Source of the DNA: Candidatus Zestomicrobium tamdykulense
GTDB taxonomy: Archaea > Thermoproteota > Thermoprotei_A > Sulfolobales > NBVN01
Assembly (NCBI GenBank): GCA_039889305.1
Contig: JAVVFV010000001.1
Coordinates: 55,980 to 119,979 of the forward strand
Direction of reading: 5' to 3'
Length of the DNA stretch: 64,000 nucleotides
A model generated the notes under the pieces. That model was not told where the DNA came from, searched no databases, and saw only the letters and a list, made by a program, of their open reading frames with translations. A program made the position numbers and the translations under genes. Shown here one piece after another: positions 1-64,000 of the stretch (positions are counted from its first letter, which is position 1; each line of letters opens with the position of its first letter).

Positions 1-218
1 TGATCTCCTTGCTTGGTGTTTTAAACGTAATTCTACCCTTTATTACGTATCCTGCTTGTTCGTGGATGTGTGAATGCATAGGGAACTTAGTACCCTCGTC
101 TATCTCGAAATAAACTATCATTATGTTATTCCCGTAAGCTAGAACCCATCTCTTCACTCCTTTTACAGGTTCTTGAGGTTTTACCTGGAGTTTTGAAACG
201 TGCTTCAAGGATCTCACG
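1..218 (-). CDS. cupin-domain protein, partial (runs off the left window edge)
   Basis: Own minus-strand translation from GTG at 216-218: VRSLKHVSKLQVKPQEPVKGVKRWVLAYGNNIMIVYFEIDEGTKFPMHSHIHEQAGYVIKGRITFKT... The G-x5-HSHIHE-x7-G stretch resembles cupin motif 1. Not in the ORF track because it is open at the window edge. Confidence 0.5.
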
Positions 219-283
219 TAATAGAGATTTGCTTAGCGTATTTAAGCTTAAGTATGGTGGCTTATTGTCTAAGTAGCTTTTAC

Positions 284-878
284 CTAGATAGATAGTAGTG
301 CTATGCTCCTAAGTACATCAGCTACATCCTCACACTTATCGGCGGAATTCTCTATGGAGTCCATTACTTCTTTCAGCATTAAGCACTGAGATATTTTTGA
401 TTCTTTGCAGTAGTTTAGTATTTCTTTGAATACTTCATGTCTTATGTCGTCTGTCTCTTCTTTAAGTCTCTCTATCTCGTTAGATATGTTGAGGACTTCC
501 TTAGGATTGATTAAGAGTTTCTCTGCCGCGTTCTTCATTAGTAGTGTTGATTTATGAACATTCTCAGCCATCTTGCATAGTTTTGTAAGTGTGTTTTCAG
601 GTAGGTTGGTGGGCTCTATTAGTGAGAGTCTCCTGCTCCAACCTTTCGCGTAAGCTGCCACGTCATCTGATGTTAGAACCAGCTAACGAGTTCTTCTCTG
701 TCGATTGGGTGGAATATTTCTCTAGATAGTTCTGTGAGTATTTTTCTTTTTTGTCATCAGCTTCTTTCTCGTACTTAAAGACCTCGTACCATTCGTTGTT
801 TACGCATTCGAGATCTTTTGTTAGGAAGCATTCTATCATTTTCTTAGCGTGATCAACAACCTTAATTATCTTGTCCAT
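284..878 (-). pseudogene. DUF47/PhoU-like phosphate-transport-associated protein, disrupted by frameshifts
   Basis: Track ORFs 663..878 and 284..661 are in different frames. The family-typical segment EIFHPIDREELV (own translation of 685-720) lies in the third frame. The summed length fits one DUF47 protein, and the locus is adjacent to PiT remnants. Confidence 0.7.
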
Positions 879-940
879 GTGCTCTATGTAGAACCTGATA
901 ACGTCTAATTGTCTCCTTTTTGAGATCCAGGATCAGAACG

Positions 941-1958
941 TCATGCTCTTACCCCCATAACATAAGTCAGTACGTAATAAATAACGATACTAAGCCCTGA
1001 AGTCACTGGTAATGTGAGGAGCCATGAAGTCAGTATAAATAATACTGTTTTAGGTTGATGCCTCGCCACCGCTCCTGGCTACTCCAACACCTATTATAGA
1101 ACCTGCAGCTACGTAAGTAGTTGATATTGGGAGACCGTAACCGAAGAGTATGTAGGGTATGGTAGTGAATAGCTAGACAGTGAAAGCGTTAGCAAAGCCA
1201 GCGGCTAGAGCCATGTTTATGTCTAACCTGGTTATCTTGTACGCTAACGTAGTAACGACTTTGTAGCCGAGTATGAGGCCTCCTAAAGCTATGAATACTG
1301 AAGCAAAGAGAGCTAGAAACCTCATGCTGACTTCATCAGGTATTCCTAAACTACCTGAAGTAACCGTCACGTAAACGCCCGTAGCGTTAGCTACGTCATT
1401 AGCGCCGAAAGAGTAAGCTGCGAAAGCAGTAAAGCTAAATAGTAAAAGACTTAAGGGTTCTACTATTATCACTAACTCTCAAGTTTTCTTATAGTTCTAT
1501 ATATCGGTATTGCTAGAATCATGGACGCTATAGGTGAGTCATCCAACTAATTATTATGTCTCTATTCTTTGGTAATTAATGAGTACTCCCTGAGAACCGA
1601 AAAACACGTAACTCAACCCCACACCCATCACAGCTCCTGTGATACTGTGCGTTGTTGATATTGGAGCGCCGATCAAGGTTGCTATGATTATCCATAGGAA
1701 AGCCGAGGTCGTGGTAGAGATTGCTCCCACGATCTCAATACTTGATACGACACCCTTACCGAGAGTCTTCATAACCATATAACCTTGTAGTAAAGCACCT
1801 AACAACTGGAAAATCGTGAAAAGAATGAATGCTTGCTTAAACTTAAGCACACCAGAACCAACTACTACGCTAGTGGAGTTAGCCATATCGTTAGCTCCTA
1901 TGGACCAAGCCAGACATGCAGCAGTAGCGAGACCGATGAAGAGCAACAAATCACTCAA
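941..1958 (-). pseudogene. PiT-family inorganic phosphate transporter, fragmented by in-frame stops and a frameshift
   Basis: Both PiT signature repeats are present (SIGANDMANSTS in ORF 1554..1958, FGANDVANATGV in ORF 1173..1472). An in-frame TAG lies at 1173-1175, followed by LFTTIPYILFGYGLPISTTYVAAGSIIGVGV. After a TAA and a frame change comes the typical C-terminus ILTSWLLTLPVTSGLSIVIYYVL, ending at TGA 941-943. Confidence 0.8.
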
Positions 1959-2048
1959 GATAGCCTTACAGAATTACGAGAGAAGCAAAATAAAAGCAAA
2001 TTAATTACGATAAGCTAATATTAGCAATTAGGTAATCGTGTTAGGTGT

Positions 2049-3047
2049 GTGAAGATGTTGAGACTCCACATGAACGAATCACCATATCCACCCTCAAGGC
2101 TCTCGCTTGAGTACATAAATAGATACAGTAACTCCCTAAACTTGTATCATGTTGAGCAATTATATGAGGAATTGCTTGATGAGTTAAGTAATTATGTAGG
2201 AATTGATAAGAAGTTTATTGAGGTATTCGCTAGTTCATCATCTATATTGACCCTCATGCTGACTTACGCTAAGATCATTAACTCAGGACTTGTACTAACT
2301 CACCCGACCTTCCACGTTATGTATAACTTACTAGACAATTACGGGATCCAACCTACTTACGTAGTATTAAGTGGGAAAGATTTTGTTTTGGACGTAAGTA
2401 GGCTTGTAGAGGTATCTGAAGGACGCGTAGTTTACTTAATAAATCCTAATAACCCTACAAGCAATCTTCTTTTAGAAGACCCGGAAGTGTTAGGGAAGAT
2501 TGCTAGGAGAGCTAAGGCTGTCTTTGTAGATGAAGCATATTATGAGTTCTCAGGACTAACGTTTAGAGACTTAGTTATGGAGCATGATAACGTAATAATT
2601 ATTAGAACAGTCTCTAAAGCGTTTAGCTTGGCTGGAGCTAGATTTGGGTACGTAATTATGGGTGAGAAAATAAAGAAAGTTCTTAATGGTCTAAGGATAG
2701 GGTATGAAGTACCGATAACTACTCAAGCCGCAGTATTAGGAGCACTCAGAGACCCTCATTACATGAGGGAAGTAGTTAGTAAGATTATCAAGACTAGAGA
2801 GAATGTTAAGAAAGTACTTACTAGTTCGGGTTTATGGGTAGCGGATAGTAGGACTAACTTCCTCTTCGTTGATTTAGGTGAACCCTGCAGAAAATATTGG
2901 GGGCTCCTCAAACAAAACGGGATACTAACTCTATGCTTAGAGAATATCGAGAAGCTTAGAGAATTTGGGAATTACCTGAGGGTTACTGTAGGTAAGCCTG
3001 AGGAAATGGACTTATTCGTTGAGAAGTTATTGAAAATCCTTAATTAA
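2049..3047 (+). CDS. class I/II PLP aminotransferase, histidinol-phosphate aminotransferase (HisC/CobD) family
   Basis: Motifs NPNNPTSN, VDEAYYEF and the PLP-lysine region IRTVSKAFSLAGARFGY. N-terminal MNESPYPPS resembles the HisC NENP motif. Confidence 0.6.
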   Translation: MKMLRLHMNESPYPPSRLSLEYINRYSNSLNLYHVEQLYEELLDELSNYVGIDKKFIEVFASSSSILTLMLTYAKIINSGLVLTHPTFHVMYNLLDNYGIQPTYVVLSGKDFVLDVSRLVEVSEGRVVYLINPNNPTSNLLLEDPEVLGKIARRAKAVFVDEAYYEFSGLTFRDLVMEHDNVIIIRTVSKAFSLAGARFGYVIMGEKIKKVLNGLRIGYEVPITTQAAVLGALRDPHYMREVVSKIIKTRENVKKVLTSSGLWVADSRTNFLFVDLGEPCRKYWGLLKQNGILTLCLENIEKLREFGNYLRVTVGKPEEMDLFVEKLLKILN

Positions 3048-3090
3048 CTGAAGAATTACTTGCAGGCTCTCCACACCACTAAGTTAGCTC

Positions 3091-4257
3091 TCAACCGTAA
3101 ATCCTGGTTTTTGGTTTGCTTCTACTATAGCTTATTGAAACTAAGAGGATAGAAGATGTAGTAGCTACTGTTACTACGTATCCTAAGAAATTCGCGTCTA
3201 AACTTGGATTAGCTAGTAGAGGTAATAACATTAACCCGCCTAAAGCATTAAAGAATATAGTGATACCGAAGCCAGCAGTCATGGTTTCTCTTGGTGTTTG
3301 TTTTGCTATGTACGTGTTGATGGCTGTGTCTAGGAATGGGTAGAGAGGTATTTGCCAGATAATCAAGGTTAGCAAACCCCCAGACTTTATGAATGTCCAG
3401 TAAACAAGCATATACGCCAGTGTTGTGTAGGAGAAGATTAGTAGTGGGTTATACTTATCTGCTAACCTCCCTGCAATAACTCTTACAGGGATTGAGAGAA
3501 GAGCTGTGAAACCTCCGAAAACAATCCCAAATAATAAGTATTCTATCCACACGGAAGAAGCATCTAAGATATTCTCGAGTTCTAGACTTAGCTTAGAGGG
3601 TGCTACAGCATAGAGTGATTCTCTAGAAAACACCGTGAGTGAGAGTGCTAGTAAAATAAACAAAAATTTTCTAAGATCCCATTCAGAAATACTTGATTTG
3701 CTAATCCTGGGCCTTCTTCGTGTTATCTCTCTAGGGAAGGACATAATGAATATTAAGTATGTCAGGAAGTGGATGACTGCTATAATTATAAAGAGTCCAT
3801 CAGGTCCTGCAACATTATAGAAGATCCCCATTATAGAAGACCCAATACTAAATCCTAACCCAGTCCCTATAGTGAAGTAACTGTATGTCATGCCAGGATT
3901 CACATCAGAACTACTAAAGACCGTCGTAAGTATTGAAGGCCATGAGAGCGCCCAAGAAAGACAGAAGAAACTCAAGATTATAGAAAGAATAAAAGGATCT
4001 CGACTACTTAAGGCTAGTATGAAGGGAACTACGCCAGTAAGACCCAATAAAATTAGGTTCTTATCACTTAAGTATTTAGCTAACTTACCAGTTACTACAG
4101 CAAATAACGTAAACCCCCATTCAAGACCTGTGATAAGTATTAATGCTTGAAGCCCGCCACCCAACTCAATACCTATGTAACGTCTAGCGAAAGGGTAGTA
4201 GAGCCCCCAAGTAAGACTATTTAAAATAGCACCTAAAGAATACATTAGTCTCCACAT
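3091..4257 (-). CDS. MFS-type membrane transporter
   Basis: 388 aa, strongly hydrophobic, roughly 10-12 predicted TM segments with a central charged loop (REITRRRPRISKSS), as in MFS proteins. Confidence 0.5.
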   Translation of the reverse strand: MWRLMYSLGAILNSLTWGLYYPFARRYIGIELGGGLQALILITGLEWGFTLFAVVTGKLAKYLSDKNLILLGLTGVVPFILALSSRDPFILSIILSFFCLSWALSWPSILTTVFSSSDVNPGMTYSYFTIGTGLGFSIGSSIMGIFYNVAGPDGLFIIIAVIHFLTYLIFIMSFPREITRRRPRISKSSISEWDLRKFLFILLALSLTVFSRESLYAVAPSKLSLELENILDASSVWIEYLLFGIVFGGFTALLSIPVRVIAGRLADKYNPLLIFSYTTLAYMLVYWTFIKSGGLLTLIIWQIPLYPFLDTAINTYIAKQTPRETMTAGFGITIFFNALGGLMLLPLLANPSLDANFLGYVVTVATTSSILLVSISYSRSKPKTRIYG

Positions 4258-4415
4258 ACCCAGGTCTTTACGTGTGGTGTTCGAAGTCGACAGTGCTTAA
4301 CACACCCAACTAATAATGAAAGTAAAGTTTTAAGTTATTATTATTAAGTGTTTTCGCCATGAAATTTAGATTAGTCTAACATTTATTAACTCTTTAGCGA
4401 ATTTTTCTGGGGTGC

Positions 4416-6518
4416 GTGGCGCTGAGGAAATTTGGGGAGAAAATATGTGACTATGTAGTGGCTGTTGTTGGGCAACCTTCTGTTGGTAAGTCAACGTTTT
4501 TTACTCAGGTTACTGGTGAGTTGGTTCGTGTAGCTAATTGGCCCGGCACTACAGTAGAACAAAAGGTTGGGATAGTTTCTTTCAAGGATAAGGTCTTATG
4601 TTTAGTTGATTTGCCAGGTATTTACGGTTTGTCTCCTACGTCACTTGAGGAAAAAATAACTAAGAATTTCTTGATTTCCAGTGATTGGGACGTTATTTTA
4701 GTTTTAGCAGATGCTTTAATTCCTGAGAGATCTATATACCTGCCTATACAGGTTAGTGAAATGACTAGTAAGCTAGTAGTAGCTTTAACTAAGTGGGACT
4801 CAACACATAAGGTAGGTTTACACGTAGATGTGAAGAAGCTTAGTTCTAGACTAGGCTTTCCAGTAATTCCTATCTCCTCAATTACTGGTGAGGGAATTAG
4901 GGAAGTTCTAAGCACTCTAGTTGATGTAGCTGAGGGCAGGATTAAGAGTAATCCACTCAAGATTGATTACGGTCTTCTTGATAGTTACTTAAACGAATTA
5001 ATAGGGCTTATTGATGATGGTTATATTGGTAGACTGCCTAGAAGATGGGTAGCTTTAAGACTTCTAGAAGGTGACCAAGATATAATTGATCTAGTTAGGA
5101 GTAGTCCAGATATTATAGAAAAAACTGAAAAGTTACGGGAGGAATTCAGGAAAGCTACTGAGAGAACGCCCGAAGAAATAGCTATCTTAAAAAAATACGA
5201 GTATGCAACGCAAGTAGTTAGAGAGACCGTGGTTAGGATGAGGGTAAGACCACATATCACAGCTATAATTGATAAAATTTACTTGAACCCGTTATTAGGT
5301 CCCCTAGCATCAATCATCACAATATTCGCGCTATTCGCTATAGCATTCACACTAAATACGGGCTTTCCCTTCACATTTATTCTCAGGCATCTAGGTTTTG
5401 AAGTTGCTGCTGACGCACTAGAGACTCATAGCCTATCTGGGTTACTTGAAAGTTTCTTTGCTTTCGTGGGGGATGTTCTCCGAACAGGATTAGCTGACTT
5501 AAATGAGGAATTAGTTTCCTTAGTAGTTGACGGGATCTTAGGAGGTCTTGGTACCGTGTTAAGCTTTTTACCCCTAATATTTCTTGTTTCAGCATCTTTC
5601 TCAGTACTTGAAGATAGTGGTTTAGGTCCTAGAATGGTTGCTTCCCTCCACAATTTCTTCAGGTTTTTTGGATTATCTGGGAGAGCCCTGTACCCGCTAG
5701 TTATAGCGTTGGGCTGTAATGTTCCTGCAGTTTATCAGTCTAGAATTTCCATAGATGAAGCTGAAAGACGTGAGATAATAGTCTCAGCATCATTCATAAT
5801 ATGTCAAGCAAGACTAATTGTTCTGCTCTACTTTACTAAGTCTTTATTTCTTGGTAATGCGTTTATTCAGGCGTCCGTGATAACGCTGCTCTATATTTTG
5901 TCAATAATTCTTTACTTACTGACCGCTAAGTTAGTGAGGATATTGAGTAGTGTTAGGGAGTCTCCAGAATTGATTATGGAGTTACCTATGATACATAGAC
6001 CAAGCCTCAAAGTTGTTTGGTGGGGTTCTTGGATCAACACCAGGCATTTCCTCTACAAAGCCGGCATAATAATTTTCGCTCTCTCAGTACTTAGCTGGGT
6101 ACTATTATCTTATGGTCCTACAGGATATGTTGACTCACCAGAAGCTTCTTACGGAGCTATATTGGGTTCTTACTTAGGTAGAGTTCTTGAGGTACTGTAT
6201 AATATAAGAAGCGAGAATTCCTGGATGATTGGTTATGCACTGATTTACGGATTTATAGCTAAAGAAGGTTTGATAGCTTCTGTTTCTCAGTTAACTGGTC
6301 TGGCTGAGGAGGAAGCATTGAGATCCTTAGGTCTTAATGTAGCTCAGGGTGTTTCGTTACTAATCTTCGTGATGTTTTATATTCCATGCATGGCTACAGT
6401 AGCTACGATATATCAGGAAAGTAAGAGTTTAAGATTTACTCTATACGTGACTATGTACTTAATCATAGTTGCTTTAATTATATCGTTAGTAGCTTACTGG
6501 ATACTACTTATTGCTTAA
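4416..6518 (+). CDS. feoB: ferrous iron transporter FeoB
   Basis: N-terminal G domain (GQPSVGKSTFF, DLPGIYGL, TKWD) followed by a large polytopic membrane domain. 700 aa fits FeoB. GTG start. Confidence 0.85.
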   Translation: MALRKFGEKICDYVVAVVGQPSVGKSTFFTQVTGELVRVANWPGTTVEQKVGIVSFKDKVLCLVDLPGIYGLSPTSLEEKITKNFLISSDWDVILVLADALIPERSIYLPIQVSEMTSKLVVALTKWDSTHKVGLHVDVKKLSSRLGFPVIPISSITGEGIREVLSTLVDVAEGRIKSNPLKIDYGLLDSYLNELIGLIDDGYIGRLPRRWVALRLLEGDQDIIDLVRSSPDIIEKTEKLREEFRKATERTPEEIAILKKYEYATQVVRETVVRMRVRPHITAIIDKIYLNPLLGPLASIITIFALFAIAFTLNTGFPFTFILRHLGFEVAADALETHSLSGLLESFFAFVGDVLRTGLADLNEELVSLVVDGILGGLGTVLSFLPLIFLVSASFSVLEDSGLGPRMVASLHNFFRFFGLSGRALYPLVIALGCNVPAVYQSRISIDEAERREIIVSASFIICQARLIVLLYFTKSLFLGNAFIQASVITLLYILSIILYLLTAKLVRILSSVRESPELIMELPMIHRPSLKVVWWGSWINTRHFLYKAGIIIFALSVLSWVLLSYGPTGYVDSPEASYGAILGSYLGRVLEVLYNIRSENSWMIGYALIYGFIAKEGLIASVSQLTGLAEEEALRSLGLNVAQGVSLLIFVMFYIPCMATVATIYQESKSLRFTLYVTMYLIIVALIISLVAYWILLIA

Positions 6519-6546
6519 TCCGCAGTTCAGTTAGAGGTGATAGGAG

Positions 6547-7314
6547 GTGTTTAGTGAGTTTCTGGAGAGTATAGTTATGAGGGCCTTAATACTGGGCTTA
6601 GTTCCTGCCCTCTCAACGTTTTTAGGAGGAATTGTGGGACTTATCGGTGTTAAAGGTTCTGAGAAGCATCTGGACGTAGGTTTAGGATTTAGTGCTGGAG
6701 TCATGGTCGTGGCTTCTTTCACAAGTCTCTTACTTCCAGCTATTGAGTTAGGTGGGATTTCCTTAGTCACGCTAGGTTTCTTGGTTGGTGTGGGTCTTGT
6801 AGTTTTGCTGGATAAGAGCATACCACATGAGCACTTGCTGAAAGGTTATGAAGGTCCTTTATCTATGAAGAATAGGATGAGACATGTATGGCTTATGGTG
6901 ATGGCTATCTTGATACATAATTTGCCTGAAGGCTTAGCTGTAGGTAGCGCGTCCGGGATTAGCTATGTCGCAGGCTTAGCTATGGCTTTAGCTATAGGGA
7001 TTCAAGATATTCCTGAAGGTTTTGCTGTTTCTTTTCCGATGGCTATAGCTGGAAAGAGTAAAAAGAAAGCTCTAGTATTTTCGGCGTTAAGTGGTTTAAG
7101 CGAGACGCTAATGGCCGTGGTAGCGGCGTTCCTGTCTTCTGAGTCAACAAGCTTATTAGTCTTCATGCTATCACTTGCTGGCGGATCAATGACTTACGTA
7201 GTTAGTCACGAGATAATCCCGGAAACACACAGGCACGGACATGAGTCACTCTCCACACTCGGGTTTCTCTCGGGATTCATGATAATGTTATGGCTAGATA
7301 CAATACTGGGTTAG
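6547..7314 (+). CDS. ZIP-family divalent metal transporter (ZupT-like)
   Basis: HNLPEGLAVG and IQDIPEGFAV motifs, and a His-rich C-terminal region HEIIPETHRHGHE. The gene ends in TAG (7312-7314). Confidence 0.8.
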   Translation: MFSEFLESIVMRALILGLVPALSTFLGGIVGLIGVKGSEKHLDVGLGFSAGVMVVASFTSLLLPAIELGGISLVTLGFLVGVGLVVLLDKSIPHEHLLKGYEGPLSMKNRMRHVWLMVMAILIHNLPEGLAVGSASGISYVAGLAMALAIGIQDIPEGFAVSFPMAIAGKSKKKALVFSALSGLSETLMAVVAAFLSSESTSLLVFMLSLAGGSMTYVVSHEIIPETHRHGHESLSTLGFLSGFMIMLWLDTILG

Positions 7315-7486
7315 TATAGTGAATGTGTTTTAGGATTACTGCCGGTCGCGGCAGCTCACTCAGATTACATAAAACATACAGACCAGTACTTAGAAGGTAA
7401 TGGGAGGAAGAATTCCTTCACGTCTGTAAAGGAGTCTCTTGATGGGTTGGTTGTTTTATTATTAAGAACTAGGGTTTATAACTTGG

Positions 7487-9100
7487 ATGATCTATTTGAG
7501 AGGGTGTCTCGCACTAATTAACGGTAAGATATATCTCTCGTACAAACCATTAGAAACTTCCGAGTCTTTAGTGATTGCCGGTGGCAGAGTGATTTTTGCG
7601 GGCAGTAAGTCGAGTGCTGTAATTATTAGCGAATTACTTAAGTGTAATGTAATCGATTTAGAGGGGAAGATAGTCTTACCTGGCTTTGTGGATGCTCACG
7701 TACACTTAGATGGGGTTGGAATGTATCTGAATACTCTTGATTTAAGAGGTGTTAGGAGTATTAGAGAACTTAAAGACAGGGTCAAGAAATCTGCTGGTGA
7801 GGTTGCTTCATGGGTTTTCGGGCATGGATGGGATCAAGAACTCTTTGTAGAAGGTAGGTGGCCCACACGTTGGGATTTAGACGAAGTAGTTAGTGAGAAG
7901 CCCGTATTACTAACTCGTATCTGCGGTCATGCTGCAGTATTGAACACTAAAGCTATGGAGGTCACTGAACTAATAAGTAGCAACTCACCTCACGTATTAA
8001 GAAACGAAAGAGGAGAAGCGATAGGAATTATTAAAGAGGAAGCTCTTGAGATAGCTAAGAAGAAGTTCAGAGAATCTCTCACGTTAGAAGATCATAAGAA
8101 ATTCCTAGAAGATGCGATCAAGTATGCGGCTTCTCTCGGAGTAACCACAGTAGGTTTTGTAAGTGTTAATGATGTAACACTTAAAATACTTGAGGAACTC
8201 AGAAACGAAGGTAAGTTACTAGTTAGGGTTAGGGTTTATCTTAACCCAGGTGAGAACAATGAAGTTTTACTAACTCTCAAGAAATTAGGAATAAGAAGTG
8301 GTTTCGGAGATGATTACCTGAAGATACGTGGTATCAAGATATTTGTTGACGGGTCTTTAGGAGCTAGGACAGCATGGCTTACGGAACCATACAACGACGC
8401 AACAGATACACGCGGTTCTCAACTTATAGATGAAAGAACGCTTGAGAAACTAGTTCGTGATGTTCATGAAGCAGGTCTTCAACTAGCTATACACGCGATA
8501 GGTGATGCAGCCATAGACTTGGTTTTACACGTATTTTCAAATATTCGAGACTTACGTAAGCTCAGGCACAGGATAGAACACGCGTCTGTAGTAAGACCTG
8601 ACCAGATTAGCAAGATTAGAGAGTTAGGTGTTTCTCTAGTTATTCAGCCTCACTTCATTATAACAGATTGGTGGGTGCTTAAGAGACTCGGCGACTCAAG
8701 AGCTACCTGGGTTTATCCTTTCAAGACTTTAATTAACTCAGGAATTCTGTTAGGAATTAGTACAGACTCTCCTGTAGAACCGCTAAATCCCTGGGAAACT
8801 GTTTACGCAGCTGTAACTAGAGGTGAGTATGAGGGCGTGGATCTCTTTAAGCGTACTCCCTACGAGAAACTATCACTTACCGAGGTACTATATTCTTATA
8901 CTCAGGGGTCAGCCTATATCCTAGGTGAAGAAAACAACATAGGGACTCTTGAAGTAGGTAAGTTTGCTGACTTCATAGTAGTAGATAAAGATCCTTATCT
9001 AGTGGATGAAAAGACTTTACGAGAAATCAGAGTCCTAGCAACTTACGTCGGAGGCGTGAAGACGTACGAGAGTACTCAATTAATTCCCTCTGCTCCGTAA
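7487..9100 (+). CDS. metal-dependent amidohydrolase (amidohydrolase-3 / YtcJ-like)
   Basis: PGFVDAHVHLDG metal-binding motif, HAIGDAA, RIEHAS and a C-terminal GTLEVGKFADF motif typical of this family. Confidence 0.7.
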   Translation: MIYLRGCLALINGKIYLSYKPLETSESLVIAGGRVIFAGSKSSAVIISELLKCNVIDLEGKIVLPGFVDAHVHLDGVGMYLNTLDLRGVRSIRELKDRVKKSAGEVASWVFGHGWDQELFVEGRWPTRWDLDEVVSEKPVLLTRICGHAAVLNTKAMEVTELISSNSPHVLRNERGEAIGIIKEEALEIAKKKFRESLTLEDHKKFLEDAIKYAASLGVTTVGFVSVNDVTLKILEELRNEGKLLVRVRVYLNPGENNEVLLTLKKLGIRSGFGDDYLKIRGIKIFVDGSLGARTAWLTEPYNDATDTRGSQLIDERTLEKLVRDVHEAGLQLAIHAIGDAAIDLVLHVFSNIRDLRKLRHRIEHASVVRPDQISKIRELGVSLVIQPHFIITDWWVLKRLGDSRATWVYPFKTLINSGILLGISTDSPVEPLNPWETVYAAVTRGEYEGVDLFKRTPYEKLSLTEVLYSYTQGSAYILGEENNIGTLEVGKFADFIVVDKDPYLVDEKTLREIRVLATYVGGVKTYESTQLIPSAP

Positions 9101-9143
9101 GATGTGTAACTTTCTTTGTGAGTAGCTCATGAGGTTATTATAG

Positions 9144-10013
9144 TTAGAGGTATATGCCTATAATAGTTAAAGCTCGCTTAACTGCCTCAATCCAGGATTG
9201 TGGGGGTTTTTCCAAGCTTCTCATATAATAAGTATTCTTAAACCATTCTACCCTATTCTCAGATATTATGACTGGTATATCGGAATGATTTAGTATTCCC
9301 TCATCAGCAGGATTATCGCCTAATCCTATGATCGGTGTTTCTCGGCCTACAGTATTAATGTTTTTTAAGAGGGTGTACGTAGCTTTGTCTTTATTTGCTT
9401 CTAGTAAGTGTACTGCCCTCCTAGTCTGGATTATTTTAAGATTCGTACTCTTGGTTACAGAGGCTATGAATTCTCTGCATGGGGTATATTGAGTCACGAA
9501 GACCTCGCTGTAAACCCTCTTTTGAGATAACCTAATTAAGTCGAGGGGTATTCTTAAGATCTCTGAAATATTTTCCGGGTTTGCTTTAGTGAGTCTTAAA
9601 GCTTTCTCAAAGCAATCAGGGTTTTTCTCTACGAGAGTTAGTAACTCTTCATAAAGACTTATAGAATTACATAATTCTAGCACTTCATAATCTTTGGTTA
9701 AGTATCTAGAGCCACTCTTCAGGAAACCACTAACAGCGTATATGGCGCAACCTCCCTCAATAACGTATGCCAGAAAATCGTGGTTTAGTCTTCTCATTAA
9801 TTCCTCGATTTCTATATGTGTCTTAAAGGTTACTGGGATAACCTCAATTCCCAGGATTCTTAGCTTACTTAAGAAACTTCTTAACTCTTCCAGAGAACTT
9901 TCTTGAGTTAAGGGTAGCATAGTGTCGTCTATGTCGGTAAGTATTATTGCCTTACCACTAAGCCTAAAATCCGTGGGCAACTGAAAACTCACTTCTTGAT
10001 AATAGTTCATCAA
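9144..10013 (-). CDS. mpgP: mannosyl-3-phosphoglycerate phosphatase (HAD superfamily, YedP/MpgP type)
   Basis: HAD motifs LTDIDDTML, VTFKT and GLGDNPADEG. Lies immediately downstream of, and overlapping, mpgS. Confidence 0.7.
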   Translation of the reverse strand: MMNYYQEVSFQLPTDFRLSGKAIILTDIDDTMLPLTQESSLEELRSFLSKLRILGIEVIPVTFKTHIEIEELMRRLNHDFLAYVIEGGCAIYAVSGFLKSGSRYLTKDYEVLELCNSISLYEELLTLVEKNPDCFEKALRLTKANPENISEILRIPLDLIRLSQKRVYSEVFVTQYTPCREFIASVTKSTNLKIIQTRRAVHLLEANKDKATYTLLKNINTVGRETPIIGLGDNPADEGILNHSDIPVIISENRVEWFKNTYYMRSLEKPPQSWIEAVKRALTIIGIYL

Positions 10014-11139
10014 GGAATTTCTTAGTGTTTATTTGGGGGTACTCATAAGTTCTGGGTTTGGGCGGCTCCTCCTCATACGAGAATTCCTTCAGTATCTTAA
10101 GTATTGAGTTCTTTAGGTGCTGGTCTGCAAGCCTAGAATGATATATAGCTCCTAGGCTTTCTACCAGCATCTCTAGAACGTGTAGTTCTCCCTTCTGCAT
10201 ATGAAGATGTGGGTTCCTTGACTCTACCTGTAGTATGTCTATAGTGTTTGGTAAAGCTTTACATAAACCCTCTCTCAAACCGATATAGCAGGTTTCGAGT
10301 AAGTGTACTAACTCGTAAGTTTCTACAGCGTATCTTGAAGCAAAACTAAGTATTTTTGCTAGCTCCATACTCATGGCGTGCTCACCACTATTGCTAGTCT
10401 TTATTATGTCTGTTTCAAATTTCCTTCCTTTCGAGAGAACGCTATTTAGTACTCCACTTACTATGCCGGATACGCGTCCCCATCTTCTTAGGAGGAATTC
10501 CTCCCCGTACCAGCCTTTAAACCCCCACGAAATACGTACCATCTTATAGGGTGATTTACTCATAGCTAGGGCTGTGTAATAAACCAGTGAATACTCAAGT
10601 ACGGCACCTGGGATGTAGATATCGCTGTCTATGTAACCAACGTACCTAGAATTAATGCTCTCAGCAACTAAAGTACCTATTAAGAGGCCTTCACCCTTAC
10701 CGTCCCTAACTAGTCCTTCAGACTCATCTATTAAATCAGGAACCTCATTCTTAAGTAATTCCGCTATAAGTGGGTCTTTCTGATGTATCACTATGACAGA
10801 CCTTCCTGATAGTTGGTAAATATTCCTAGCTACGTCAACCTCATTAGAATAAACATCGAGAGGCTTGGTTGAAGAGTTAGAGACTACGATGAGGGGCGAG
10901 TGTAGAGGGACTGCGCGAAGAACTCCTTCTAATACTAAAGGATCCTCATCCTTAACAGGAATAACCATGGCAGTTGATTCAGCAATTCTAATTAGGTTCT
11001 CGGAAGTCAAGCTAAACGCACCAAATCTTTTCTCGAAATCAACACCGTAAAGAGAGACTGTCCTAGTGACATCATATAGCCTGACAGCTCCGTATGTCTC
11101 GAATTTAAATGGATATCTGATAAGCAACTTATTCCCCAC
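9964..11139 (-). CDS. mpgS: mannosyl-3-phosphoglycerate synthase
   Basis: Long colinear resemblance to Pyrococcus MPGS as I remember it: IPVKDE, VVSNSS, IHQKDP, RDGKGEG, GYIDSDIYIPGAV, MVRISW, GEHAMSMELAKIL, NPHLH, IYHSRLA, EEPPKP. Confidence 0.85.
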   Translation of the reverse strand: MGNKLLIRYPFKFETYGAVRLYDVTRTVSLYGVDFEKRFGAFSLTSENLIRIAESTAMVIPVKDEDPLVLEGVLRAVPLHSPLIVVSNSSTKPLDVYSNEVDVARNIYQLSGRSVIVIHQKDPLIAELLKNEVPDLIDESEGLVRDGKGEGLLIGTLVAESINSRYVGYIDSDIYIPGAVLEYSLVYYTALAMSKSPYKMVRISWGFKGWYGEEFLLRRWGRVSGIVSGVLNSVLSKGRKFETDIIKTSNSGEHAMSMELAKILSFASRYAVETYELVHLLETCYIGLREGLCKALPNTIDILQVESRNPHLHMQKGELHVLEMLVESLGAIYHSRLADQHLKNSILKILKEFSYEEEPPKPRTYEYPQINTKKFLDELLSRSEFSVAHGF

Positions 11140-11287
11140 ATACTATCGGTAACAACGTTATAAATTTTTTACAGTATACCGCGCATAGTTTCGTATTTCT
11201 CGAAACTCATGTTTTTGACTGAATTATTATGTATAGCGTGGGATATTTTATAAGGGAGGGATTCTAGTTTTTCTTGTATGTGGTGAT

Positions 11288-11805
11288 ATGTTGGTAACAG
11301 CTGAGTATGTAATATTCTCAACTATTACTGGAATTGTGTTAGGGACTTTTTATGGGCTAGCTACGATTGGTCTTAGTTTTACTTTCGGGATTTTAAGGAT
11401 TCTTAACAGTGGTCACGGTAGTTTAGTAATGATTGGTGCTTACATTAGTTATTAGGGATTTGCGTTAATGGGGCTCTCTCCCCTAATCTCAGCTCTCCTC
11501 GCTTTTGTTGTAGGATTCTTTGTAGGGTTAATACTATATCACGCGTGCTTGGCGGTCCTGAACTCGTATCGCTAGTTATAATGTTTGCTTTCGGGATTTT
11601 CCTGCAGGAGGTAGCTAAGTTTACTTGGGGTGCTTCACCGAGAGGATTTACGTTGGGTTTAGAAAGTATTAACATATTTGGTTATGAGTATCCTTTGACG
11701 CGAGTGATTGGCGGCATAGTTAGTACTGCGGTAGTAGTGGTACTCTACATCTTCCTATTCAAGACTAAGTCTGGAAACGCGATCAGGAGTGTCGTAGAAA
11801 ATTGA
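11288..11805 (+). pseudogene. branched-chain amino acid ABC transporter permease (LivH-like), N-terminal remnant with in-frame TAG, frameshift and truncation
   Basis: Own translation from ATG 11288: MLVTAEYVIFSTITGIVLGTFYGLATIGLSFTFGILRILNSGHGSLVMIGAYISY, then TAG at 11453-11455, then GFALMGLSP... The frame changes near 11545 into track ORF 11545..11805 (LVIMFAFGIFLQEVAKFTWG). The sequence stops after about 170 of the expected roughly 290 aa. Confidence 0.75.
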
Positions 11806-12139
11806 ACTATATCGTCAGGTAGCTGAGCCTGGCCAGTTCCCTTCAGAACATGCTGGTGCTGCAGCGATACTAGTCTTAGCTAGAGCTATAGAGAAAGCAC
11901 AAAGTCTTAACCAAGACGCTGTTAGGAACGCGCTAAATACTATGAAGCTAGTTACGTTCTACGGACCTTACTAAATAGACCCTGCTACAGGAAAGCAGGT
12001 AGCTCACGAAGAGATACTATCTCAGTGGCAGGGAGGCAAATTCGTAACTATATGGCCTCCGGAAATCACTGTCTCACAACCAGTCTACCCTATACCAACG
12101 TGGGATGAAAAGAGAGCTGGTGCACAAGCTAGTCCATAG
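11801..12139 (+). pseudogene. branched-chain amino acid ABC substrate-binding protein (LivK-like), C-terminal fragment with in-frame TAA
   Basis: Own translation: ...AEPGQFPSEHAGAAAILVLARAIEKAQSLNQDAVRNALNTMKLVTFYGPY, then TAA at 11972-11974, then IDPATGKQVAHEEILSQWQGGKFVTIWPPE...YPIPTWDEK. This pattern matches the C-terminal lobe of LivK/Leu-Ile-Val binding proteins. There is no N-terminal part or start codon. Confidence 0.7.
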
Positions 12140-12256
12140 GAAAATAGAACTAATTAAGAATCTATTTTTTAAGCATATCAATAAAACGATGTGTTATTTA
12201 AGATATTTCTAAAAGTTTCGTTAAATCTTAGATTAAAGTAATTATGCTGAAGTTTG

Positions 12257-12350
12257 TGGAGCCGGGGGCGGGATTCGAACCCGCGAGATAACGGGTATCG
12301 ACTACTAAACCACTGCAGCCCGCCGCCTTAGACCGCTCGGCCACCCCGGC
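12257..12350 (-). tRNA. tRNA-Cys (GCA) with a roughly 16-nt intron next to the anticodon loop and an encoded CCA
   Basis: Minus-strand read: GCCGGGG-TG-GCC..GGC-G-GCGGG-CTGCAG[intron]A-CCCGT-..-GCGGG-TTCGAAT-CCCGC-CCCCGGC-T-CCA. It has a 7-bp acceptor, a canonical T arm and the U73 discriminator typical of tRNA-Cys. The variable region comes out 1 nt long in my hand fold, so the isotype and intron borders are tentative. Confidence 0.7.
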
Positions 12351-12442
12351 TAATTAAGTAATGTTTACTAGGAATTTAAATTTTGACGGTAATATGTTGA
12401 TGTGTGATAGTAAAGTCTTCTCTCATGCATAAGTAAAATAGC

Positions 12443-12453
12443 AGTATTTAAGG
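12443..12453 (+). promoter_or_regulatory. BRE/TATA-like promoter element (AGTATTTAAGG) upstream of ORF 12487
   Basis: AT-rich TATA-like box about 35 nt upstream of the start codon. The same 10-mer recurs upstream of four other transcription units in this window. Confidence 0.45.
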
Positions 12454-12486
12454 ACATGTAACGTATTCTTAACTGATGTATGTGGG

Positions 12487-13068
12487 GTGTATGTATTGCC
12501 TTACAGTATTAGTTGCTTAGCTGATGTCTTAAGGAAACTTGATGCTGAAGGTATTAGAGGAGTGATTATCGGTAGTACCGTATATACTCTGAGGTTAGGA
12601 GCGAGAGAGTTGGAGGATGATGTAGATTTGTTTACTACAACAATTTCTCCTGTCTTTAATGAGGATGTTGTTTTTGAGGTAGCTGAAGGGATCGGGTGTC
12701 AGGTAGGTAGTACTGAGTGGGGTACTCCTAGTCTTGAGTGTGCTTTAAGTAGTGAGTGCGTTGTGTTGGTTGAGTTATACGAGAACATACACGACTTCTA
12801 CATACCTTCAGAAATGTTGAGTGAAGCTGAAACTCTAGAGATTGAAGGATTTAAAGCGAAGGTACTCAAAATTGAGGACTACATAATACTTAAAGCAAGA
12901 GCCGGTAGAGAACAAGATATGGAAACGTTAAGCTATATTAGTGACCTCATTAAAAGCAAAGTCTTAAAAGTTGATCTCAAAATATTAAGTGAGAGACTGA
13001 ACTTATTTGACGTAGATGAACGAAAACTTATTATACGAAGACTCAGCACAGCGAACATAAAGATTTAA
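12487..13068 (+). CDS. hypothetical protein, putative minimal nucleotidyltransferase fold
   Basis: IIGSTVYTLRLGARELEDDVDLF fits the pol-beta-type G[SG]-x(9-13)-D-x-D pattern. C-terminal YIILKARAGREQDMETL resembles the helper helix of DUF6036/AbiEii-like NTases. Tentative. Confidence 0.35.
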   Translation: MYVLPYSISCLADVLRKLDAEGIRGVIIGSTVYTLRLGARELEDDVDLFTTTISPVFNEDVVFEVAEGIGCQVGSTEWGTPSLECALSSECVVLVELYENIHDFYIPSEMLSEAETLEIEGFKAKVLKIEDYIILKARAGREQDMETLSYISDLIKSKVLKVDLKILSERLNLFDVDERKLIIRRLSTANIKI

Positions 13069-13100
13069 TTTATCAGTGTTTCTCTTAAGCATCGATCAAA

Positions 13101-13268
13101 CTACTTTCTAACACCTATTTTCTTTTTCTTAGGTCTTAAAGACTTACTCTTACATCTCCTGCATTTAGTGGCTCCCGGAGGATTTAGCGCGCCACATCTC
13201 CGACAGACAAGCTTATTAAGTACTCTTGCCTCAACAATCTTCATAGCTTCAGGATCTGTTACTGGCAT
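13101..13268 (-). CDS. rpl40e: 50S ribosomal protein L40e
   Basis: Own translation (55 aa, below the track cutoff): [55 protein letters not shown]. It has the C-x2-C...C-x2-C zinc ribbon and basic tail characteristic of L40e. Confidence 0.85.
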
Positions 13269-13431
13269 CTTGACACCTTAATAGATTATTAAGTAAGACT
13301 TAAAAGCATTAACACAACTTTCCAGCAAGTGACGCGCCCTCTACGGTGTTAAGCAAGAAATACAACCAAATAATTCAAGAGAACAATTAGTGAGGAAGCT
13401 AATACAAACAATGAAAAGCTTAAGTCTTTAG

Positions 13432-13950
13432 TTAGTCAGCTCTTATCTTAACAACGTTACCTGTTATTTGGGTTAAGAGATCCTCTATTATTTCTCTTCT
13501 CTTGAATGGGAGGTTTCTTAACTCGAATCTAGGTACTCTAACCACGTACTCAACCGTGCCGTCAGGCAACCATATAGTGTTGACGCTAGTTATTCGAGCG
13601 GGGAAAACTAGTTGCTTTACAACTTCTTTCGGGTCTTTTGTGTTAGTTATTATTCTGGTTCTGATCTTTAGTCTTTCACTTAGTGTCCAGTTTAGCTTGT
13701 TTAGTGATCTAGGGTCTGGTGTGTTGTTCTTCGTGTCCTGCAGTATGATTACTAAAGCTCCTTCACTCATCACGCTACGCACATATTCCATGTCTTTCAG
13801 AAACTTGAAATCAGTAAGTTCTTCTAAGTCAAGCAGCTCTCTCATTACGTCTACTTCATACTCTCTCACAGAACCACTCCTAACTATGGATTGACATCTA
13901 GGACATAGCACCCCAGTCTTCACACACAGTATGTCTAGCGGAATCTTCAA
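13432..13950 (-). CDS. conserved archaeal protein with N-terminal CxxC zinc ribbon and possible NusA-like KH-type C-terminal domain
   Basis: LCPRCQ near the N-terminus. The C-terminal segment VKQLVFPARITSVNTIWLPDGTVEYVVRVPRFELRNL resembles NusA/KH beta-alpha-alpha-beta regions. The antisense ORF 13502..13894 is Ser/Leu-rich and judged spurious. Confidence 0.35.
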   Translation of the reverse strand: MKIPLDILCVKTGVLCPRCQSIVRSGSVREYEVDVMRELLDLEELTDFKFLKDMEYVRSVMSEGALVIILQDTKNNTPDPRSLNKLNWTLSERLKIRTRIITNTKDPKEVVKQLVFPARITSVNTIWLPDGTVEYVVRVPRFELRNLPFKRREIIEDLLTQITGNVVKIRAD

Positions 13951-14078
13951 CCTCTCTCAGCACTCCCCAAATCCTTCTAATTAATTCACTAATAAATCAG
14001 TACGATCCTATTTAAATAAGTTATTACTGAAGATCCAAGAGTATTGTTTATATAAGTGGGTTTTACGTGTTGAGTTAG

Positions 14079-14807
14079 GTGAGTAAGGACGTGAGAGCTG
14101 TTTCTTTCGATTTATGGTTTACTTTGATTTATGAGGAAGAAATAGATGAGAGAATATACACGCTCATGCGTGTTAAAGCACTCTACGAAAGTCTCAGCAA
14201 GTTTAAGGAAGTATCTTTAGAGGATGTTATGGACGTTTATAAGTCTCTAAAGTTTGCGAGAGAGTATCTGAGTGCTAAATCGCTAGTTAATTTAATGACG
14301 CTGGCTTTAGGGATTAAGTTAAGTCGTGAAGAACTTGAGAGATTATCACATAACTATGTTATATCTACTAGAGACTTCATACCTAAAGTTAATAGGGAGG
14401 TTTATGAGGTGATTCCTAAGATTAGGGAGTTAGGTTTGAAGATAGCGATAGTTAGTAATACGTCTTTCTCTGAGGAGGGTGTTAGAGCTATGTTGGAGAA
14501 TCTTAGACTTGCTAACTATTTTGATGTGGTGGTATCTTCTTCTAGCTTAGGCTATAATAAACCAAATCCTAGGATATATAAATATCTGATGAGGAAGCTA
14601 GGTTTGAAACCTCAAGAAATACTTCACGTAGGTGACTCCTGCATTAACGACGTTTTAAGTCCTGTAAGTGTTGGGTTGAGAGCCGCACTGTATGTAGGAC
14701 TTAGGAAAGATAAGGATGTAGCCTTATGTTCGAGGCTTGACATTCCTATCTTACGTAGCTTGAGTGAGTTATTAGAGAAGAACTTAATAACTCGTAACAC
14801 TACCTGA
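14079..14807 (+). CDS. HAD-superfamily hydrolase (subfamily IA)
   Basis: Motif I FDLWFTL, motif II VSNTS, motif III/IV K...GDSCINDV. Note Trp at the D+2 position. Confidence 0.7.
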   Translation: MSKDVRAVSFDLWFTLIYEEEIDERIYTLMRVKALYESLSKFKEVSLEDVMDVYKSLKFAREYLSAKSLVNLMTLALGIKLSREELERLSHNYVISTRDFIPKVNREVYEVIPKIRELGLKIAIVSNTSFSEEGVRAMLENLRLANYFDVVVSSSSLGYNKPNPRIYKYLMRKLGLKPQEILHVGDSCINDVLSPVSVGLRAALYVGLRKDKDVALCSRLDIPILRSLSELLEKNLITRNTT

Positions 14808-14822
14808 GGTCGGTACTCTCTA

Positions 14823-15830
14823 ATGAAGTGTGTTGTGTGTGGTTTACGTGATGCTGTGGTAATGCAGAAGCATACTGGGAGAGCTTTATGTAGAGAGTGC
14901 TTCATAAGCGACGTAATATCTAGAGTTAAGAAAGAAATTGAAAGGTTCCATATGTTTTTAAGTAGTGATCGATTAATGATTGCAGCGTCGGGTGGTAAAG
15001 ATAGTTATGTGCTCTTAGACATAATTCTCAGATTACATGACCCCTCTAAGATAGGTGTAGTAACTATTGTTGAGGGGATAGAAGGTTATAATAGGCTGGA
15101 GGACGTCGAGAAAGTTAGAAGGTTAGCTAACGCGAATGGGGTTGATGTCATAGTCTTAAGTCTGAAAAAATATGTTGGCTACAGCCTGACAGAGTTAGTT
15201 AACTTAGGATTCAGTAAAAACGTTAAGATAAGTCCTTGCACTTTCTGTGGTGTGTTGAGGAGGAAAGCAATCAATGAAATAGCTAGAGACTTAGGATTCA
15301 CTAAAGTCTTAACAGCCCACAACCTTGATGACGAGGTACAGACAATCATCATGAATATTCTTAGAGGTGATCTCTTCAGGCTTATCCAGATACTACCAAA
15401 TGGTCCTATACTTAGTAAGCTCTTCGTACGTAAAGTGAAACCATTAAGAAAAATATATGAGGAGGAAGTAGCTATCTACGCGCATTTAATAGGTTATGAA
15501 TTCCAGACAACAGACTGTCCCTACCTCAGATATTTCCCCTCACTCAGAGCTAAGATTAGAGAGTATCTGTATAAGCTTGAGAAAGAAAAACCTGGTACAC
15601 TACTCAACTTGATAGAAAGGATAGACTCAATATTGACTAAGTACGTAAGTCATTACATGAACTACCCTGAACTACCGAGATGTGCTATATGCGGCGAACC
15701 CACAGCCTATGGAAGAAATTACTGCATGGCTTGCGAACTACTCACTGCTTTAGGAATAAGCAATCCATCCTACAGCAGAAACAACTACCTAAGATTAATT
15801 CCTGAGATTAAGGAGCAACAAACTTATTAA
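14823..15830 (+). CDS. tRNA 2-thiolation PP-loop ATPase (TtuA/NcsA/Ctu1 family)
   Basis: N- and C-terminal CxxC pairs (CVVCG...CRECF; CAICG...CMAC), PP-loop AASGGKDS, and Fe-S ligand contexts PCTFCGVLRR and DCPY. Confidence 0.75.
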   Translation: MKCVVCGLRDAVVMQKHTGRALCRECFISDVISRVKKEIERFHMFLSSDRLMIAASGGKDSYVLLDIILRLHDPSKIGVVTIVEGIEGYNRLEDVEKVRRLANANGVDVIVLSLKKYVGYSLTELVNLGFSKNVKISPCTFCGVLRRKAINEIARDLGFTKVLTAHNLDDEVQTIIMNILRGDLFRLIQILPNGPILSKLFVRKVKPLRKIYEEEVAIYAHLIGYEFQTTDCPYLRYFPSLRAKIREYLYKLEKEKPGTLLNLIERIDSILTKYVSHYMNYPELPRCAICGEPTAYGRNYCMACELLTALGISNPSYSRNNYLRLIPEIKEQQTY

Positions 15831-15963
15831 TTGAGTTCTTTCACGTAATGGGGAATTTCTACTCCGCTAGCAGATCACTCATTGTAGAAGAACCCACTGA
15901 TAATAATTGTAGGGTTTTCTGTTGTGCGTGCTTGGCCTAATACCTAGAATTTATTTGTTTGCT

Positions 15964-17604
15964 TTATCTTCTCAGAGCTTCAAGCACTAAACTTCTTAAG
16001 TTCAATGGTTTTTCACTAAATAGATCTTTACTCATGTACTTAATATTACTAGGTATCCTAGGTTTGAACTCCATCTTAGCGAGTATGTCTTTCTCTATAT
16101 CTATTTCAGGAGCAACCTCAATCAGTTCTAATCCTCTTTCTCCTAGTTCAAACACTGCTCTCTCTGTTATGAAGAAAACTTTCTGTTTTTTCTTAATGCC
16201 GTAACTACCGCTATACACTACTTTATAAACTCTCTTAACGAATTTACTTACGCTACCGTCTTTGGTTATCTTTAACGAATTCCCCGAAACTTCTATTTTT
16301 CTTTCACCAGCAGTGAACTCACCAGCAAAGTATAAGTGAGGAGTTCCGAACGCTATGACTGGAAACCCGCCAGCACCAGGCATCCTGCCGGGGAGGAAAG
16401 CCGGATTCACGTTACCTAATTCATCTACCTGCATGAATCCTAGCGACGCAGCATCAATTATCCCACCCTCATAATTAGTGAACATGTCTGCCATAGACAC
16501 TACTGCGAAGTACCCTCTAGATGCTCCGAAGTCCGCGCCCGTTAGGGCTACCCCTCCGAAAGGACCTGACTCAACTGTCATGTATATAAACTCGTCTATG
16601 TTTTCTTCGTTAATGACTGAAGCTACATCAGCAGGTATTCCTATACCTAGATTAACTAGTATTGGTCTCCCTAAAGAAACTACTAGAGAAGCTAGTTCTA
16701 ATGTTACTCTCCTAGCTATGATTTTCCTAACACCTAACCGTAAAGTAGAAGACTTTAAGAATTTTTGGGATGGTATTATCTCACCAGATATTGTTGGATC
16801 GTACAGAATGGTATCTGTTTGCCCATGAAACTCTAGCAACTCAGGAGCTACTACCACGTAATCTACTAGTGGAGCCGGTACGTATACGTTTCTAGGACCT
16901 ATAAAGCCAGCTCTAGTTACTCTCTTGACTTGAGCTATAGTTATTCCTTTCTCAGGACATGCTTTAGCTGACTGAGCTATCGCGAGAACGTTAAGTAACG
17001 CACCTTCGTGCTCCATAGATATGTTACCTATTTCATCAGCTGTAGTACCACGTATTAGCGCGACGTTAGGTTTAGGACACATATATAGCAGGTATTCCTC
17101 ATCACCTAAAATAACTAGATCTACTCTGCAAGTCTTTCTCTCTTCAGCTAAGTTATTCACTAACCCGCCACCATATCTGGGATCAAACATCGTGCCTAGA
17201 CCCACCTTAGTAAGAACTCCAGGTCTACCAGCAGCTACTTCTCTGAACCAGTGAGAGACGATGCCTATAGGCCAATTATATCCCTCTATTATATTCTCTT
17301 CTACAAGTCTAGCTATGTTGGGGATCCAACCATAGAAAGGTATCAAGACTCCTTTTAGGAAATCATAATCTTTATTCTCAATTATTTTCTTCCCAACGAG
17401 ATCTAAGCCCTTGCCGGGAGTTCCCGGACACGTCTCAGCAATAATAAATAGGTTTCTCGGGTGACCGTAAGTTGAGTATACCTCGTAAAGCTTACTTATT
17501 AAGTATGCTGGAGTAGCAATCATGTTAAAACCTGAGACCGCGACGATTGAGTTGTCTTTCACTATACGTAAAGCTTCCTCAGGCTCAACAATCTTGTTGA
17601 ACAC
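15964..17604 (-). CDS. acyl-CoA:acetate/3-ketoacid CoA-transferase (YdiF-like, fused alpha-beta)
   Basis: 546 aa. The N-terminal IVAVSGFN, central GIGIPA and overall length fit fused family I CoA-transferases. Confidence 0.6.
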   Translation of the reverse strand: MFNKIVEPEEALRIVKDNSIVAVSGFNMIATPAYLISKLYEVYSTYGHPRNLFIIAETCPGTPGKGLDLVGKKIIENKDYDFLKGVLIPFYGWIPNIARLVEENIIEGYNWPIGIVSHWFREVAAGRPGVLTKVGLGTMFDPRYGGGLVNNLAEERKTCRVDLVILGDEEYLLYMCPKPNVALIRGTTADEIGNISMEHEGALLNVLAIAQSAKACPEKGITIAQVKRVTRAGFIGPRNVYVPAPLVDYVVVAPELLEFHGQTDTILYDPTISGEIIPSQKFLKSSTLRLGVRKIIARRVTLELASLVVSLGRPILVNLGIGIPADVASVINEENIDEFIYMTVESGPFGGVALTGADFGASRGYFAVVSMADMFTNYEGGIIDAASLGFMQVDELGNVNPAFLPGRMPGAGGFPVIAFGTPHLYFAGEFTAGERKIEVSGNSLKITKDGSVSKFVKRVYKVVYSGSYGIKKKQKVFFITERAVFELGERGLELIEVAPEIDIEKDILAKMEFKPRIPSNIKYMSKDLFSEKPLNLRSLVLEALRR

Positions 17605-17707
17605 ATAATCACCGATGAGGTATTACTACTTACACACTTAAAAGAGAATTAAGCGGGATTCTGAACAACAAACAAAAATATTGAGTTTGACAGAACAAGA
17701 TTTAGAT

Positions 17708-19189
17708 TTACCACCATCTTGTTATGACTATCTTCCTGTCTGTGAAGAAGTCTACTACGTCTATCTGTGGGTGATGACTACCAAGACCTGCTAATCTCCT
17801 GCCTCCGAAGGGGAACCACCCTACTGGTGCGGCTATCCCTATATTAACTCCTACGTTACCGACGTAAACCCCGTGAACGAATTCTCTAGCCCACTTACCA
17901 CTCCTAGTAAATATAGCTGCTGAATGATGATATTTGTTATTATTCACCCACTCAATTGCTTCATCGAGACTCTCAGCTCTCAGCAAGTTAGCTACTGGAC
18001 CGAAAATCTCCTCACGAGCGATCTTCATGTCTGGTGTTACTCCTTCAAGTATCGTAGGACCTAAGTAGAAGCCGTTTGGGTATTCCAGATTCTTATATTC
18101 TCTCCCATCCAAGACTAGCTTAGCTCCCTCACTCAAGCCTGTCTCAATCCACTTAATTATGTTTTCTCTATATTTCTTGCTAGCTACGGGACCCATCTCT
18201 GAGGTTTCATCAAGTCCGTAACCTATCTTAATCTTCTTAGCGAGCTCTACGAAAGCATTCTTGAATTTATTGTAGAAGTTATCATCACCTACTATCACTA
18301 TATTCTGTATAGCTAGGCATCTCTGACCAGTATTACCGAATTTAGAGTCTCTAAGATTATGTACTGTTCTTTCGAGATCCGCGTCTGGCATCACTACAGC
18401 ATAGTTTGAAGCACTACCACCACCTAAGAACCTCTTACTGTGTTTTGCTGATAATTCGTAAAGTCTTAACGCTGCGGAGCTAGTCCCTACGAACGCAGTA
18501 CCCTCAACCTTAGGATGAGTTACCATGTATTCCCCAACTTCATGATCTGTGTATACTACGTTAAGAACTCCTGGCGGGAGTGCTTCAGCTAATACTTCAA
18601 CAGTTACCATGAGTGGTAGTGGGGTGGTACTGCTAGCTTTAACTACTAAAGTATCTCCTAAGGCGAGGGCGTATGGTATGAACCAGAAAGGTATCATTAT
18701 GGGGAAGTTGTAAGGGCTTACTATGGTGAAGACTCCTATAGGTTCTCTAATGAGTACCTCGTCAATTCCTCTCGCGATTTCCTGCTGGTACTCACCCTTA
18801 GCTAGAGAGTAGGCTACAGAGATAGCTGCCTCAACATTCTCTATACTCCTCCTCAGGTCACCACGTGATTCTCTAATAACTTTACCGTGGTTTTGTGTAT
18901 TTACTCGTGCAAGCGTTTCCTTATTCTCTTCCATCAAATACTTCATTCTGAAGATGTATTGAAGTCTGTCAGGGACAGGCATCCTACTCCAAGATTTGAA
19001 TGCTTCGTATGCTGCCTCAATAGCTGCGTCAACCTCTTCTTTAGTAGCTAGAGGCATCTCAGCTATGACTTCGCCTTTCCCGGGATCGTATATAGGCACA
19101 TACTTATCTGTGGTTGATTCCACCCACTTACCGTTTACGAATAACTTCATCCTACCATAATTTGTTTTAGGGGGTTGTAAGAGACTCAT
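17708..19189 (-). CDS. aldehyde dehydrogenase, methylmalonate/malonate-semialdehyde dehydrogenase (CoA-acylating)-like
   Basis: ALDH fold with catalytic FGNTGQRCLA and EIFGPV. The N-terminal LFVNGKWVES and C-terminal KIVITRWW resemble MmsA/IolA-type enzymes. Overlaps the upstream aminotransferase by 4 nt. Confidence 0.65.
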   Translation of the reverse strand: MSLLQPPKTNYGRMKLFVNGKWVESTTDKYVPIYDPGKGEVIAEMPLATKEEVDAAIEAAYEAFKSWSRMPVPDRLQYIFRMKYLMEENKETLARVNTQNHGKVIRESRGDLRRSIENVEAAISVAYSLAKGEYQQEIARGIDEVLIREPIGVFTIVSPYNFPIMIPFWFIPYALALGDTLVVKASSTTPLPLMVTVEVLAEALPPGVLNVVYTDHEVGEYMVTHPKVEGTAFVGTSSAALRLYELSAKHSKRFLGGGSASNYAVVMPDADLERTVHNLRDSKFGNTGQRCLAIQNIVIVGDDNFYNKFKNAFVELAKKIKIGYGLDETSEMGPVASKKYRENIIKWIETGLSEGAKLVLDGREYKNLEYPNGFYLGPTILEGVTPDMKIAREEIFGPVANLLRAESLDEAIEWVNNNKYHHSAAIFTRSGKWAREFVHGVYVGNVGVNIGIAAPVGWFPFGGRRLAGLGSHHPQIDVVDFFTDRKIVITRWW

Positions 19190-20616
19190 TTCTGTTTTAC
19201 TTCCTCCTCAACTTCTTTTAGGGAGTCTTCCAGGATGTCTAGTCCTTTATGTAGTAGTTCTTCCTCGATTGTTAGGGGTGGGTGAAGCCTTACTACGTTT
19301 AGGTAGAGGCCTGCACGTAGGAGTAGTAATCCTTTCTCTCTAGCTTTATTAATAATTTTTAAGGCTTCCTCTGTAGCTGGTTCCTTAGTTTTGCGATCCT
19401 TAACTAATTCTATAGCTAGCATTACTCCTAAACCTCTCACATCTCCTATGAGCTCATATTTTTCACGCATTTCTTCAAGTCTTTTTCTCATTACTTGACC
19501 TAACTTCTCGGCTCTCTCAGCTAGCTTATCTCTCTGTATTATTTCTATTACTTTAAGTGCTACAGCGCAGGATACTGGGTTACCGCCGTAAGTACCTCCA
19601 AAACTTCCAGGATATGTTTTCTCCATGATTTCCTTCTTGCCGATGATGGCTGAGAGAGGTAAGCCGTTCGCTATAGCTTTAGCAGTTATCATTATGTCTG
19701 GCTCAATACCGAAGTGTTCTATTGCCCACATCTTCCCTGTTCTTGCCCAACCTGACTGTACTTCATCATCTATTAGTAGTATCCCGTTCTCCTCAAGGAA
19801 TTTCTTGAGTTCTTTTACGTAGTCTGTTGGAGGCACAACGAATCCCCCCTCTCCCTGAATCATCTCCATAATGAATGCTGCTATTCTTTCAGGAGGTATT
19901 CTAGCATGTATGAACCACTTCCTAATATAGTCTAGGCATGCTAGACCGCATTGCGGGTATTCGTGCTTGAATGGGCACCTGTAACAGTAGGGGTAGGGAA
20001 CGAATTCAACTCCCGGCATTATAGGTTCTAACCCAACCTTGTAAGGCTTATATTTACCAGTAGTTGCTAACGCGAACCCGTAAGTACCCCTACCATGGAA
20101 CGAGTTCTCGTAAGAGACTATTACTGCTTTACCAGTTACTTGCCTAGCTATCTTTATAGCGTTCTCAGTAGCTTCAGAACCACTATTCTGTAGTAGTACC
20201 TGCTTCTCAGAATTCCCAGGAGCTATCTTAGCTAGCTTCTCAGCAAGCTCTACGTAGGGCCTATAATTAGCAACCATGAAACAAATATGCCATAATTTTC
20301 TTAACTGCTCCTCAGCAACCTTAATTAATTCTGGATTAGCGTGTCCCAAGGAAGTCACACCTATACCGCAAGTAAAGTCTAAGTAATTCTTACCATTAAC
20401 ATCATATAGTAATGCGTTCTCACCTCTCTCAATAGTTACAGGATGATATATGGTAACACCCCTCATAACGTATTTACTACGTAAGTCTAGGTAAGGATCT
20501 GCTGTCAGGACTACCACCGGAAAAATCAGTTCTTGAACACTAATATTTAAAATCATATGAAAATTAAAACATTCACTAAAAAATACTATGCTTATGTTAG
20601 ATTTAATCCAAAACAC
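19186..20616 (-). CDS. class III PLP aminotransferase (4-aminobutyrate/beta-alanine aminotransferase-like)
   Basis: GabT-like: DFTCGIGVTSLGHANP, NSGSEATE, DEVQSGWARTG, PLP-Lys context ITAKAIANG, and FGGTYGGNP. The first roughly 20 codons of the track ORF look non-native, so the true start is probably the internal Met at 20556 or later. Confidence 0.8.
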   Translation of the reverse strand: MFWIKSNISIVFFSECFNFHMILNISVQELIFPVVVLTADPYLDLRSKYVMRGVTIYHPVTIERGENALLYDVNGKNYLDFTCGIGVTSLGHANPELIKVAEEQLRKLWHICFMVANYRPYVELAEKLAKIAPGNSEKQVLLQNSGSEATENAIKIARQVTGKAVIVSYENSFHGRGTYGFALATTGKYKPYKVGLEPIMPGVEFVPYPYCYRCPFKHEYPQCGLACLDYIRKWFIHARIPPERIAAFIMEMIQGEGGFVVPPTDYVKELKKFLEENGILLIDDEVQSGWARTGKMWAIEHFGIEPDIMITAKAIANGLPLSAIIGKKEIMEKTYPGSFGGTYGGNPVSCAVALKVIEIIQRDKLAERAEKLGQVMRKRLEEMREKYELIGDVRGLGVMLAIELVKDRKTKEPATEEALKIINKAREKGLLLLRAGLYLNVVRLHPPLTIEEELLHKGLDILEDSLKEVEEEVKQK

Positions 20617-20949
20617 GTTATTTCGATGTTTTAGATAGATGAGGACTCAGTTCAATGGTACTCACTTATAGAATTATGTAAACAGAAGGTGCGTAATTCC
20701 TATAGCTATTTCTTTGTTGTTTTGGATTTGCTCTTGTTTTAATGTCTTATGTTTTTTCGTTGAGATATTTCTGGAGTCGTGAGTTGTGCTGATACAGTGT
20801 GTTTCGTAAAGATACGCACATGGTTTTATGGCATGAATATTTTTAGTGTTACGAGTAGTTAACGCTATTTCTTGAGTTTTCAGGATAACTAATAGAGATA
20901 CTGGACATTTTTTAATTTGTAAGATAAATTATTAGTATGGGATCAATAC

Positions 20950-21423
20950 ATGAGTTATCAAAGCAAGAATATGAAGTTAGATGAGGTTGATTTAAGTATA
21001 TTACGCTATATTCAGGGGTCTCCGAAAACACGTATTAGAGAGATCGCTAGTAAGTTAGGTCTTCCTAAGTCAACAGTCTACTATAGGATAAGGAAGTTAG
21101 AGGAACTTAACGTGATTAAAGGATACAACGCTATTTTAGACAGCGAGAAGTTAGGTTTTGAGTACTTAGTAGTTGTATTGATTAGAGGTAAGTATGGACC
21201 TAAATACCATGATGAGATAGGGAAATTCCTCAGTAGGAACCCCTACATCCAGGCTGTCTACTACGTACTAGGAGAGACTGATTTCGTAGTTATAGGTAAG
21301 TTTCCATGCAAAGAAAAATACATGGAGTTTCTTGAGTCCTTAATCAACTCTCAATTTATTGAAAGATCTAATACTATGGTTATAGCTAAAGTAGTCAAAG
21401 AAGATTTTAAACTAAACATATAG
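20950..21423 (+). CDS. Lrp/AsnC-family transcriptional regulator
   Basis: N-terminal wHTH (LDEVDLSILRYIQGSPKTRIREIASKLGLPKSTVYYRIRKLEE) plus a C-terminal RAM/ACT-like domain. 157 aa. Confidence 0.85.
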   Translation: MSYQSKNMKLDEVDLSILRYIQGSPKTRIREIASKLGLPKSTVYYRIRKLEELNVIKGYNAILDSEKLGFEYLVVVLIRGKYGPKYHDEIGKFLSRNPYIQAVYYVLGETDFVVIGKFPCKEKYMEFLESLINSQFIERSNTMVIAKVVKEDFKLNI

Positions 21424-21501
21424 TCCAAATAATGGACAAGAAACTAAGTACTTCATAAGAATGCTTTAATAGTTTTAAATTAAACATCCTAGAGGGAAAT
21501 T

Positions 21502-21798
21502 ATGAGTCACGAATGTATTCAGGTTTTGAGAGGGACTCCATGGCTTGATACGGTGGACCAAGAACACATACCACTAGAAATCATTAATTCATGTAAAGAA
21601 GATATCATTATTGACTTTAAGGTGTTAGGACTTCCTGATAAGGAAATCGTCTATAGGTCTAGCAACGTGAAAGTACTGGGTTTAGGTAAGTATCCTGTGG
21701 AAGTAATAACAGATAAGTATTACGATATCCTTGAAGTCTATATTGTGGTGAAGAATAAAGAACATCACACTATGTCTGTAGAAGTTCGTCTCAAATAG
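21502..21798 (+). CDS. hypothetical protein
   Basis: 98-aa ORF downstream of lrp on the same strand. No motif recognised. Confidence 0.3.
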   Translation: MSHECIQVLRGTPWLDTVDQEHIPLEIINSCKEDIIIDFKVLGLPDKEIVYRSSNVKVLGLGKYPVEVITDKYYDILEVYIVVKNKEHHTMSVEVRLK

Positions 21799-21845
21799 AA
21801 ATTATGAGTTTTTGGTTTAGTAAGAAAATGAGAAGACCTAGAGTG

Positions 21846-23261
21846 TTAGATTGCTTCCTCTATGATCATCGATTCTACTAGCTTGCCTTTAATCTCGCTT
21901 AATATCTTATTAGCTGTTTCTAAGGTTTTTTGTAGATCCTCCTTCGTATGCATTATTGATATGGTCCATTGCTCATCTACAGCCATTGGTTGAGGTATTA
22001 TGCCGTTCATTACCATACCTAAAGTCCACACGTACCAAAGACCCCAGTTAACCTTAGTTACGAAGTCTCTCCAAGTATTTATTTCTTCTTTAGCAAAGTA
22101 TATTGTGCCTTTATTAGCTATTTGAACTACGTGTGCGTCTAATCCCTTATCTTGTATGAGGTCTCTATAGCCTTTAGCTAACTCCTCACTCAACTTGTGT
22201 GTATAGGTTAAGTTAGATTCTGTCAGGAGCTCAGTTAGTGTTACGTAGGACGCATAAACAGATAATGGGTTAGCGTTGAAAGTCCCACCATGAGGTACTT
22301 TACGCGGTCCCACCAACTCCAATATATCTCTCCTAGTTAATACTGCGGAGAACGGGAACCCTCCACCAATAGCTTTAGCCACAGTGATTATATCTGCTTT
22401 AACACCGAAGTAGTCCTTAGCTCCTCTATACCACATACCTGAGGTCTTAACTTCGTCGAATATTAACAAGGAATTATATTCATCTGCTAACTTCCTTAAG
22501 AAAGCTACGAAATCTTTCTTTCCTGGAACAACACCCATATTCATAGCTACAGGTTCTAAAATTATGGCTGCTATCTCGTTTCCATGAATCCTCATTATAT
22601 TTTCTGTTGCTTCAGTGTCGTTCCATGGAGCAACAATAACGTTCTCTGCTAACTCTCTAGGAACGACGTTGTATGGGTATCCTGTTGGTACGGATCTTGG
22701 TTTCTTAGGGTGTCCTGCATGTCTTAAGTCTGGCTTGACTCCAACCATCAGGAGTTCGTGGGAGCCGTGATAATGACCTTCAAACTTTAATAGTTTTGAT
22801 CTACCAGTAACTGCTCTGGCAAGCCTTATAGCTAATAGTGTTGCTTCAGCACCCGTGTTTGAGAACCTGACCATATCATAGCCGTACCTACGTGTCAAGA
22901 CTTCACTCAATTTATAGCTGAGTTCTGTTTCGTGACCATATACAGTGCCGTCATCAAGCTTCTGTTTTACTTTCTCAATTAAAACAGGGTTAGCATGACC
23001 AACCACCAGAGCACCGAAACCCATGTTGAAATCTATATACTCGTTACCGTCAACATCCCAAATCCTGGAGCCACGTGCTTTAGAAACTATTATAGGGTGG
23101 GGGTCGAAAATCCTCCAATTACTGTGAACACCGTAAGGCGTAAGGCTTGCTAATTTAAGCCATAACTCTCTAGACTTGGTTGTTTTCCTGGAATACAATT
23201 CTCTGTAAGTTTCTGTCAAAGTTCTTAACCCGGACAATAGATTAACACCAATAGAATTCAC
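21846..23261 (-). CDS. class III PLP aminotransferase (glutamate-1-semialdehyde aminomutase-like / omega- or beta-amino acid transaminase subgroup)
   Basis: FNMGFGALVVGHANP, SNTGAEAT, FDEVKTS, and PLP-Lys context ITVAKAIGGGFP (HemL-like). At 471 aa it is longer than canonical HemL. Confidence 0.7.
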   Translation of the reverse strand: MNSIGVNLLSGLRTLTETYRELYSRKTTKSRELWLKLASLTPYGVHSNWRIFDPHPIIVSKARGSRIWDVDGNEYIDFNMGFGALVVGHANPVLIEKVKQKLDDGTVYGHETELSYKLSEVLTRRYGYDMVRFSNTGAEATLLAIRLARAVTGRSKLLKFEGHYHGSHELLMVGVKPDLRHAGHPKKPRSVPTGYPYNVVPRELAENVIVAPWNDTEATENIMRIHGNEIAAIILEPVAMNMGVVPGKKDFVAFLRKLADEYNSLLIFDEVKTSGMWYRGAKDYFGVKADIITVAKAIGGGFPFSAVLTRRDILELVGPRKVPHGGTFNANPLSVYASYVTLTELLTESNLTYTHKLSEELAKGYRDLIQDKGLDAHVVQIANKGTIYFAKEEINTWRDFVTKVNWGLWYVWTLGMVMNGIIPQPMAVDEQWTISIMHTKEDLQKTLETANKILSEIKGKLVESMIIEEAI

Positions 23262-23339
23262 GTATGATCAGGAAATAAATTTGAGTTTCATTTAAATTGG
23301 ACATATTGTAGTTTAGACTTAATTTATTTTAGATAAAAA

Positions 23340-24845
23340 CTATTTCTTTAAGCCATAATATTCTTCTACGAATTCTTTAGGGGGTGGTGGTGTTATTAAT
23401 GATACTATGATTAACGTTGCTAAAGCTATTATGGTGGGTAGTGTTCCTTCCCATAAACCGAATGGGTTATGTGGGGCTTCAGGCCATATAACGTAGGTGA
23501 ATAGTAAGAGTGATACGAATCCTGTTAAGTAGCTCGCTAATCCCCCGTACTTATTAGCTCTACGCCAGAATAGCATTAATATTGTTGGCCAAGCAATTAC
23601 TGAGTAAGCAGGCCAGCATAACTCAAAACCTATTATGACCATCGGTGCTTCAGGAGCTAAAGCTACTAAGACACTAAGTAGTGCAACACTTATTATAATT
23701 AAAATAGTTACTAGTCTTCTAGTACGTTCAGGCACCTTAATGCCTAACCCTTTCTCTATCAGGTCTACATCAACTATTGATGATACTAGGAGTAGCATAG
23801 AATCAATAGTAGATCTAGTTATAGCTATGAGTCCTAAAAGAAGTAGTACTAATAAAGGTCCTTTACCAAAGAGCTCCATAAACAACATAGGAACATATCC
23901 TTCTACAACCTCTACTTCAGGCAGATTAGCACCGTAGTAAGCAGCTAAGCTAAGCCCTAATAATAGGGGAGACACGAAAGCACCTAAGAAGAATCCTGCG
24001 TTAGAACCTACACCACCAACTATAACGCCTTTGTAGTCTTTCGCTGCAAAGAACCTAACCACCAAGTGTGGTATGAAGAGCTATGAAATCCCGTAGAATA
24101 TAAGCATAGTCCAGAAATATTGGAAAGGTTGAGTCTTCTGAAATATGTCTTGAGCTATGTCTGAAGTATATGCAGCCCAAGCTAACTTATCAAAACCTCC
24201 CCAGAAAACAAACGCTGCATAAACCATAGCTAAGAAAGCAACTATGAATGTTACCCCAGCTATAACATCCGCGTAAGCTACAGCTCTCATACCACCAGCA
24301 CTTATGTAGATAATTATGAAAATAATGTAGAGAGCTAGAAACGTATGGTAAGATATCTCACCTCCTGTTGCGGCGGCTAGTACTCCTGCTGCCGGTATGT
24401 ATATCATGCCTATATAGATTATTGTTGCATAAAGTATCATTAAAGCTATGAGTATCCTTAGTAATCTTTCAAAACCCCCAACTCTATGAACTATCAAGTC
24501 TGTTGGTGTTACATACTTGTGTAACTTACCTACCCTATAGATTCTTAAACTGACCATGTAGAAGAGACCAACGAAACTTAAGTAAAATATCATCTCGATA
24601 ACCCACCACTCAAATCCCTCACTAATTATGACTGTAGGCATCCCTACAAACTCCCACGCCTCCATGTATGTAGCCATGTAAGTGAACATCACCGTTATGG
24701 CTGATAACGTTCCTCCTGCTACGTAGAATTCGTGAAGACCTTTCTTGGTTCTCTTAGCTCCTACGTAGCCTGCTATTAGTGTGAAGCCAAAGAATACTAC
24801 GAGGATTAATAACACAACTAATGACCAAAGAGATATATTTATCAT
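23340..24845 (-). pseudogene. sodium:solute symporter (SSF) family transporter interrupted by a single in-frame TAG
   Basis: Track ORFs 24081..24845 and 23340..24065 are in the same frame. Own read across the junction: ...WTMLIFYGIS-TAG(24081-24083)-LFIPHLVVRFFAAKDYKG. The second part carries the SSF R-F-x-AAK motif. Confidence 0.7.
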
Positions 24846-25162
24846 ACTCTCGTCATCACCTCCCCGGAACCTATGCTCTTAACTCTCTTGGTAATTACTA
24901 CATAATACGTAACGAAGAGTACGATGTTTAGAACGATCCAGGTTATGGATATCATTAAAGCACCAGCGATAGGTTTCGGTAAACCCCACATACTTTCTTC
25001 AGGTTTCCAAACAAGTAGATTCTCGCTCACGTACCAAACCAAGAAACTAGCAAATACTAGATAAACGATGAGTAAGTATTCCCAACGCATTAAACCAGCT
25101 GGTATAGCATTCACATCAGATTGGGTGCTTGACTCGCTATAATGAGTCATAGTAGTGAACAC
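24842..25162 (-). CDS. small two-TM membrane protein, putative accessory subunit of the SSF symporter
   Basis: 106 aa with two hydrophobic helices. Its stop overlaps the SSF start by 4 nt (ATGA), implying co-translation. Confidence 0.4.
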   Translation of the reverse strand: MFTTMTHYSESSTQSDVNAIPAGLMRWEYLLIVYLVFASFLVWYVSENLLVWKPEESMWGLPKPIAGALMISITWIVLNIVLFVTYYVVITKRVKSIGSGEVMTRV

Positions 25163-25395
25163 CCTTGTATAAAGTTAAATTGAAACATTATTTAACTTTA
25201 CTCATAATTTCCTTAGAACAATGACCAAAACAATTAAATCAGTAACTTCACATGAAAGTATAGCATCACAATAAAAAGAACGCGTTAGTAATTTATAAAA
25301 TGTTTTTATTTATTCATGTGTTACTGACAATAATTTTTGAACATTGTTTTCTGTAAATTATTGGTTGTATTAAAATACTTTTCAATCGTAGAACT

Positions 25396-27201
25396 ATGTG
25401 GTGTGTAACTCCTATGATTTACCTAGGACAAACTATATTGCGTGTTGACTTATCTAATGATAAGATCGAGGAAGAAGAACTACCTGATTCTATTGTTGAG
25501 AAGTTTGTTGGTGGTAAGGGCTTAGCTACATACTTAATGTATAGGGAGATTAAGCCAGGTATTGATCCTTTCTCACCCGAGAACAAGCTTTATGTATTCG
25601 GAGGTCCTTTAGCGTTCATTTACCCTACATTTACTAGAACTATCGTAGTTTCTAAATCCCCATTAACAGGTTTATATTGTGATAGCAATGCTGGCGGTTC
25701 TTTCTCTATCGAGTTGAGGAGAGCTGGTTACGTAGGGATTGTCATTGAAGGTAAGAGTGATAAGATGAAGTGTTTGAAGATAACTAAGGAGGAGAGAAAA
25801 CTTATTGAATGTGAATCTCTTAGAGGTAAGACTACCTATGAGGTTGGTGAAATCTTCAGGGAATATTCAGTACTTACGATAGGTCCAGCTGGAGAAAACT
25901 TGGTAAGGTTTGCTAATATCTTAATAGATATGAAGAAGAATCCTGCTACTAGACCTGGAGTGGCCGGGCGCGGAGGACTCGGTGCTGTTATGGGTTCTAA
26001 AAACTTGAAAGCTATAGTGCTGAAGGGTTGGTTAAAACCTGATGAGTTAGCTAAGGGCGTAGATAAGAATTTACAGAAAGACTTGATTAACAGATACTTA
26101 AAGATACTGCAGGAGGACGTGGTTCCAGGAATAGGTGTTGGAGGTAACTTACCGGTATTCAGGGTCTCTGCTGAGGCGAGGATACTTCCTGTTAAGAACT
26201 TCCAGGCAGGATCGCATGAGAAGTGGGAAGAGTTGGCTGATGATGCGTGGGGCAGAATAACGGTCAACAGGATAACATGTCCTACATGCCCTCTCAGGTG
26301 TGGAACTACCGTAGTAGAGAATGGATCTTTAACTGAGAGGATAGAGTACGAGACAGTAGCTATGAATGGTTCTAACTTAATGATAGTTAGCCGTAAGGCA
26401 TTAGCGCAAATAAACACCACATTGAATGCTTTAGGGATGGACACGATAACTACCGGCAATATAGCTGCTTTCCTTATGGAGTTAACTGAGCGGGGACTCT
26501 TAAAAGACTACAAGATTTCTTGGGGTGATTTAGAAGGCTACTTGAAGCTAATACATGACATAGCGTACAGGAAAGACCTAGGAAACATACTTGCTGAAGG
26601 CTTGGCTAGAGCATCTAAGATGCTTAACGCCGAAGAATACGCTATACATATTAAGAAGTTAGAGATACCTGCGTACGATCCAAGAGGAGTTGTGGGTATG
26701 GCGCTTGCTTACGCGACAGCTGATAGAGGTGGGGATCACCTGAGAGCGTGGACTGTTGCTGCAGAGTTAACATCTAAGCTAACTCTAGAAGACCTCGTTA
26801 ACTTAACTAAGTACCTTCAAGACAGGAACGCAGCTTTATGGTCTTTAATTGCGTGCGATAATATACCAGGGAATTCTGTGAAGCCACCGGATGAGATGAT
26901 CAGGATCTACATAAAGATGCTCAACACTCTTGGATTCAGCTATGATGAAGAAAGCTTCCTCAGGTTAGGTGAGAGGATCTACAACTTATCAAGACTATTC
27001 AATGTTAGAGAAGGAGTCAGGAGGAAAGATGATTCATTACCGCCAAGATTCCATAATCCCAGGGAAGATACTGGATGGGTAATAACTAAAGAAGACTTCG
27101 AGAAAATGCTTGATACTTACTACAGTAGGAGAGGATGGGACTCTAACGGGGTTCCACTCAAAGAAACTCTAGATAGATTAGGATTGCTTGATATTATTTA
27201 A
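25396..27201 (+). CDS. aor: aldehyde:ferredoxin oxidoreductase family tungstoenzyme (AOR paralog 1)
   Basis: Colinear with P. furiosus AOR as remembered: ILRVDLS, GPAGENLVRFA, AGRGGLGAVMGSKNLKAIV, Fe-S motif CPTCPLRC (C-x2-C-x3-C), ELPAYDPRG, ATADRGGDH, LPPRF. The true start is probably Met at 25414. Confidence 0.9.
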   Translation: MWCVTPMIYLGQTILRVDLSNDKIEEEELPDSIVEKFVGGKGLATYLMYREIKPGIDPFSPENKLYVFGGPLAFIYPTFTRTIVVSKSPLTGLYCDSNAGGSFSIELRRAGYVGIVIEGKSDKMKCLKITKEERKLIECESLRGKTTYEVGEIFREYSVLTIGPAGENLVRFANILIDMKKNPATRPGVAGRGGLGAVMGSKNLKAIVLKGWLKPDELAKGVDKNLQKDLINRYLKILQEDVVPGIGVGGNLPVFRVSAEARILPVKNFQAGSHEKWEELADDAWGRITVNRITCPTCPLRCGTTVVENGSLTERIEYETVAMNGSNLMIVSRKALAQINTTLNALGMDTITTGNIAAFLMELTERGLLKDYKISWGDLEGYLKLIHDIAYRKDLGNILAEGLARASKMLNAEEYAIHIKKLEIPAYDPRGVVGMALAYATADRGGDHLRAWTVAAELTSKLTLEDLVNLTKYLQDRNAALWSLIACDNIPGNSVKPPDEMIRIYIKMLNTLGFSYDEESFLRLGERIYNLSRLFNVREGVRRKDDSLPPRFHNPREDTGWVITKEDFEKMLDTYYSRRGWDSNGVPLKETLDRLGLLDII

Positions 27202-27257
27202 GGAAAATACTTTAAATTCGTTTTAATATAACTCAAAAATTAAGTTTGGGAGATTTC

Positions 27258-27542
27258 ATGGTTGTAGTAGTGCGTTTTTATGGGGTGCTTAGAGAACTTG
27301 TTAAGGAGAGGTTAGAGCTTAGTATGAGGTCTAGTGAAGTCTTATTCCTTGACTTAATTAAAGAGATCCTAAAAGAGTACCCAGCTTTAGAGGACTTCGT
27401 TAAGGTTAGTGAGGAGAGGGTTGAGGTGAGAGGAATTAATATGTTAGTTAACGGAAGACACATTATGTTTTTAGGTGGTGATAAGGCCTTAATAAGAGAT
27501 GGAGACGTAATAGACGTGTTACCGCCTCTCCACGGTGGTTAG
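27258..27542 (+). CDS. MoaD/ThiS-family ubiquitin-like sulfur-carrier protein (C-terminal GG)
   Basis: MVVVVRFYGVLRELV...VNGRHI...DGDVIDVLPPLHGG is a canonical MoaD beta-grasp pattern ending in Gly-Gly. I prefer ATG 27258 over the TTG at 27246 used in the track. Confidence 0.8.
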   Translation: MVVVVRFYGVLRELVKERLELSMRSSEVLFLDLIKEILKEYPALEDFVKVSEERVEVRGINMLVNGRHIMFLGGDKALIRDGDVIDVLPPLHGG

Positions 27543-27572
27543 TTATAAAGTCTCTTAGTGTTTTCAAGTTTT

Positions 27573-28031
27573 TTACGTGTCTGCTTCTCTGATGTAGTTA
27601 GTTAAGGTTTTCATGAGTCCTAGGTCTGCTAGCACGCCACCGATCCCTGGTGCTTTCTCTATGTCTTCTTTACTTACCTTATATGTTTTGCTTTCCTTAA
27701 TTCCTTCTTTCGTGACTTTAATGAATTTCCATTCTTTGTGTGGTATCTTAATTGCTATGTAGGGTATCCCGCCAGCTCTCTCAGCAAAGTCTATTAGTTT
27801 CTTAATTTGTTCTGACTCTATATAAAGTCCTGACGGTCTAGCTCTAGACTTAACCTCGAAGACCGCGATTCTACCTTTCATTATAGCTACTACGTCAGGA
27901 TACTCTGCTTTCTTTATTCTAGCACCGCTAGCAGGGGCTCGCATTACCGCGAATCCTAACCTCCATAAAGTGTGAACTAACTCTCTCTCGGCTCTATAAC
28001 CTCTAGACTTGCTCTTAACTACTCCAACCAC
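27573..28031 (-). CDS. hjc: Holliday junction resolvase Hjc
   Basis: SRGYRAERELVHTLWRLGFAVMRAPASGA...YPDVVAI...FEVKS matches the archaeal Hjc nuclease core (E...PD...E-x-K). Confidence 0.9.
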   Translation of the reverse strand: MVGVVKSKSRGYRAERELVHTLWRLGFAVMRAPASGARIKKAEYPDVVAIMKGRIAVFEVKSRARPSGLYIESEQIKKLIDFAERAGGIPYIAIKIPHKEWKFIKVTKEGIKESKTYKVSKEDIEKAPGIGGVLADLGLMKTLTNYIREADT

Positions 28032-28056
28032 CTTAATTTAAATCCATAAATACTAA

Positions 28057-28066
28057 CTTAAATACT
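28057..28066 (-). promoter_or_regulatory. BRE/TATA-like promoter element (AGTATTTAAG on the minus strand) upstream of hjc
   Basis: The plus strand reads CTTAAATACT, 26 nt upstream of the hjc start codon. Same 10-mer as at 12443, 30578, 31345 and 34981. Confidence 0.45.
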
Positions 28067-28100
28067 TCATAACGAATTAAGTAATTGAGGTGTAGAGTTA

Positions 28101-28889
28101 ATGCCTATAAGTTTAACTGAGATTGTGTTAATACTTGTAGTTTTAATAATAGTTATACCTCTGCTGAACGCTAGCATAAAAATTATTAGAGAGTACGAGA
28201 GAGCAGTACTCTTCAGGTTAGGGAGACTTGTAGGAGCTAAGGGTCCTGGACTCATACTAATCGTACCTTTCGTGGATAACTTAACGAAGGTCGACTTGAG
28301 AGTAGTGACTGTTGACGTCCCTAAGCAAGAGATAATAACTAGAGACAACGTAAGTGTTAAGGTTGACGCAGTAATATACTACAGAGCAATTGATCCGATA
28401 GCTGCGATAACTAAAGTCAGTAACTACCACTACTCAATAATGATGTTGGGTCAGACAGTTTTGAGGGACGTGATAGGTCAGGTAGACCTAGATGACCTCT
28501 TACAGAAGAGAGATGAACTAAATAAGAAGATACAAGAAATAATAGATGAGACAGCCATGTCTTGGGGTATTAAAGTAACAGCAGTAACACTTAAGTCTGT
28601 AGAATTGCCTGAAGAACTCATGAGAGCTATGGCAAAACAAGCTGAAGCCGAAAGATGGAGAAGAGCCAGAATAATAGAAGCAGAAGGTGAGAGGCAAGCT
28701 TCCGCAATACTTATTGAGGCTGCTTCCATGTACGAGAAACACCCTACGGCACTCCGCTTAAGAGAATTCCAAACCATGATAGAGATAGCTAGAGAGAAAG
28801 CATTAGTAGTAGTTACAGAGACTGGAGCTTCGGATATTGGAAAGACTATAGCGATGTATAAAGCACTTAAAGAAAGAGAAGAACGGTGA
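28101..28889 (+). CDS. SPFH/band-7 stomatin-like protein
   Basis: N-terminal TM, then IREYERAVLFRLGR...DLRV..VDVPKQEIITRDNV, and a C-terminal coiled region AEAERWRRARIIEAEGERQAS. Confidence 0.85.
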   Translation: MPISLTEIVLILVVLIIVIPLLNASIKIIREYERAVLFRLGRLVGAKGPGLILIVPFVDNLTKVDLRVVTVDVPKQEIITRDNVSVKVDAVIYYRAIDPIAAITKVSNYHYSIMMLGQTVLRDVIGQVDLDDLLQKRDELNKKIQEIIDETAMSWGIKVTAVTLKSVELPEELMRAMAKQAEAERWRRARIIEAEGERQASAILIEAASMYEKHPTALRLREFQTMIEIAREKALVVVTETGASDIGKTIAMYKALKEREER

Positions 28890-28897
28890 ATTAAGAG

Positions 28898-30262
28898 GTG
28901 TTAATAACCAAAAATAAATTTTTTTATGTTTTTACTCAAATAGTTATTCTGACCTTATTAGTACTTACGACCTCACTACATTCAGTAGGGACATCTAACT
29001 CCTTAAGTCTTCAAGCATCTGGAGTAATAACTAGAGCAGTAGTTGTTGAGATAAGTCCTCCGTGGGACGTGATAGATAGTGGGGTTAAGGAGTGCTTCTT
29101 AGACGCTTTAAGTAAGGCTGAGAGTGAAGGTAAGGCACTTATATACTTAGTCGATAGTTACGGGGGTTACTTAAACGCTGCTTACGTTATCGGAGATGCT
29201 GTAAGTAACTCGAGAATACCTACGATAGCTTACGTTAGTGGTGGTAAGGCTTTAAGTGCCGGAACCATGATAATACTTCCTGCTAGTATAATAGCACTAC
29301 ATCCTTCAGCTATTATCGGAGCTATGCAGCCAGTAATAATAAACCCTGTTACGGGAGAGCTTCAATTCATTAATGAGTCCAAAATAATAAATCCTGTTGT
29401 TGAGAAAGCTCTGAATTACGCGAGGCTTAGAGGAAGGAATGAGACTCTCGTGAGAGATTTTGTAGTCAGAGCTACTACCGTGAATGCTGAGAAGGCTGTT
29501 TCTTACGGTGTTGCGGATCTGATAGCCCAGGATCTCCCAACCTTACTAAGAATTATACATGGTGGTGAGATCACTGTATCGGGTAAGGTAGTTAGGCTAG
29601 AAATTGATAAGTCGGGTTTAGAGTTTTATGCTTGTAGTGTCAGGTCACGTCTTTTATCACTGCTCGAGAACCCTACAGTACTTAATGTGTTACTCACGAT
29701 AGGATTATTAGGAACCATATTCGCTTTATTGAGTGGTAGAGTAACAGTACTTCCACTCACTCTTCTTTTCTTGCTTCTCGGGTTAATCGGTAGCGGTCTT
29801 AATCCCAATCTCGTCTCACTATTCTTGATAATCTTGGGTAGTACACTACTAGCTATAGAATTATTCGTTTTGCCGGGCTTCGGAATAGTAGGGATAAGTG
29901 GAATTATCCTTCTAGCTTTTGGTTTCGCTCTCCTACCTACTTACTTACCTAGTGGTTTAGTTCCTTCTGAAGAATACTTAAACGCTTTAAGAGCGTTCGT
30001 AGTAAGTACCTCAGTGATACTGGGAGGATTTTTCGGCATACTAATGTTTAAAGTTATAAAAGCTAGAAGGAAGAAGCCTTATGAGTTCCTACCTACTGGT
30101 AAAGTGGGTAAAGCGATTGATGACTTAAGTCCTGGGAAACCAGGCTTCGTAATCGTTGAGGGTGAGTACTGGAAAGCAGTCTCGGACGAGGAAATAGCTA
30201 AGGGTAGTGAAGTAGTTGTAGTAAGTGTTGAGGGAGCAATACTCAGAGTTAAGAAGAAGTGA
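28898..30262 (+). CDS. NfeD-family membrane-bound serine protease (ClpP-class, stomatin-specific protease type)
   Basis: N-terminal ClpP-like domain (DSYGGYL, GGKALSAGTMI), a central multi-TM block, and a C-terminal OB-like NfeD domain (VIVEGEYWKAVSDEEIAKGSEVVVVSVEG). Adjacent to the stomatin gene. Confidence 0.8.
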   Translation: MLITKNKFFYVFTQIVILTLLVLTTSLHSVGTSNSLSLQASGVITRAVVVEISPPWDVIDSGVKECFLDALSKAESEGKALIYLVDSYGGYLNAAYVIGDAVSNSRIPTIAYVSGGKALSAGTMIILPASIIALHPSAIIGAMQPVIINPVTGELQFINESKIINPVVEKALNYARLRGRNETLVRDFVVRATTVNAEKAVSYGVADLIAQDLPTLLRIIHGGEITVSGKVVRLEIDKSGLEFYACSVRSRLLSLLENPTVLNVLLTIGLLGTIFALLSGRVTVLPLTLLFLLLGLIGSGLNPNLVSLFLIILGSTLLAIELFVLPGFGIVGISGIILLAFGFALLPTYLPSGLVPSEEYLNALRAFVVSTSVILGGFFGILMFKVIKARRKKPYEFLPTGKVGKAIDDLSPGKPGFVIVEGEYWKAVSDEEIAKGSEVVVVSVEGAILRVKKK

Positions 30263-30305
30263 GTTACTGTTCTGGTAAGCTTTATTTAAGTTTCTAAACA
30301 ATATT

Positions 30306-30569
30306 TTGATAAGAGTAATGAGTAGCGTATCAGTAAAGAATGAATTAAAAGAAAATCCCGAAAAACTGAGTAAAGCGTATGAGTTAAGATCTAAGAACCT
30401 GCAGGAGTTGCTGTTAATTAAAGGTCTAGGCGCTGAAGTAGTTAGAGCTTTATCACTCATTTTCAAGTTAATCTATAGAGAACTACCACCATTAAGAGAC
30501 ATGGTTACACATAATTTCTCGCCTTTCAAGTACGCTTACGCTATAGGATACTGTTTTCTTTTTATGTGA
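30306..30569 (+). pseudogene. short gene fragment, possibly the internal HhH segment of a DUF763-family protein
   Basis: LLLIKGLGAEVVRALSLIFKLIYRELPPLRD...FSPFKYAYAIG resembles my recollection of the DUF763 G-x-G-P...RAL..v.E.IYG...DP..fsfA.GGKDG region but breaks off before GGKDG. The flanks are non-coding. Family assignment is tentative. Confidence 0.3.
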
Positions 30570-30577
30570 TTGATTAA

Positions 30578-30587
30578 AGTATTTAAG
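30578..30587 (+). promoter_or_regulatory. orphan BRE/TATA-like promoter element (AGTATTTAAG) with no ORF downstream
   Basis: Identical 10-mer to the element upstream of rpl3, embedded in TTAAAGTATTTAAG, which also matches 31341-31354 at 13 of 14 positions. The next convincing plus-strand ORF is about 790 nt away. Confidence 0.35.
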
Positions 30588-31344
30588 TTTTGGTGCATGT
30601 TTCTAGTAATGAGTTAGTTTAATGACTCTGGCTAGCGATGGGAGTTCTACTCTAAGCAGGCCAGAGGATGATTCGTTAATCTTAGATGGGACCTCATGCT
30701 GTTAGGCTCAATAGCCACCCATGAACCCATAGTAGAAAACATTATAGGCAAGGTGGAGATCCCTAGACGTAATCATAAAACAAAATTTAGGGACAAACAG
30801 ATACTTCTAAAGCAGACTCAGTCTCTCTGAAGTTTCCTTAATGATAGATAGGCTAAGATTACGTAGGTATTAAATACATAAACTTTTGAGACCTCGACCT
30901 ACGCGATGTACCTAACCAACTATTGATAACTTTCATCAAATCTTTAATGAGGATCTTTGCTTTAGTACTGCATCAGATACAAACGATAATACCTTTCTAT
31001 CCACTCCCAGAGATCTTCTAAATTTAATTCTGTCAGTGATAGTAGCTATTACTTCTATGAATACTGTTGCTCTAACTATAACTATTGAAGGACTTAAGCA
31101 CTCCTCAACCTATTATTTAGTAATTCTCTTAATGTTAGGTGGTTTAGGCGGTCTTATATCTGATATCTTGGTAGTGAACCTACTTCAACTTGTAGCAGAA
31201 ATAATGCTACAACCTATAATATCATTAACTTAGATCAGTATTTTAGGTTTCTTAAGAGTTTTAAGCATAAGTTTGAGTCTGTTCATGTAGAGATAAATTA
31301 ATTTTTAGCTAGGTTTAGATTAGGTGGTGTGGTTTAGGAGTTAA

Positions 31345-31354
31345 AGTATTTAGG
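31345..31354 (+). promoter_or_regulatory. BRE/TATA-like promoter element (AGTATTTAGG) upstream of ORF 31370
   Basis: Lies about 20 nt upstream of ATG 31370, a spacing that implies a leaderless or near-leaderless mRNA. Confidence 0.45.
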
Positions 31355-31369
31355 GAGTTAGGGTATGTA

Positions 31370-31669
31370 ATGATTGAGGGGGTTCTCACAGATGTTTACT
31401 CTATTTTGGAGAAGATAGCTGAAGAGTTAGGTTTAACTGAAGATATTGAAGATACCTTAAGAATACTGAAAAATTTTGACGCGCACTATAGTTCTCTAAG
31501 AAGGAAATTCAAGGAATATATAACACCACGCAAAAACGAGAGAGACTTGTTGTTAGGGAGAGTTATCGTAGATAAGATTAGGTTAAGAGTAGAGAATAAT
31601 CAGAAAATAGTTACTATCGTGTTTGATAAAAGAGTGAATCCAGAATATATACTCAGATTAGTGAGTTAG
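31370..31669 (+). CDS. hypothetical protein
   Basis: 99-aa ORF with a promoter-like element at the right distance. No motif recognised. Confidence 0.35.
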   Translation: MIEGVLTDVYSILEKIAEELGLTEDIEDTLRILKNFDAHYSSLRRKFKEYITPRKNERDLLLGRVIVDKIRLRVENNQKIVTIVFDKRVNPEYILRLVS

Positions 31670-31680
31670 GAAGTGTAGAC

Positions 31681-31995
31681 TCATTTCTTACTCTTTCTGG
31701 AGGTTTTTGTTTTCTGTTCTTTTTTCTTCTGTTTTGACAGGAAGTTTTCTCTTAGCTTCTTTATATTATTTACTACCTCATCTACCGCGTCAGGATTATT
31801 AAGTGCTTTTAGGAGTAGTTCTTCAATACTTATCATAGTTTCTAGAGAGTTTATGCTAAACGAGATTTTCGGTACTTCAACTTCCTCAGCACCCCAACTA
31901 ACCTCTTCCTCAGTAGTTTCTAGGTTAATCATTTTCTCGAAGCTTTCTTCTTCTGTTTCTTCTTCCTCTTCTGTTCTTTTCTCCTCTTCTGACAT
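31681..31995 (-). CDS. candidate RNA polymerase subunit Rpo13 (acidic N-terminus, helical core, Lys-rich tail)
   Basis: 104 aa: an MSEEEKRTEEEEETEEE acidic head, PKISFSINSLETMISIEELLLKALNN (compare Sulfolobus Rpo13 PKLSIQDIELLMKN as remembered), and a KQKKKEQKTKTSRKSKK tail. Same size as Sulfolobus Rpo13. Confidence 0.4.
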   Translation of the reverse strand: MSEEEKRTEEEEETEEESFEKMINLETTEEEVSWGAEEVEVPKISFSINSLETMISIEELLLKALNNPDAVDEVVNNIKKLRENFLSKQKKKEQKTKTSRKSKK

Positions 31996-32091
31996 TCTAA
32001 CACCTTAGAAGAGATACTTGTGGGTATTTATAAAGATTGATACTTATTCTTCTCGACTTATCAAAGGAGTTATGTTTAAAAAATATTTTGG

Positions 32092-34929
32092 GTGTTAGTG
32101 AGTAAGATGCGGGAGAACGTGGTAAGTCTGCTGAATATGGAGGTTGCTGAGGTAGCTAGGAAAGTAGGTTTATCTGAGTTGACTCCTATCCAGGAAAAAG
32201 CTATTCCTGCTGTTTTGTCTGGATATCACGTACTCATTGTAGCGCCAACAGGTAGTGGTAAAACTGAGGCAGCTATGTTGCCAATACTTAGCATGATGTG
32301 TGAGAGGAGGAGTGAGGTCTCTCCTATAACGGTTATTTACGTAACACCCTTAAGAGCTCTCAATAGGGATATGTTGCGTAGACTAGGTAGCTTAGGTGAG
32401 ATGCTGGGGTTTAAAGTAGCTGTTAGGCATGGTGACACACCAAGCACTGCTAGGAGACTTATGAGTCTCTCACCACCTCATATCTTAATAACTACTCCTG
32501 AGACTTTAGCTTATGTCATAGTGAACAAAGACTTGAGGAATTACTTAAAGAATGTTAAGTGGGTAGTGATAGATGAGTTTCACGAACTAATTAACAGTAA
32601 GAGAGGAACCCACTTACTAGTTGATTTAGAAAGACTTGAGAGGATTGCAGGGAGATATCAGCGTGTAGCTTTATCAGCCAGCATAGGCGACCTAAACAAA
32701 ATAAAGAGTGTTTTAGCTCCTGGTAGGTTAGTGATTGATGTGTCAATACCTATGTCTAGAGAGTCTGAGATTAAGGTAGTTACGGTGCAACCTGGTTTTC
32801 CGGTAGGTAGTGAATCAAGAAACGCTGTAGTTGATAAGGTTTCAGAATTACTATCGAGATTCAGGAACCTCATAATATTCACTAATACTAGAGACGAGGC
32901 TGAGTGGCTAGGAACCATGCTTAGTAAGCGCGGGTTCTCGGTTGAGGTACATCACGGCTCACTATCAAAGAAGGTTAGGGAGAGGGTAGAGAAGGAGCTT
33001 AAGGAAGGATTACTAAAAGCTGTTGTTTCTACTTCTACTTTAGAGTTAGGGATCGATGTAGGTTACGTAGACGCAGTTATTCAGGTGTCGTCCCCCAGGC
33101 AGGCCGTGAAGCTGCTTCAGAGGGTTGGTAGGTCATCACATAAGTTGTGGTTGAAAGCTGTAGGTTACATAGTAACTAATAATAACTTAGATGACGTGGT
33201 AGAATCGCTCGTTATTGCTAGAAGAACCTCAAGTTACAACCTAGAAAAACCAAACATATTTAAAGGATCTCTTGACGTCTTATCTCACTTACTGGTTGGC
33301 TTAGGTCTTGAGGGAGGCTTTACTCCTGACGAAGCACTCAAGATTCTTAGGAGGAGTTATCCGTACGCAGAACTATCAGAAGAAGATCTCCAGAAAGTCA
33401 TAGACTTACTAATAAATCTAAAGTACCTGAGGAAACAACCCAACAACACTTACGTCACGACTAATAAGGGCAGGATTTACTACCTAAAAACAACTATGAT
33501 TGTTGAGTCTTCACAGTATGACGTTATAGATATTGTGACAGGTAGTCACATAGGAGGGCTGGATGAGGAGTTTGTAGCATTATCTGTTAACGAAAACTCC
33601 AACATGGTTTTGTCGGGCAGGGTCTGGAGAGTCATTAACGTGGATGATGAGACCAAAAAGATATTCGTTGAGTTGAGTAGTAGTGAGGAAGAGTTAATCC
33701 CTACTTGGTCTGGGGAGAACATACCTGTTGATTTTAAGGTAGCTAGAGAAGTCTGTGCTCTCAGACGTATGGTGATTTCAGGAAGTAATGTGAGTAATTA
33801 CTTAGGATTCACAAATAACACTGATGTTCTAGGTTACTTACGTACGGTGTTGAGAGATCACGTAAGTAGGGGTTATCCCCTACCAACTGAGAAAGAAGTA
33901 CTTATTGAGGTCAGTCGAGGTGATAATGTCCTCGTAGTTATTCATTCTTGTTTAGGTAGTCGAGGTAATTTAGGTCTTGCTCATGTAGTGTCTTACTACT
34001 TAAGTAGAGCACTAGGTGTAAAGCCAGTAATAAAGTCTGACCCCTACAGAATCTACGTGCTTATCCCGGGCAGTGTTAGTGAGTCTCTCACGTCAACCCT
34101 CTTAGAGAGATTATTAAGTGATTTAGGAGACGAGGGAATAATTAATTACCTGAGAGAGTCTTTACTTAAGTCAACTTTGGCTGAGTACGTGGCTAGGAGG
34201 GTTCTCGTAAGGCTTGGTATTATGCCTGAGGACACACCACCCCAAGTTGTTAGAACACTAGTTAATAGATACATGGGTCACGAAATCGTCAGTAAGGAGG
34301 TACTTAACGAGATCTTAACTCGTTACATTGATTTAGAAGTTCTTGAGAATTTCTTTAGGTGGACTAAGTCTGGTTACTTAACTAAGAAGATAGTAGTAGT
34401 TAGTGAGTTGTCCCCAATAGCTTTGGAAGGACTTAAAGTTGCTGGAGGGTATGGTAGGGTAGAAGTAGAGAAGCTTCCTAGGAGCGTAGTAATTGAATTA
34501 CTTAAGAAGAGGTTGTTAGAAAAAGAAGTGAAACTCTACTGTCTCAAGTGTGGTAATAGCTGGTGCGACGTAGTCAAGAACTTGCCGGAAAGAGTGAGTT
34601 GCAGTAAGTGTGGTTACTCCGTGATTGGGGTATATTTCGGTAGTGAAGATTTAAGCAGTTTAGTGAGGAAGGTCATTAAGTATGGTGCTAAGTACGAGTT
34701 TCTAGTTACTGAAGAAGAGAAGAGGAAGTATGAGGAGTTAGTAGCTTCTGCTAGGCTTGTGTTAAGTTTTGGTAAGAAAGCTGTGATTGCGTTAGCTGCT
34801 AGAGGTGTAGGTCCTCATAACGCTGTGAAAGCTCTGAGTTCTAATAGTGAGGAGGAGTTTTACTTATCACTTTATGAGCTTGAGAGAAACTACGTGAGGA
34901 CTAGGAAATACTGGGATGCTAGTAAGTAA
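32092..34929 (+). CDS. lhr: Lhr-like large ATP-dependent DEAD/DEAH-box helicase
   Basis: Helicase motifs Q (TPIQEKAIP), I (APTGSGKTEAA), II (DEFH), III (SAS) and VI (QRVGRSSH). 945 aa with a C-terminal CxxC...CxxC zinc ribbon (CLKCGNSW...CSKCG). Confidence 0.8.
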   Translation: MLVSKMRENVVSLLNMEVAEVARKVGLSELTPIQEKAIPAVLSGYHVLIVAPTGSGKTEAAMLPILSMMCERRSEVSPITVIYVTPLRALNRDMLRRLGSLGEMLGFKVAVRHGDTPSTARRLMSLSPPHILITTPETLAYVIVNKDLRNYLKNVKWVVIDEFHELINSKRGTHLLVDLERLERIAGRYQRVALSASIGDLNKIKSVLAPGRLVIDVSIPMSRESEIKVVTVQPGFPVGSESRNAVVDKVSELLSRFRNLIIFTNTRDEAEWLGTMLSKRGFSVEVHHGSLSKKVRERVEKELKEGLLKAVVSTSTLELGIDVGYVDAVIQVSSPRQAVKLLQRVGRSSHKLWLKAVGYIVTNNNLDDVVESLVIARRTSSYNLEKPNIFKGSLDVLSHLLVGLGLEGGFTPDEALKILRRSYPYAELSEEDLQKVIDLLINLKYLRKQPNNTYVTTNKGRIYYLKTTMIVESSQYDVIDIVTGSHIGGLDEEFVALSVNENSNMVLSGRVWRVINVDDETKKIFVELSSSEEELIPTWSGENIPVDFKVAREVCALRRMVISGSNVSNYLGFTNNTDVLGYLRTVLRDHVSRGYPLPTEKEVLIEVSRGDNVLVVIHSCLGSRGNLGLAHVVSYYLSRALGVKPVIKSDPYRIYVLIPGSVSESLTSTLLERLLSDLGDEGIINYLRESLLKSTLAEYVARRVLVRLGIMPEDTPPQVVRTLVNRYMGHEIVSKEVLNEILTRYIDLEVLENFFRWTKSGYLTKKIVVVSELSPIALEGLKVAGGYGRVEVEKLPRSVVIELLKKRLLEKEVKLYCLKCGNSWCDVVKNLPERVSCSKCGYSVIGVYFGSEDLSSLVRKVIKYGAKYEFLVTEEEKRKYEELVASARLVLSFGKKAVIALAARGVGPHNAVKALSSNSEEEFYLSLYELERNYVRTRKYWDASK

Positions 34930-34980
34930 ACACACTCAGCTTCAAGATATGGGTTTTGGTTGCGAGTTACTGTAGTAAAA

Positions 34981-34990
34981 AGTATTTAAG
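34981..34990 (+). promoter_or_regulatory. BRE/TATA-like promoter element (AGTATTTAAG) of the rpl3-rpl4-rpl23-rpl2 operon
   Basis: Preceded by an AAAA BRE-like run, about 50 nt upstream of the rpl3 ATG. A GGGTTGGGTG SD-like tract lies at 35023-35032. Confidence 0.5.
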
Positions 34991-35038
34991 CATTTATCAC
35001 CAAAACATTTAGGATCATAGAAGGGTTGGGTGTAACTG

Positions 35039-36058
35039 ATGGCTAGGAGGAAGTGGAGTGCTCCGAGAAGAGGCTCTCTAGGTGTTAGGCCTAGAAAGAG
35101 AGCTGCCGAGTTCGTACCGTCTGTAAGGACGTGGCCTGAGGTATCGTTAGGAAGCCCTAGACCGCTTGCTTTCTTAGGTTATAAGGTTGGGATGACTCAC
35201 GTAATATTAGTTGATGATCATCCAGGAAGACCAACTTACGGGCAGGAGATTTTCGTTCCAGTAACTGTTATTGAGACACCTCCGATGATACCTCTTGCTG
35301 CTAGGTTTTATGAAGCTACTGTAGCGGGTTTAAAGACTTTAACCGAGGTCTGGACCAGACCTCCTGAGGAGTTAGAGATTCATAGGAGGATTAAGACACT
35401 CTCCGTAGCTACAGGAGCTCTTGAGGAGACTCTTAAGAAGCTCGAGGAGGTGAAAGACAATATTGCTAGGGTTTCTCTCATAATGGCTTCACAACCTAAG
35501 CTGACCGGCGGTCTTAGTAAGAAAGTCCCTGACGTAATTGAGGTTAAGTTGGGTGGTGGGGACTTAAAGACTCAGGTAGAGTACGCTATAGGAATTCTTA
35601 GCAAGCCTTTAAGAGTTTCCGATATTTTTAGTGCAGGGCAGTTCATAGACGTTATTGGGGTTACTAAAGGAAAGGGCTTTCAAGGAGTGATTAAGAGGTT
35701 TGGTGTTAGGGAACTACCTAAGTGGCATAAGCATAGGAAGGGTCATAGAAGGATTGGTGCCAGGAGTCCTGCGTTCGGAGCTATAAGTCCGGTTCCTCAA
35801 CCAGGTCAGATGGGGTTCCACAGAAGGACTGAATATAATAAGAGGATACTAATGATAGGTGATGACGGCAGTAAAATAACTCCAGTGAGTAGCTTCCCAC
35901 ACTACGGCCGGGTAATGACTGATTACGTAGTACTTGCAGGTTCTGTTCAGGGAACTCCTAAGAGACCCTTAATTCTTAGGTGGCCTATTAGACCTCCCAG
36001 CTGGACACCAGATAAGGCTCCTAAAATCATTTATATAAGTCTCGAGAGTAAGATCTGA
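35039..36058 (+). CDS. rpl3: 50S ribosomal protein L3
   Basis: PRRGSLGVRPRKRA, FLGYKVGMTHV, GVTKGKGFQGVIKRFG. Confidence 0.95.
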   Translation: MARRKWSAPRRGSLGVRPRKRAAEFVPSVRTWPEVSLGSPRPLAFLGYKVGMTHVILVDDHPGRPTYGQEIFVPVTVIETPPMIPLAARFYEATVAGLKTLTEVWTRPPEELEIHRRIKTLSVATGALEETLKKLEEVKDNIARVSLIMASQPKLTGGLSKKVPDVIEVKLGGGDLKTQVEYAIGILSKPLRVSDIFSAGQFIDVIGVTKGKGFQGVIKRFGVRELPKWHKHRKGHRRIGARSPAFGAISPVPQPGQMGFHRRTEYNKRILMIGDDGSKITPVSSFPHYGRVMTDYVVLAGSVQGTPKRPLILRWPIRPPSWTPDKAPKIIYISLESKI

Positions 36059-36065
36059 GTTAAGG

Positions 36066-36887
36066 GTGTTGATGATGTCTGAGAAGCTACTTGTGAGTGA
36101 GAAGATCGTTGAGAGGAAGGTTCCGGTGTATGATGCTAGCGGTAATGTAGTAGGGGATGTAGTCCTCCCAAGAGTTTTTTCTTTTCCTGTGAGGAAAGAC
36201 TTAATTAAGAGGGCTTTCTTAGCTTCCTTCACCGCTGGATTGCAGCCTAAGGGGAGGGATCTCTTAGCTGGCAAAAGAAGAGTTGGTGAGTCTTGGGGTA
36301 TAGGGCATAGTGTAGCTAGGGTGCCTAGGCTCGATAATGGTCGTGCTGTCTTAGCTCCTATGACTAGGGGTGGTAGGCTAGCTCACCCACCTAGAGTTGA
36401 GAAAGTTATTAGGGAGAGGATCAATCAGAGAGAGAAAGTCAGGGCTATTGCTTCAGCTATAGCTGCTACCGGATGTCCTGACCTAGTTAGGTTGAGGGGT
36501 CATTTATTCGAGAAGAAGGTCTTACCTATAATAGTTGATGATCAAGCACTAAGTGTTGTTAGGACTAGTGACGCAAGAAGTCTTCTTAGGAACCTGGGTG
36601 TTTTCGCGGATATTGAGAGAGCACGTGATAAGATTAGGATTAGAGCTGGTAAGGGGAAGATGAGAGGTAGGAAATACGTGAATCCTAAGTCTCTCTTGAT
36701 TGTGGTGCATAATGAGAAGCTCGATGCTTATAAAGCTTTTAGAAACTTACCAGGAGTTGATGTAGTTCCTGCTAGTATGTTGAGTGTAATACACTTAGCT
36801 CCTGGAGGTGTTCCGGGCAGGCTAACAATATATACTAAGACAGCTCTAGAAGTGCTTAGGAAGAGGTTTGAGGTGGTGAGTCTTTGA
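36066..36887 (+). CDS. rpl4: 50S ribosomal protein L4
   Basis: [34 protein letters not shown]. Position after rpl3. Confidence 0.95.
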
Positions 36888-37147
36888 AGGATCTTGCATC
36901 AATAATTAAGAGGTCTTTAGCTACTGAGAAGACCCTCTCACTGATAGAGAAAAACAATACCTTAGTCTTCATAGTTGATTTGAGAGCTACTAAAGGCGAA
37001 ATTAGGGAGGCTGTAGAGAAACTCTTCGGTGTTAAGGTTGAGAAAGTGAATACCCTGATAACTATGAAGGGTGAGAAGAAAGCTTACGTCAAGCTTAAGC
37101 CAGAGTATAAGGCTAGTGAGATAGCGACTAGGTTAGGTCTTATTTAG
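36884..37147 (+). CDS. rpl23: 50S ribosomal protein L23
   Basis: [44 protein letters not shown]. 4-nt overlap with rpl4. Confidence 0.95.
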
Positions 37148-37161
37148 GTGGGTGATGTTAA

Positions 37162-37878
37162 GTGGGTAAGAAAACACTTCAGCAGAGGGCTGGACGCGGC
37201 GGACAAAACTTTAGGAGTCCCTCACACGTTAGGGTTGCTGACGCTAGATACCCTCCACCAACCGACGCCACATACAGAGGAGTTGTTGCTGAATTGATTC
37301 ATGATTCGGGCAGGTGGGTTCCTCTAGCCAGGGTAGTGCTAGAGAATGGTAGCGAGTACTACATACCAGCGTCTGAGGGCATGTACGTGGGTCAGGAGGT
37401 CTTCATAGGTCCTGAAGCACCAGCAAACCTAGGATGCACCCTCCCGTTAGGTAAGATACCTGAAGGCACTAAAATCTACAACATAGAATTAAGACCTGGT
37501 GATGGTGGTAAGTTAGCTAGGCAGTCAGGTAGCTACGCTATAGTTCTCGGCAAGTCTGAGAGATACACCATAGTTCTTCTACCCAGCAAAAGACAGAAAA
37601 GTATTTTGAGTACTGCTAGAGCAACTATAGGTGTTCCGGCAGGTGCTGGGAGACCTGAGAAGCCCTTACTTAAGGCTGGTACTGCTTACCATAAGTGGAA
37701 GGTGAAAGCTCATAAATGGCCTAGGGTCAGGGGCGTAGCGATGAATGCTGTCAGTCACAAATTCGGTGGTGGTCATCATCAGAGGAAATCACACCCATCT
37801 ACGGTATCTAGGAACGCACCGCCAGGTAGGAAGGTAGGTCATATAGCTGCTAGGAGAACAGGTCTCAGGAAGAGGTAA
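37162..37878 (+). CDS. rpl2: 50S ribosomal protein L2
   Basis: GDGGKLARQSGSYA, WPRVRGVAMNAVSHKFGGG, PPGRKVGHIAARRTG. Confidence 0.95.
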   Translation: MGKKTLQQRAGRGGQNFRSPSHVRVADARYPPPTDATYRGVVAELIHDSGRWVPLARVVLENGSEYYIPASEGMYVGQEVFIGPEAPANLGCTLPLGKIPEGTKIYNIELRPGDGGKLARQSGSYAIVLGKSERYTIVLLPSKRQKSILSTARATIGVPAGAGRPEKPLLKAGTAYHKWKVKAHKWPRVRGVAMNAVSHKFGGGHHQRKSHPSTVSRNAPPGRKVGHIAARRTGLRKR

Positions 37879-37905
37879 GAATAACCTCGTATTCTATTTC
37901 CTCTT

Positions 37906-38643
37906 TTATTTGTTGTACTGGTTTATGCAGTATTTACGGAGAATCTCTTTTACTATGTCTGTAGTTGACATTAGATGTCCTCCTACCCTCTCCTTCAGTC
38001 TTTCTACAGTTATGTTTAGGCCTAGCTTCTCGCTGTTTTTTGTGAGGGTATTTTCGTCTATGGGTTGGTCAGGACCTAACAGTATTATGTCTGGCTTTAC
38101 TTTAATTACTGGTTTCATGAAGTCCTCTTCATCACCTAATATTGCCTCGTAAACGTACTTAAGAGAAGAAACTAGTGTGAGTCTTGATTTTTCATCGAAT
38201 ACTGGTTCTCTTCCTTTTATTTTCCTCACTACTGAGTCTCTAGCTACTACGGCATACACTAACCCTCTCTTATGTGCTTCCCTCACGTAATGTATGTGCC
38301 CTGGATGCAGCAGATCGAAAGTTCCTCCTACGAGGACTTTCTTAGGTTTTTCCCTCACCCACTCGAACTCGATGTTGCCCGTAAGTCTTAAGGCATCTAG
38401 TAATCCCTCACTATAAGCTATGCAAGATAATGACGTAACGTAATCACCAATACTGAAGTAATACTTTGCATCACTTAAGTAGAGTGACGCTAGTTTTATT
38501 ACCTCACTCACTTCCTTACTCTCGTTTAATACTCTTAAAGTCTTCAAGGTCTTCTCAACCATGTCTATGTAGGACTTTATTCTAGCGTAAGTATCTTCTA
38601 ACGTCAACACACTATCCCGGAGAATAAACTTCGTATACGGCAT
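37906..38643 (-). CDS. ribL: FAD synthase (archaeal FMN adenylyltransferase RibL-type cytidylyltransferase) with roughly 95-aa N-terminal helical extension
   Basis: C-terminal domain VLVGGTFDLLHPGHIHYVREA...VVARDSVVRKIKGREPVFDEKSRL...VYEAILG matches the RibL pattern. N-terminal part (LYLSDAKYYFSIGDYVTSLSCIAYSEGLLDA) resembles DUF357. Confidence 0.65.
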   Translation of the reverse strand: MPYTKFILRDSVLTLEDTYARIKSYIDMVEKTLKTLRVLNESKEVSEVIKLASLYLSDAKYYFSIGDYVTSLSCIAYSEGLLDALRLTGNIEFEWVREKPKKVLVGGTFDLLHPGHIHYVREAHKRGLVYAVVARDSVVRKIKGREPVFDEKSRLTLVSSLKYVYEAILGDEEDFMKPVIKVKPDIILLGPDQPIDENTLTKNSEKLGLNITVERLKERVGGHLMSTTDIVKEILRKYCINQYNK

Positions 38644-38752
38644 ATTATAAATAACCTAACCTCTTTCCGCTGGTCTAGATAGTGTGCTGAAATCAGTTAT
38701 TTAAATTGTTTACTTACATAGTATTTGGTGGTTAAAAACGGTTACTGAGTTA

Positions 38753-39457
38753 TTGTTTCAGAGAGACAGCTACTTAAGAAGGTTTGAAGCTGTTGTGGTT
38801 GAGTTGACGAGAGATGGTGTGATTCTAGATAAGACGGCTTTTCACCCCCTGTCTGGAGGCGTAGCTAACGATACTGGTTGGTTATACTTTGGTGAGAAGA
38901 AGTATGAGGTTAGGGACGTAATAATAGATAAGAGTTCCGGTGAGGTTATACATGTGCTTGACAGCACTGGGGGTTTGAAGCCTGGTTCCTCAGTTATTGG
39001 CGAGCTGAATTGGGAAAGGAGATACAGATTAATGAGATTGCACACCGCAGCACATATACTTTCCGCAGTCATGTACTCAAAATACGGCTCCCTAGTTACT
39101 GGAGGTAGTGTAGAACCAGATAAAGCAAAAGAAGACTACGACGTACAGGGTGATGAGAAAGAAATTTTCAGTAGAGCTGCGGAGGAAGTTAACGAAATCA
39201 TAAAAAAGGGAATAGAAGTAAAAATCTACTGGCTTAACAGAGAGGAAGCCATGAAAATACCTGGCATAGTTAAGTTAGCCGCTAGAATGCCACCAAACAT
39301 AGAGACTTTAAGGATAGTAGAAATACCCGGTGTTGACATACAAGCTGATGGCGGACCTCACGTTAAAAACACTATAGAGATAGGTAAGTTTGTTCTCCTG
39401 AAAACAGAGAATAGAGGCAAGAAAAGAAAGAGGATATACTACACGGTAGAGCCTTAA
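38753..39457 (+). CDS. alaX: alanyl-tRNA editing protein AlaX (AlaX-M type)
   Basis: HTAAHIL zinc motif, GGPHV, and an AlaRS editing-domain-like length (234 aa). TTG start. Confidence 0.8.
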   Translation: MFQRDSYLRRFEAVVVELTRDGVILDKTAFHPLSGGVANDTGWLYFGEKKYEVRDVIIDKSSGEVIHVLDSTGGLKPGSSVIGELNWERRYRLMRLHTAAHILSAVMYSKYGSLVTGGSVEPDKAKEDYDVQGDEKEIFSRAAEEVNEIIKKGIEVKIYWLNREEAMKIPGIVKLAARMPPNIETLRIVEIPGVDIQADGGPHVKNTIEIGKFVLLKTENRGKKRKRIYYTVEP

Positions 39458-39634
39458 CTAAGTCGTGTTGAGTAGTTTATTCTTATTAAGCTTATTAAGT
39501 ATAGTGAGAGATACGTCACTACCTACTTTACGACGTATTGTCTTAATCTATTCGTGAATTAAATACTTTTTGTTAATTTATTTAACAGTAAAGTTTAAAT
39601 ACCTCAAGTATAAATATAATTTGGTGAAACAAAA

Positions 39635-40336
39635 ATGCCAGGTTTAATACCGTTAATTGGTGAGCCGTTCCCTAAACTAGAGGTAGTTACTAATTACGGC
39701 AAGAAAGTATTGCCAGATGACTATAAAGGTAAGTGGTTTGTTCTCTTCAGTCACCCAGCAGATTTCACTCCAGTATGCACAACCGAGTTTGTTGCTTTCG
39801 CTATGAGACATGAAGACTTTAAGAAGCTGAATACGGAGCTTATAGGACTCAGCATAGACAGCAACTACAGCCATATTAAGTGGGTTGAGTGGATAAAAGA
39901 GAAATTAGGTTATGAGATTCCGTTCCCTATAATAGCTGATCCTAGAGGGCAGGTTGCTGAGAAACTTGGTTTGCTTCATGCTGAGTCTACTACAGCGACT
40001 GTTAGGGCTGTATTCATTGTGGATCCTGAAGGCATCATAAGAATTATCCTGTATTATCCTCTAGAGCTAGGCAGAAACATTGATGAGATACTCAGAATAC
40101 TGAAAGCTCTGCAGGTGCACGAAGAACATGGCGTAGCTATACCTGCTAACTGGCCTAACAACGAGTTGATTGGTGAGAAAGCAATAATACCACCCCCATC
40201 AACAATGGAGGAAATACCTGAGAGGTTAAGGAAGTACACGTGCTTTGACTGGTGGTTCTGCTATAAGGAAGTACCTGCGGAGGACGCATCTGTAGCAAGA
40301 GCCTTCCTGAAAAGGGTAGCAGAGACTCGTAAGTAA
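39635..40336 (+). CDS. peroxiredoxin (archaeal Prx6/1-Cys-like subfamily)
   Basis: Peroxidatic Cys motif [12 protein letters not shown]. The extended C-terminal arm with CFDWWFC is typical of archaeal Prx. Confidence 0.9.
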
Positions 40337-40418
40337 TTCATAGTTTTTCTGAACACAGAACAATTTTTTAACCCTAAGTTTTTAAGAACCCTCATGATTA
40401 TATCGTAGGGATCCCATA

Positions 40419-41642
40419 TTGGAGCGAGTTGAAGTGAGAGAGCTTCTGAAAGATTTAGTTGTTTTAAGAATTCTCGATAGAGACATAAGATATTTTGAGT
40501 CTCTTTGGGAAATACCTGAGGGTATTACGTATAACTCATACGTTCTTAGAACTAAGGAGGGGTTTGTCTTATTTGATACTGTGAAGCACGGCTTCTCTGA
40601 AGAATATATTGATGCTCTTAAGAAAGTAGTTGATTTGAGAGATATTAGGTATGTTGTTATTCAGCATATGGAGCCTGATCACAGCAGCTCCCTAAAAGCT
40701 CTGAGCACGTTGAGTGAGTTCAGAGCTGAGGTTTTAGGGAATCCCCTCACAGCCAAGCTCATAAAGTCTCTTTTAGGTATAGACGTTAAATTCAGGCCCG
40801 TAAAAGATGGTGATGAATTAAGACTTAGTGATACCGTGCTGAAGTTCCTTCACGCTCCCTGGCTACATTGGCCGGAAACTATTTTTACTTATATTGAGGA
40901 ACTCAAAGCTCTAATGACTTGCGACGCTTTCGGTGCTTACTCAATACCTCCCTACGTAATAAGTGATTTAACTTATTTGAAGACACAGTACGTTAGATTT
41001 ATGAGGAAATACTTCGTCAACGTAATAGGTCATTACAGAGACAATGTCATTAAAGCGTTAAGCAAGCTCACTACACTTAATCTAAAGCTAGAATTGATAG
41101 CTCCTTCGCACGGTGCTGCGTTACTTGGAGCTAACACTATTAACGAGGTTCTTAAGCTTTATCAGTCGTGGGCTGAGGGTAGGTCAGAAAACAAGAAGTT
41201 AGTTATTTTGTATACGTCTATGTACGGCTATAACGAGGAGATAGTTAAGAAGCTCCTAGAAATGATTAAGGGAGACGACATACGTGTTGAGGTATTTAAG
41301 TTCACGTCAAATTACAGGGATAACATCTCAGATTTTCTTGGAGAAGTGATTGATGCTAAGGTGGTTGTCTTAGTAACCTCAACATACGATAACTCTGTGT
41401 TCCCTATAACCAGGTACGTGCTAGAATTACTACTAACTAAATCTAATATAGAGAAACCACTCTACATAATAACTACTTACGGCTGGAACGACGCAGCATC
41501 AAGAGAAATAAGAAACATACTCACAAAATCTAAATTCAAACTTTCTAGTGAGTTATCGGTTAATAGCTTACTCACAGAAGCGGATCTCCAGAAATTAAGT
41601 AATGTGAGCAGGGAAATCCTGGCTTCTTTAGAGGCTTCTTAA
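40419..41642 (+). CDS. fprA: flavodiiron protein (FprA, metallo-beta-lactamase plus flavodoxin domains)
   Basis: Diiron motif HMEPDHSSS (H-x-E-x-D-H), a downstream HAPWLHWPE, and a C-terminal flavodoxin-like domain (VILYTSMYGYNE). Confidence 0.8.
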   Translation: MERVEVRELLKDLVVLRILDRDIRYFESLWEIPEGITYNSYVLRTKEGFVLFDTVKHGFSEEYIDALKKVVDLRDIRYVVIQHMEPDHSSSLKALSTLSEFRAEVLGNPLTAKLIKSLLGIDVKFRPVKDGDELRLSDTVLKFLHAPWLHWPETIFTYIEELKALMTCDAFGAYSIPPYVISDLTYLKTQYVRFMRKYFVNVIGHYRDNVIKALSKLTTLNLKLELIAPSHGAALLGANTINEVLKLYQSWAEGRSENKKLVILYTSMYGYNEEIVKKLLEMIKGDDIRVEVFKFTSNYRDNISDFLGEVIDAKVVVLVTSTYDNSVFPITRYVLELLLTKSNIEKPLYIITTYGWNDAASREIRNILTKSKFKLSSELSVNSLLTEADLQKLSNVSREILASLEAS

Positions 41643-41822
41643 GTCATTGAGTTACGATGTAGTTAGGTCTTTAGAAAATGAAGGATTTGCTTAAGTGTTT
41701 TTATGAGTGCATATTAGCAGGCTCCTAGCGAAATAACTGGTGAAAAAGACCTAAAAAGGCTTTCTTGCTGTTATTACATCATGAAATTAATTTCTTAAAG
41801 GTTCTTGAGTTAAGAAATCGAG

Positions 41823-42197
41823 TTACTCAACCTTAATTTCTTTCCTAGCTTCCCACAAGCCATGTATGTTGCAGTACTCTACAGCGTATATGACTCCACT
41901 CTTCTTCAGCTTTATCTTGAACTTTACTTCTGGTTCACTATACACAGGTTCTAACTCTACGGTTGTTAGTCTTATTGGGTTGAAGGACCTACCCTCCTCA
42001 TAGAAATAGAGTTCTATTCTCCTGATAGAGTGTTCTACAGTGTTGGGGTGAGGTCCTACGAAAATCTTAACCTCGAAAGCTTCGTTAGGTTTCACGGTAG
42101 CTGGTGCTTCTATTTTCGGAGTGTGTGTCTCGACTTTTGTTATTGCTTCACCAGGTGCTCTTTCCTGACTATATATTAGCTCGCCTAAACTCTTCAT
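41823..42197 (-). CDS. sor: superoxide reductase (neelaredoxin type, 1Fe-SOR)
   Basis: ETHTPKIE, GPHPNTVEHSI and CNIHGLW ligand motifs. 124 aa. Confidence 0.9.
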   Translation of the reverse strand: MKSLGELIYSQERAPGEAITKVETHTPKIEAPATVKPNEAFEVKIFVGPHPNTVEHSIRRIELYFYEEGRSFNPIRLTTVELEPVYSEPEVKFKIKLKKSGVIYAVEYCNIHGLWEARKEIKVE

Positions 42198-42368
42198 TTT
42201 GGATTCACTACCATATTTATTGTTTTGGGGTTAATAAAGATTGATTACCTAATTAAGTATCATGATAAGTTAACCGCGTTTATTTGATTCTTAATAAATT
42301 TGTGAGTATTACCTAACTTAAGCGAAATATTAGTGGAGAGTCCTATTGTTTATGCATGAAGAAATTAA

Positions 42369-42932
42369 TTACTTAAATCTTTCTTCTTTCCAAACATTTC
42401 CTCTGTGATGATATCCTAAAGCTTCCCAATACCCGTCTCTATACTCTTTAGTAAAGATTATCTCAGTTACCCACTTAGCACTCTTCCAGCCATATAAGTG
42501 TGGTATGAAGATTCTTGCTGGGAAGCCTTGCTCAAGACTTAAGGGTTTTCCGTTAATTCTTAACACGAGAAGACTTTTCTCATTGAGAAAATCTTCATAC
42601 GGTATTACTGTCGTGTACTTATCTAGGCTCTTCACATAAACCCACTCAACATCTCTTGATGGTTGTGCCTTTACAGCGAGTTTACGTAGTGAAACACCCT
42701 CCCAAATAACATTCCTCACAGACCACCCAGTAACGCAGTGGAAGTCTGAAACGTAGGATGTATCAACTATTTCAAGCAAATCATTGTAGGTGTATGTTAA
42801 AAGATTACTCACGTAGCCTCCTATTCTTAGTCTCCAAGAATCAAGATTTACTTCAGGCTGGCCGAGAATCCTGTAGATTATGAAATTAGGTATGGCTTTC
42901 TGTCCAGGAGGTAATGAGTTAAGCCCGCCCAA
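42369..42932 (-). CDS. molybdopterin-binding oxidoreductase domain protein (sulfite oxidase/YedY-MsrP fold)
   Basis: SDFHCVTGWS (Mo-ligand Cys context), WEGVSL, GFPARIFIPHLYGWKSAKWV. 187 aa, catalytic domain only. Confidence 0.7.
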   Translation of the reverse strand: MGGLNSLPPGQKAIPNFIIYRILGQPEVNLDSWRLRIGGYVSNLLTYTYNDLLEIVDTSYVSDFHCVTGWSVRNVIWEGVSLRKLAVKAQPSRDVEWVYVKSLDKYTTVIPYEDFLNEKSLLVLRINGKPLSLEQGFPARIFIPHLYGWKSAKWVTEIIFTKEYRDGYWEALGYHHRGNVWKEERFK

Positions 42933-43254
42933 AACCTACACCCTCACTAATAGTGCATAGAGACTTAATTAACTTGTTATTATAGGTTACGAACCTACAC
43001 GTACCTACGTAATCCTTCCTACAGAAAACCTTGTATGAGTATAGTATGTAGTCCGAACCTATAACTTCGTTCTCACTAAACACAATCTTGAGATCTCTTA
43101 AATTTAGTGTGTTGCTTAAGGAGTCCTTAATTAGGGATGCATGTTTATGTAGTTCCTCAATAAAGAAGACATCCTTAGGTTCGTGATCGCATGTAAAGAC
43201 AAATTTAATTCCTTTAGGTGTAAGTGCTTCAGGACTAGAGATCCGACACTTCAC
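42919..43254 (-). CDS. hypothetical protein, translationally coupled to the Mo-oxidoreductase domain protein
   Basis: 111-aa ORF whose 3' end overlaps the downstream gene by 14 nt. No motif recognised. Confidence 0.35.
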   Translation of the reverse strand: MKCRISSPEALTPKGIKFVFTCDHEPKDVFFIEELHKHASLIKDSLSNTLNLRDLKIVFSENEVIGSDYILYSYKVFCRKDYVGTCRFVTYNNKLIKSLCTISEGVGFGRA

Positions 43255-43312
43255 GAATATCCCAAAGTATTATAAGATGTAGTGGAGCTTTAAATGATTA
43301 AGGAGATTACGT

Positions 43313-43403
43313 GGTAGCCGGGCGGGGATTCGAACCCCGGTCACGGGGGTTCCTCCCATCAGGTCCAAAGCCCCGCATCCTTGGCCACTAGACGACCCGG
43401 CTC
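43313..43403 (-). tRNA. tRNA-Gln (UUG) with a roughly 15-nt intron at the anticodon loop and an encoded CCA
   Basis: Minus-strand read: AGCCGGG-TC-GTCTAGTGGCCAAGGAT-G-CGGGG-CTTTGG[ACCTGATGGGAGGAA]C-CCCCG-TGAC-CGGGG-TTCGAAT-CCCCG-CCCGGCT-A-CCA. Closely parallels archaeal tRNA-Gln. Confidence 0.85.
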
Positions 43404-43438
43404 CAGAATATTAAATATTAATCTAGCTTATAATGTTT

Positions 43439-43957
43439 TCACAGCCTGTTTTTCGTAATAACGTAGAGTATTACGGCAAGCACTGCTTGAGGAGGTGAAG
43501 AAGGATCTAGTTCTCTCACCATCACGTGCTCTCCTAAACTAAGTTCTGTTTTAGGTGGGGGTGTATCGCTACCATTGATGAGCAAAACTACCCGTCCTTT
43601 CAAGTCATTAACTACTTCCTCAATATCTCTAGAAATCTCTGTCTTAGCTATGACTAGAACTTTATCAGGTTTTAACAAATCAATTACGTCGTTAGGTGAT
43701 GGTAGGATAAGTAATGGTTTACCTAATCTGTATAAGTACTTACTCACTTCAGGTACTCCTGACTGAGCAGCCATGCCGGAAACTCTCGTGAAGACTAGAC
43801 TACTTCTTAGGTTGCTTAACCCGTAAACTAGCTTAGCAAAATCAATGAGTCTTTGCGGAGATGAAACATTACTCACTACAACGATTAGTTCTAAGTTATT
43901 CTTGTGTGGAACTAGAGTTTGTGACTCCCCAATATTTATAGGGTCTTGATTCAACAC
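43439..43957 (-). CDS. conserved hypothetical protein (possibly SPOUT-like/DUF531-type fold)
   Basis: 172 aa. The alternating beta-alpha pattern LELIVVVSNVSSPQRLIDFAKL...GMAAQSGVPEV...LLILPSPNDVIDLL suggests this fold. Assignment is tentative. Confidence 0.3.
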   Translation of the reverse strand: MLNQDPINIGESQTLVPHKNNLELIVVVSNVSSPQRLIDFAKLVYGLSNLRSSLVFTRVSGMAAQSGVPEVSKYLYRLGKPLLILPSPNDVIDLLKPDKVLVIAKTEISRDIEEVVNDLKGRVVLLINGSDTPPPKTELSLGEHVMVRELDPSSPPQAVLAVILYVITKNRL

Positions 43958-44073
43958 CTTTACTCACCAACTCACTCAACAATACAGGCTCTTTGTTAAG
44001 GAGCTAGAGTCCTCTCTTACCTCAACTATTTCATATGTAGGCTTAAAAATAATTGGTGAGGAGGTCTTAAGCA

Positions 44074-45063
44074 TCATAAACGCTTAAGTAGTTCAAGAGC
44101 TATTGCTTTAGCTAGTGGTGGCGGGACAGCCTCACCAACCTGATTATATTGCTGGTCTCTACCCCCCAGGAACACGTGATTGTCAGGAAACCCCATTAGT
44201 CTGGCTTGTTCCCTAACAGTGAGTAATCTATTCTCGAAAGGATGTATGAATCTTGAGGAACCTAATACCGTCGGCGCAACCTTGTATGGGTGCAGCCTAA
44301 TAAGGTTTGGTAAGGAACGTCCTTCAGCACCTTCATACCTAACTGCTGAGTCACCCCACTTAAGTCTAATTGCTTTCTTCAGTTTAGACTTACTGAGGCT
44401 TGGTGGTGGTTCATGATTAGGTACTTGAGGCTCTGCCGAAGGTTCTGGGAGGTCCGAGATTGCCTCCAGCACAGTGACTAACTTACTTGACTTAGGTGGG
44501 TCTATACAAACATTAGACACGAAAACCCTGAGTCTTCTTGACGGAGTCCCGTAATCTTCTGCTTTGAGGAGATTAAAGTATACATTATATCCTGCTCTAC
44601 CGAATTCCTCCTTAAGCGCTGAACTTAGGTCCCCATCTAGTATTGCGGGGACATTCTCCATAACGAAGTAGTTAGGCTCTAAACATTCGAGGATTCTTAT
44701 GAATTCCAGGACTAGCCTGCCTGTCTCGTCTTTATACAGCCTATCTAGAGGGTTTTTCATTCTGTTAGGGTTAGAGCCTGTGAAGGGTTCGCAAGGTGGG
44801 GAACCTATCACTACGTCTATCTTCTCACGGTTTAGGAGGTTACGTAGTTTCCAGCACTCAAGACTGCGTATGTCTTCCGATATGATTAGTGATTTAGGGA
44901 AGTTAGATATGTATGTTTTGGTTGAGGCTTCATCAAACTCTACCGCTAGAATAGGTTCGAAACCAGCATCATGGAATCCTCTGCTGAAGCCTCCTCCACC
45001 AGCAAATAAATCAACTAGTGAGTTCTTTCTCTTCATTAGATATTTCCTCTTCAAGCTTAGCAA
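44074..45063 (-). CDS. C5 cytosine-specific methyltransferase (Dcm/Dnmt family)
   Basis: Motif [14 protein letters not shown], motif IV GSPPCEPFT, motif VI VMENVP, motif VIII RRLRVFV, motif IX REQARLMGFPD, motif X NQVGEAVPPPLA. The start is either 45063 or the Met at 45036. Confidence 0.85.
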   Translation of the reverse strand: MLSLKRKYLMKRKNSLVDLFAGGGGFSRGFHDAGFEPILAVEFDEASTKTYISNFPKSLIISEDIRSLECWKLRNLLNREKIDVVIGSPPCEPFTGSNPNRMKNPLDRLYKDETGRLVLEFIRILECLEPNYFVMENVPAILDGDLSSALKEEFGRAGYNVYFNLLKAEDYGTPSRRLRVFVSNVCIDPPKSSKLVTVLEAISDLPEPSAEPQVPNHEPPPSLSKSKLKKAIRLKWGDSAVRYEGAEGRSLPNLIRLHPYKVAPTVLGSSRFIHPFENRLLTVREQARLMGFPDNHVFLGGRDQQYNQVGEAVPPPLAKAIALELLKRL

Positions 45064-45544
45064 TCATTTTCTTTAGGAATTCTTTAGTTAATGAGTTGTC
45101 TTCAGGTGTTAAATCAGCTCCACATTTAGGGCACTTAAAATCGTTCTCGAAAGCTTCATCAAAAGTTAATCTAACGCCATCAACATCGCACACATAGAAA
45201 GTATTGCTGGACTCAAAGTTCAACCTAGCTTTAAGCTTACTTAAGACTTCTTTTTTCCTCTGTAGGAGGACTTGGTTGAGTCTACCACCGTCTATGAACC
45301 ACGTATAAGTAAACCTCCCATCCTCAGGACTTTGCTTTTTCTTGTAAGCAACAATACCTAGTGAGTGTAGTTCGTATAAAGCTCTCCTAACCTCCTGCTC
45401 GTTAATACCTGTTTCTGAAACGATTTCTGAGTCTGTTAGTTCTTTATTACGCTTAATTAAGACCTCAAAGACTGCTCTGCCAGCATCTCCTACGTACTCC
45501 TCAATAAATTTAGATAACTCGTCTAGCTTCTTGTGCTTACCCAA
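45011..45544 (-). CDS. tfe: transcription factor E alpha (TFE)
   Basis: N-terminal winged helix ([29 protein letters not shown]) plus zinc ribbon (YVCD...FKCPKCG). Confidence 0.85.
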
Positions 45545-46097
45545 CTCTAACCACCTTCTTCCCCTTTACTGACGGCTCTATATAGTATTTCGCATCAGAG
45601 AAAATAAGATGAAGTTCCTTGCCCTCAAAAAGCCTGTCTAAGAAAATCGCTAATGCAGCAACTTCCGAGTGTGGTTGATGACCTATCGCTACGTTGAAGT
45701 CTGCTAACTCATAGAAGATTCTCGGAACTTTAGAAGCACCAACTACTACTAACATATCTCTAGATAGAGATTTAATGGAATCAATTACGTTATCTATGTG
45801 TAAGCCGTACATTGTTAGGTGTATTACGGAACCACCAAGACTCTTCCACTCCCTAATAAACTCGACGCTGGAAACACCTGAAAGATACTTGAAGTCCTCA
45901 CAACCCCACCTTTCACAAACTTTCCTTATGCTTTCAGAAACACTTTGATCTTCTATATCACCCAACACGAAACATGATGCACCGAAAGCTCTTGCGGTAA
46001 GTGCTACGTGCGTGGTCACTCTCTTATCTCTCTCTGGTCTATGTCCTATCCTCAGGACACAAACCTTAGTTTTATTGTTGAGCAAGAGCCACCCCAA
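45537..46097 (-). CDS. trm56: tRNA (cytidine56-2'-O)-methyltransferase aTrm56 (SPOUT)
   Basis: [27 protein letters not shown] is the hallmark N-terminal motif of aTrm56. 186 aa. Confidence 0.85.
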
Positions 46098-46117
46098 GAA
46101 TATACTTCAGTAAGTAT

Positions 46118-47251
46118 CTAATTATGTTTATGAATGCTTGTTTTCGAAGTCTCGCTAATTCTTGGTGAGAGAAGCTCACATAAAGTCTTCTTGAGTTCAC
46201 TTAAGCCCTCACCTCTCAATGCAGAAACCTTAACTAAGCGCCAGCTCCATAAGTAGTTGGAAGTCATGTATTGTTTAACTAGGTTTTCTATGTTTTCTAG
46301 ATCATTGCTTAAGTCGATCTTGTTTAGAGCTATGACGAGAGGTTTTCCGAAGTACCCTATCTTAGATAGTATATTTAGAGACGTCCTCAGTTTCGACTCA
46401 ATAATTCTTGGTGGCTCAGAAGAATCTAGGACTAAGACTGCTAAGTCTGAGAGTGAGACTTCTTCTAACGTAGCATAAAAAGCTTCTATGACTTCGGGGG
46501 GTAGGTCTCTTATGAATCCTACAGTATCAACAAACACTACTTCAGAGCAATCAATCCATGCTAGTGCTGCTTTAGGAGAAATAGTTGTGAACATCTCAGG
46601 ACCTGTAGGTTTGTTTAACTTAGTTAGGGAATTAAACAGGGTTGTTTTCCCGGCATTAGCATATCCTGAAATAGCTACGTGGGGGAATCCTTTAGAAACT
46701 CTAAGTTCTCTTTCTTTTCTTCTCCTAGTTCTTAACTCATTTAAGTTTTTCCTTATTCTGATGAGTTTTCTCTTCATGTGGTTGTAGTATGTTTCGGTAG
46801 CATATTCTCCGGGACCCATGAAGCCTGGGAGCTCGCCAAGCTTAGCTTTCCGTATCCATTCCTTTACAATAGGTAACTGGTAAGTTATCTCAGCCATCTC
46901 TATCTGTAGCTTAGCTTCCTTAGAACCTGCGTGATCAGCAAATATTTCGAGAACCATTAGTATCTTATCTCTAACCTCTAGCTTCAGTTCTTTTATTAAG
47001 TTAACTACTTGACGTGGATGCAGAACTTCATAGATGTAGATTGAGTTTATGATTACTTTATTTGAGTTGAGTGTGTTGAGGAGATTCTTGACCTCGTTTA
47101 GGAGTCTTAAGTTAAGGAAGTAGTTCCTGTCTGGTCTGTAATTATTTCTTAGTACGAGCTTCTTAACTATGTTTAAACGTATTGTGTCGGCTAAGGATAT
47201 TGCTTCACTTAAGTCGTTTTCCCTAGCTACCAGTATTGATTTCTTACTCAT
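46118..47251 (-). CDS. hflX: GTPase HflX
   Basis: HflX N-terminal domain and coiled linker, then G domain VAISGYANAGKTTLFNSLT, DTVGF, NKID. Confidence 0.85.
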   Translation of the reverse strand: MSKKSILVARENDLSEAISLADTIRLNIVKKLVLRNNYRPDRNYFLNLRLLNEVKNLLNTLNSNKVIINSIYIYEVLHPRQVVNLIKELKLEVRDKILMVLEIFADHAGSKEAKLQIEMAEITYQLPIVKEWIRKAKLGELPGFMGPGEYATETYYNHMKRKLIRIRKNLNELRTRRRKERELRVSKGFPHVAISGYANAGKTTLFNSLTKLNKPTGPEMFTTISPKAALAWIDCSEVVFVDTVGFIRDLPPEVIEAFYATLEEVSLSDLAVLVLDSSEPPRIIESKLRTSLNILSKIGYFGKPLVIALNKIDLSNDLENIENLVKQYMTSNYLWSWRLVKVSALRGEGLSELKKTLCELLSPRISETSKTSIHKHN

Positions 47252-47254
47252 CAG

Positions 47255-47797
47255 TTACTCCTTCTCCTCCTTCCTCAGAACCATTACGTCACCTATTGTG
47301 AGGCCTGTACTGCCCTTACTTAAGGTTTTCGTAGTACTGACACTTGTGTCAACTACTGGTTCTAGTAACTGTATTTTGAGTACGTTCTCTAGCTTACGTG
47401 CTAGTTCTATTGAGGGGACTAGGCGTCCGGCCTCTATCCTCTTAATAACGTTCTCGCTCTCCTTAACAGCATTAGCAAGTACTTTCTGCGTCCACCCTAA
47501 CTTCTCCCTAGCTTTCTTCACTCTCTCGTGGTAATCTGGAACTACCTCGTACTCGTCTACTACCTTACTAATCTTCTGGGGTGTTTTGCTCGTTGCTTGA
47601 GTGGTTGGTGCGGGCTTACTTGAATGTGTTGGTTTTTGTGTGATTTCTCTTAGCTCAACACTTACAGCCTTCTTAGAGACTTTAGTGTAGCAAGAAAAAC
47701 ACAGAACTAGTCTACTCCCCTCCACGTAAACTACCCTAGCTTCTCTCTTCTTTATGGGTTTGCCACACATCTCGCAGTACGTTAGGTCGCTACTCAT
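47255..47797 (-). CDS. mbf1: archaeal MBF1 (zinc ribbon plus XRE-type HTH)
   Basis: CEMCGKPI...CFSC zinc ribbon. C-terminal HTH LGWTQKVLANAVKESENVIKRIEAG. Confidence 0.85.
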   Translation of the reverse strand: MSSDLTYCEMCGKPIKKREARVVYVEGSRLVLCFSCYTKVSKKAVSVELREITQKPTHSSKPAPTTQATSKTPQKISKVVDEYEVVPDYHERVKKAREKLGWTQKVLANAVKESENVIKRIEAGRLVPSIELARKLENVLKIQLLEPVVDTSVSTTKTLSKGSTGLTIGDVMVLRKEEKE

Positions 47798-47859
47798 TTG
47801 CTCAACCCTCTACATAATCTGTTAAGCATGTTATTAAGTTCTTGCGTTGACTCTAGTGC

Positions 47860-48819
47860 TCACGTGGACAGGCATTCCTTAGATAGCGGGCACACAACGC
47901 ATTTCTTGCTGATGCAGTAAGTCTTGTTGTGTAGGAAGGCCATGGTTTGGAACCATCCATTCATAGGTCCTAACTCATTCTTCAGGAATGCTTCAATGCA
48001 TGTGTTGTTCTTCAGGCATGAATCACAGGAGTGCTTGAGGCAGTACTCCTTGACTGGTAGTCTTAGTTTGCTGATTGTTTTCCTTAAATTCCTTAGTCTG
48101 CTGAGGAGGCTTAATAGGTTGGTATCTATTGGGGCGTACCTGGAATCTAGTTTTATGAAGAGTATGTAAGCGTACAGAGTCTTAGGACCCACGCCAGAAC
48201 ATCTTAGAAGAACTCGTGAGTTTTCTGACGATCCTCTTAAGTAGTCTTTCAACCTTAAGTAACAGTCCAGAATCCTTGGTAACTCACGCACCTGATAACT
48301 ACTACTGATTTCAGCTGTTAGGAACTCCGGCTCAGCGTTAATTAGTGAGTCGATGGAGGGGAAAACCTTAAGGAGTTTCTTAACCCAGCCTACAGTGTTT
48401 CTGTGGTAGTCTGTGTTACGTGAGAGTATTATTGTGGTGAAGAGTTCTAGCTCGTCCAGTGGTGATGTAGGGATTCCTAAGTCACCATATAATGTCAGCA
48501 ACCTCTCCACCACATTCCTGAACCCCTCAGACACGCTACTCAAGTAATTTCTTGCGTCAAACCACGAACCACTTAAGTACTGCGAGTACTGAAGACACTC
48601 ACTCAAATCACTTAAAGCATAAAGCTTATTATCCTTAATAACTAATTTAGTCCCTCTACAATAACCATACTCCTTAACTACCTCAAAACCATCACCAGAT
48701 ATCGAGACTAGCGGTAAAAGAAAAGAAGGGTAGAAAAGCTTAAAGAAATCAATCCTCTCACGACCTTCAACAAACCTAAGAAAAGACTTAATCATAAGAA
48801 AACCCACAACAACTATCAC
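47860..48819 (-). CDS. HhH-GPD superfamily DNA glycosylase (EndoIII/Nth-like) with duplicated Cys motif
   Basis: TTIILSRNTDYHRNT, HhH LLRCSGVGPKTLYAYILF, and catalytic Asp context APIDTNLLSLLSRL. The C-terminus has two copies of Y-C-x4-C-x2-C-x5-C. Confidence 0.6.
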   Translation of the reverse strand: MIVVVGFLMIKSFLRFVEGRERIDFFKLFYPSFLLPLVSISGDGFEVVKEYGYCRGTKLVIKDNKLYALSDLSECLQYSQYLSGSWFDARNYLSSVSEGFRNVVERLLTLYGDLGIPTSPLDELELFTTIILSRNTDYHRNTVGWVKKLLKVFPSIDSLINAEPEFLTAEISSSYQVRELPRILDCYLRLKDYLRGSSENSRVLLRCSGVGPKTLYAYILFIKLDSRYAPIDTNLLSLLSRLRNLRKTISKLRLPVKEYCLKHSCDSCLKNNTCIEAFLKNELGPMNGWFQTMAFLHNKTYCISKKCVVCPLSKECLST

Positions 48820-48904
48820 GTCCTAATAAACTAATAGACCCACAACTCATTACGGAGGTCCTCACAACAATAACTAAACAATAATTAATAAACCTCACAT
48901 AAGG

Positions 48905-48979
48905 TGGGCCCGCGGGGACTCGAACCCCGGACCTCCGCCGCGTCAGGGCGGCGTCCTAACCAGGCTAGACGACGGGCCC
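48905..48979 (-). tRNA. tRNA-Val (GAC), intronless
   Basis: Minus-strand read: GGGCCCG-TC-GTCTAGCCTGGTTAGGAC-G-CCGCC-CTGACGC-GGCGG-AGGTC-CGGGG-TTCGAGT-CCCCG-CGGGCCC-A. CCA is not fully encoded. Confidence 0.9.
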
Positions 48980-49133
48980 CTAACCACAAAAAACACAAAA
49001 CAAACCTAATAAATCTTTCGTGCCTCACACTTATTTCACCTGACGCTAGTTCATTTAATTAATTCTTCACTTTTTTGTGGTTGTGTTTTTAATTTGGTTC
49101 TAATTTATTATATATGGGTTTGAGTGTCTTTGG

Positions 49134-49892
49134 GTGGTATATATGTTTAGTGTTAGGTATTCAGAGGGTCTTCTTTTTAGGAAGTATGTGTTGAGTTCTA
49201 CTAAGCCTCTTAGTGATGTACCGTTACGAGTTTCTGAGGATGGTTTCCTTATAAGGGGTTTAAGTCCTGATAAGAGTGTTTTGGTTGAGTTGAGTATTCC
49301 TGGAAGTTCTTTTACAGAGTTTAGCGTAAGTGGAGTTAATGATTTGACTTTAGAGAGAGATGAGATTAGTAAGGTTCTTAAGAAGGTTGGTAAGAATGAC
49401 TCTATACAGCTGAATTATGATGAGGGGAGCGGTAGTGTTAGGGCTAAGCTAGTGAATAGTAAGTCAGGGGTTGAGAGGAGTTATGAGATAAGAGTTGCGG
49501 CATTAGAAGGTCCTGTAGATCCTATACAGATAGAGTTGCCTGTGGTGATTAGAGTTGAGACATCAATACTTCAAAGAATAATAAAGGAGGCTAAACTGAT
49601 TGGTGAGGAACTAACTATAAGGTGCTTTAAGGACGTAGTAGAGTTTACTTCCTTAAGTGAGGGTAGGGAGTACCGGACATCTCTTGAGAGAGGCAAACAC
49701 CTACTTGAACTAACCTCAAACGTATCGGGAGCTGTATCAAGCACCTACGACATAGACCTACTAAAAACCATAATACCTATCCTAACAATATTTGACGTAG
49801 CAACCCTAGAATTAGGGCCATCACTACCACTAAAAATAAGCTTAACAGGCGAGGACGGTGTAAGCATAACTTCCTGGATAGCTCCCAGATAA
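49134..49892 (+). CDS. pcn: DNA polymerase sliding clamp (PCNA subunit)
   Basis: About 250 aa with two-domain PCNA-like periodicity (FRKYVLSSTKPLSDVPLRVSEDGFLIRGLSPDKSVLVELSIP...). The start is more likely the ATG at 49143. Confidence 0.8.
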   Translation: MVYMFSVRYSEGLLFRKYVLSSTKPLSDVPLRVSEDGFLIRGLSPDKSVLVELSIPGSSFTEFSVSGVNDLTLERDEISKVLKKVGKNDSIQLNYDEGSGSVRAKLVNSKSGVERSYEIRVAALEGPVDPIQIELPVVIRVETSILQRIIKEAKLIGEELTIRCFKDVVEFTSLSEGREYRTSLERGKHLLELTSNVSGAVSSTYDIDLLKTIIPILTIFDVATLELGPSLPLKISLTGEDGVSITSWIAPR

Positions 49893-49966
49893 GACTTTGG
49901 GTATCTCGTTTATTTGAGTATCAACTTCTCCCTTAAGCTCTATTACGGGCTTAGTTAGGGCGATCG

Positions 49967-50164
49967 TTACTCTCCTTTCTTAAGAGATGTGAGTCCAAGC
50001 TTCACAACCAACTCAGCAGCCTTTCTAACAGCTTCTTCAGGATTGTTTGCTGAGACGTTGAAGGTGATGTTAGTGTTGACTAACCTGATCCTATACCTCT
50101 TACCACCCTCAACCAAAACCTCCTCAATAATCTCTAGAGCTGGCTTACTCATGTAGAGCACCAA
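49967..50164 (-). CDS. small hypothetical protein downstream of the AOR2/ThiS-like pair
   Basis: 65-aa ORF on the same strand, 80 nt after the ThiS-like gene. No motif recognised. Confidence 0.3.
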   Translation of the reverse strand: MVLYMSKPALEIIEEVLVEGGKRYRIRLVNTNITFNVSANNPEEAVRKAAELVVKLGLTSLKKGE

Positions 50165-50244
50165 AACTCTTACTACACGGGAAATAATAAAACATGAGGA
50201 ACCAAGCCCTCACTAGTGTTTGCTACCTCCTTCATCATACCTGC

Positions 50245-50481
50245 CTAACCACCCTCTACTACCGGGATCAACAATATTTCGTCACCATTACTTACATTTT
50301 CTTCACTACTTAGTATCCTATCGTTTTTCACTAAAGCGTACTGACCTCGAAGATTTAGTGTATCTTTAAGTAATTCTAGAACATCCTTAACTACCGTAGT
50401 ACTTACTTCTACGGTCACTACGTTCTCGAAATCTGGGTATATCTTTACCTTAATTGTCGCCAAGCAACCTACCTCAATCAA
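50245..50481 (-). CDS. ThiS/MoaD-family ubiquitin-like protein (C-terminal GG)
   Basis: 78 aa ending NGDEILLIPVVEGG. Its start overlaps the AOR2 stop by 8 nt. Confidence 0.7.
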   Translation of the reverse strand: MIEVGCLATIKVKIYPDFENVVTVEVSTTVVKDVLELLKDTLNLRGQYALVKNDRILSSEENVSNGDEILLIPVVEGG

Positions 50482-52330
50482 GCACTACATCTAATCCTAG
50501 CTTAACTATCTTATCCCTACTTGGGTAACCGTTCCGTGGATCTAAGCTTCTGTAGCGGTAGAAGAGTTCTAGTAGCTGGTTTATTGGGCAAGTAACTCCT
50601 TTAATAGGTCCTTCATCAAGAGGTTCTTCTACGAATCTCTTAGGTAGTGTGTCTTCCTCTACTTTAAGACCTAGCTTCAGGTTTAGGAGTCTCTCAAGGT
50701 ACCATATCTTCTCACCAGTCACTAGTATGTCTTCTTTAGTTGTTTTGATGCCTGTTATAGCTGTGTATTCTTCCGCTATCTTATTGAAGTCCACAATACC
50801 GAAAACACCGAACTTACATAGACCTGCTGAGTCTAGGAAAGCACACAGATTCTGATGAATCACGGTAACCCTTACTTTAGACTCAACATCTCTAGGTATT
50901 TCAGCAACCCCGTACTCAGGTAGTAGTAACCCTCTCTCAACCAACATAGTCATGCCTTGAAGATGGCTTGCACCAATATTTGATGTAGCATAAGCTAACC
51001 CTATAGTATGGAATCTTCTTGGGTGGTGAGCAGGTAACTCAAGACCCTTAACATGTATGGCGAACTCCTCAGTTTCTGGACCTATCTTCTTTGAGGCTCT
51101 CTTTACACCCTCAGCTAGCACATCTCCAAAGCCCTTCCTATACGCAATCATTTCTAGTAACTTAAGAACCGCTGCTCCATCACCCCACCTAAGCTCGAAG
51201 CCCAAATCCTCAGCATCAATAAATTCTTTCTCATATGCTTCCATAACCCAAGCTATGACTCCTCCGGCAGATATTGTATCTAACCCGAGCCTATCACACA
51301 GCCTGTTTATTGCTACGAGAGTTTCGCCATCACTTATCATTAAGTTGGTTCCTGTGAGTGCCAGAGTCTCGAACTCGGGACACTTCTCCCACTCATCCCA
51401 TCCAGCCTTACCTACTTGAAGTTCCTTATGGCACTGAATAGAGCAAGCTACCTCACTACCGCAAGCAACACTCCTCGACTTATAAACTTTCTGTAGTGTC
51501 TGTCCTGTTATGTTGTCTGTCTTATCGAAAACTCCTTTAGTCCAGTTCTTTATCGGTACGTTACCGTCCAGAGCATAGCTAATCAACCCTCCCGAAGTTC
51601 CGTATGATCTCAGCCCAATCCCTCTAGGAGAATTCAGGGGTGCTGCTAAGTGCTCCCTCATCAAGTTAATTAGCTTGACTCTATCGTAGACATGAACCCT
51701 CCTGGTACCGTAGGCAACTATGGCTTTCAGTTTCTTCGAACCCATAACCGCTCCTACGCCAGTCCTCCCAGCAGCTCTCCTCTCATCAGTTACCACAGCA
51801 GCTATCCTAACTAGGTTTTCTCCAGCAGGACCTATCGCAGCTACCTTAACCTTCTGATTATTTAACTCATTCTTAATTATCTTAGACGTCTCCAGAACGT
51901 CTTTACCCCACAAGTTTGAGGCGTCCCTAATCTCGGCTTGTCCCTCAATTAAAGCTAAATACACTGGTTTTTCTGAAGCCCCCCTCAAGACTAACCCATC
52001 AAACCCAGCTCTCTTAAGCATAGCACCGAAAGAACCACCAACCATAGACTTACCTAAATATCCTGTAAGAGGAGATTTAGTAACGAAGGCTGTCTTAGGA
52101 CTTATAGGAAATGTATCAACGAAAGGTCCTGTCATCACTACAAGAACATTATCTGGTGATAAAGGCTCAGTCTCCTTACTCACTAAGTCGTAGAGAAGTC
52201 TGGTAGCGTAGCCAGCACCCCCAACATAGAGCCTACACCAATCTTTCCTTAACTCAATAATTCTTATCTCCTCTCTAGTTAGGTCTACGTCTACCAACCT
52301 CCCGTTAAAACCGAAGATCATTAAGAACAC
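50474..52330 (-). CDS. aldehyde:ferredoxin oxidoreductase family tungstoenzyme (AOR paralog 2)
   Basis: RLVDVDLT, GPAGENLVRIA, AGRTGVGAVMGSKKLKAIV, ELPAHHPRR, ATSNIGASH, DSAGLCKF, LPKRF. The Fe-S motif reads C-x5-C-x3-C (ACGSEVACSIQC) instead of C-x2-C-x3-C. Confidence 0.85.
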   Translation of the reverse strand: MFLMIFGFNGRLVDVDLTREEIRIIELRKDWCRLYVGGAGYATRLLYDLVSKETEPLSPDNVLVVMTGPFVDTFPISPKTAFVTKSPLTGYLGKSMVGGSFGAMLKRAGFDGLVLRGASEKPVYLALIEGQAEIRDASNLWGKDVLETSKIIKNELNNQKVKVAAIGPAGENLVRIAAVVTDERRAAGRTGVGAVMGSKKLKAIVAYGTRRVHVYDRVKLINLMREHLAAPLNSPRGIGLRSYGTSGGLISYALDGNVPIKNWTKGVFDKTDNITGQTLQKVYKSRSVACGSEVACSIQCHKELQVGKAGWDEWEKCPEFETLALTGTNLMISDGETLVAINRLCDRLGLDTISAGGVIAWVMEAYEKEFIDAEDLGFELRWGDGAAVLKLLEMIAYRKGFGDVLAEGVKRASKKIGPETEEFAIHVKGLELPAHHPRRFHTIGLAYATSNIGASHLQGMTMLVERGLLLPEYGVAEIPRDVESKVRVTVIHQNLCAFLDSAGLCKFGVFGIVDFNKIAEEYTAITGIKTTKEDILVTGEKIWYLERLLNLKLGLKVEEDTLPKRFVEEPLDEGPIKGVTCPINQLLELFYRYRSLDPRNGYPSRDKIVKLGLDVVLD

Positions 52331-52546
52331 ACCTCACTCATCCTCTTAAGCTCGAGGATCTTAACCACTCATTGTTAGCTAGGTCTCGAGAATTACAGTG
52401 CGTATACGTAAGCACCCTGAAGAACGCAAAACCCATCATATTACGCCTCATAAGTGTAATTTATGAGAATCGTTTTTAAGTTTTTACAACCTATCTTTAA
52501 TCTCATTCCAATTACTGAGTATACGAAGCGAGTTAGGTGATGTGAT

Positions 52547-53455
52547 TTATTTCTGGGTTCTAAGGATGTTGAGGAATCTTGCAGAGATCTCTATAAGTAT
52601 TTTAGCAGCTAAGAACGAGGTAGTATTTCCTACGTCCACCAGGGGATTTACCTCCACTAAATCAAAACCAGCGATTTTCTCGTCTATCACGTCTGTTATT
52701 AAGTCAATCACTAACGTTGGTTGAAGACCTTCAGGTTCTGGTGTAGCTACGCCTGGCGCGTACGCAGGATCAATAACGTCCGTATCTAAGGATATGTATG
52801 TGTGGCTACACGTGCTTAAGAAATCTCTTACTTTATTGAGTGTTTCTCTTAAAGTCATTTTGTGGAGTTCGTACGAGTTAATCATTTTTAAACCAGCTTC
52901 TTTAGCTTCTCTTAACTCACCAACATCAACTGCTCTGAAGCCTAAAACCATCATATTCCTAGCTCCAATCAACTCACTTAATCTCCTAGTCACGCAAGCG
53001 TGACTATACTTAAAGCCTAGATAATCTGGTCTAAAGTCTAGGTGTGCGTCAAGGACTAAGACGCACGGTGTTTTTCTCAGTGTTTTAATGAGTCCCTCAA
53101 CGATCCCGTAAGTGATTATGTGATCACCTCCTATGAATCCAGCCTTCCTACTCTTGAATAATTCCTCAGCAACAACTGAAACGTTACGTAGCGTTGCTTC
53201 AGCACTGCCGTGTACTACCGCTATGTCTCCCTCATCTACTGGGGGGTTCTCTTCTAGCGATAGTCCGCTCCTGAATGAGTATGTTTCTAGGGAGTGGGAA
53301 GCGAGTCGTATATGCATGGGTGCGAATCTTGAACCACCCCTGAAACTATTGGTTGAGTCGAACGGAATACCTACTAGGCTAAGAGGATTTCTTCTTCTAT
53401 CTCCGTTAACACCTAGGAACACGTATGGGTTGTTAACCACGTATAGTTCAAGCAT
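52547..53455 (-). CDS. speB: agmatinase (arginase/ureohydrolase family)
   Basis: Mn-ligand motifs GGDH, LDAHLDF and SLDTDVIDPAYAPGV. Confidence 0.85.
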   Translation of the reverse strand: MLELYVVNNPYVFLGVNGDRRRNPLSLVGIPFDSTNSFRGGSRFAPMHIRLASHSLETYSFRSGLSLEENPPVDEGDIAVVHGSAEATLRNVSVVAEELFKSRKAGFIGGDHIITYGIVEGLIKTLRKTPCVLVLDAHLDFRPDYLGFKYSHACVTRRLSELIGARNMMVLGFRAVDVGELREAKEAGLKMINSYELHKMTLRETLNKVRDFLSTCSHTYISLDTDVIDPAYAPGVATPEPEGLQPTLVIDLITDVIDEKIAGFDLVEVNPLVDVGNTTSFLAAKILIEISARFLNILRTQK

Positions 53456-53526
53456 GTCACGTCACACTACTTAAATAGCGTTAAGATTTAATATAGTATT
53501 GTTCTTTCTATTTCTGTGGGTGTTGG

Positions 53527-55236
53527 GTGAGCATGAGCAGTAGTGACAGGTACGAGAAGATAGTTGATCTAGCAGCACGTAGAGGTTTTTTCTGGCCGTC
53601 TTATGAGATTTACGGTGGTTTGGCAGGATTCTATGATTTGGGTCCTTTAGGAGCTCTCTTGAAGGAAAACATAAAGAAGCTCTGGCTTGATTACTTTGTT
53701 CTTAAGCACCAAGACATGGTTGTTCTTATAGAGACCCCAGTGATAGCTCCTGAAGTAGTTTTTAGGGCTTCAGGACATTTAGAGAGTTTCACAGACCCTA
53801 TAGTCACCTGCAGTAAGTGCGGCAAGATTTACAGAGCTGATCATCTTTTGGAGGAAGTTTTAGGGATTAAGACTGAAGGCTCACGTCCTGAGGAACTAAC
53901 CTCGATTATTAAGGGTAGGGGGGTTAAGTGTCCTTCATGTGGTGGTGAGTTAGAAGATGTGAGGACTTTCAATCTATTATTCCAGACTAACGTAGGTCCT
54001 TACAGGCATGATGTAGCTTACTTAAGACCTGAAGCAGCTCAAGGAATGTTCATGTCTTTCAAGAGAGTCTTCACAGCCATGAGGTACTCACTCCCGCTAG
54101 GTATAGCTCAAGTAGGTAGGGTAGCGAGGAACGAGATATCGCCTAGGCAGGGAATGGTTAGGTTGAGAGAATTCACTATAATGGAGGTTGAGTTCTTTTT
54201 CGACCCGGAAGAACCTGGAGAACCCGATTTTAGTAGGTTTCCTGGGAAGCTAAAGATATTAACAGCTGATGCTAGGAGTAAGGGGTTAGATGAGGTTATT
54301 AAGGTGAAGCCTGAGGAAGCTGTTGATGAGGGCATAATAATGAATAAGTGGCTTGCTTACTGGATGTCAGTAGCTCAAGCCTTCGCTAGGGAGCTCGGGT
54401 TAAGTGATGATGAGATATTGTTTGAGGAGAAGCTTCCTGAGGAGAGAGCTCACTACTCTAAGCAAACGTTTGATCAACTAGTTTCTATATCTAGGTGGGG
54501 TTGGGTCGAGATATCTGGGCATGCGTACAGAACGGACTACGACCTCTCAAGACATATGAGGTTCTCAGGTGTGGATATGACTGTTTATAAGGAGCTCAAG
54601 AAGCCTGAAGAGATCATTACTAAGAAAGTAGTTATTAATCAGGAACTCCTGAATGAATTATTCGGAACTAACACACCAAAAATAATTCATGCACTAAAGA
54701 ACTTAAGGGTCGATGAAGTTGAGAAAATCCTTAAGGAAGGGGAAGCTATTATTGAGGGTTTCAGAATACCTTCAGGAGTGCTACGTATTGAGGAAGTCAA
54801 GGAGGTTGTGAGGGGCCGTAGGTTCATACCCCACGTAGTTGAGCCTTCTTTCGGTGCTGAAAGACTACTATTAGTAGTTCTAGATAAAGCTTATAGTGAG
54901 GAGGGTGGTAGGATAGTCCTTAAACTACCACCAAAACTCGCGCCATACAAACTAGCTGTCTTCCCCCTAATACCTAAAGAAGAACAAATAAAAACCCTCG
55001 CCAGGAAAATTTACAACGACGCTATCAAAGCAGGCCTCACAGCCATCTACGACGAAGACGGCAGCATAGGAAGAAGATATGCAAGAATAGACGAAATCGG
55101 AGTTCCTTACGCAGTCACAGTAGATTACCAATCAATCGAAGATAACACGGTAACCATAAGATTCAGAGACACGAAAGAACAAATAAGAATTAAATCAGAT
55201 GAAGTCATAAAATGGATCCTAACCACGCTATCCTAA
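53527..55236 (+). CDS. glyS: glycyl-tRNA synthetase (archaeal/eukaryal class II type)
   Basis: RRGFFWPSYEIYGG, LRPEAAQG, GRVARNEISPR, REFTIMEVEFF, EPSFGAERL, and a C-terminal anticodon-binding domain. Confidence 0.95.
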   Translation: MSMSSSDRYEKIVDLAARRGFFWPSYEIYGGLAGFYDLGPLGALLKENIKKLWLDYFVLKHQDMVVLIETPVIAPEVVFRASGHLESFTDPIVTCSKCGKIYRADHLLEEVLGIKTEGSRPEELTSIIKGRGVKCPSCGGELEDVRTFNLLFQTNVGPYRHDVAYLRPEAAQGMFMSFKRVFTAMRYSLPLGIAQVGRVARNEISPRQGMVRLREFTIMEVEFFFDPEEPGEPDFSRFPGKLKILTADARSKGLDEVIKVKPEEAVDEGIIMNKWLAYWMSVAQAFARELGLSDDEILFEEKLPEERAHYSKQTFDQLVSISRWGWVEISGHAYRTDYDLSRHMRFSGVDMTVYKELKKPEEIITKKVVINQELLNELFGTNTPKIIHALKNLRVDEVEKILKEGEAIIEGFRIPSGVLRIEEVKEVVRGRRFIPHVVEPSFGAERLLLVVLDKAYSEEGGRIVLKLPPKLAPYKLAVFPLIPKEEQIKTLARKIYNDAIKAGLTAIYDEDGSIGRRYARIDEIGVPYAVTVDYQSIEDNTVTIRFRDTKEQIRIKSDEVIKWILTTLS

Positions 55237-55420
55237 CACAATCCATCCCTACTAACCTCTCACAATAACCTCAAACACGTATCAAACAAGAATGGATTGA
55301 AAGACGCAAATCTCCGTCTAAACTTAGATTGATGATCTAGTCACTATTAGGGTGTTTTAGGTTTATTTGTGTGGTCTGTATTTATATGTGTTTGTTAGTT
55401 ATTAATTTCTGTGGTGGTGT

Positions 55421-55780
55421 GTGCTGAGTAGTGAAGGTAGTAGTCCTCAACCCTCTCAAAAGAGGGATATTAAGCAGTTAGTGGCTGTGGTGCCTCCGGC
55501 TAGTGAGGTGCTTGGGAGGGGTGTGAGGAGGGTTGCTGAGAGGAGGGTAAGGGTTAGGTTAAAAGAAGATGTTCCTGAGAGTGCGGTTTATGTTTCTAGT
55601 AAGTTAGCTAGTGAGTTAGGTGTTAAGGAGAAGATTCAGTTATCTGTTTCTGGTAGGAGGTTTGTGTTAAACGTTTTTGTTTCTGAGGATGTTCCTGAGA
55701 ATGAGGTCTGGGCTAATGAGGAATTCATGAGGAGGAATGGGATTTCCGATAATTCTATGACTACCGTGAGGTCTGCTTAA
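55421..55780 (+). CDS. stand-alone VAT-N/CDC48-N-like (double-psi/cradle-loop barrel) domain protein
   Basis: RVRVRLKEDVPESAVYVSSKLASELGVKEKIQLSVSGRRFVLNVFVSEDVPENEVWANEEFMRRNGISDNSMTTVRSA parallels the VAT-N pattern (RVRLDE...L...GD.V.I...V..V...ED...V.I....R.N.G.S.GD.V.VR) as remembered. Confidence 0.45.
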   Translation: MLSSEGSSPQPSQKRDIKQLVAVVPPASEVLGRGVRRVAERRVRVRLKEDVPESAVYVSSKLASELGVKEKIQLSVSGRRFVLNVFVSEDVPENEVWANEEFMRRNGISDNSMTTVRSA

Positions 55781-56193
55781 TGGAGGACTCAATCATATTT
55801 AGGAAGCTAGAAGATTACACATTAAAGAGAAATAAGGAGCTAGTTAAATTAAGGAGCTTAACAGAGGATTTTCTTAATGGTAGAACCTCATATGAAGTAG
55901 TAAAAAACTACATAATTAAGGTTAGTAAGACTAGGAGTAACTTGAAGAAGAGTATTGAGTTGTGTGAGTCTCCTAACATACGTAGGGAGTTCCTAGATCA
56001 TATGAAGACCCTGATTACCTTCGTAATAATGGTGTCCGTAAATGACGAGGAAGACATACTAACAGACCTCAGAACATACTTACTCAATAACGGTATGCGT
56101 GAGGAGGCTGACTTCATAGATAGTGAGTTAACGAAAATTAAAGACTTAAGTAATACGGCTTTGAGGGTCCTGAAGACGCTGCCTACTGCTTAA
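55780..56193 (+). CDS. hypothetical helical protein
   Basis: 137 aa. Its ATG overlaps the preceding TAA by 1 nt (TAATG), implying coupling. No motif recognised. Confidence 0.35.
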   Translation: MEDSIIFRKLEDYTLKRNKELVKLRSLTEDFLNGRTSYEVVKNYIIKVSKTRSNLKKSIELCESPNIRREFLDHMKTLITFVIMVSVNDEEDILTDLRTYLLNNGMREEADFIDSELTKIKDLSNTALRVLKTLPTA

Positions 56194-56247
56194 AGGTATT
56201 TATTCTGGTCTATTGAATTATTAAGTAGTGATGTAGCTGGTGGGAGC

Positions 56248-56940
56248 TTGGCTGAGGAGAGTATAAGACTTGATGAGATTCGTGAGCGTAGTGAGAGAGA
56301 AAGTATAGCGGAGTCAGCTATATCAGAACAGTTAATAACTCTGGTTAGGAGATCTACAGATCTCTACAAAGAACTCCAGAGTCTTCTCAAGGAATTAGAT
56401 GACTTAAACAAAGCAGGTGTTGAGAAAATATATGGTAGGATACGCCTAATAAAAGATGAGATAGAAGAAGGAGCTACAAATTTGTTTGAGTACGTTGTCA
56501 GGGTCTCGCCTGCTCTATCTATGGAGAACTTATACGTCGGTATTGTGCAGAACATTATTAGGTTGGCTGAGCATGGGGAAGCAGTCGCGAACAGAGCCCT
56601 ACTCCTAGTTACTAAGGGGTTTGAGAAGATGTCTGATAATATGTACATATACTTAGACTCCATGATTAGGAGAATCATGGAGATGATGTCTATCACTATA
56701 GACATGTTAAACAAGCTAAGAAACTCTAAGGCTGTTAAAGAACTCTATCAGAAGGAAACCACCCTAGAGAATAACGTCGACGAGATCTATAGAGAGTTAG
56801 GATTAGAAATAATAAAGTGCTACTCCAGCGATGTAGGAGCACTACTCCTATTTAAAGAGCTGACAGACAAGCTCGAAGATACTGCCGACATACTTAAGAA
56901 GGTGGGGTCTGATCTCAGACTCATCTCACTCCATAGATAA
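56248..56940 (+). CDS. PhoU/DUF47-like helical-repeat protein (tentative)
   Basis: 230 aa with two repeats of the pattern E-x2-[AV]D-x-I...(helix)...L-E/D-x-x-A-D (KDEIEEGATNLFEYV...IIRLAEHGEAVANRA and ENNVDEIYRELGLEII...LTDKLEDTADILKKV). Confidence 0.35.
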   Translation: MAEESIRLDEIRERSERESIAESAISEQLITLVRRSTDLYKELQSLLKELDDLNKAGVEKIYGRIRLIKDEIEEGATNLFEYVVRVSPALSMENLYVGIVQNIIRLAEHGEAVANRALLLVTKGFEKMSDNMYIYLDSMIRRIMEMMSITIDMLNKLRNSKAVKELYQKETTLENNVDEIYRELGLEIIKCYSSDVGALLLFKELTDKLEDTADILKKVGSDLRLISLHR

Positions 56941-57058
56941 GAAGCTTAAGAGTTGTGGTAGTGGGTATGCTTACTTAATAGGATCTAAAGCAATAGTATT
57001 TGATGTTGATTTAGCTAAATGTATTTTTGATGTTAGTTTTATTGGGAAGCCTGTTGGT

Positions 57059-57505
57059 GTGAGGAAACCTAAAGGAACGGAGGAAGAAGCCAACAGACCT
57101 CTGGAATTATCACTTATAGAAGCTTACTATCTCGCGGAGAAGGGGATACTCAAAATCTTAAGAAACGGCAAGGAATTAAGTCTTGAGGAATTTAGAATTA
57201 TATGTAGTAGTCATCTACCCGAGTTTGATGAATTATATAAGAGCTATAGAGAATTCAAAGATTTTGGCTTCACCATCAGGTCAGCACTCAAGTATGGGAC
57301 TGACTTCGCTCTCTATAAGAAAAGACCTGGGTTAGAACACGCTCCATACCTAGTGAAGGTGCTTAAGTACGGGCAACTAATAGAGCCAGGAGACCTGATT
57401 AGTTGGGGCAGGCTCTCACACAGCGTGAAGAAAGACTTAATACTAGCTATAACTCATCAATCAGGACTCATTACCTATGTAGCTTTAAAATGGTTTAAAC
57501 CCTAG
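57059..57505 (+). CDS. endA: tRNA-splicing endonuclease, catalytic subunit (track ORF; conserved N-terminus continues in frame upstream to about 56966)
   Basis: YREFKDFGFTIRSALKYGTDFALYKKRPGLEHAPYLVKVL...GRLSHSVKKDLILA matches the EndA catalytic domain (Y, H and K residues). The upstream in-frame read GYAYLIGSKAIVFDVDLAKCIFDVSFIGKPVGV aligns with the N-terminus of Sulfolobus EndA as remembered. Confidence 0.85.
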   Translation: MRKPKGTEEEANRPLELSLIEAYYLAEKGILKILRNGKELSLEEFRIICSSHLPEFDELYKSYREFKDFGFTIRSALKYGTDFALYKKRPGLEHAPYLVKVLKYGQLIEPGDLISWGRLSHSVKKDLILAITHQSGLITYVALKWFKP

Positions 57506-57532
57506 ATTATATAGGGTTAGTAAGAATAGCTG

Positions 57533-57988
57533 GTGAGTCTGTTGAGTTACCCAGACAAACATCGAGTACCTCATGATGAAAGACGTAGTTGGGTTAAGAA
57601 ACCAGAAACACCTGAAAAAACTTACGAGGAACGGAAGCTCATGAAGGAGGAGCTGAAACCCCTGCCTTTAGGTGATAAATGCAATACTTTATGCCCTTTT
57701 TTCAGGTGTTCTAAGAACGCGTTAGTAATAGTGAATAGAGTTGTTAAAGGTCACGTACAGAAGGTAGCTATGTGTAGATGGATAGGCGATACATGCTTAG
57801 GGTATAGGTGCCAATTCGCTTATTGCGAAAGGAAAGCTTTACTGCCTGACGGCAAGTGTGCGTTCGCAGTTAAGTTTAGGGAAGGCGAGAAGGAATTTAT
57901 TAAAGAGTTAGATGAAGCAAAAATAGATGAGAAACTCAAGAATCTATTAGCTCGTAAAAGCGGGCGCAAAGACTTGTTCCTTGAGTAG
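57533..57988 (+). CDS. Cys-rich hypothetical protein (8 Cys, putative metal-binding)
   Basis: CNTLCPFFRC...MCRWIGDTCLGYRCQFAYCERKALLPDGKC. Basic/acidic termini. No family recognised. Confidence 0.4.
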   Translation: MSLLSYPDKHRVPHDERRSWVKKPETPEKTYEERKLMKEELKPLPLGDKCNTLCPFFRCSKNALVIVNRVVKGHVQKVAMCRWIGDTCLGYRCQFAYCERKALLPDGKCAFAVKFREGEKEFIKELDEAKIDEKLKNLLARKSGRKDLFLE

Positions 57989-58583
57989 ATTTAAGTCCTT
58001 CCCATCTTTTGTAGAGATTATTCTCTAAGCCTAGTACATCAAGAACCTTACCAACAATGAAGTCTACTAAGTCTTGGATAGATTGTGGTTTTATGTAGAA
58101 AGCTGGTGAAGCAGGCATTACTACACCGCCACTTAAGGATATTTTGAGCATATTGATTATATCTAGTGTCGATAAGGGGGTTTCACGTACTACGAGCACT
58201 AGCGGACGTCTCAACCTAAGGGAGTTAAGAGCAGCTCTACTGATTAATGTTGATTGTATTGAGTTAGCTATCTCGCCTAGTGTCTTAAGAGTACAAGGAA
58301 TCACTATGGTCCCGTCAACTAGGTAGGATGAGGAAGCTATGGGCGCGGTAAAATCATGCTCGCCATACACACTCGACGCAATCTTCCTCAGCAAACCAAC
58401 TAGCTTGTCCTCACTAAGGCATTCATCAGCAGATACTAACTTAGCTTCCTCACTCAAGATCACGTGGACCTCGTGACCAGAAGAACTTAAAACCTCCACA
58501 AGCCTTAACCCATAAATAATCCCACTACCCCCAGTAATACCGATAACAAACCTACTCAAGCTAAAGCATCCTCCATATGACAT
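57936..58583 (-). CDS. ubiX: flavin prenyltransferase UbiX/Pad1 family
   Basis: ITGGSGIIYGLRLVEVL, IVIPCTLKTLGEIANS, PLVLVVRETPLS and PASPAFY are typical UbiX motifs. Confidence 0.85.
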   Translation of the reverse strand: MSYGGCFSLSRFVIGITGGSGIIYGLRLVEVLSSSGHEVHVILSEEAKLVSADECLSEDKLVGLLRKIASSVYGEHDFTAPIASSSYLVDGTIVIPCTLKTLGEIANSIQSTLISRAALNSLRLRRPLVLVVRETPLSTLDIINMLKISLSGGVVMPASPAFYIKPQSIQDLVDFIVGKVLDVLGLENNLYKRWEGLKSTQGTSLCARFYELIDS

Positions 58584-58789
58584 AAGAATCTTAAGTCCTT
58601 TAAATACGTAATTAGTGGATTAGTTCTCACTTACTCAACCAAGTAATCACCCATATAGGGTCACATAAAACGAACCTAACTATACTTTAATGATGCTCAA
58701 ACCTAAACAAAATTTATAAATTCATGAGTTACTGAATTACTGAAGATCCTTAGTAACTACTTGATCGTGAAAATCTAGACAGCAAAAAG

Positions 58790-58838
58790 ATGATGAAGCT
58801 CGAAAGGTATGAGAGGTGATTTGCCCGCGCAGGTCTGA
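58790..58838 (+). ncRNA. candidate C/D box sRNA (2'-O-methylation guide)
   Basis: Layout: ATGATGA (C, 58790-96), 12 nt AGCTCGAAAGGT, ATGA (D', 58809-12), GAG, GTGATTT (C', 58816-22), 12 nt GCCCGCGCAGGT, CTGA (D, 58835-38). The C and D boxes are perfect, the 12/3/12 spacing is canonical for archaeal sRNAs, C' and D' are degenerate, and the location is intergenic. Confidence 0.5.
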
Positions 58839-58854
58839 GGAATTCTTCGTTTAA

Positions 58855-59562
58855 TTATTCGTAACCTAGCATGGAATATATCCTGTGTAAGTATCCGAGA
58901 ACGATAGCGTCCTTAATCCCTGGAGGAGGCTCAAGAAATAAATATATTTTTTCCTCACCCCTAACCTCCTTCAAAATCCTCTCAGACACTAAACCTGCAG
59001 GATCTAATACCTTGACCCTAGTTTGGATATCACGAAAAGATTCGAAAGGTTTCTTCCTTTCTTCAAGAATTGCCCACATAGTCTTCTTACCGATACCAGG
59101 TATTAGTTCTAGCGAATGTAACTTTATGGTTACTGGTGCGGCAATATTGAAGAAAGTCACGAACACTTTCTCCAGATCCACTACTACGGTCCTGATTGCT
59201 TCAGGGAGGTAAGACTTAGCTACAGCTGTTAAGTCTTCGTAACGTATTGGTTCACCCCATACATACCCGACCTTATCTCTCAACTCACGGAATCGAAAAC
59301 TAACACATACTTTCTCGCCCTGAGCAACAGTAACACCTGGCTTAGGATGGAATTCTAGTAAGGTGAAGTAAGTGGTTCCTAGTGCTTGAGCGAGAGGTTT
59401 GTTCTTATGTGACGGATGATGCTGATCTAACGGATTACCACCTGGCATAAAATCTAGAACTACGGCGAAATCCTCACGGGAGACTCTCTTATCCCCGCTA
59501 GTCGGTACTCTAGACCCCACAAGTAATACCTCCTTAAGAATTCTACTTACTGCAGTATTCAT
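58855..59562 (-). CDS. DUF655/COG1491 nucleic-acid-binding protein (OB fold plus HhH)
   Basis: DFAVVLDFMPGGNP..., C-terminal HhH LELIPGIGKKTMWAILEER. Sits at the conserved position downstream of rpl21e-rpoF. Confidence 0.7.
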   Translation of the reverse strand: MNTAVSRILKEVLLVGSRVPTSGDKRVSREDFAVVLDFMPGGNPLDQHHPSHKNKPLAQALGTTYFTLLEFHPKPGVTVAQGEKVCVSFRFRELRDKVGYVWGEPIRYEDLTAVAKSYLPEAIRTVVVDLEKVFVTFFNIAAPVTIKLHSLELIPGIGKKTMWAILEERKKPFESFRDIQTRVKVLDPAGLVSERILKEVRGEEKIYLFLEPPPGIKDAIVLGYLHRIYSMLGYE

Positions 59563-59869
59563 TAATTATCTTGAGTACTTCACCAAGAAATTCTTCATCG
59601 TAACTCTTATTCTCGAAATTCAAAAGAATTTTAAGGGTTTCTATGTCTTTCGGGAATATGTTGGCTATCATAACAGCCGTTATTTCGCTGAAGCCTTGTT
59701 TCTCAAGCTCCTTAACTAACTCATCACCCTGCTTACACTTATTGAATCTGCGGAGGTAGTCTAGAACGCGGAGCTCTATACTCTCAAGTTCTACTCCTCT
59801 CTCAACTAAGTTTTCAATAGTTTTCAACATTTCAGCGTAAGAGATATTCCGGGAAGATACTATCTTCAT
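59543..59869 (-). CDS. rpoF: DNA-directed RNA polymerase subunit Rpo4 (RpoF)
   Basis: 108 aa. LDYLRRFNKCKQGDELVKELEKQ...IANIFPKDIETLKILL...VLKIINEY parallels Sulfolobus Rpo4, and it follows rpl21e. Confidence 0.8.
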   Translation of the reverse strand: MKIVSSRNISYAEMLKTIENLVERGVELESIELRVLDYLRRFNKCKQGDELVKELEKQGFSEITAVMIANIFPKDIETLKILLNFENKSYDEEFLGEVLKIINEYCSK

Positions 59870-59874
59870 TTATC

Positions 59875-60174
59875 TCACGCACTAGCAGGTCTTAAATGTT
59901 CGGGATACGTTATTAAAGTTTTTTTCTTATCACCCAGGTAGATCTCAACTACGTAAGCTCTCCCTCTCTTACCCACCACAACACCAACCTTACCTACGTA
60001 CCTCCTATGCGGTAAGGCTTCCTGTATTGCGGGGTTAGGCACTATACATACCTTATCGCCCTCCTTATACTCCCTCAAGACAGTACTTAAAGGAGGTACT
60101 GAACCCCGCTCTCTAACATTCTTCTTCAACAGCTTTCTTGTTCTGTGTCTGTATCCGCGTGATGCCTTAACCAT
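59875..60174 (-). CDS. rpl21e: 50S ribosomal protein L21e
   Basis: MVKASRGYRHRTRKLLKKNVRERG...GDKV...PHRRYVGKVGVVVGKRGRAY. Confidence 0.95.
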   Translation of the reverse strand: MVKASRGYRHRTRKLLKKNVRERGSVPPLSTVLREYKEGDKVCIVPNPAIQEALPHRRYVGKVGVVVGKRGRAYVVEIYLGDKKKTLITYPEHLRPASA

Positions 60175-60232
60175 CCAATCACACCTAGTTTTTATTGTTA
60201 GGTTTATCCTTAAAAGTTAATATGTGGGTACT

Positions 60233-61105
60233 TTAAAGGTCTTCCTCTACCTCCCCATAATATATTTTCAGGTCTTCCAGTGTTAGTCTCTTGGTTTCTT
60301 GCATCTTCTTCTCTACTTCTTCTTTCTTCTTACTCAGGATTTCTCTCTCCTTATTTTTCGCTAGGCTAGTCTTAAGAGTCTTTAGTTCTTCTTGAAGAGC
60401 TCGTAGTTCCTCAACCTTAGAATTGATAGACGTGCTTAGCTGGTCTATCTTGAGTCTTATATCTGTTAATTCCCTTGATAACTCCTCAAGCCTTCCTTTT
60501 AAGGAATCACGCTCTTCTTTAAGCTTGTGTTCTTTATCTCTCAACGCTACTATCTTTTCCGTTATTTCATTTATTCTCTTATTAAGGTCTTCCAATATTA
60601 TTCTCAGGCTTTGATGCTCTGCTCTTACTTCCTTATATTCCTCCATTAATTTCCTACCTTCAATAACTTTCTCTAACTCCTCTTCTAACCTAGCTATCTC
60701 TCTAACAATCTTGCTCTCTACCTCTATAGGTAGTGACTCAGTTATTATTCTCCACTCAAGTCTCTCTATCTCTTGCTTAATTCTAGTAGTTGAGTATGGT
60801 GTGCCGTTCTTAAAATTATTTATATTCTCTCTAATACTGACTAACTTGTTTCTTAAGTCTCTCAGCCTACTTAGAATCTCTCTTCTCTGAGAAATTAGTT
60901 TATTTCTGTCTTCCTTGAGTTTGTTTTTCAGTTCCCAAATATTCTCCAGCTTATTTCTGATGTTGGTTAGTTCTTCCTTGAGTTTGTTTCTTTCTTCTCT
61001 TAATTCCTCAATTCTATTTATTAAGTCGAATCTCTGATTCTTGAGAGTCTTTATTTCTTCTCTTAATTCATCTATCTTCTTAATTAATTCTTCTACGTTA
61101 CTCAA
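60233..61105 (-). CDS. long coiled-coil protein (COG1340-like)
   Basis: 290 aa, almost entirely heptad-like E/K/L/R-rich sequence with internal repeats (NKLKEELTNIRNKLE / NKLKEDRNKLISQR). Confidence 0.6.
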   Translation of the reverse strand: MSNVEELIKKIDELREEIKTLKNQRFDLINRIEELREERNKLKEELTNIRNKLENIWELKNKLKEDRNKLISQRREILSRLRDLRNKLVSIRENINNFKNGTPYSTTRIKQEIERLEWRIITESLPIEVESKIVREIARLEEELEKVIEGRKLMEEYKEVRAEHQSLRIILEDLNKRINEITEKIVALRDKEHKLKEERDSLKGRLEELSRELTDIRLKIDQLSTSINSKVEELRALQEELKTLKTSLAKNKEREILSKKKEEVEKKMQETKRLTLEDLKIYYGEVEEDL

Positions 61106-61111
61106 TTAAGA

Positions 61112-61825
61112 TTACCTTATCAGTATTCTGGCGTCTGCTACCTTAGCTCCCTTACCTACCTCGAAAACCATTACTGGGTTGAGATCTACGTCCGTAACTG
61201 ACTCATGTTCCTCCATGAATTTAGCTAGCTTCAATATTATGTCTATTATAGCTTCCTTATCTCTCGGTGGTGTTCCTCTGTAGCCGTCTAGTATTTTAGC
61301 TGCTTTAATTTCTGTAAGCATTGTTTCAGCGTCATATCTGCTTAAGGGAGTTATCCTGAAACTCACGTCTTTCAGAACCTCCACGAATATACCGCCAAGA
61401 CCGAACAAGAGTACAGGACCGAAAGTAGGGTCTCTAGTAGCTCCTACTATGACTTCAAGACTCTGAGGAATCATCTCCTGGACTAAAATACCGGTGATCT
61501 TGGCTTCAGGAACTTTAGTTCTCACACTACGTAATATCTCATCAAAACTTCTGCGAACTTCCTCGCTCGAGTTTAGGTTGAGTTTAACACCACCTACATC
61601 TGATTTATGAACTATATCAGGACTAACAATCTTCAGCACAACAGGATACCCTATCTCCTCAGAAAGTCTGACTGCTTCTTCGGTGGAGGTAGCTAGTCCG
61701 AACTTCGGTGCAGGAATACCGTACTTTATTAAAACGTCGTAGGCTTCATGTTCTAATAACTTAGTTCTGCCTTCATTCCTAGCCTTACTAATTACCTCCT
61801 CCACGTATTCTCTCACACTACTCAT
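61112..61825 (-). CDS. acdB: acetyl-CoA synthetase (ADP-forming), beta subunit (ATP-grasp)
   Basis: Near-colinear with P. furiosus ACS beta as remembered: LEHEAYDVLIKYGIP, GYPVVLKIVSPDIVHKSDVGGVKLN, VIVGATRDPTFGPVLLFGLGGIFVEVLKDVSFR, DLNPV. Confidence 0.9.
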   Translation of the reverse strand: MSSVREYVEEVISKARNEGRTKLLEHEAYDVLIKYGIPAPKFGLATSTEEAVRLSEEIGYPVVLKIVSPDIVHKSDVGGVKLNLNSSEEVRRSFDEILRSVRTKVPEAKITGILVQEMIPQSLEVIVGATRDPTFGPVLLFGLGGIFVEVLKDVSFRITPLSRYDAETMLTEIKAAKILDGYRGTPPRDKEAIIDIILKLAKFMEEHESVTDVDLNPVMVFEVGKGAKVADARILIR

Positions 61826-61924
61826 TGAATTAACCCCAGATATTAGACTACAACTTGAATTTAAAAGCTATGGTGATGGCTGGAAAACATGCTTACTAAA
61901 TTACTGAAGCAAGTAATCATTTAG

Positions 61925-62743
61925 TTAATCAGTATGTGGTGGTCCTTCACTATACTCTTCAGTCGCGAAATCCTCACCACCTATCAAAACTCTCTGAAGT
62001 GATGCGTAAGCATCCTCAATACCCCACATCTCCTTAGAAGACACTAAGATTACTTCCTTGAAAACTTCCTTGAATATGCTGCATAGGTTTTCACCAACCT
62101 CAAGACTTATGAAGAAAGCATCATTACTGGCGGAAATACAGCTGTAGTCCTCACTTAGTAAGCGTAGGATGTAGAGCCTACTACTCAAACTATCTAGGTC
62201 TCTAAACTTCTGCAGACTCGTTATTAGGTCTACCTTATTAAGTATCAGAACTAGCGGTAGACCTAACCTATACATAGTTGAGAGAGCTAGTAAGAGAGCT
62301 GAGTAGCTAGAGTGCGGGTTAGAAGCCATGTGAGAGTCCAGAATGAAGGCAGTAACAGACCTATTATTCTTAACAAGTTCTCTCAAAACAATAGGTCCTA
62401 ACCTCCTGAAAGCAACTATCTCTAGCTGTCCCGGAAGATCAATAATCACGTAATTACCTCCTAACTCATCTATCTCCTTCTTTAAATCATTAACGTAATT
62501 AATCAGGTAATCAACACTCAACACTAACGCGCCGTTAGGGCCTAAACCATACTTAACCATGAAATCACGTGTCGTGACATAATTCCTAACATCTACGTCA
62601 GGAACGTAAGGTAAGACTTCAGAAGCTGGATCTAAGTTAACCTTAACAGCATTTAAGCCGTTAAGTTCCATCCACTGAGCCAGCGCTGAAACAAACGTTG
62701 ATTTACCTGAACCTGCAGGTCCAGCAACAATAACGAAATACAT
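61925..62743 (-). CDS. GPN-loop GTPase (XAB1/Npa3/PAB0955 family)
   Basis: P-loop VAGPAGSGKST, GPN motif GLGPNGALV, DLPGQLE, NKVD. Confidence 0.85.
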   Translation of the reverse strand: MYFVIVAGPAGSGKSTFVSALAQWMELNGLNAVKVNLDPASEVLPYVPDVDVRNYVTTRDFMVKYGLGPNGALVLSVDYLINYVNDLKKEIDELGGNYVIIDLPGQLEIVAFRRLGPIVLRELVKNNRSVTAFILDSHMASNPHSSYSALLLALSTMYRLGLPLVLILNKVDLITSLQKFRDLDSLSSRLYILRLLSEDYSCISASNDAFFISLEVGENLCSIFKEVFKEVILVSSKEMWGIEDAYASLQRVLIGGEDFATEEYSEGPPHTD

Positions 62744-62796
62744 GACTACACCTCCCTACTTGAGTTTCAAAATTGATCTAAATAGTTTTGCTGGGC

Positions 62797-63870
62797 TTAA
62801 AACCATGGAATACTCCTACGTTTCAAAACACCAACTACGTTTATCACGTAACCACACTTAGGACACTTATTAGAGTCTTTTAATCTCCACTCCGTTACGT
62901 AGAAGCCGTACCTACGTATCAGGAGTTCCCCACAATTAGGACAATACGTGTTCTCTAGTGGGTGTCCGGGAACGTTGCCTACGTAAACGTACTTTAAACC
63001 CTCACTCCTAGCTACCTCAGCAAGCTTCTCAAGAGTTTTAACTGGTGTTTCTGGTAAGTAACTCATTTTGTAGTGAGGATAGAACCTAAGCAAGTGAAAC
63101 GGCACATCATCACCCACGACCTCTATAAGTCTCTTAACTAGTTTCTTAAGATCTTCAATACTATCACCGTACTTAGGCACTATGAGGTTAGTTACTTCTA
63201 AGAAGACTCCTTTCCTCCTTAAGTAGTTGATTGTTTCGTAGATTGGTTCGGGGTCAGGGACACCCATGAATTTTCTGTAGAATTCTTTGTTAGCACTAGC
63301 CTTAAAATCTACTGTAGCAGCATCAAGAAACTTCGTGAGTTCTTCTGAAGCTTCGGTAGTGATGTATCCGTTAGTCACCATAGTATTGAAGAGTTTCTCT
63401 TTCCTAGCTAGTGAGGCTACGTCAATCATGAACTCATAGAAAATTGTTGGTTCGTTATAGGTGTAGCTAATGCCGTCAGCACCTTCCCTAACAGCTTCCT
63501 TAACTACGTCTTCAGGCGACATGAAGTCCCCGAAAATACCGTCTCTTCTGGATTGACTTAAGGTCCAGTTCTGACAAAACATACACATGAAGTTACAGCC
63601 CGCAGTAGATATGGAGAAAACTAGTGATCCGGGGTGGAAATGAGTTAGGGGTTTCTTTTCTATTGGGTCTAGATTAGCTGCTGTGAGAAGACCGTAAACT
63701 AAGGTGTAGAGAGTTCCGCCGGAATTGTACCTAACGCCGCAAGCACCATAACCACCATCACTTATGGGGCATTTCTTATAGCATAGATTGCAAACCACTT
63801 TATTTTTATTTAATCTCTTCCAGTATTTAGCTGTCCTAACCCATGGCTTGCTCAGATCAGGTTTCCTCAA
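62797..63870 (-). CDS. AmmeMemoRadiSam-system radical SAM enzyme (PflA-like activase family)
   Basis: N-terminal CNLC...CGVR cluster, DPIEKKPLTHFHPGS, radical SAM CNFMCMFCQNW, and a C-terminal CPNCG...CPKCG. Confidence 0.75.
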   Translation of the reverse strand: MRKPDLSKPWVRTAKYWKRLNKNKVVCNLCYKKCPISDGGYGACGVRYNSGGTLYTLVYGLLTAANLDPIEKKPLTHFHPGSLVFSISTAGCNFMCMFCQNWTLSQSRRDGIFGDFMSPEDVVKEAVREGADGISYTYNEPTIFYEFMIDVASLARKEKLFNTMVTNGYITTEASEELTKFLDAATVDFKASANKEFYRKFMGVPDPEPIYETINYLRRKGVFLEVTNLIVPKYGDSIEDLKKLVKRLIEVVGDDVPFHLLRFYPHYKMSYLPETPVKTLEKLAEVARSEGLKYVYVGNVPGHPLENTYCPNCGELLIRRYGFYVTEWRLKDSNKCPKCGYVINVVGVLKRRSIPWF

Positions 63871-64000
63871 TGTAAAATCACCTACTCATCGTTAGACATG
63901 TTTCATATCTAATAAGGGTTAAGATAAACTGAAAAGCTTTTAGAGCTTGTTTCTCTTGATATGTATTTGGGGTTGGCTGAATGCTAGTGCTTTCACTTCC

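Follow-up and report, generated by a model that had tools for sequence, protein, structure and literature searches.

A C5 cytosine methyltransferase of the HG2 family encoded in a probable, conserved tfe operon of Candidatus Zestomicrobium tamdykulense

Why would an archaeon that is presumed to be a hyperthermophile keep a gene for a C5 cytosine methyltransferase (MTase) among its housekeeping genes? At 80 °C, DNA that carries 5-methylcytosine (m5C) is prone to mutation. The presence of an m5C enzyme in hyperthermophiles is an open conundrum already in the literature, and we addressed it for a 64,000-nt stretch of DNA from Candidatus Zestomicrobium tamdykulense (the window), where such a gene lies in a tight series of minus-strand genes. 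The features of the locus are the following:

43315..43402, minus strand: tRNA gene with an intron, at the end of the same-strand string (ARAGORN; Rfam RF00005, 49.7 bits)
43439..43957, minus strand: DUF2122/COG4080 protein with a predicted SPOUT fold, conserved neighbour of the MTase (PF09895, E=2e-25)
44074..45036, minus strand: C5 cytosine methyltransferase, ortholog of the HG2 or 'PCE' family (320 aa, ATG at 45036; PF00145, TIGR00675)
44779..44799, minus strand: motif IV of the MTase, PPCEPFT (catalytic Cys at 44793-44791, Glu at 44790-44788 in the usual place of Gln)
45011..45036, minus strand: 26-nt overlap between the 3' end of tfe and the 5' end of the MTase gene, read directly from the sequence
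45011..45544, minus strand: tfe, transcription factor E alpha (PF02002, E=4.6e-17)
45537..46097, minus strand: trm56, tRNA Cm56 2'-O-methyltransferase of the SPOUT type (PF01994, E=2.3e-46)
46118..47251, minus strand: hflX GTPase (GTP-bdg_N, GTP-bdg_M and MMR_HSR1 domains)
47255..47797, minus strand: mbf1-like HTH protein, with whose gene the tight string starts (PF01381 HTH_3, E=3.7e-11)

The MTase reading frame is open over 44074..45063. An alignment of 19 homologs, whose N-termini match the ATG at 45036, gives a product of 320 aa; the in-frame TTG codons upstream, at 45054 and 45063, are less likely starts and would enlarge the overlap with tfe. An exact-sequence look-up of the 320-aa product returned no record, so the deposited annotation probably starts elsewhere. 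In profile searches the protein matches Pfam PF00145 (E=1.2e-51) and NCBIfam TIGR00675 (dcm, E=6.7e-43), and in a search of PDB sequences it aligns over its full length with M.HaeIII and 8yf3, which bears out the gene call made in a preliminary description of this DNA. Every motif quoted there (FAGGGG, PPCEPFT, ENV, RxR, GFPD and GEAVPPPLA) is present in the protein, in which we read DLFAGGGGF (motif I), GSPPCEPFT (IV), MENVP (VI), GTPSRRLRVF (VIII), REQARLMGFPD (IX) and QVGEAVPPPLA (X). In an alignment of 20 homologs there is no variation at the catalytic Cys82 and the adjacent Glu83 of motif IV, at the Glu of ENV, at RxR or in the SAM-binding motif I. The protein is a complete C5 cytosine methyltransferase, and apparently an active one.

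The gene does begin inside the 3' end of tfe, as had been proposed: the ATG at 45036 and the tfe stop TGA (45013-45011) delimit the 26-nt overlap, and two bases of the stop also belong to the codon (45012-45010) for the motif I Asp of the MTase. Relatives have the overlap too: of 39 TFE-linked loci, 21 keep the same TGA/Asp-codon register, those of Stygiolobus and Acidilobaceae among them; in S. acidocaldarius the overlap measures 23 nt. The upstream neighbours that had been named (mbf1, hflX, trm56 and tfe) are all backed by Pfam or NCBIfam. Thus tfe also matches NF004910 (E=3.5e-41) and TIGR00373 (E=1.7e-34), both under the curated cut-offs, and trm56, which overlaps tfe by 8 nt, matches NF003048 (E=4.6e-64) at 215.7 bits, just missing the cut-off of 223 bits. 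The MTase is not the closing gene of the string that it had been taken for: 116 nt further on, on the same strand, comes the DUF2122 gene (43439-43957), a conserved partner that had been missed, and then the tRNA gene, whose anticodon loop CUUUGGA probably makes it tRNA-Gln UUG.

The order mbf1-hflX-trm56-tfe-MTase-DUF2122 is kept across Sulfolobales/Desulfurococcales and is identical in S. acidocaldarius (HTH_3-HflX-Trm56-TFIIE_alpha-DNA_methylase-DUF2122), and an mbf1-like gene occupies the same position in ~35 loci. The MTase would be the fifth gene of a co-transcribed mbf1-hflX-trm56-tfe-MTase string. The obligate overlap probably couples its translation with that of tfe, and the enzyme may therefore be expected whenever TFE-alpha is made. 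The locus was also scanned for sigma-70 promoters and terminators; this model is unsuited to archaea and we draw no inference from the result.

NCBI and Pfam name the product of the downstream gene a 'RecB-family nuclease'. Together with the generic 'MTase_II' and DruM matches from PADLOC, this label would fit an MTase that supplies the modification in a type II restriction-modification (R-M) or other defence system, or that was recently domesticated from one. We consider this reading very improbable. The AF2 model of DUF2122 (pLDDT 88) retrieves TrmJ, TrmH, TrmL (YibK) and RlmR in Foldseek (E 1e-7 to 1e-5, TM 0.6-0.78), it resembles SPOUT methyltransferases only, without nuclease similarity, and its sequence has no matches in the PDB. 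A SPOUT fold had already been predicted for COG4080, in which the catalytic Arg/Ser of 2'-O-methyltransferases are reported missing (Tkaczuk 2007). The model thus identifies DUF2122/COG4080 as a predicted SPOUT-fold protein and not a nuclease, and we rejected it as a cognate nuclease or Vsr analogue; on this basis the earlier claim that no nuclease lies beside the MTase holds. We searched the literature for a function of DUF2122 and found nothing.

The surroundings of the gene also speak against a defence system. No restriction endonuclease, Vsr, integrase or flanking repeat was found near the MTase, PADLOC gave no defence matches for its neighbours, and GC content (0.39-0.45 across the gene, 0.36-0.47 over the surrounding 14 kb) reveals no compositional anomaly. 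Among phages and plasmids the best matches show 32-40% identity and, as far as they were listed, are all bacterial; since these searches listed distant bacterial MTases only, a mobile-element origin was rejected. Further, R-M systems typically have a patchy distribution, the opposite of this family, which is nearly universal and keeps its synteny throughout an order-level clade. A domesticated R-M remnant, one of the options in the preliminary description, is therefore poorly supported as a present state, given a near-universal family, a conserved TRD and the lack of close phage or plasmid relatives. Two nearby ORFs, 42919-43254 and 47860-48819, have neither annotation nor nuclease or defence matches. 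The second was considered as a candidate HhH-type G:T glycosylase on account of its 'GVGPKT' sequence and Cys clusters, but Pfam, PDB and PADLOC searches gave this no backing (best match HHH_5, E=0.14).

What, then, is this enzyme? A 2023 survey (PMC10609329) describes HG2 as 'persistent' orphan m5C methyltransferases found in 99 of 100 Crenarchaeota genomes, with a mean of 1.0 m5C gene per genome in Sulfolobales and two HG2 copies in Methanocaldococcus. In the same survey two members, M.SuaII from S. acidocaldarius and M.Asp7I from Acidilobus sp. 7A, produced C(m5C)WGG in E. coli, as detected by RIMS-seq. The window MTase and P0157, which is named 'DNA cytosine methyltransferase [Sulfolobus acidocaldarius]', are 54% identical over 314 aa. 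We infer P0157 to be M.SuaII because a single m5C MTase gene is annotated in S. acidocaldarius, in keeping with the mean that the survey gives for Sulfolobales. GTDB species genomes contain 553 relatives, with every crenarchaeal order represented in addition to Thermococcus and Archaeoglobaceae. The retrieved ones, 47-66% identical (84% in Zestosphaera), come from Desulfurococcales, Sulfolobaceae, Acidilobaceae, Pyrodictiaceae, Thermofilaceae, Thermoproteaceae, Thermococcus and Archaeoglobaceae. Compared with the orthologs of Sulfolobaceae and Acidilobaceae, the window protein is 39-45% identical in the TRD and 46-54% in the catalytic domain.

By these comparisons the MTase is the local HG2 ortholog and a vertically inherited core gene. 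It has in common with HG2 its fold, its length of ~320 aa, gene order, PCE in motif IV, orphan status and phylum-wide vertical distribution, and we noted no structural difference; by homology, CCWGG would be its target. Another option put forward earlier, that of an orphan enzyme methylating DNA for purposes other than defence, matches the published view of HG2 as CCWGG m5C enzymes (PMC10609329). A core C5 methyltransferase in a hyperthermophile had also been presented as notable: the setting is as described, the novelty is not, because the family had already been described, and to this extent the gene is less notable than it had seemed.

The family carries specific substitutions: PCE in motif IV, SRRxR in VIII and GE(A/S)V in X. 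PCE is found in nearly all representatives that score above ~200 bits, and PCQ prevails below ~200 bits. Apart from these, the protein closely resembles DNA methyltransferases. Its AF2 model (pLDDT 93.7) is nearest in Foldseek to 3g7u and to DNA-bound structures of DNMT1/MET1 and M.HaeIII, the catalytic domains of M.HaeIII and DNMT1-MET1 being the best matches in structure (TM 0.74-0.81, E ~1e-24) and in sequence (phmmer, E ~1e-29), and its motif X, GEAVPPPLAKAI, is nearly the same as that of DNMT1, GNAVPPPLAKAI. It differs from these enzymes in target, in having no eukaryotic regulatory domains and in carrying PCE, SRRxR and GEAV.

Two further comparisons are relevant, with E. coli Dcm and with Dnmt2/TRDMT1. 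The dcm gene of E. coli overlaps a downstream partner gene, whereas the overlap partner of our MTase is the upstream tfe; no Vsr adjoins it, the downstream product having a predicted SPOUT fold. The Dcm-type PDB chains 3lx6 and 3me5 align to residues 7-141 only, which leaves no detectable relationship between the TRD of our MTase and that of Dcm. Both enzymes are orphan C5 methyltransferases, with C(m5C)WGG as the reported common target. Dnmt2 has PPCQPFT as motif IV and shares with the MTase the DNA-methyltransferase fold and the ending PFT, and an RNA target is conceivable for the latter. However, phmmer against PDB chains gave E ~1e-30 for DNA methyltransferases and 3e-9 to 9e-4 for Dnmt2, the best 50 Foldseek matches are all DNA enzymes with no Dnmt2 among them, and the 'CFT' motif of the Dnmt2 TRD is absent from the sequence. 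The suggestion of an RNA methyltransferase had leaned on the neighbouring tRNA-modification gene and on the Glu of PPCEPFT, which is indeed a family hallmark; DNA methyltransferases are, however, much closer to the enzyme than Dnmt2 is.

An RNA target deserves to be weighed on other grounds. The native MTase could be mainly a tRNA or rRNA m5C enzyme built on a DNA-methyltransferase fold, like Dnmt2 and maybe acting with COG4080, the CCWGG methylation in E. coli being a side activity of over-expression; we regard this as possible but doubtful. As a counterpoint to the DNA reading, the most conserved neighbours are RNA-related, namely Trm56 (a tRNA methyltransferase), HflX (a ribosome GTPase) and the SPOUT-fold protein. 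Of 80 loci, 51 have DUF2122 next to the MTase, and the pair outlasts the linkage to tfe in Thermofilaceae, Nezhaarchaeales, Culexarchaeum and Geothermarchaeota; by gene numbering, MJ1199, the COG4080 representative of M. jannaschii, adjoins MJ1200 (PMC2615612; Tkaczuk 2007). The ORF that follows the MTase in Thermoproteus and Pyrobaculum starts with motifs rich in Cys that resemble zinc ribbons and, by eye, look NMD3-like. All this gene neighbourhood is circumstantial. The PCE motif, where confirmed DNA enzymes have PCQ, points in the same direction: the M. jannaschii enzymes MJ0563 and MJ1200, which we compare by their description and which are euryarchaeal and not tfe-linked, share PCE and have no clear DNA activity, reaching only 1-2x background on lambda DNA, and their authors doubted a role as DNA methyltransferases (PMC2615612).

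The state of native DNA and RNA bears on the same question. The mutagenicity of m5C in DNA at high temperature favours an RNA target, as does the failure to detect m5C in DNA of S. acidocaldarius. In their RNA, by contrast, hyperthermophiles have m5C in abundance (PMC11344067). Neither 'DNA methyltransferase' nor 'Dcm' nor PF00145 occurs in the main text of the T. kodakarensis m5C epitranscriptome paper, which names Dnmt2 in its reference list alone; we found nothing in the literature on expression of saci_0651, probably the tfe-adjacent MTase gene of S. acidocaldarius. CCWGG sites number 85 in the 64-kb window against 98.7 expected, and their O/E is 0.99 in 302 kb of TFE-linked crenarchaeal loci, with neither depletion of CCWGG nor an excess of its deamination products in either set. 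This fits little methylation in vivo, but highly efficient repair could equally account for it, and as a proxy for native methylation the crenarchaeal footprint was set aside as uninformative either way. In euryarchaeal carrier loci (Thermococcus and Archaeoglobaceae), by contrast, CCWGG is strongly depleted (O/E 0.40), suggesting effects at the DNA level at least there. The RNA reading also has to face the proximity to DNA methyltransferases described above and the clean CCWGG-specific chromosome methylation that two diverged orthologs produced in vivo in E. coli, which implies a functional duplex-DNA recognition domain.

Could the protein serve another purpose altogether? It might be kept for a non-catalytic role or a different chemistry, as a DNA- or RNA-binding transcription partner or as an enzyme using a non-SAM cofactor. 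The obligate, ancient translational overlap with tfe, the substitutions in motifs IV, VIII and X and the fact that 8yf3, a full-length PDB relative, is a C5-carboxymethyltransferase would agree with this, but the invariant catalytic Cys, ENV Glu, RxR and SAM-binding motif I make it improbable, as does the RIMS-seq signal of the two orthologs, which is read as m5C.

We also considered, as an unlikely though not negligible scenario, that hyperthermophilic archaea, from Sulfolobales to Thermofilaceae, Nezha-, Culex- and Geothermarchaeota and probably Methanocaldococcus, possess an ancient module of two genes, the PCE MTase and COG4080, whose substrate would be RNA or a transcription-associated nucleic-acid intermediate. 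A substrate other than bulk duplex DNA would explain how a universal, supposedly mutagenic methyltransferase at 80 °C coexists with the lack of detectable m5C and of a crenarchaeal CCWGG footprint.

The reading that we prefer, with a probability of about 0.6, is that of an active SAM-dependent HG2 C5 methyltransferase with CCWGG in DNA as its target, expressed from a tfe-coupled operon and having a non-defence housekeeping role. By homology, Cys82 of PPCEPFT would attack C6 of a flipped-out cytosine and Glu127 of ENV would protonate N3, the SAM methyl group then passing to C5. In duplex DNA the enzyme most likely methylates the inner C of CCWGG, since the TRD is conserved across the family and two orthologs have been shown heterologously to have this specificity. 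The role is the least certain part, and may be to set an epigenetic or chromatin mark that is scarce or conditional, perhaps in concert with the SPOUT-fold COG4080 protein.

New with respect to the family as described are the conserved gene order around tfe, the position of the tfe stop inside motif I, the SPOUT-fold COG4080 partner and the lack of CCWGG depletion in the crenarchaeal carriers; in its accessible part, the HG2 survey (PMC10609329) mentions neither a tfe operon nor a COG4080 neighbour. The 'RecB-family nuclease' label of this partner is a mis-annotation that could lead others to call the locus an R-M system. A methyltransferase hard-wired behind TFE-alpha and paired with a SPOUT-fold protein argues against the proposal of a simply silenced gene, and this context makes the question of a DNA or an RNA target experimentally sharp. 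If the two-gene module were real, the coupling to TFE-alpha would link the basal transcription machinery with a mark on RNA or DNA.

The methyltransferase open reading frame spans positions 44074 to 45063 on the minus strand, and in an alignment with 19 homologs their N-termini (M-x5-L-V-D-L-F) fall at the ATG at 45036, a start that gives a protein of 320 aa. The sequence contains every C5 methyltransferase motif cited in the preliminary description, the last of them within QVGEAVPPPLA. It scores E=1.2e-51 against Pfam PF00145 and E=6.7e-43 against TIGR00675 (dcm), and can be aligned end to end with M.HaeIII and 8yf3 in a PDB sequence search. The catalytic residues (motif I glycines, Cys82, Glu127 of ENV, Arg168/Arg170) are invariant across the homolog alignment. 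This is a genuine C5 methyltransferase gene, as had been proposed, and its product, judging from the sequence, is probably active. GC content is 0.39-0.45 over the gene and 0.36-0.47 over the surrounding 14 kb, and a repeat search found no repeats bracketing it. The neighbouring features are as follows.

Features around the methyltransferase gene (window coordinates)
39635-40336, 1-Cys peroxiredoxin, oxygen-detoxification cluster
40419-41642, ODP/flavodiiron-like protein, same cluster
41823-42197, desulfoferrodoxin/superoxide reductase, same cluster
42369-42932, molybdopterin oxidoreductase-domain protein, same cluster
43315-43402, minus strand, tRNA with intron, probably Gln-UUG (ARAGORN gave no type), downstream of DUF2122
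43439-43957, minus strand, DUF2122 (PF09895)
45011-45544, minus strand, tfe (PF02002; NF004910 and TIGR00373 match below curated cut-offs)
47860-48819, minus strand, 319-aa ORF of no assigned family, upstream of mbf1
48905-48979, minus strand, tRNA-Val(GAC), upstream of the 319-aa ORF

The tfe stop codon (TGA, 45013-45011) has two bases in common with the first codon (Asp) of motif I of the methyltransferase, and usable start codons of the latter therefore necessarily lie inside tfe; a start at ATG 45036 gives a 26-nt overlap. The minus strand continues upstream of tfe with trm56, hflX and an mbf1-like HTH gene, at spacings of -8, 20 and 3 nt. Sequence and Pfam/NCBIfam matches thus agree with the proposed start within the 3' end of tfe, behind an mbf1-hflX-trm56-tfe string. 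The methyltransferase does not close this minus-strand series, as had been thought, since DUF2122 follows 116 nt downstream on the same strand, and then a tRNA.

The two tRNA genes bracket the conserved string, and the oxygen-detoxification cluster (39635-42932) lies directly downstream of it. In the 319-aa ORF, two Cys clusters towards the C-terminus and a 'GVGPKT' motif resembling a helix-hairpin-helix recall HhH-GPD/FeS DNA glycosylases; the ORF has only a sub-threshold HHH_5 match (E=0.14) and no PDB or PADLOC match. A G:T glycosylase activity, if the protein had one, would be relevant to m5C deamination repair.

Conservation of the methyltransferase family is unusually high. A Zestosphaera protein is 89% identical, and the best 120 protein matches (57-89%) are spread over Desulfurococcales, 'Sulfolobales', Thermofilaceae and Staphylothermus. 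The DUF2122 product has a 100% identical counterpart in the MAG Desulfurococcaceae archaeon TW002, a relative of Zestosphaera and the source of the window. With one genome taken for each GTDB species, a scan gave 553 relatives; the 80 retrieved are 47-66% identical (84% for the Zestosphaera locus) and include Pyrodictiaceae, Acidilobaceae, Stygiolobus, Vulcanisaeta, Thermoproteus, Pyrobaculum, Thermococcus and Archaeoglobaceae, as well as Nezha-, Culex- and Geothermarchaeota and one Helarchaeote. Phage and plasmid relatives reach at most 40% identity and are bacterial among the matches listed. This family is the 'persistent' orphan group HG2, found, according to PMC10609329, in 99/100 complete crenarchaeal genomes, in most Methanococci and in Pyrococcus. 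The same paper reports CCWGG methylation by RIMS-seq for M.SuaII (S. acidocaldarius) and M.Asp7I (Acidilobus sp. 7A) cloned in E. coli. The gene is a further member of this known, published family, and the headline is already known. Because its target recognition domain (TRD) is 39-45% identical to those of Sulfolobaceae and Acidilobaceae orthologs, against 46-54% for the catalytic domain, CCWGG specificity is likely common to them.

A direct test of this membership compared the window protein with the DNA cytosine methyltransferase of S. acidocaldarius (P0157): the two share 54% identity over 314 aa, and P0157 lies in a locus ordered HTH_3 - HflX - Trm56 - TFIIE_alpha - DNA_methylase - DUF2122 with overlaps of 23 nt (tfe/methyltransferase) and 8 nt (methyltransferase/DUF2122). 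Since TFE-alpha there is saci_0652, the methyltransferase is probably saci_0651, which appears under arCOG category L. On the opposite strand, 2 kb beyond the methyltransferase-DUF2122 pair in the downstream direction, that locus has an S-adenosylhomocysteine hydrolase gene (L081, 6890-8137); none of the ORFs listed for the window from 39.6 to 48.8 kb is an equivalent.

We surveyed the neighbourhoods of the 80 loci by tblastn and HMM searches. Of the 73 with enough flank, 43 have TFE in the same orientation immediately upstream of the methyltransferase, and the complete order mbf1-hflX-trm56-tfe-methyltransferase-DUF2122 recurs in about 35, from Desulfurococcaceae, Pyrodictiaceae, Ignisphaera, Acidilobaceae and Sulfolobaceae. 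The overlap, whose conservation the preliminary description had proposed to check, has the same TGA register in 21/39 evaluable loci; in the others the two genes either overlap by 4 nt (ATGA type) or stand a few nucleotides apart. DUF2122 adjoins the methyltransferase in 51/80 loci (downstream in the same orientation in 43 and in the opposite orientation in 5, upstream in 3). The pair occurs without tfe linkage in Nezhaarchaeales, Culexarchaeum, Geothermarchaeota and Thermofilaceae, in the last behind a 728-aa helicase-like gene. Judging from gene numbering, it is probably also present in Methanocaldococcus, because MJ1199 is the COG4080 representative (Tkaczuk et al. 2007) and MJ1200 a PCE methyltransferase.

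Pfam and NCBI label DUF2122 a 'RecB-family nuclease'. In Foldseek, the matches to its AlphaFold2 model (pLDDT 88) are all SPOUT methyltransferases (TrmJ, the S. acidocaldarius enzyme among them, TrmH, TrmL/YibK and RlmR; TM 0.6-0.78). Tkaczuk et al. 2007 also placed COG4080 in SPOUT and judged the nuclease label spurious; together these rule out DUF2122 as a flanking nuclease. Given the SPOUT fold of the predicted structure, the nuclease label of DUF2122/PF09895/COG4080 is wrong; JGI already lists some members as 'SpoU rRNA methylase family enzyme'. In the paper library searched, DUF2122 and PF09895 are not mentioned, and COG4080 appears only in that 2007 paper. A PADLOC defence search of the neighbours found nothing, and the earlier observation that no endonuclease flanks the gene holds. 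An R-M origin, such as the suggested domesticated R-M remnant, lacks support as an account of what the gene is at present. Short direct repeats between DUF2122 and trm56 (43597-43689 against 45728-45790; 37 nt at 70% and 23 nt at 78%, at near-equal spacings of 2131 and 2101 nt) may be a trace of common SPOUT ancestry, or chance.

The Glu in PPCEPFT proved a true family hallmark, as remarked before: among the matches from 1.84 billion cluster representatives, PCE is present in nearly every one above ~200 bits, and PCQ prevails below. Further substitutions are SRRxR for QxRxR (motif VIII) and GE(A/S)V for GN(A/S)V (motif X). Very large PCE-type proteins occur among the closest representatives, one (P0256, 2643 aa) with four tandem methyltransferase domains (GVPCEPFS, GVPCEAFS, GVPCEPYS, GVPCEPFS) and one (P0268, 2041 aa) with a single domain (GPPCEGFS).

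Most likely, with a probability of about 0.6, the enzyme carries out orphan CCWGG DNA methylation in a housekeeping/epigenetic role and is made together with TFE-alpha. The two HG2 orthologs methylate a chromosome sequence-specifically, in E. coli (PMC10609329). PDB sequence matches are ~1e-30 to DNA methyltransferases versus 3e-9 or worse to Dnmt2, and the AlphaFold2 model (pLDDT 93.7) is nearest MET1, DNMT1, 3g7u and M.HaeIII, with no Dnmt2 entry in the Foldseek top 50. Dnmt2 also has a CFT motif, whereas this sequence has none. These far closer matches and the chromosome methylation weigh against action on RNA, perhaps in concert with the COG4080 protein, which is a less probable but still live alternative. 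In favour of RNA, or against DNA methylation in the native host, the conserved neighbours are RNA-related and m5C was not detected in S. acidocaldarius DNA by published dot blot. M. jannaschii MJ0563 and MJ1200, with 'PCE rather than PCQ', gave a negative result on lambda DNA (incorporation only 1-2x background), and Zheng et al. (PMC2615612) doubted that they are DNA methyltransferases, leaving RNA or protein targets possible. CCWGG also lacks a footprint, both in the window (85 sites versus 98.7 expected; O/E 0.86, z -1.4) and in 302 kb of TFE-linked loci (O/E 0.99; CTWGG/CCWAG 1.07). The literature search found no expression data for saci_0651.

Near euryarchaeal copies CCWGG is strongly under-represented (26 observed versus 64.6 expected; O/E 0.40, z -4.8), in a small sample of 57 kb, grouped partly post hoc, from Thermococcus and Archaeoglobaceae (loci L043, L055, L056, L060, L067, L079). 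There it is the most depleted of 16 NNWNN palindromes, with GGWCC low too (0.47); crenarchaeal loci give 0.88-0.99. CCWGG restriction, of which PspGI-like systems are an example, or real m5C deamination pressure could cause the depletion. The question of a DNA or an RNA target is made sharper by three findings: the tfe overlap is conserved, the partner gene is of SPOUT type, and the CCWGG footprint is missing from the window and the TFE-linked loci.
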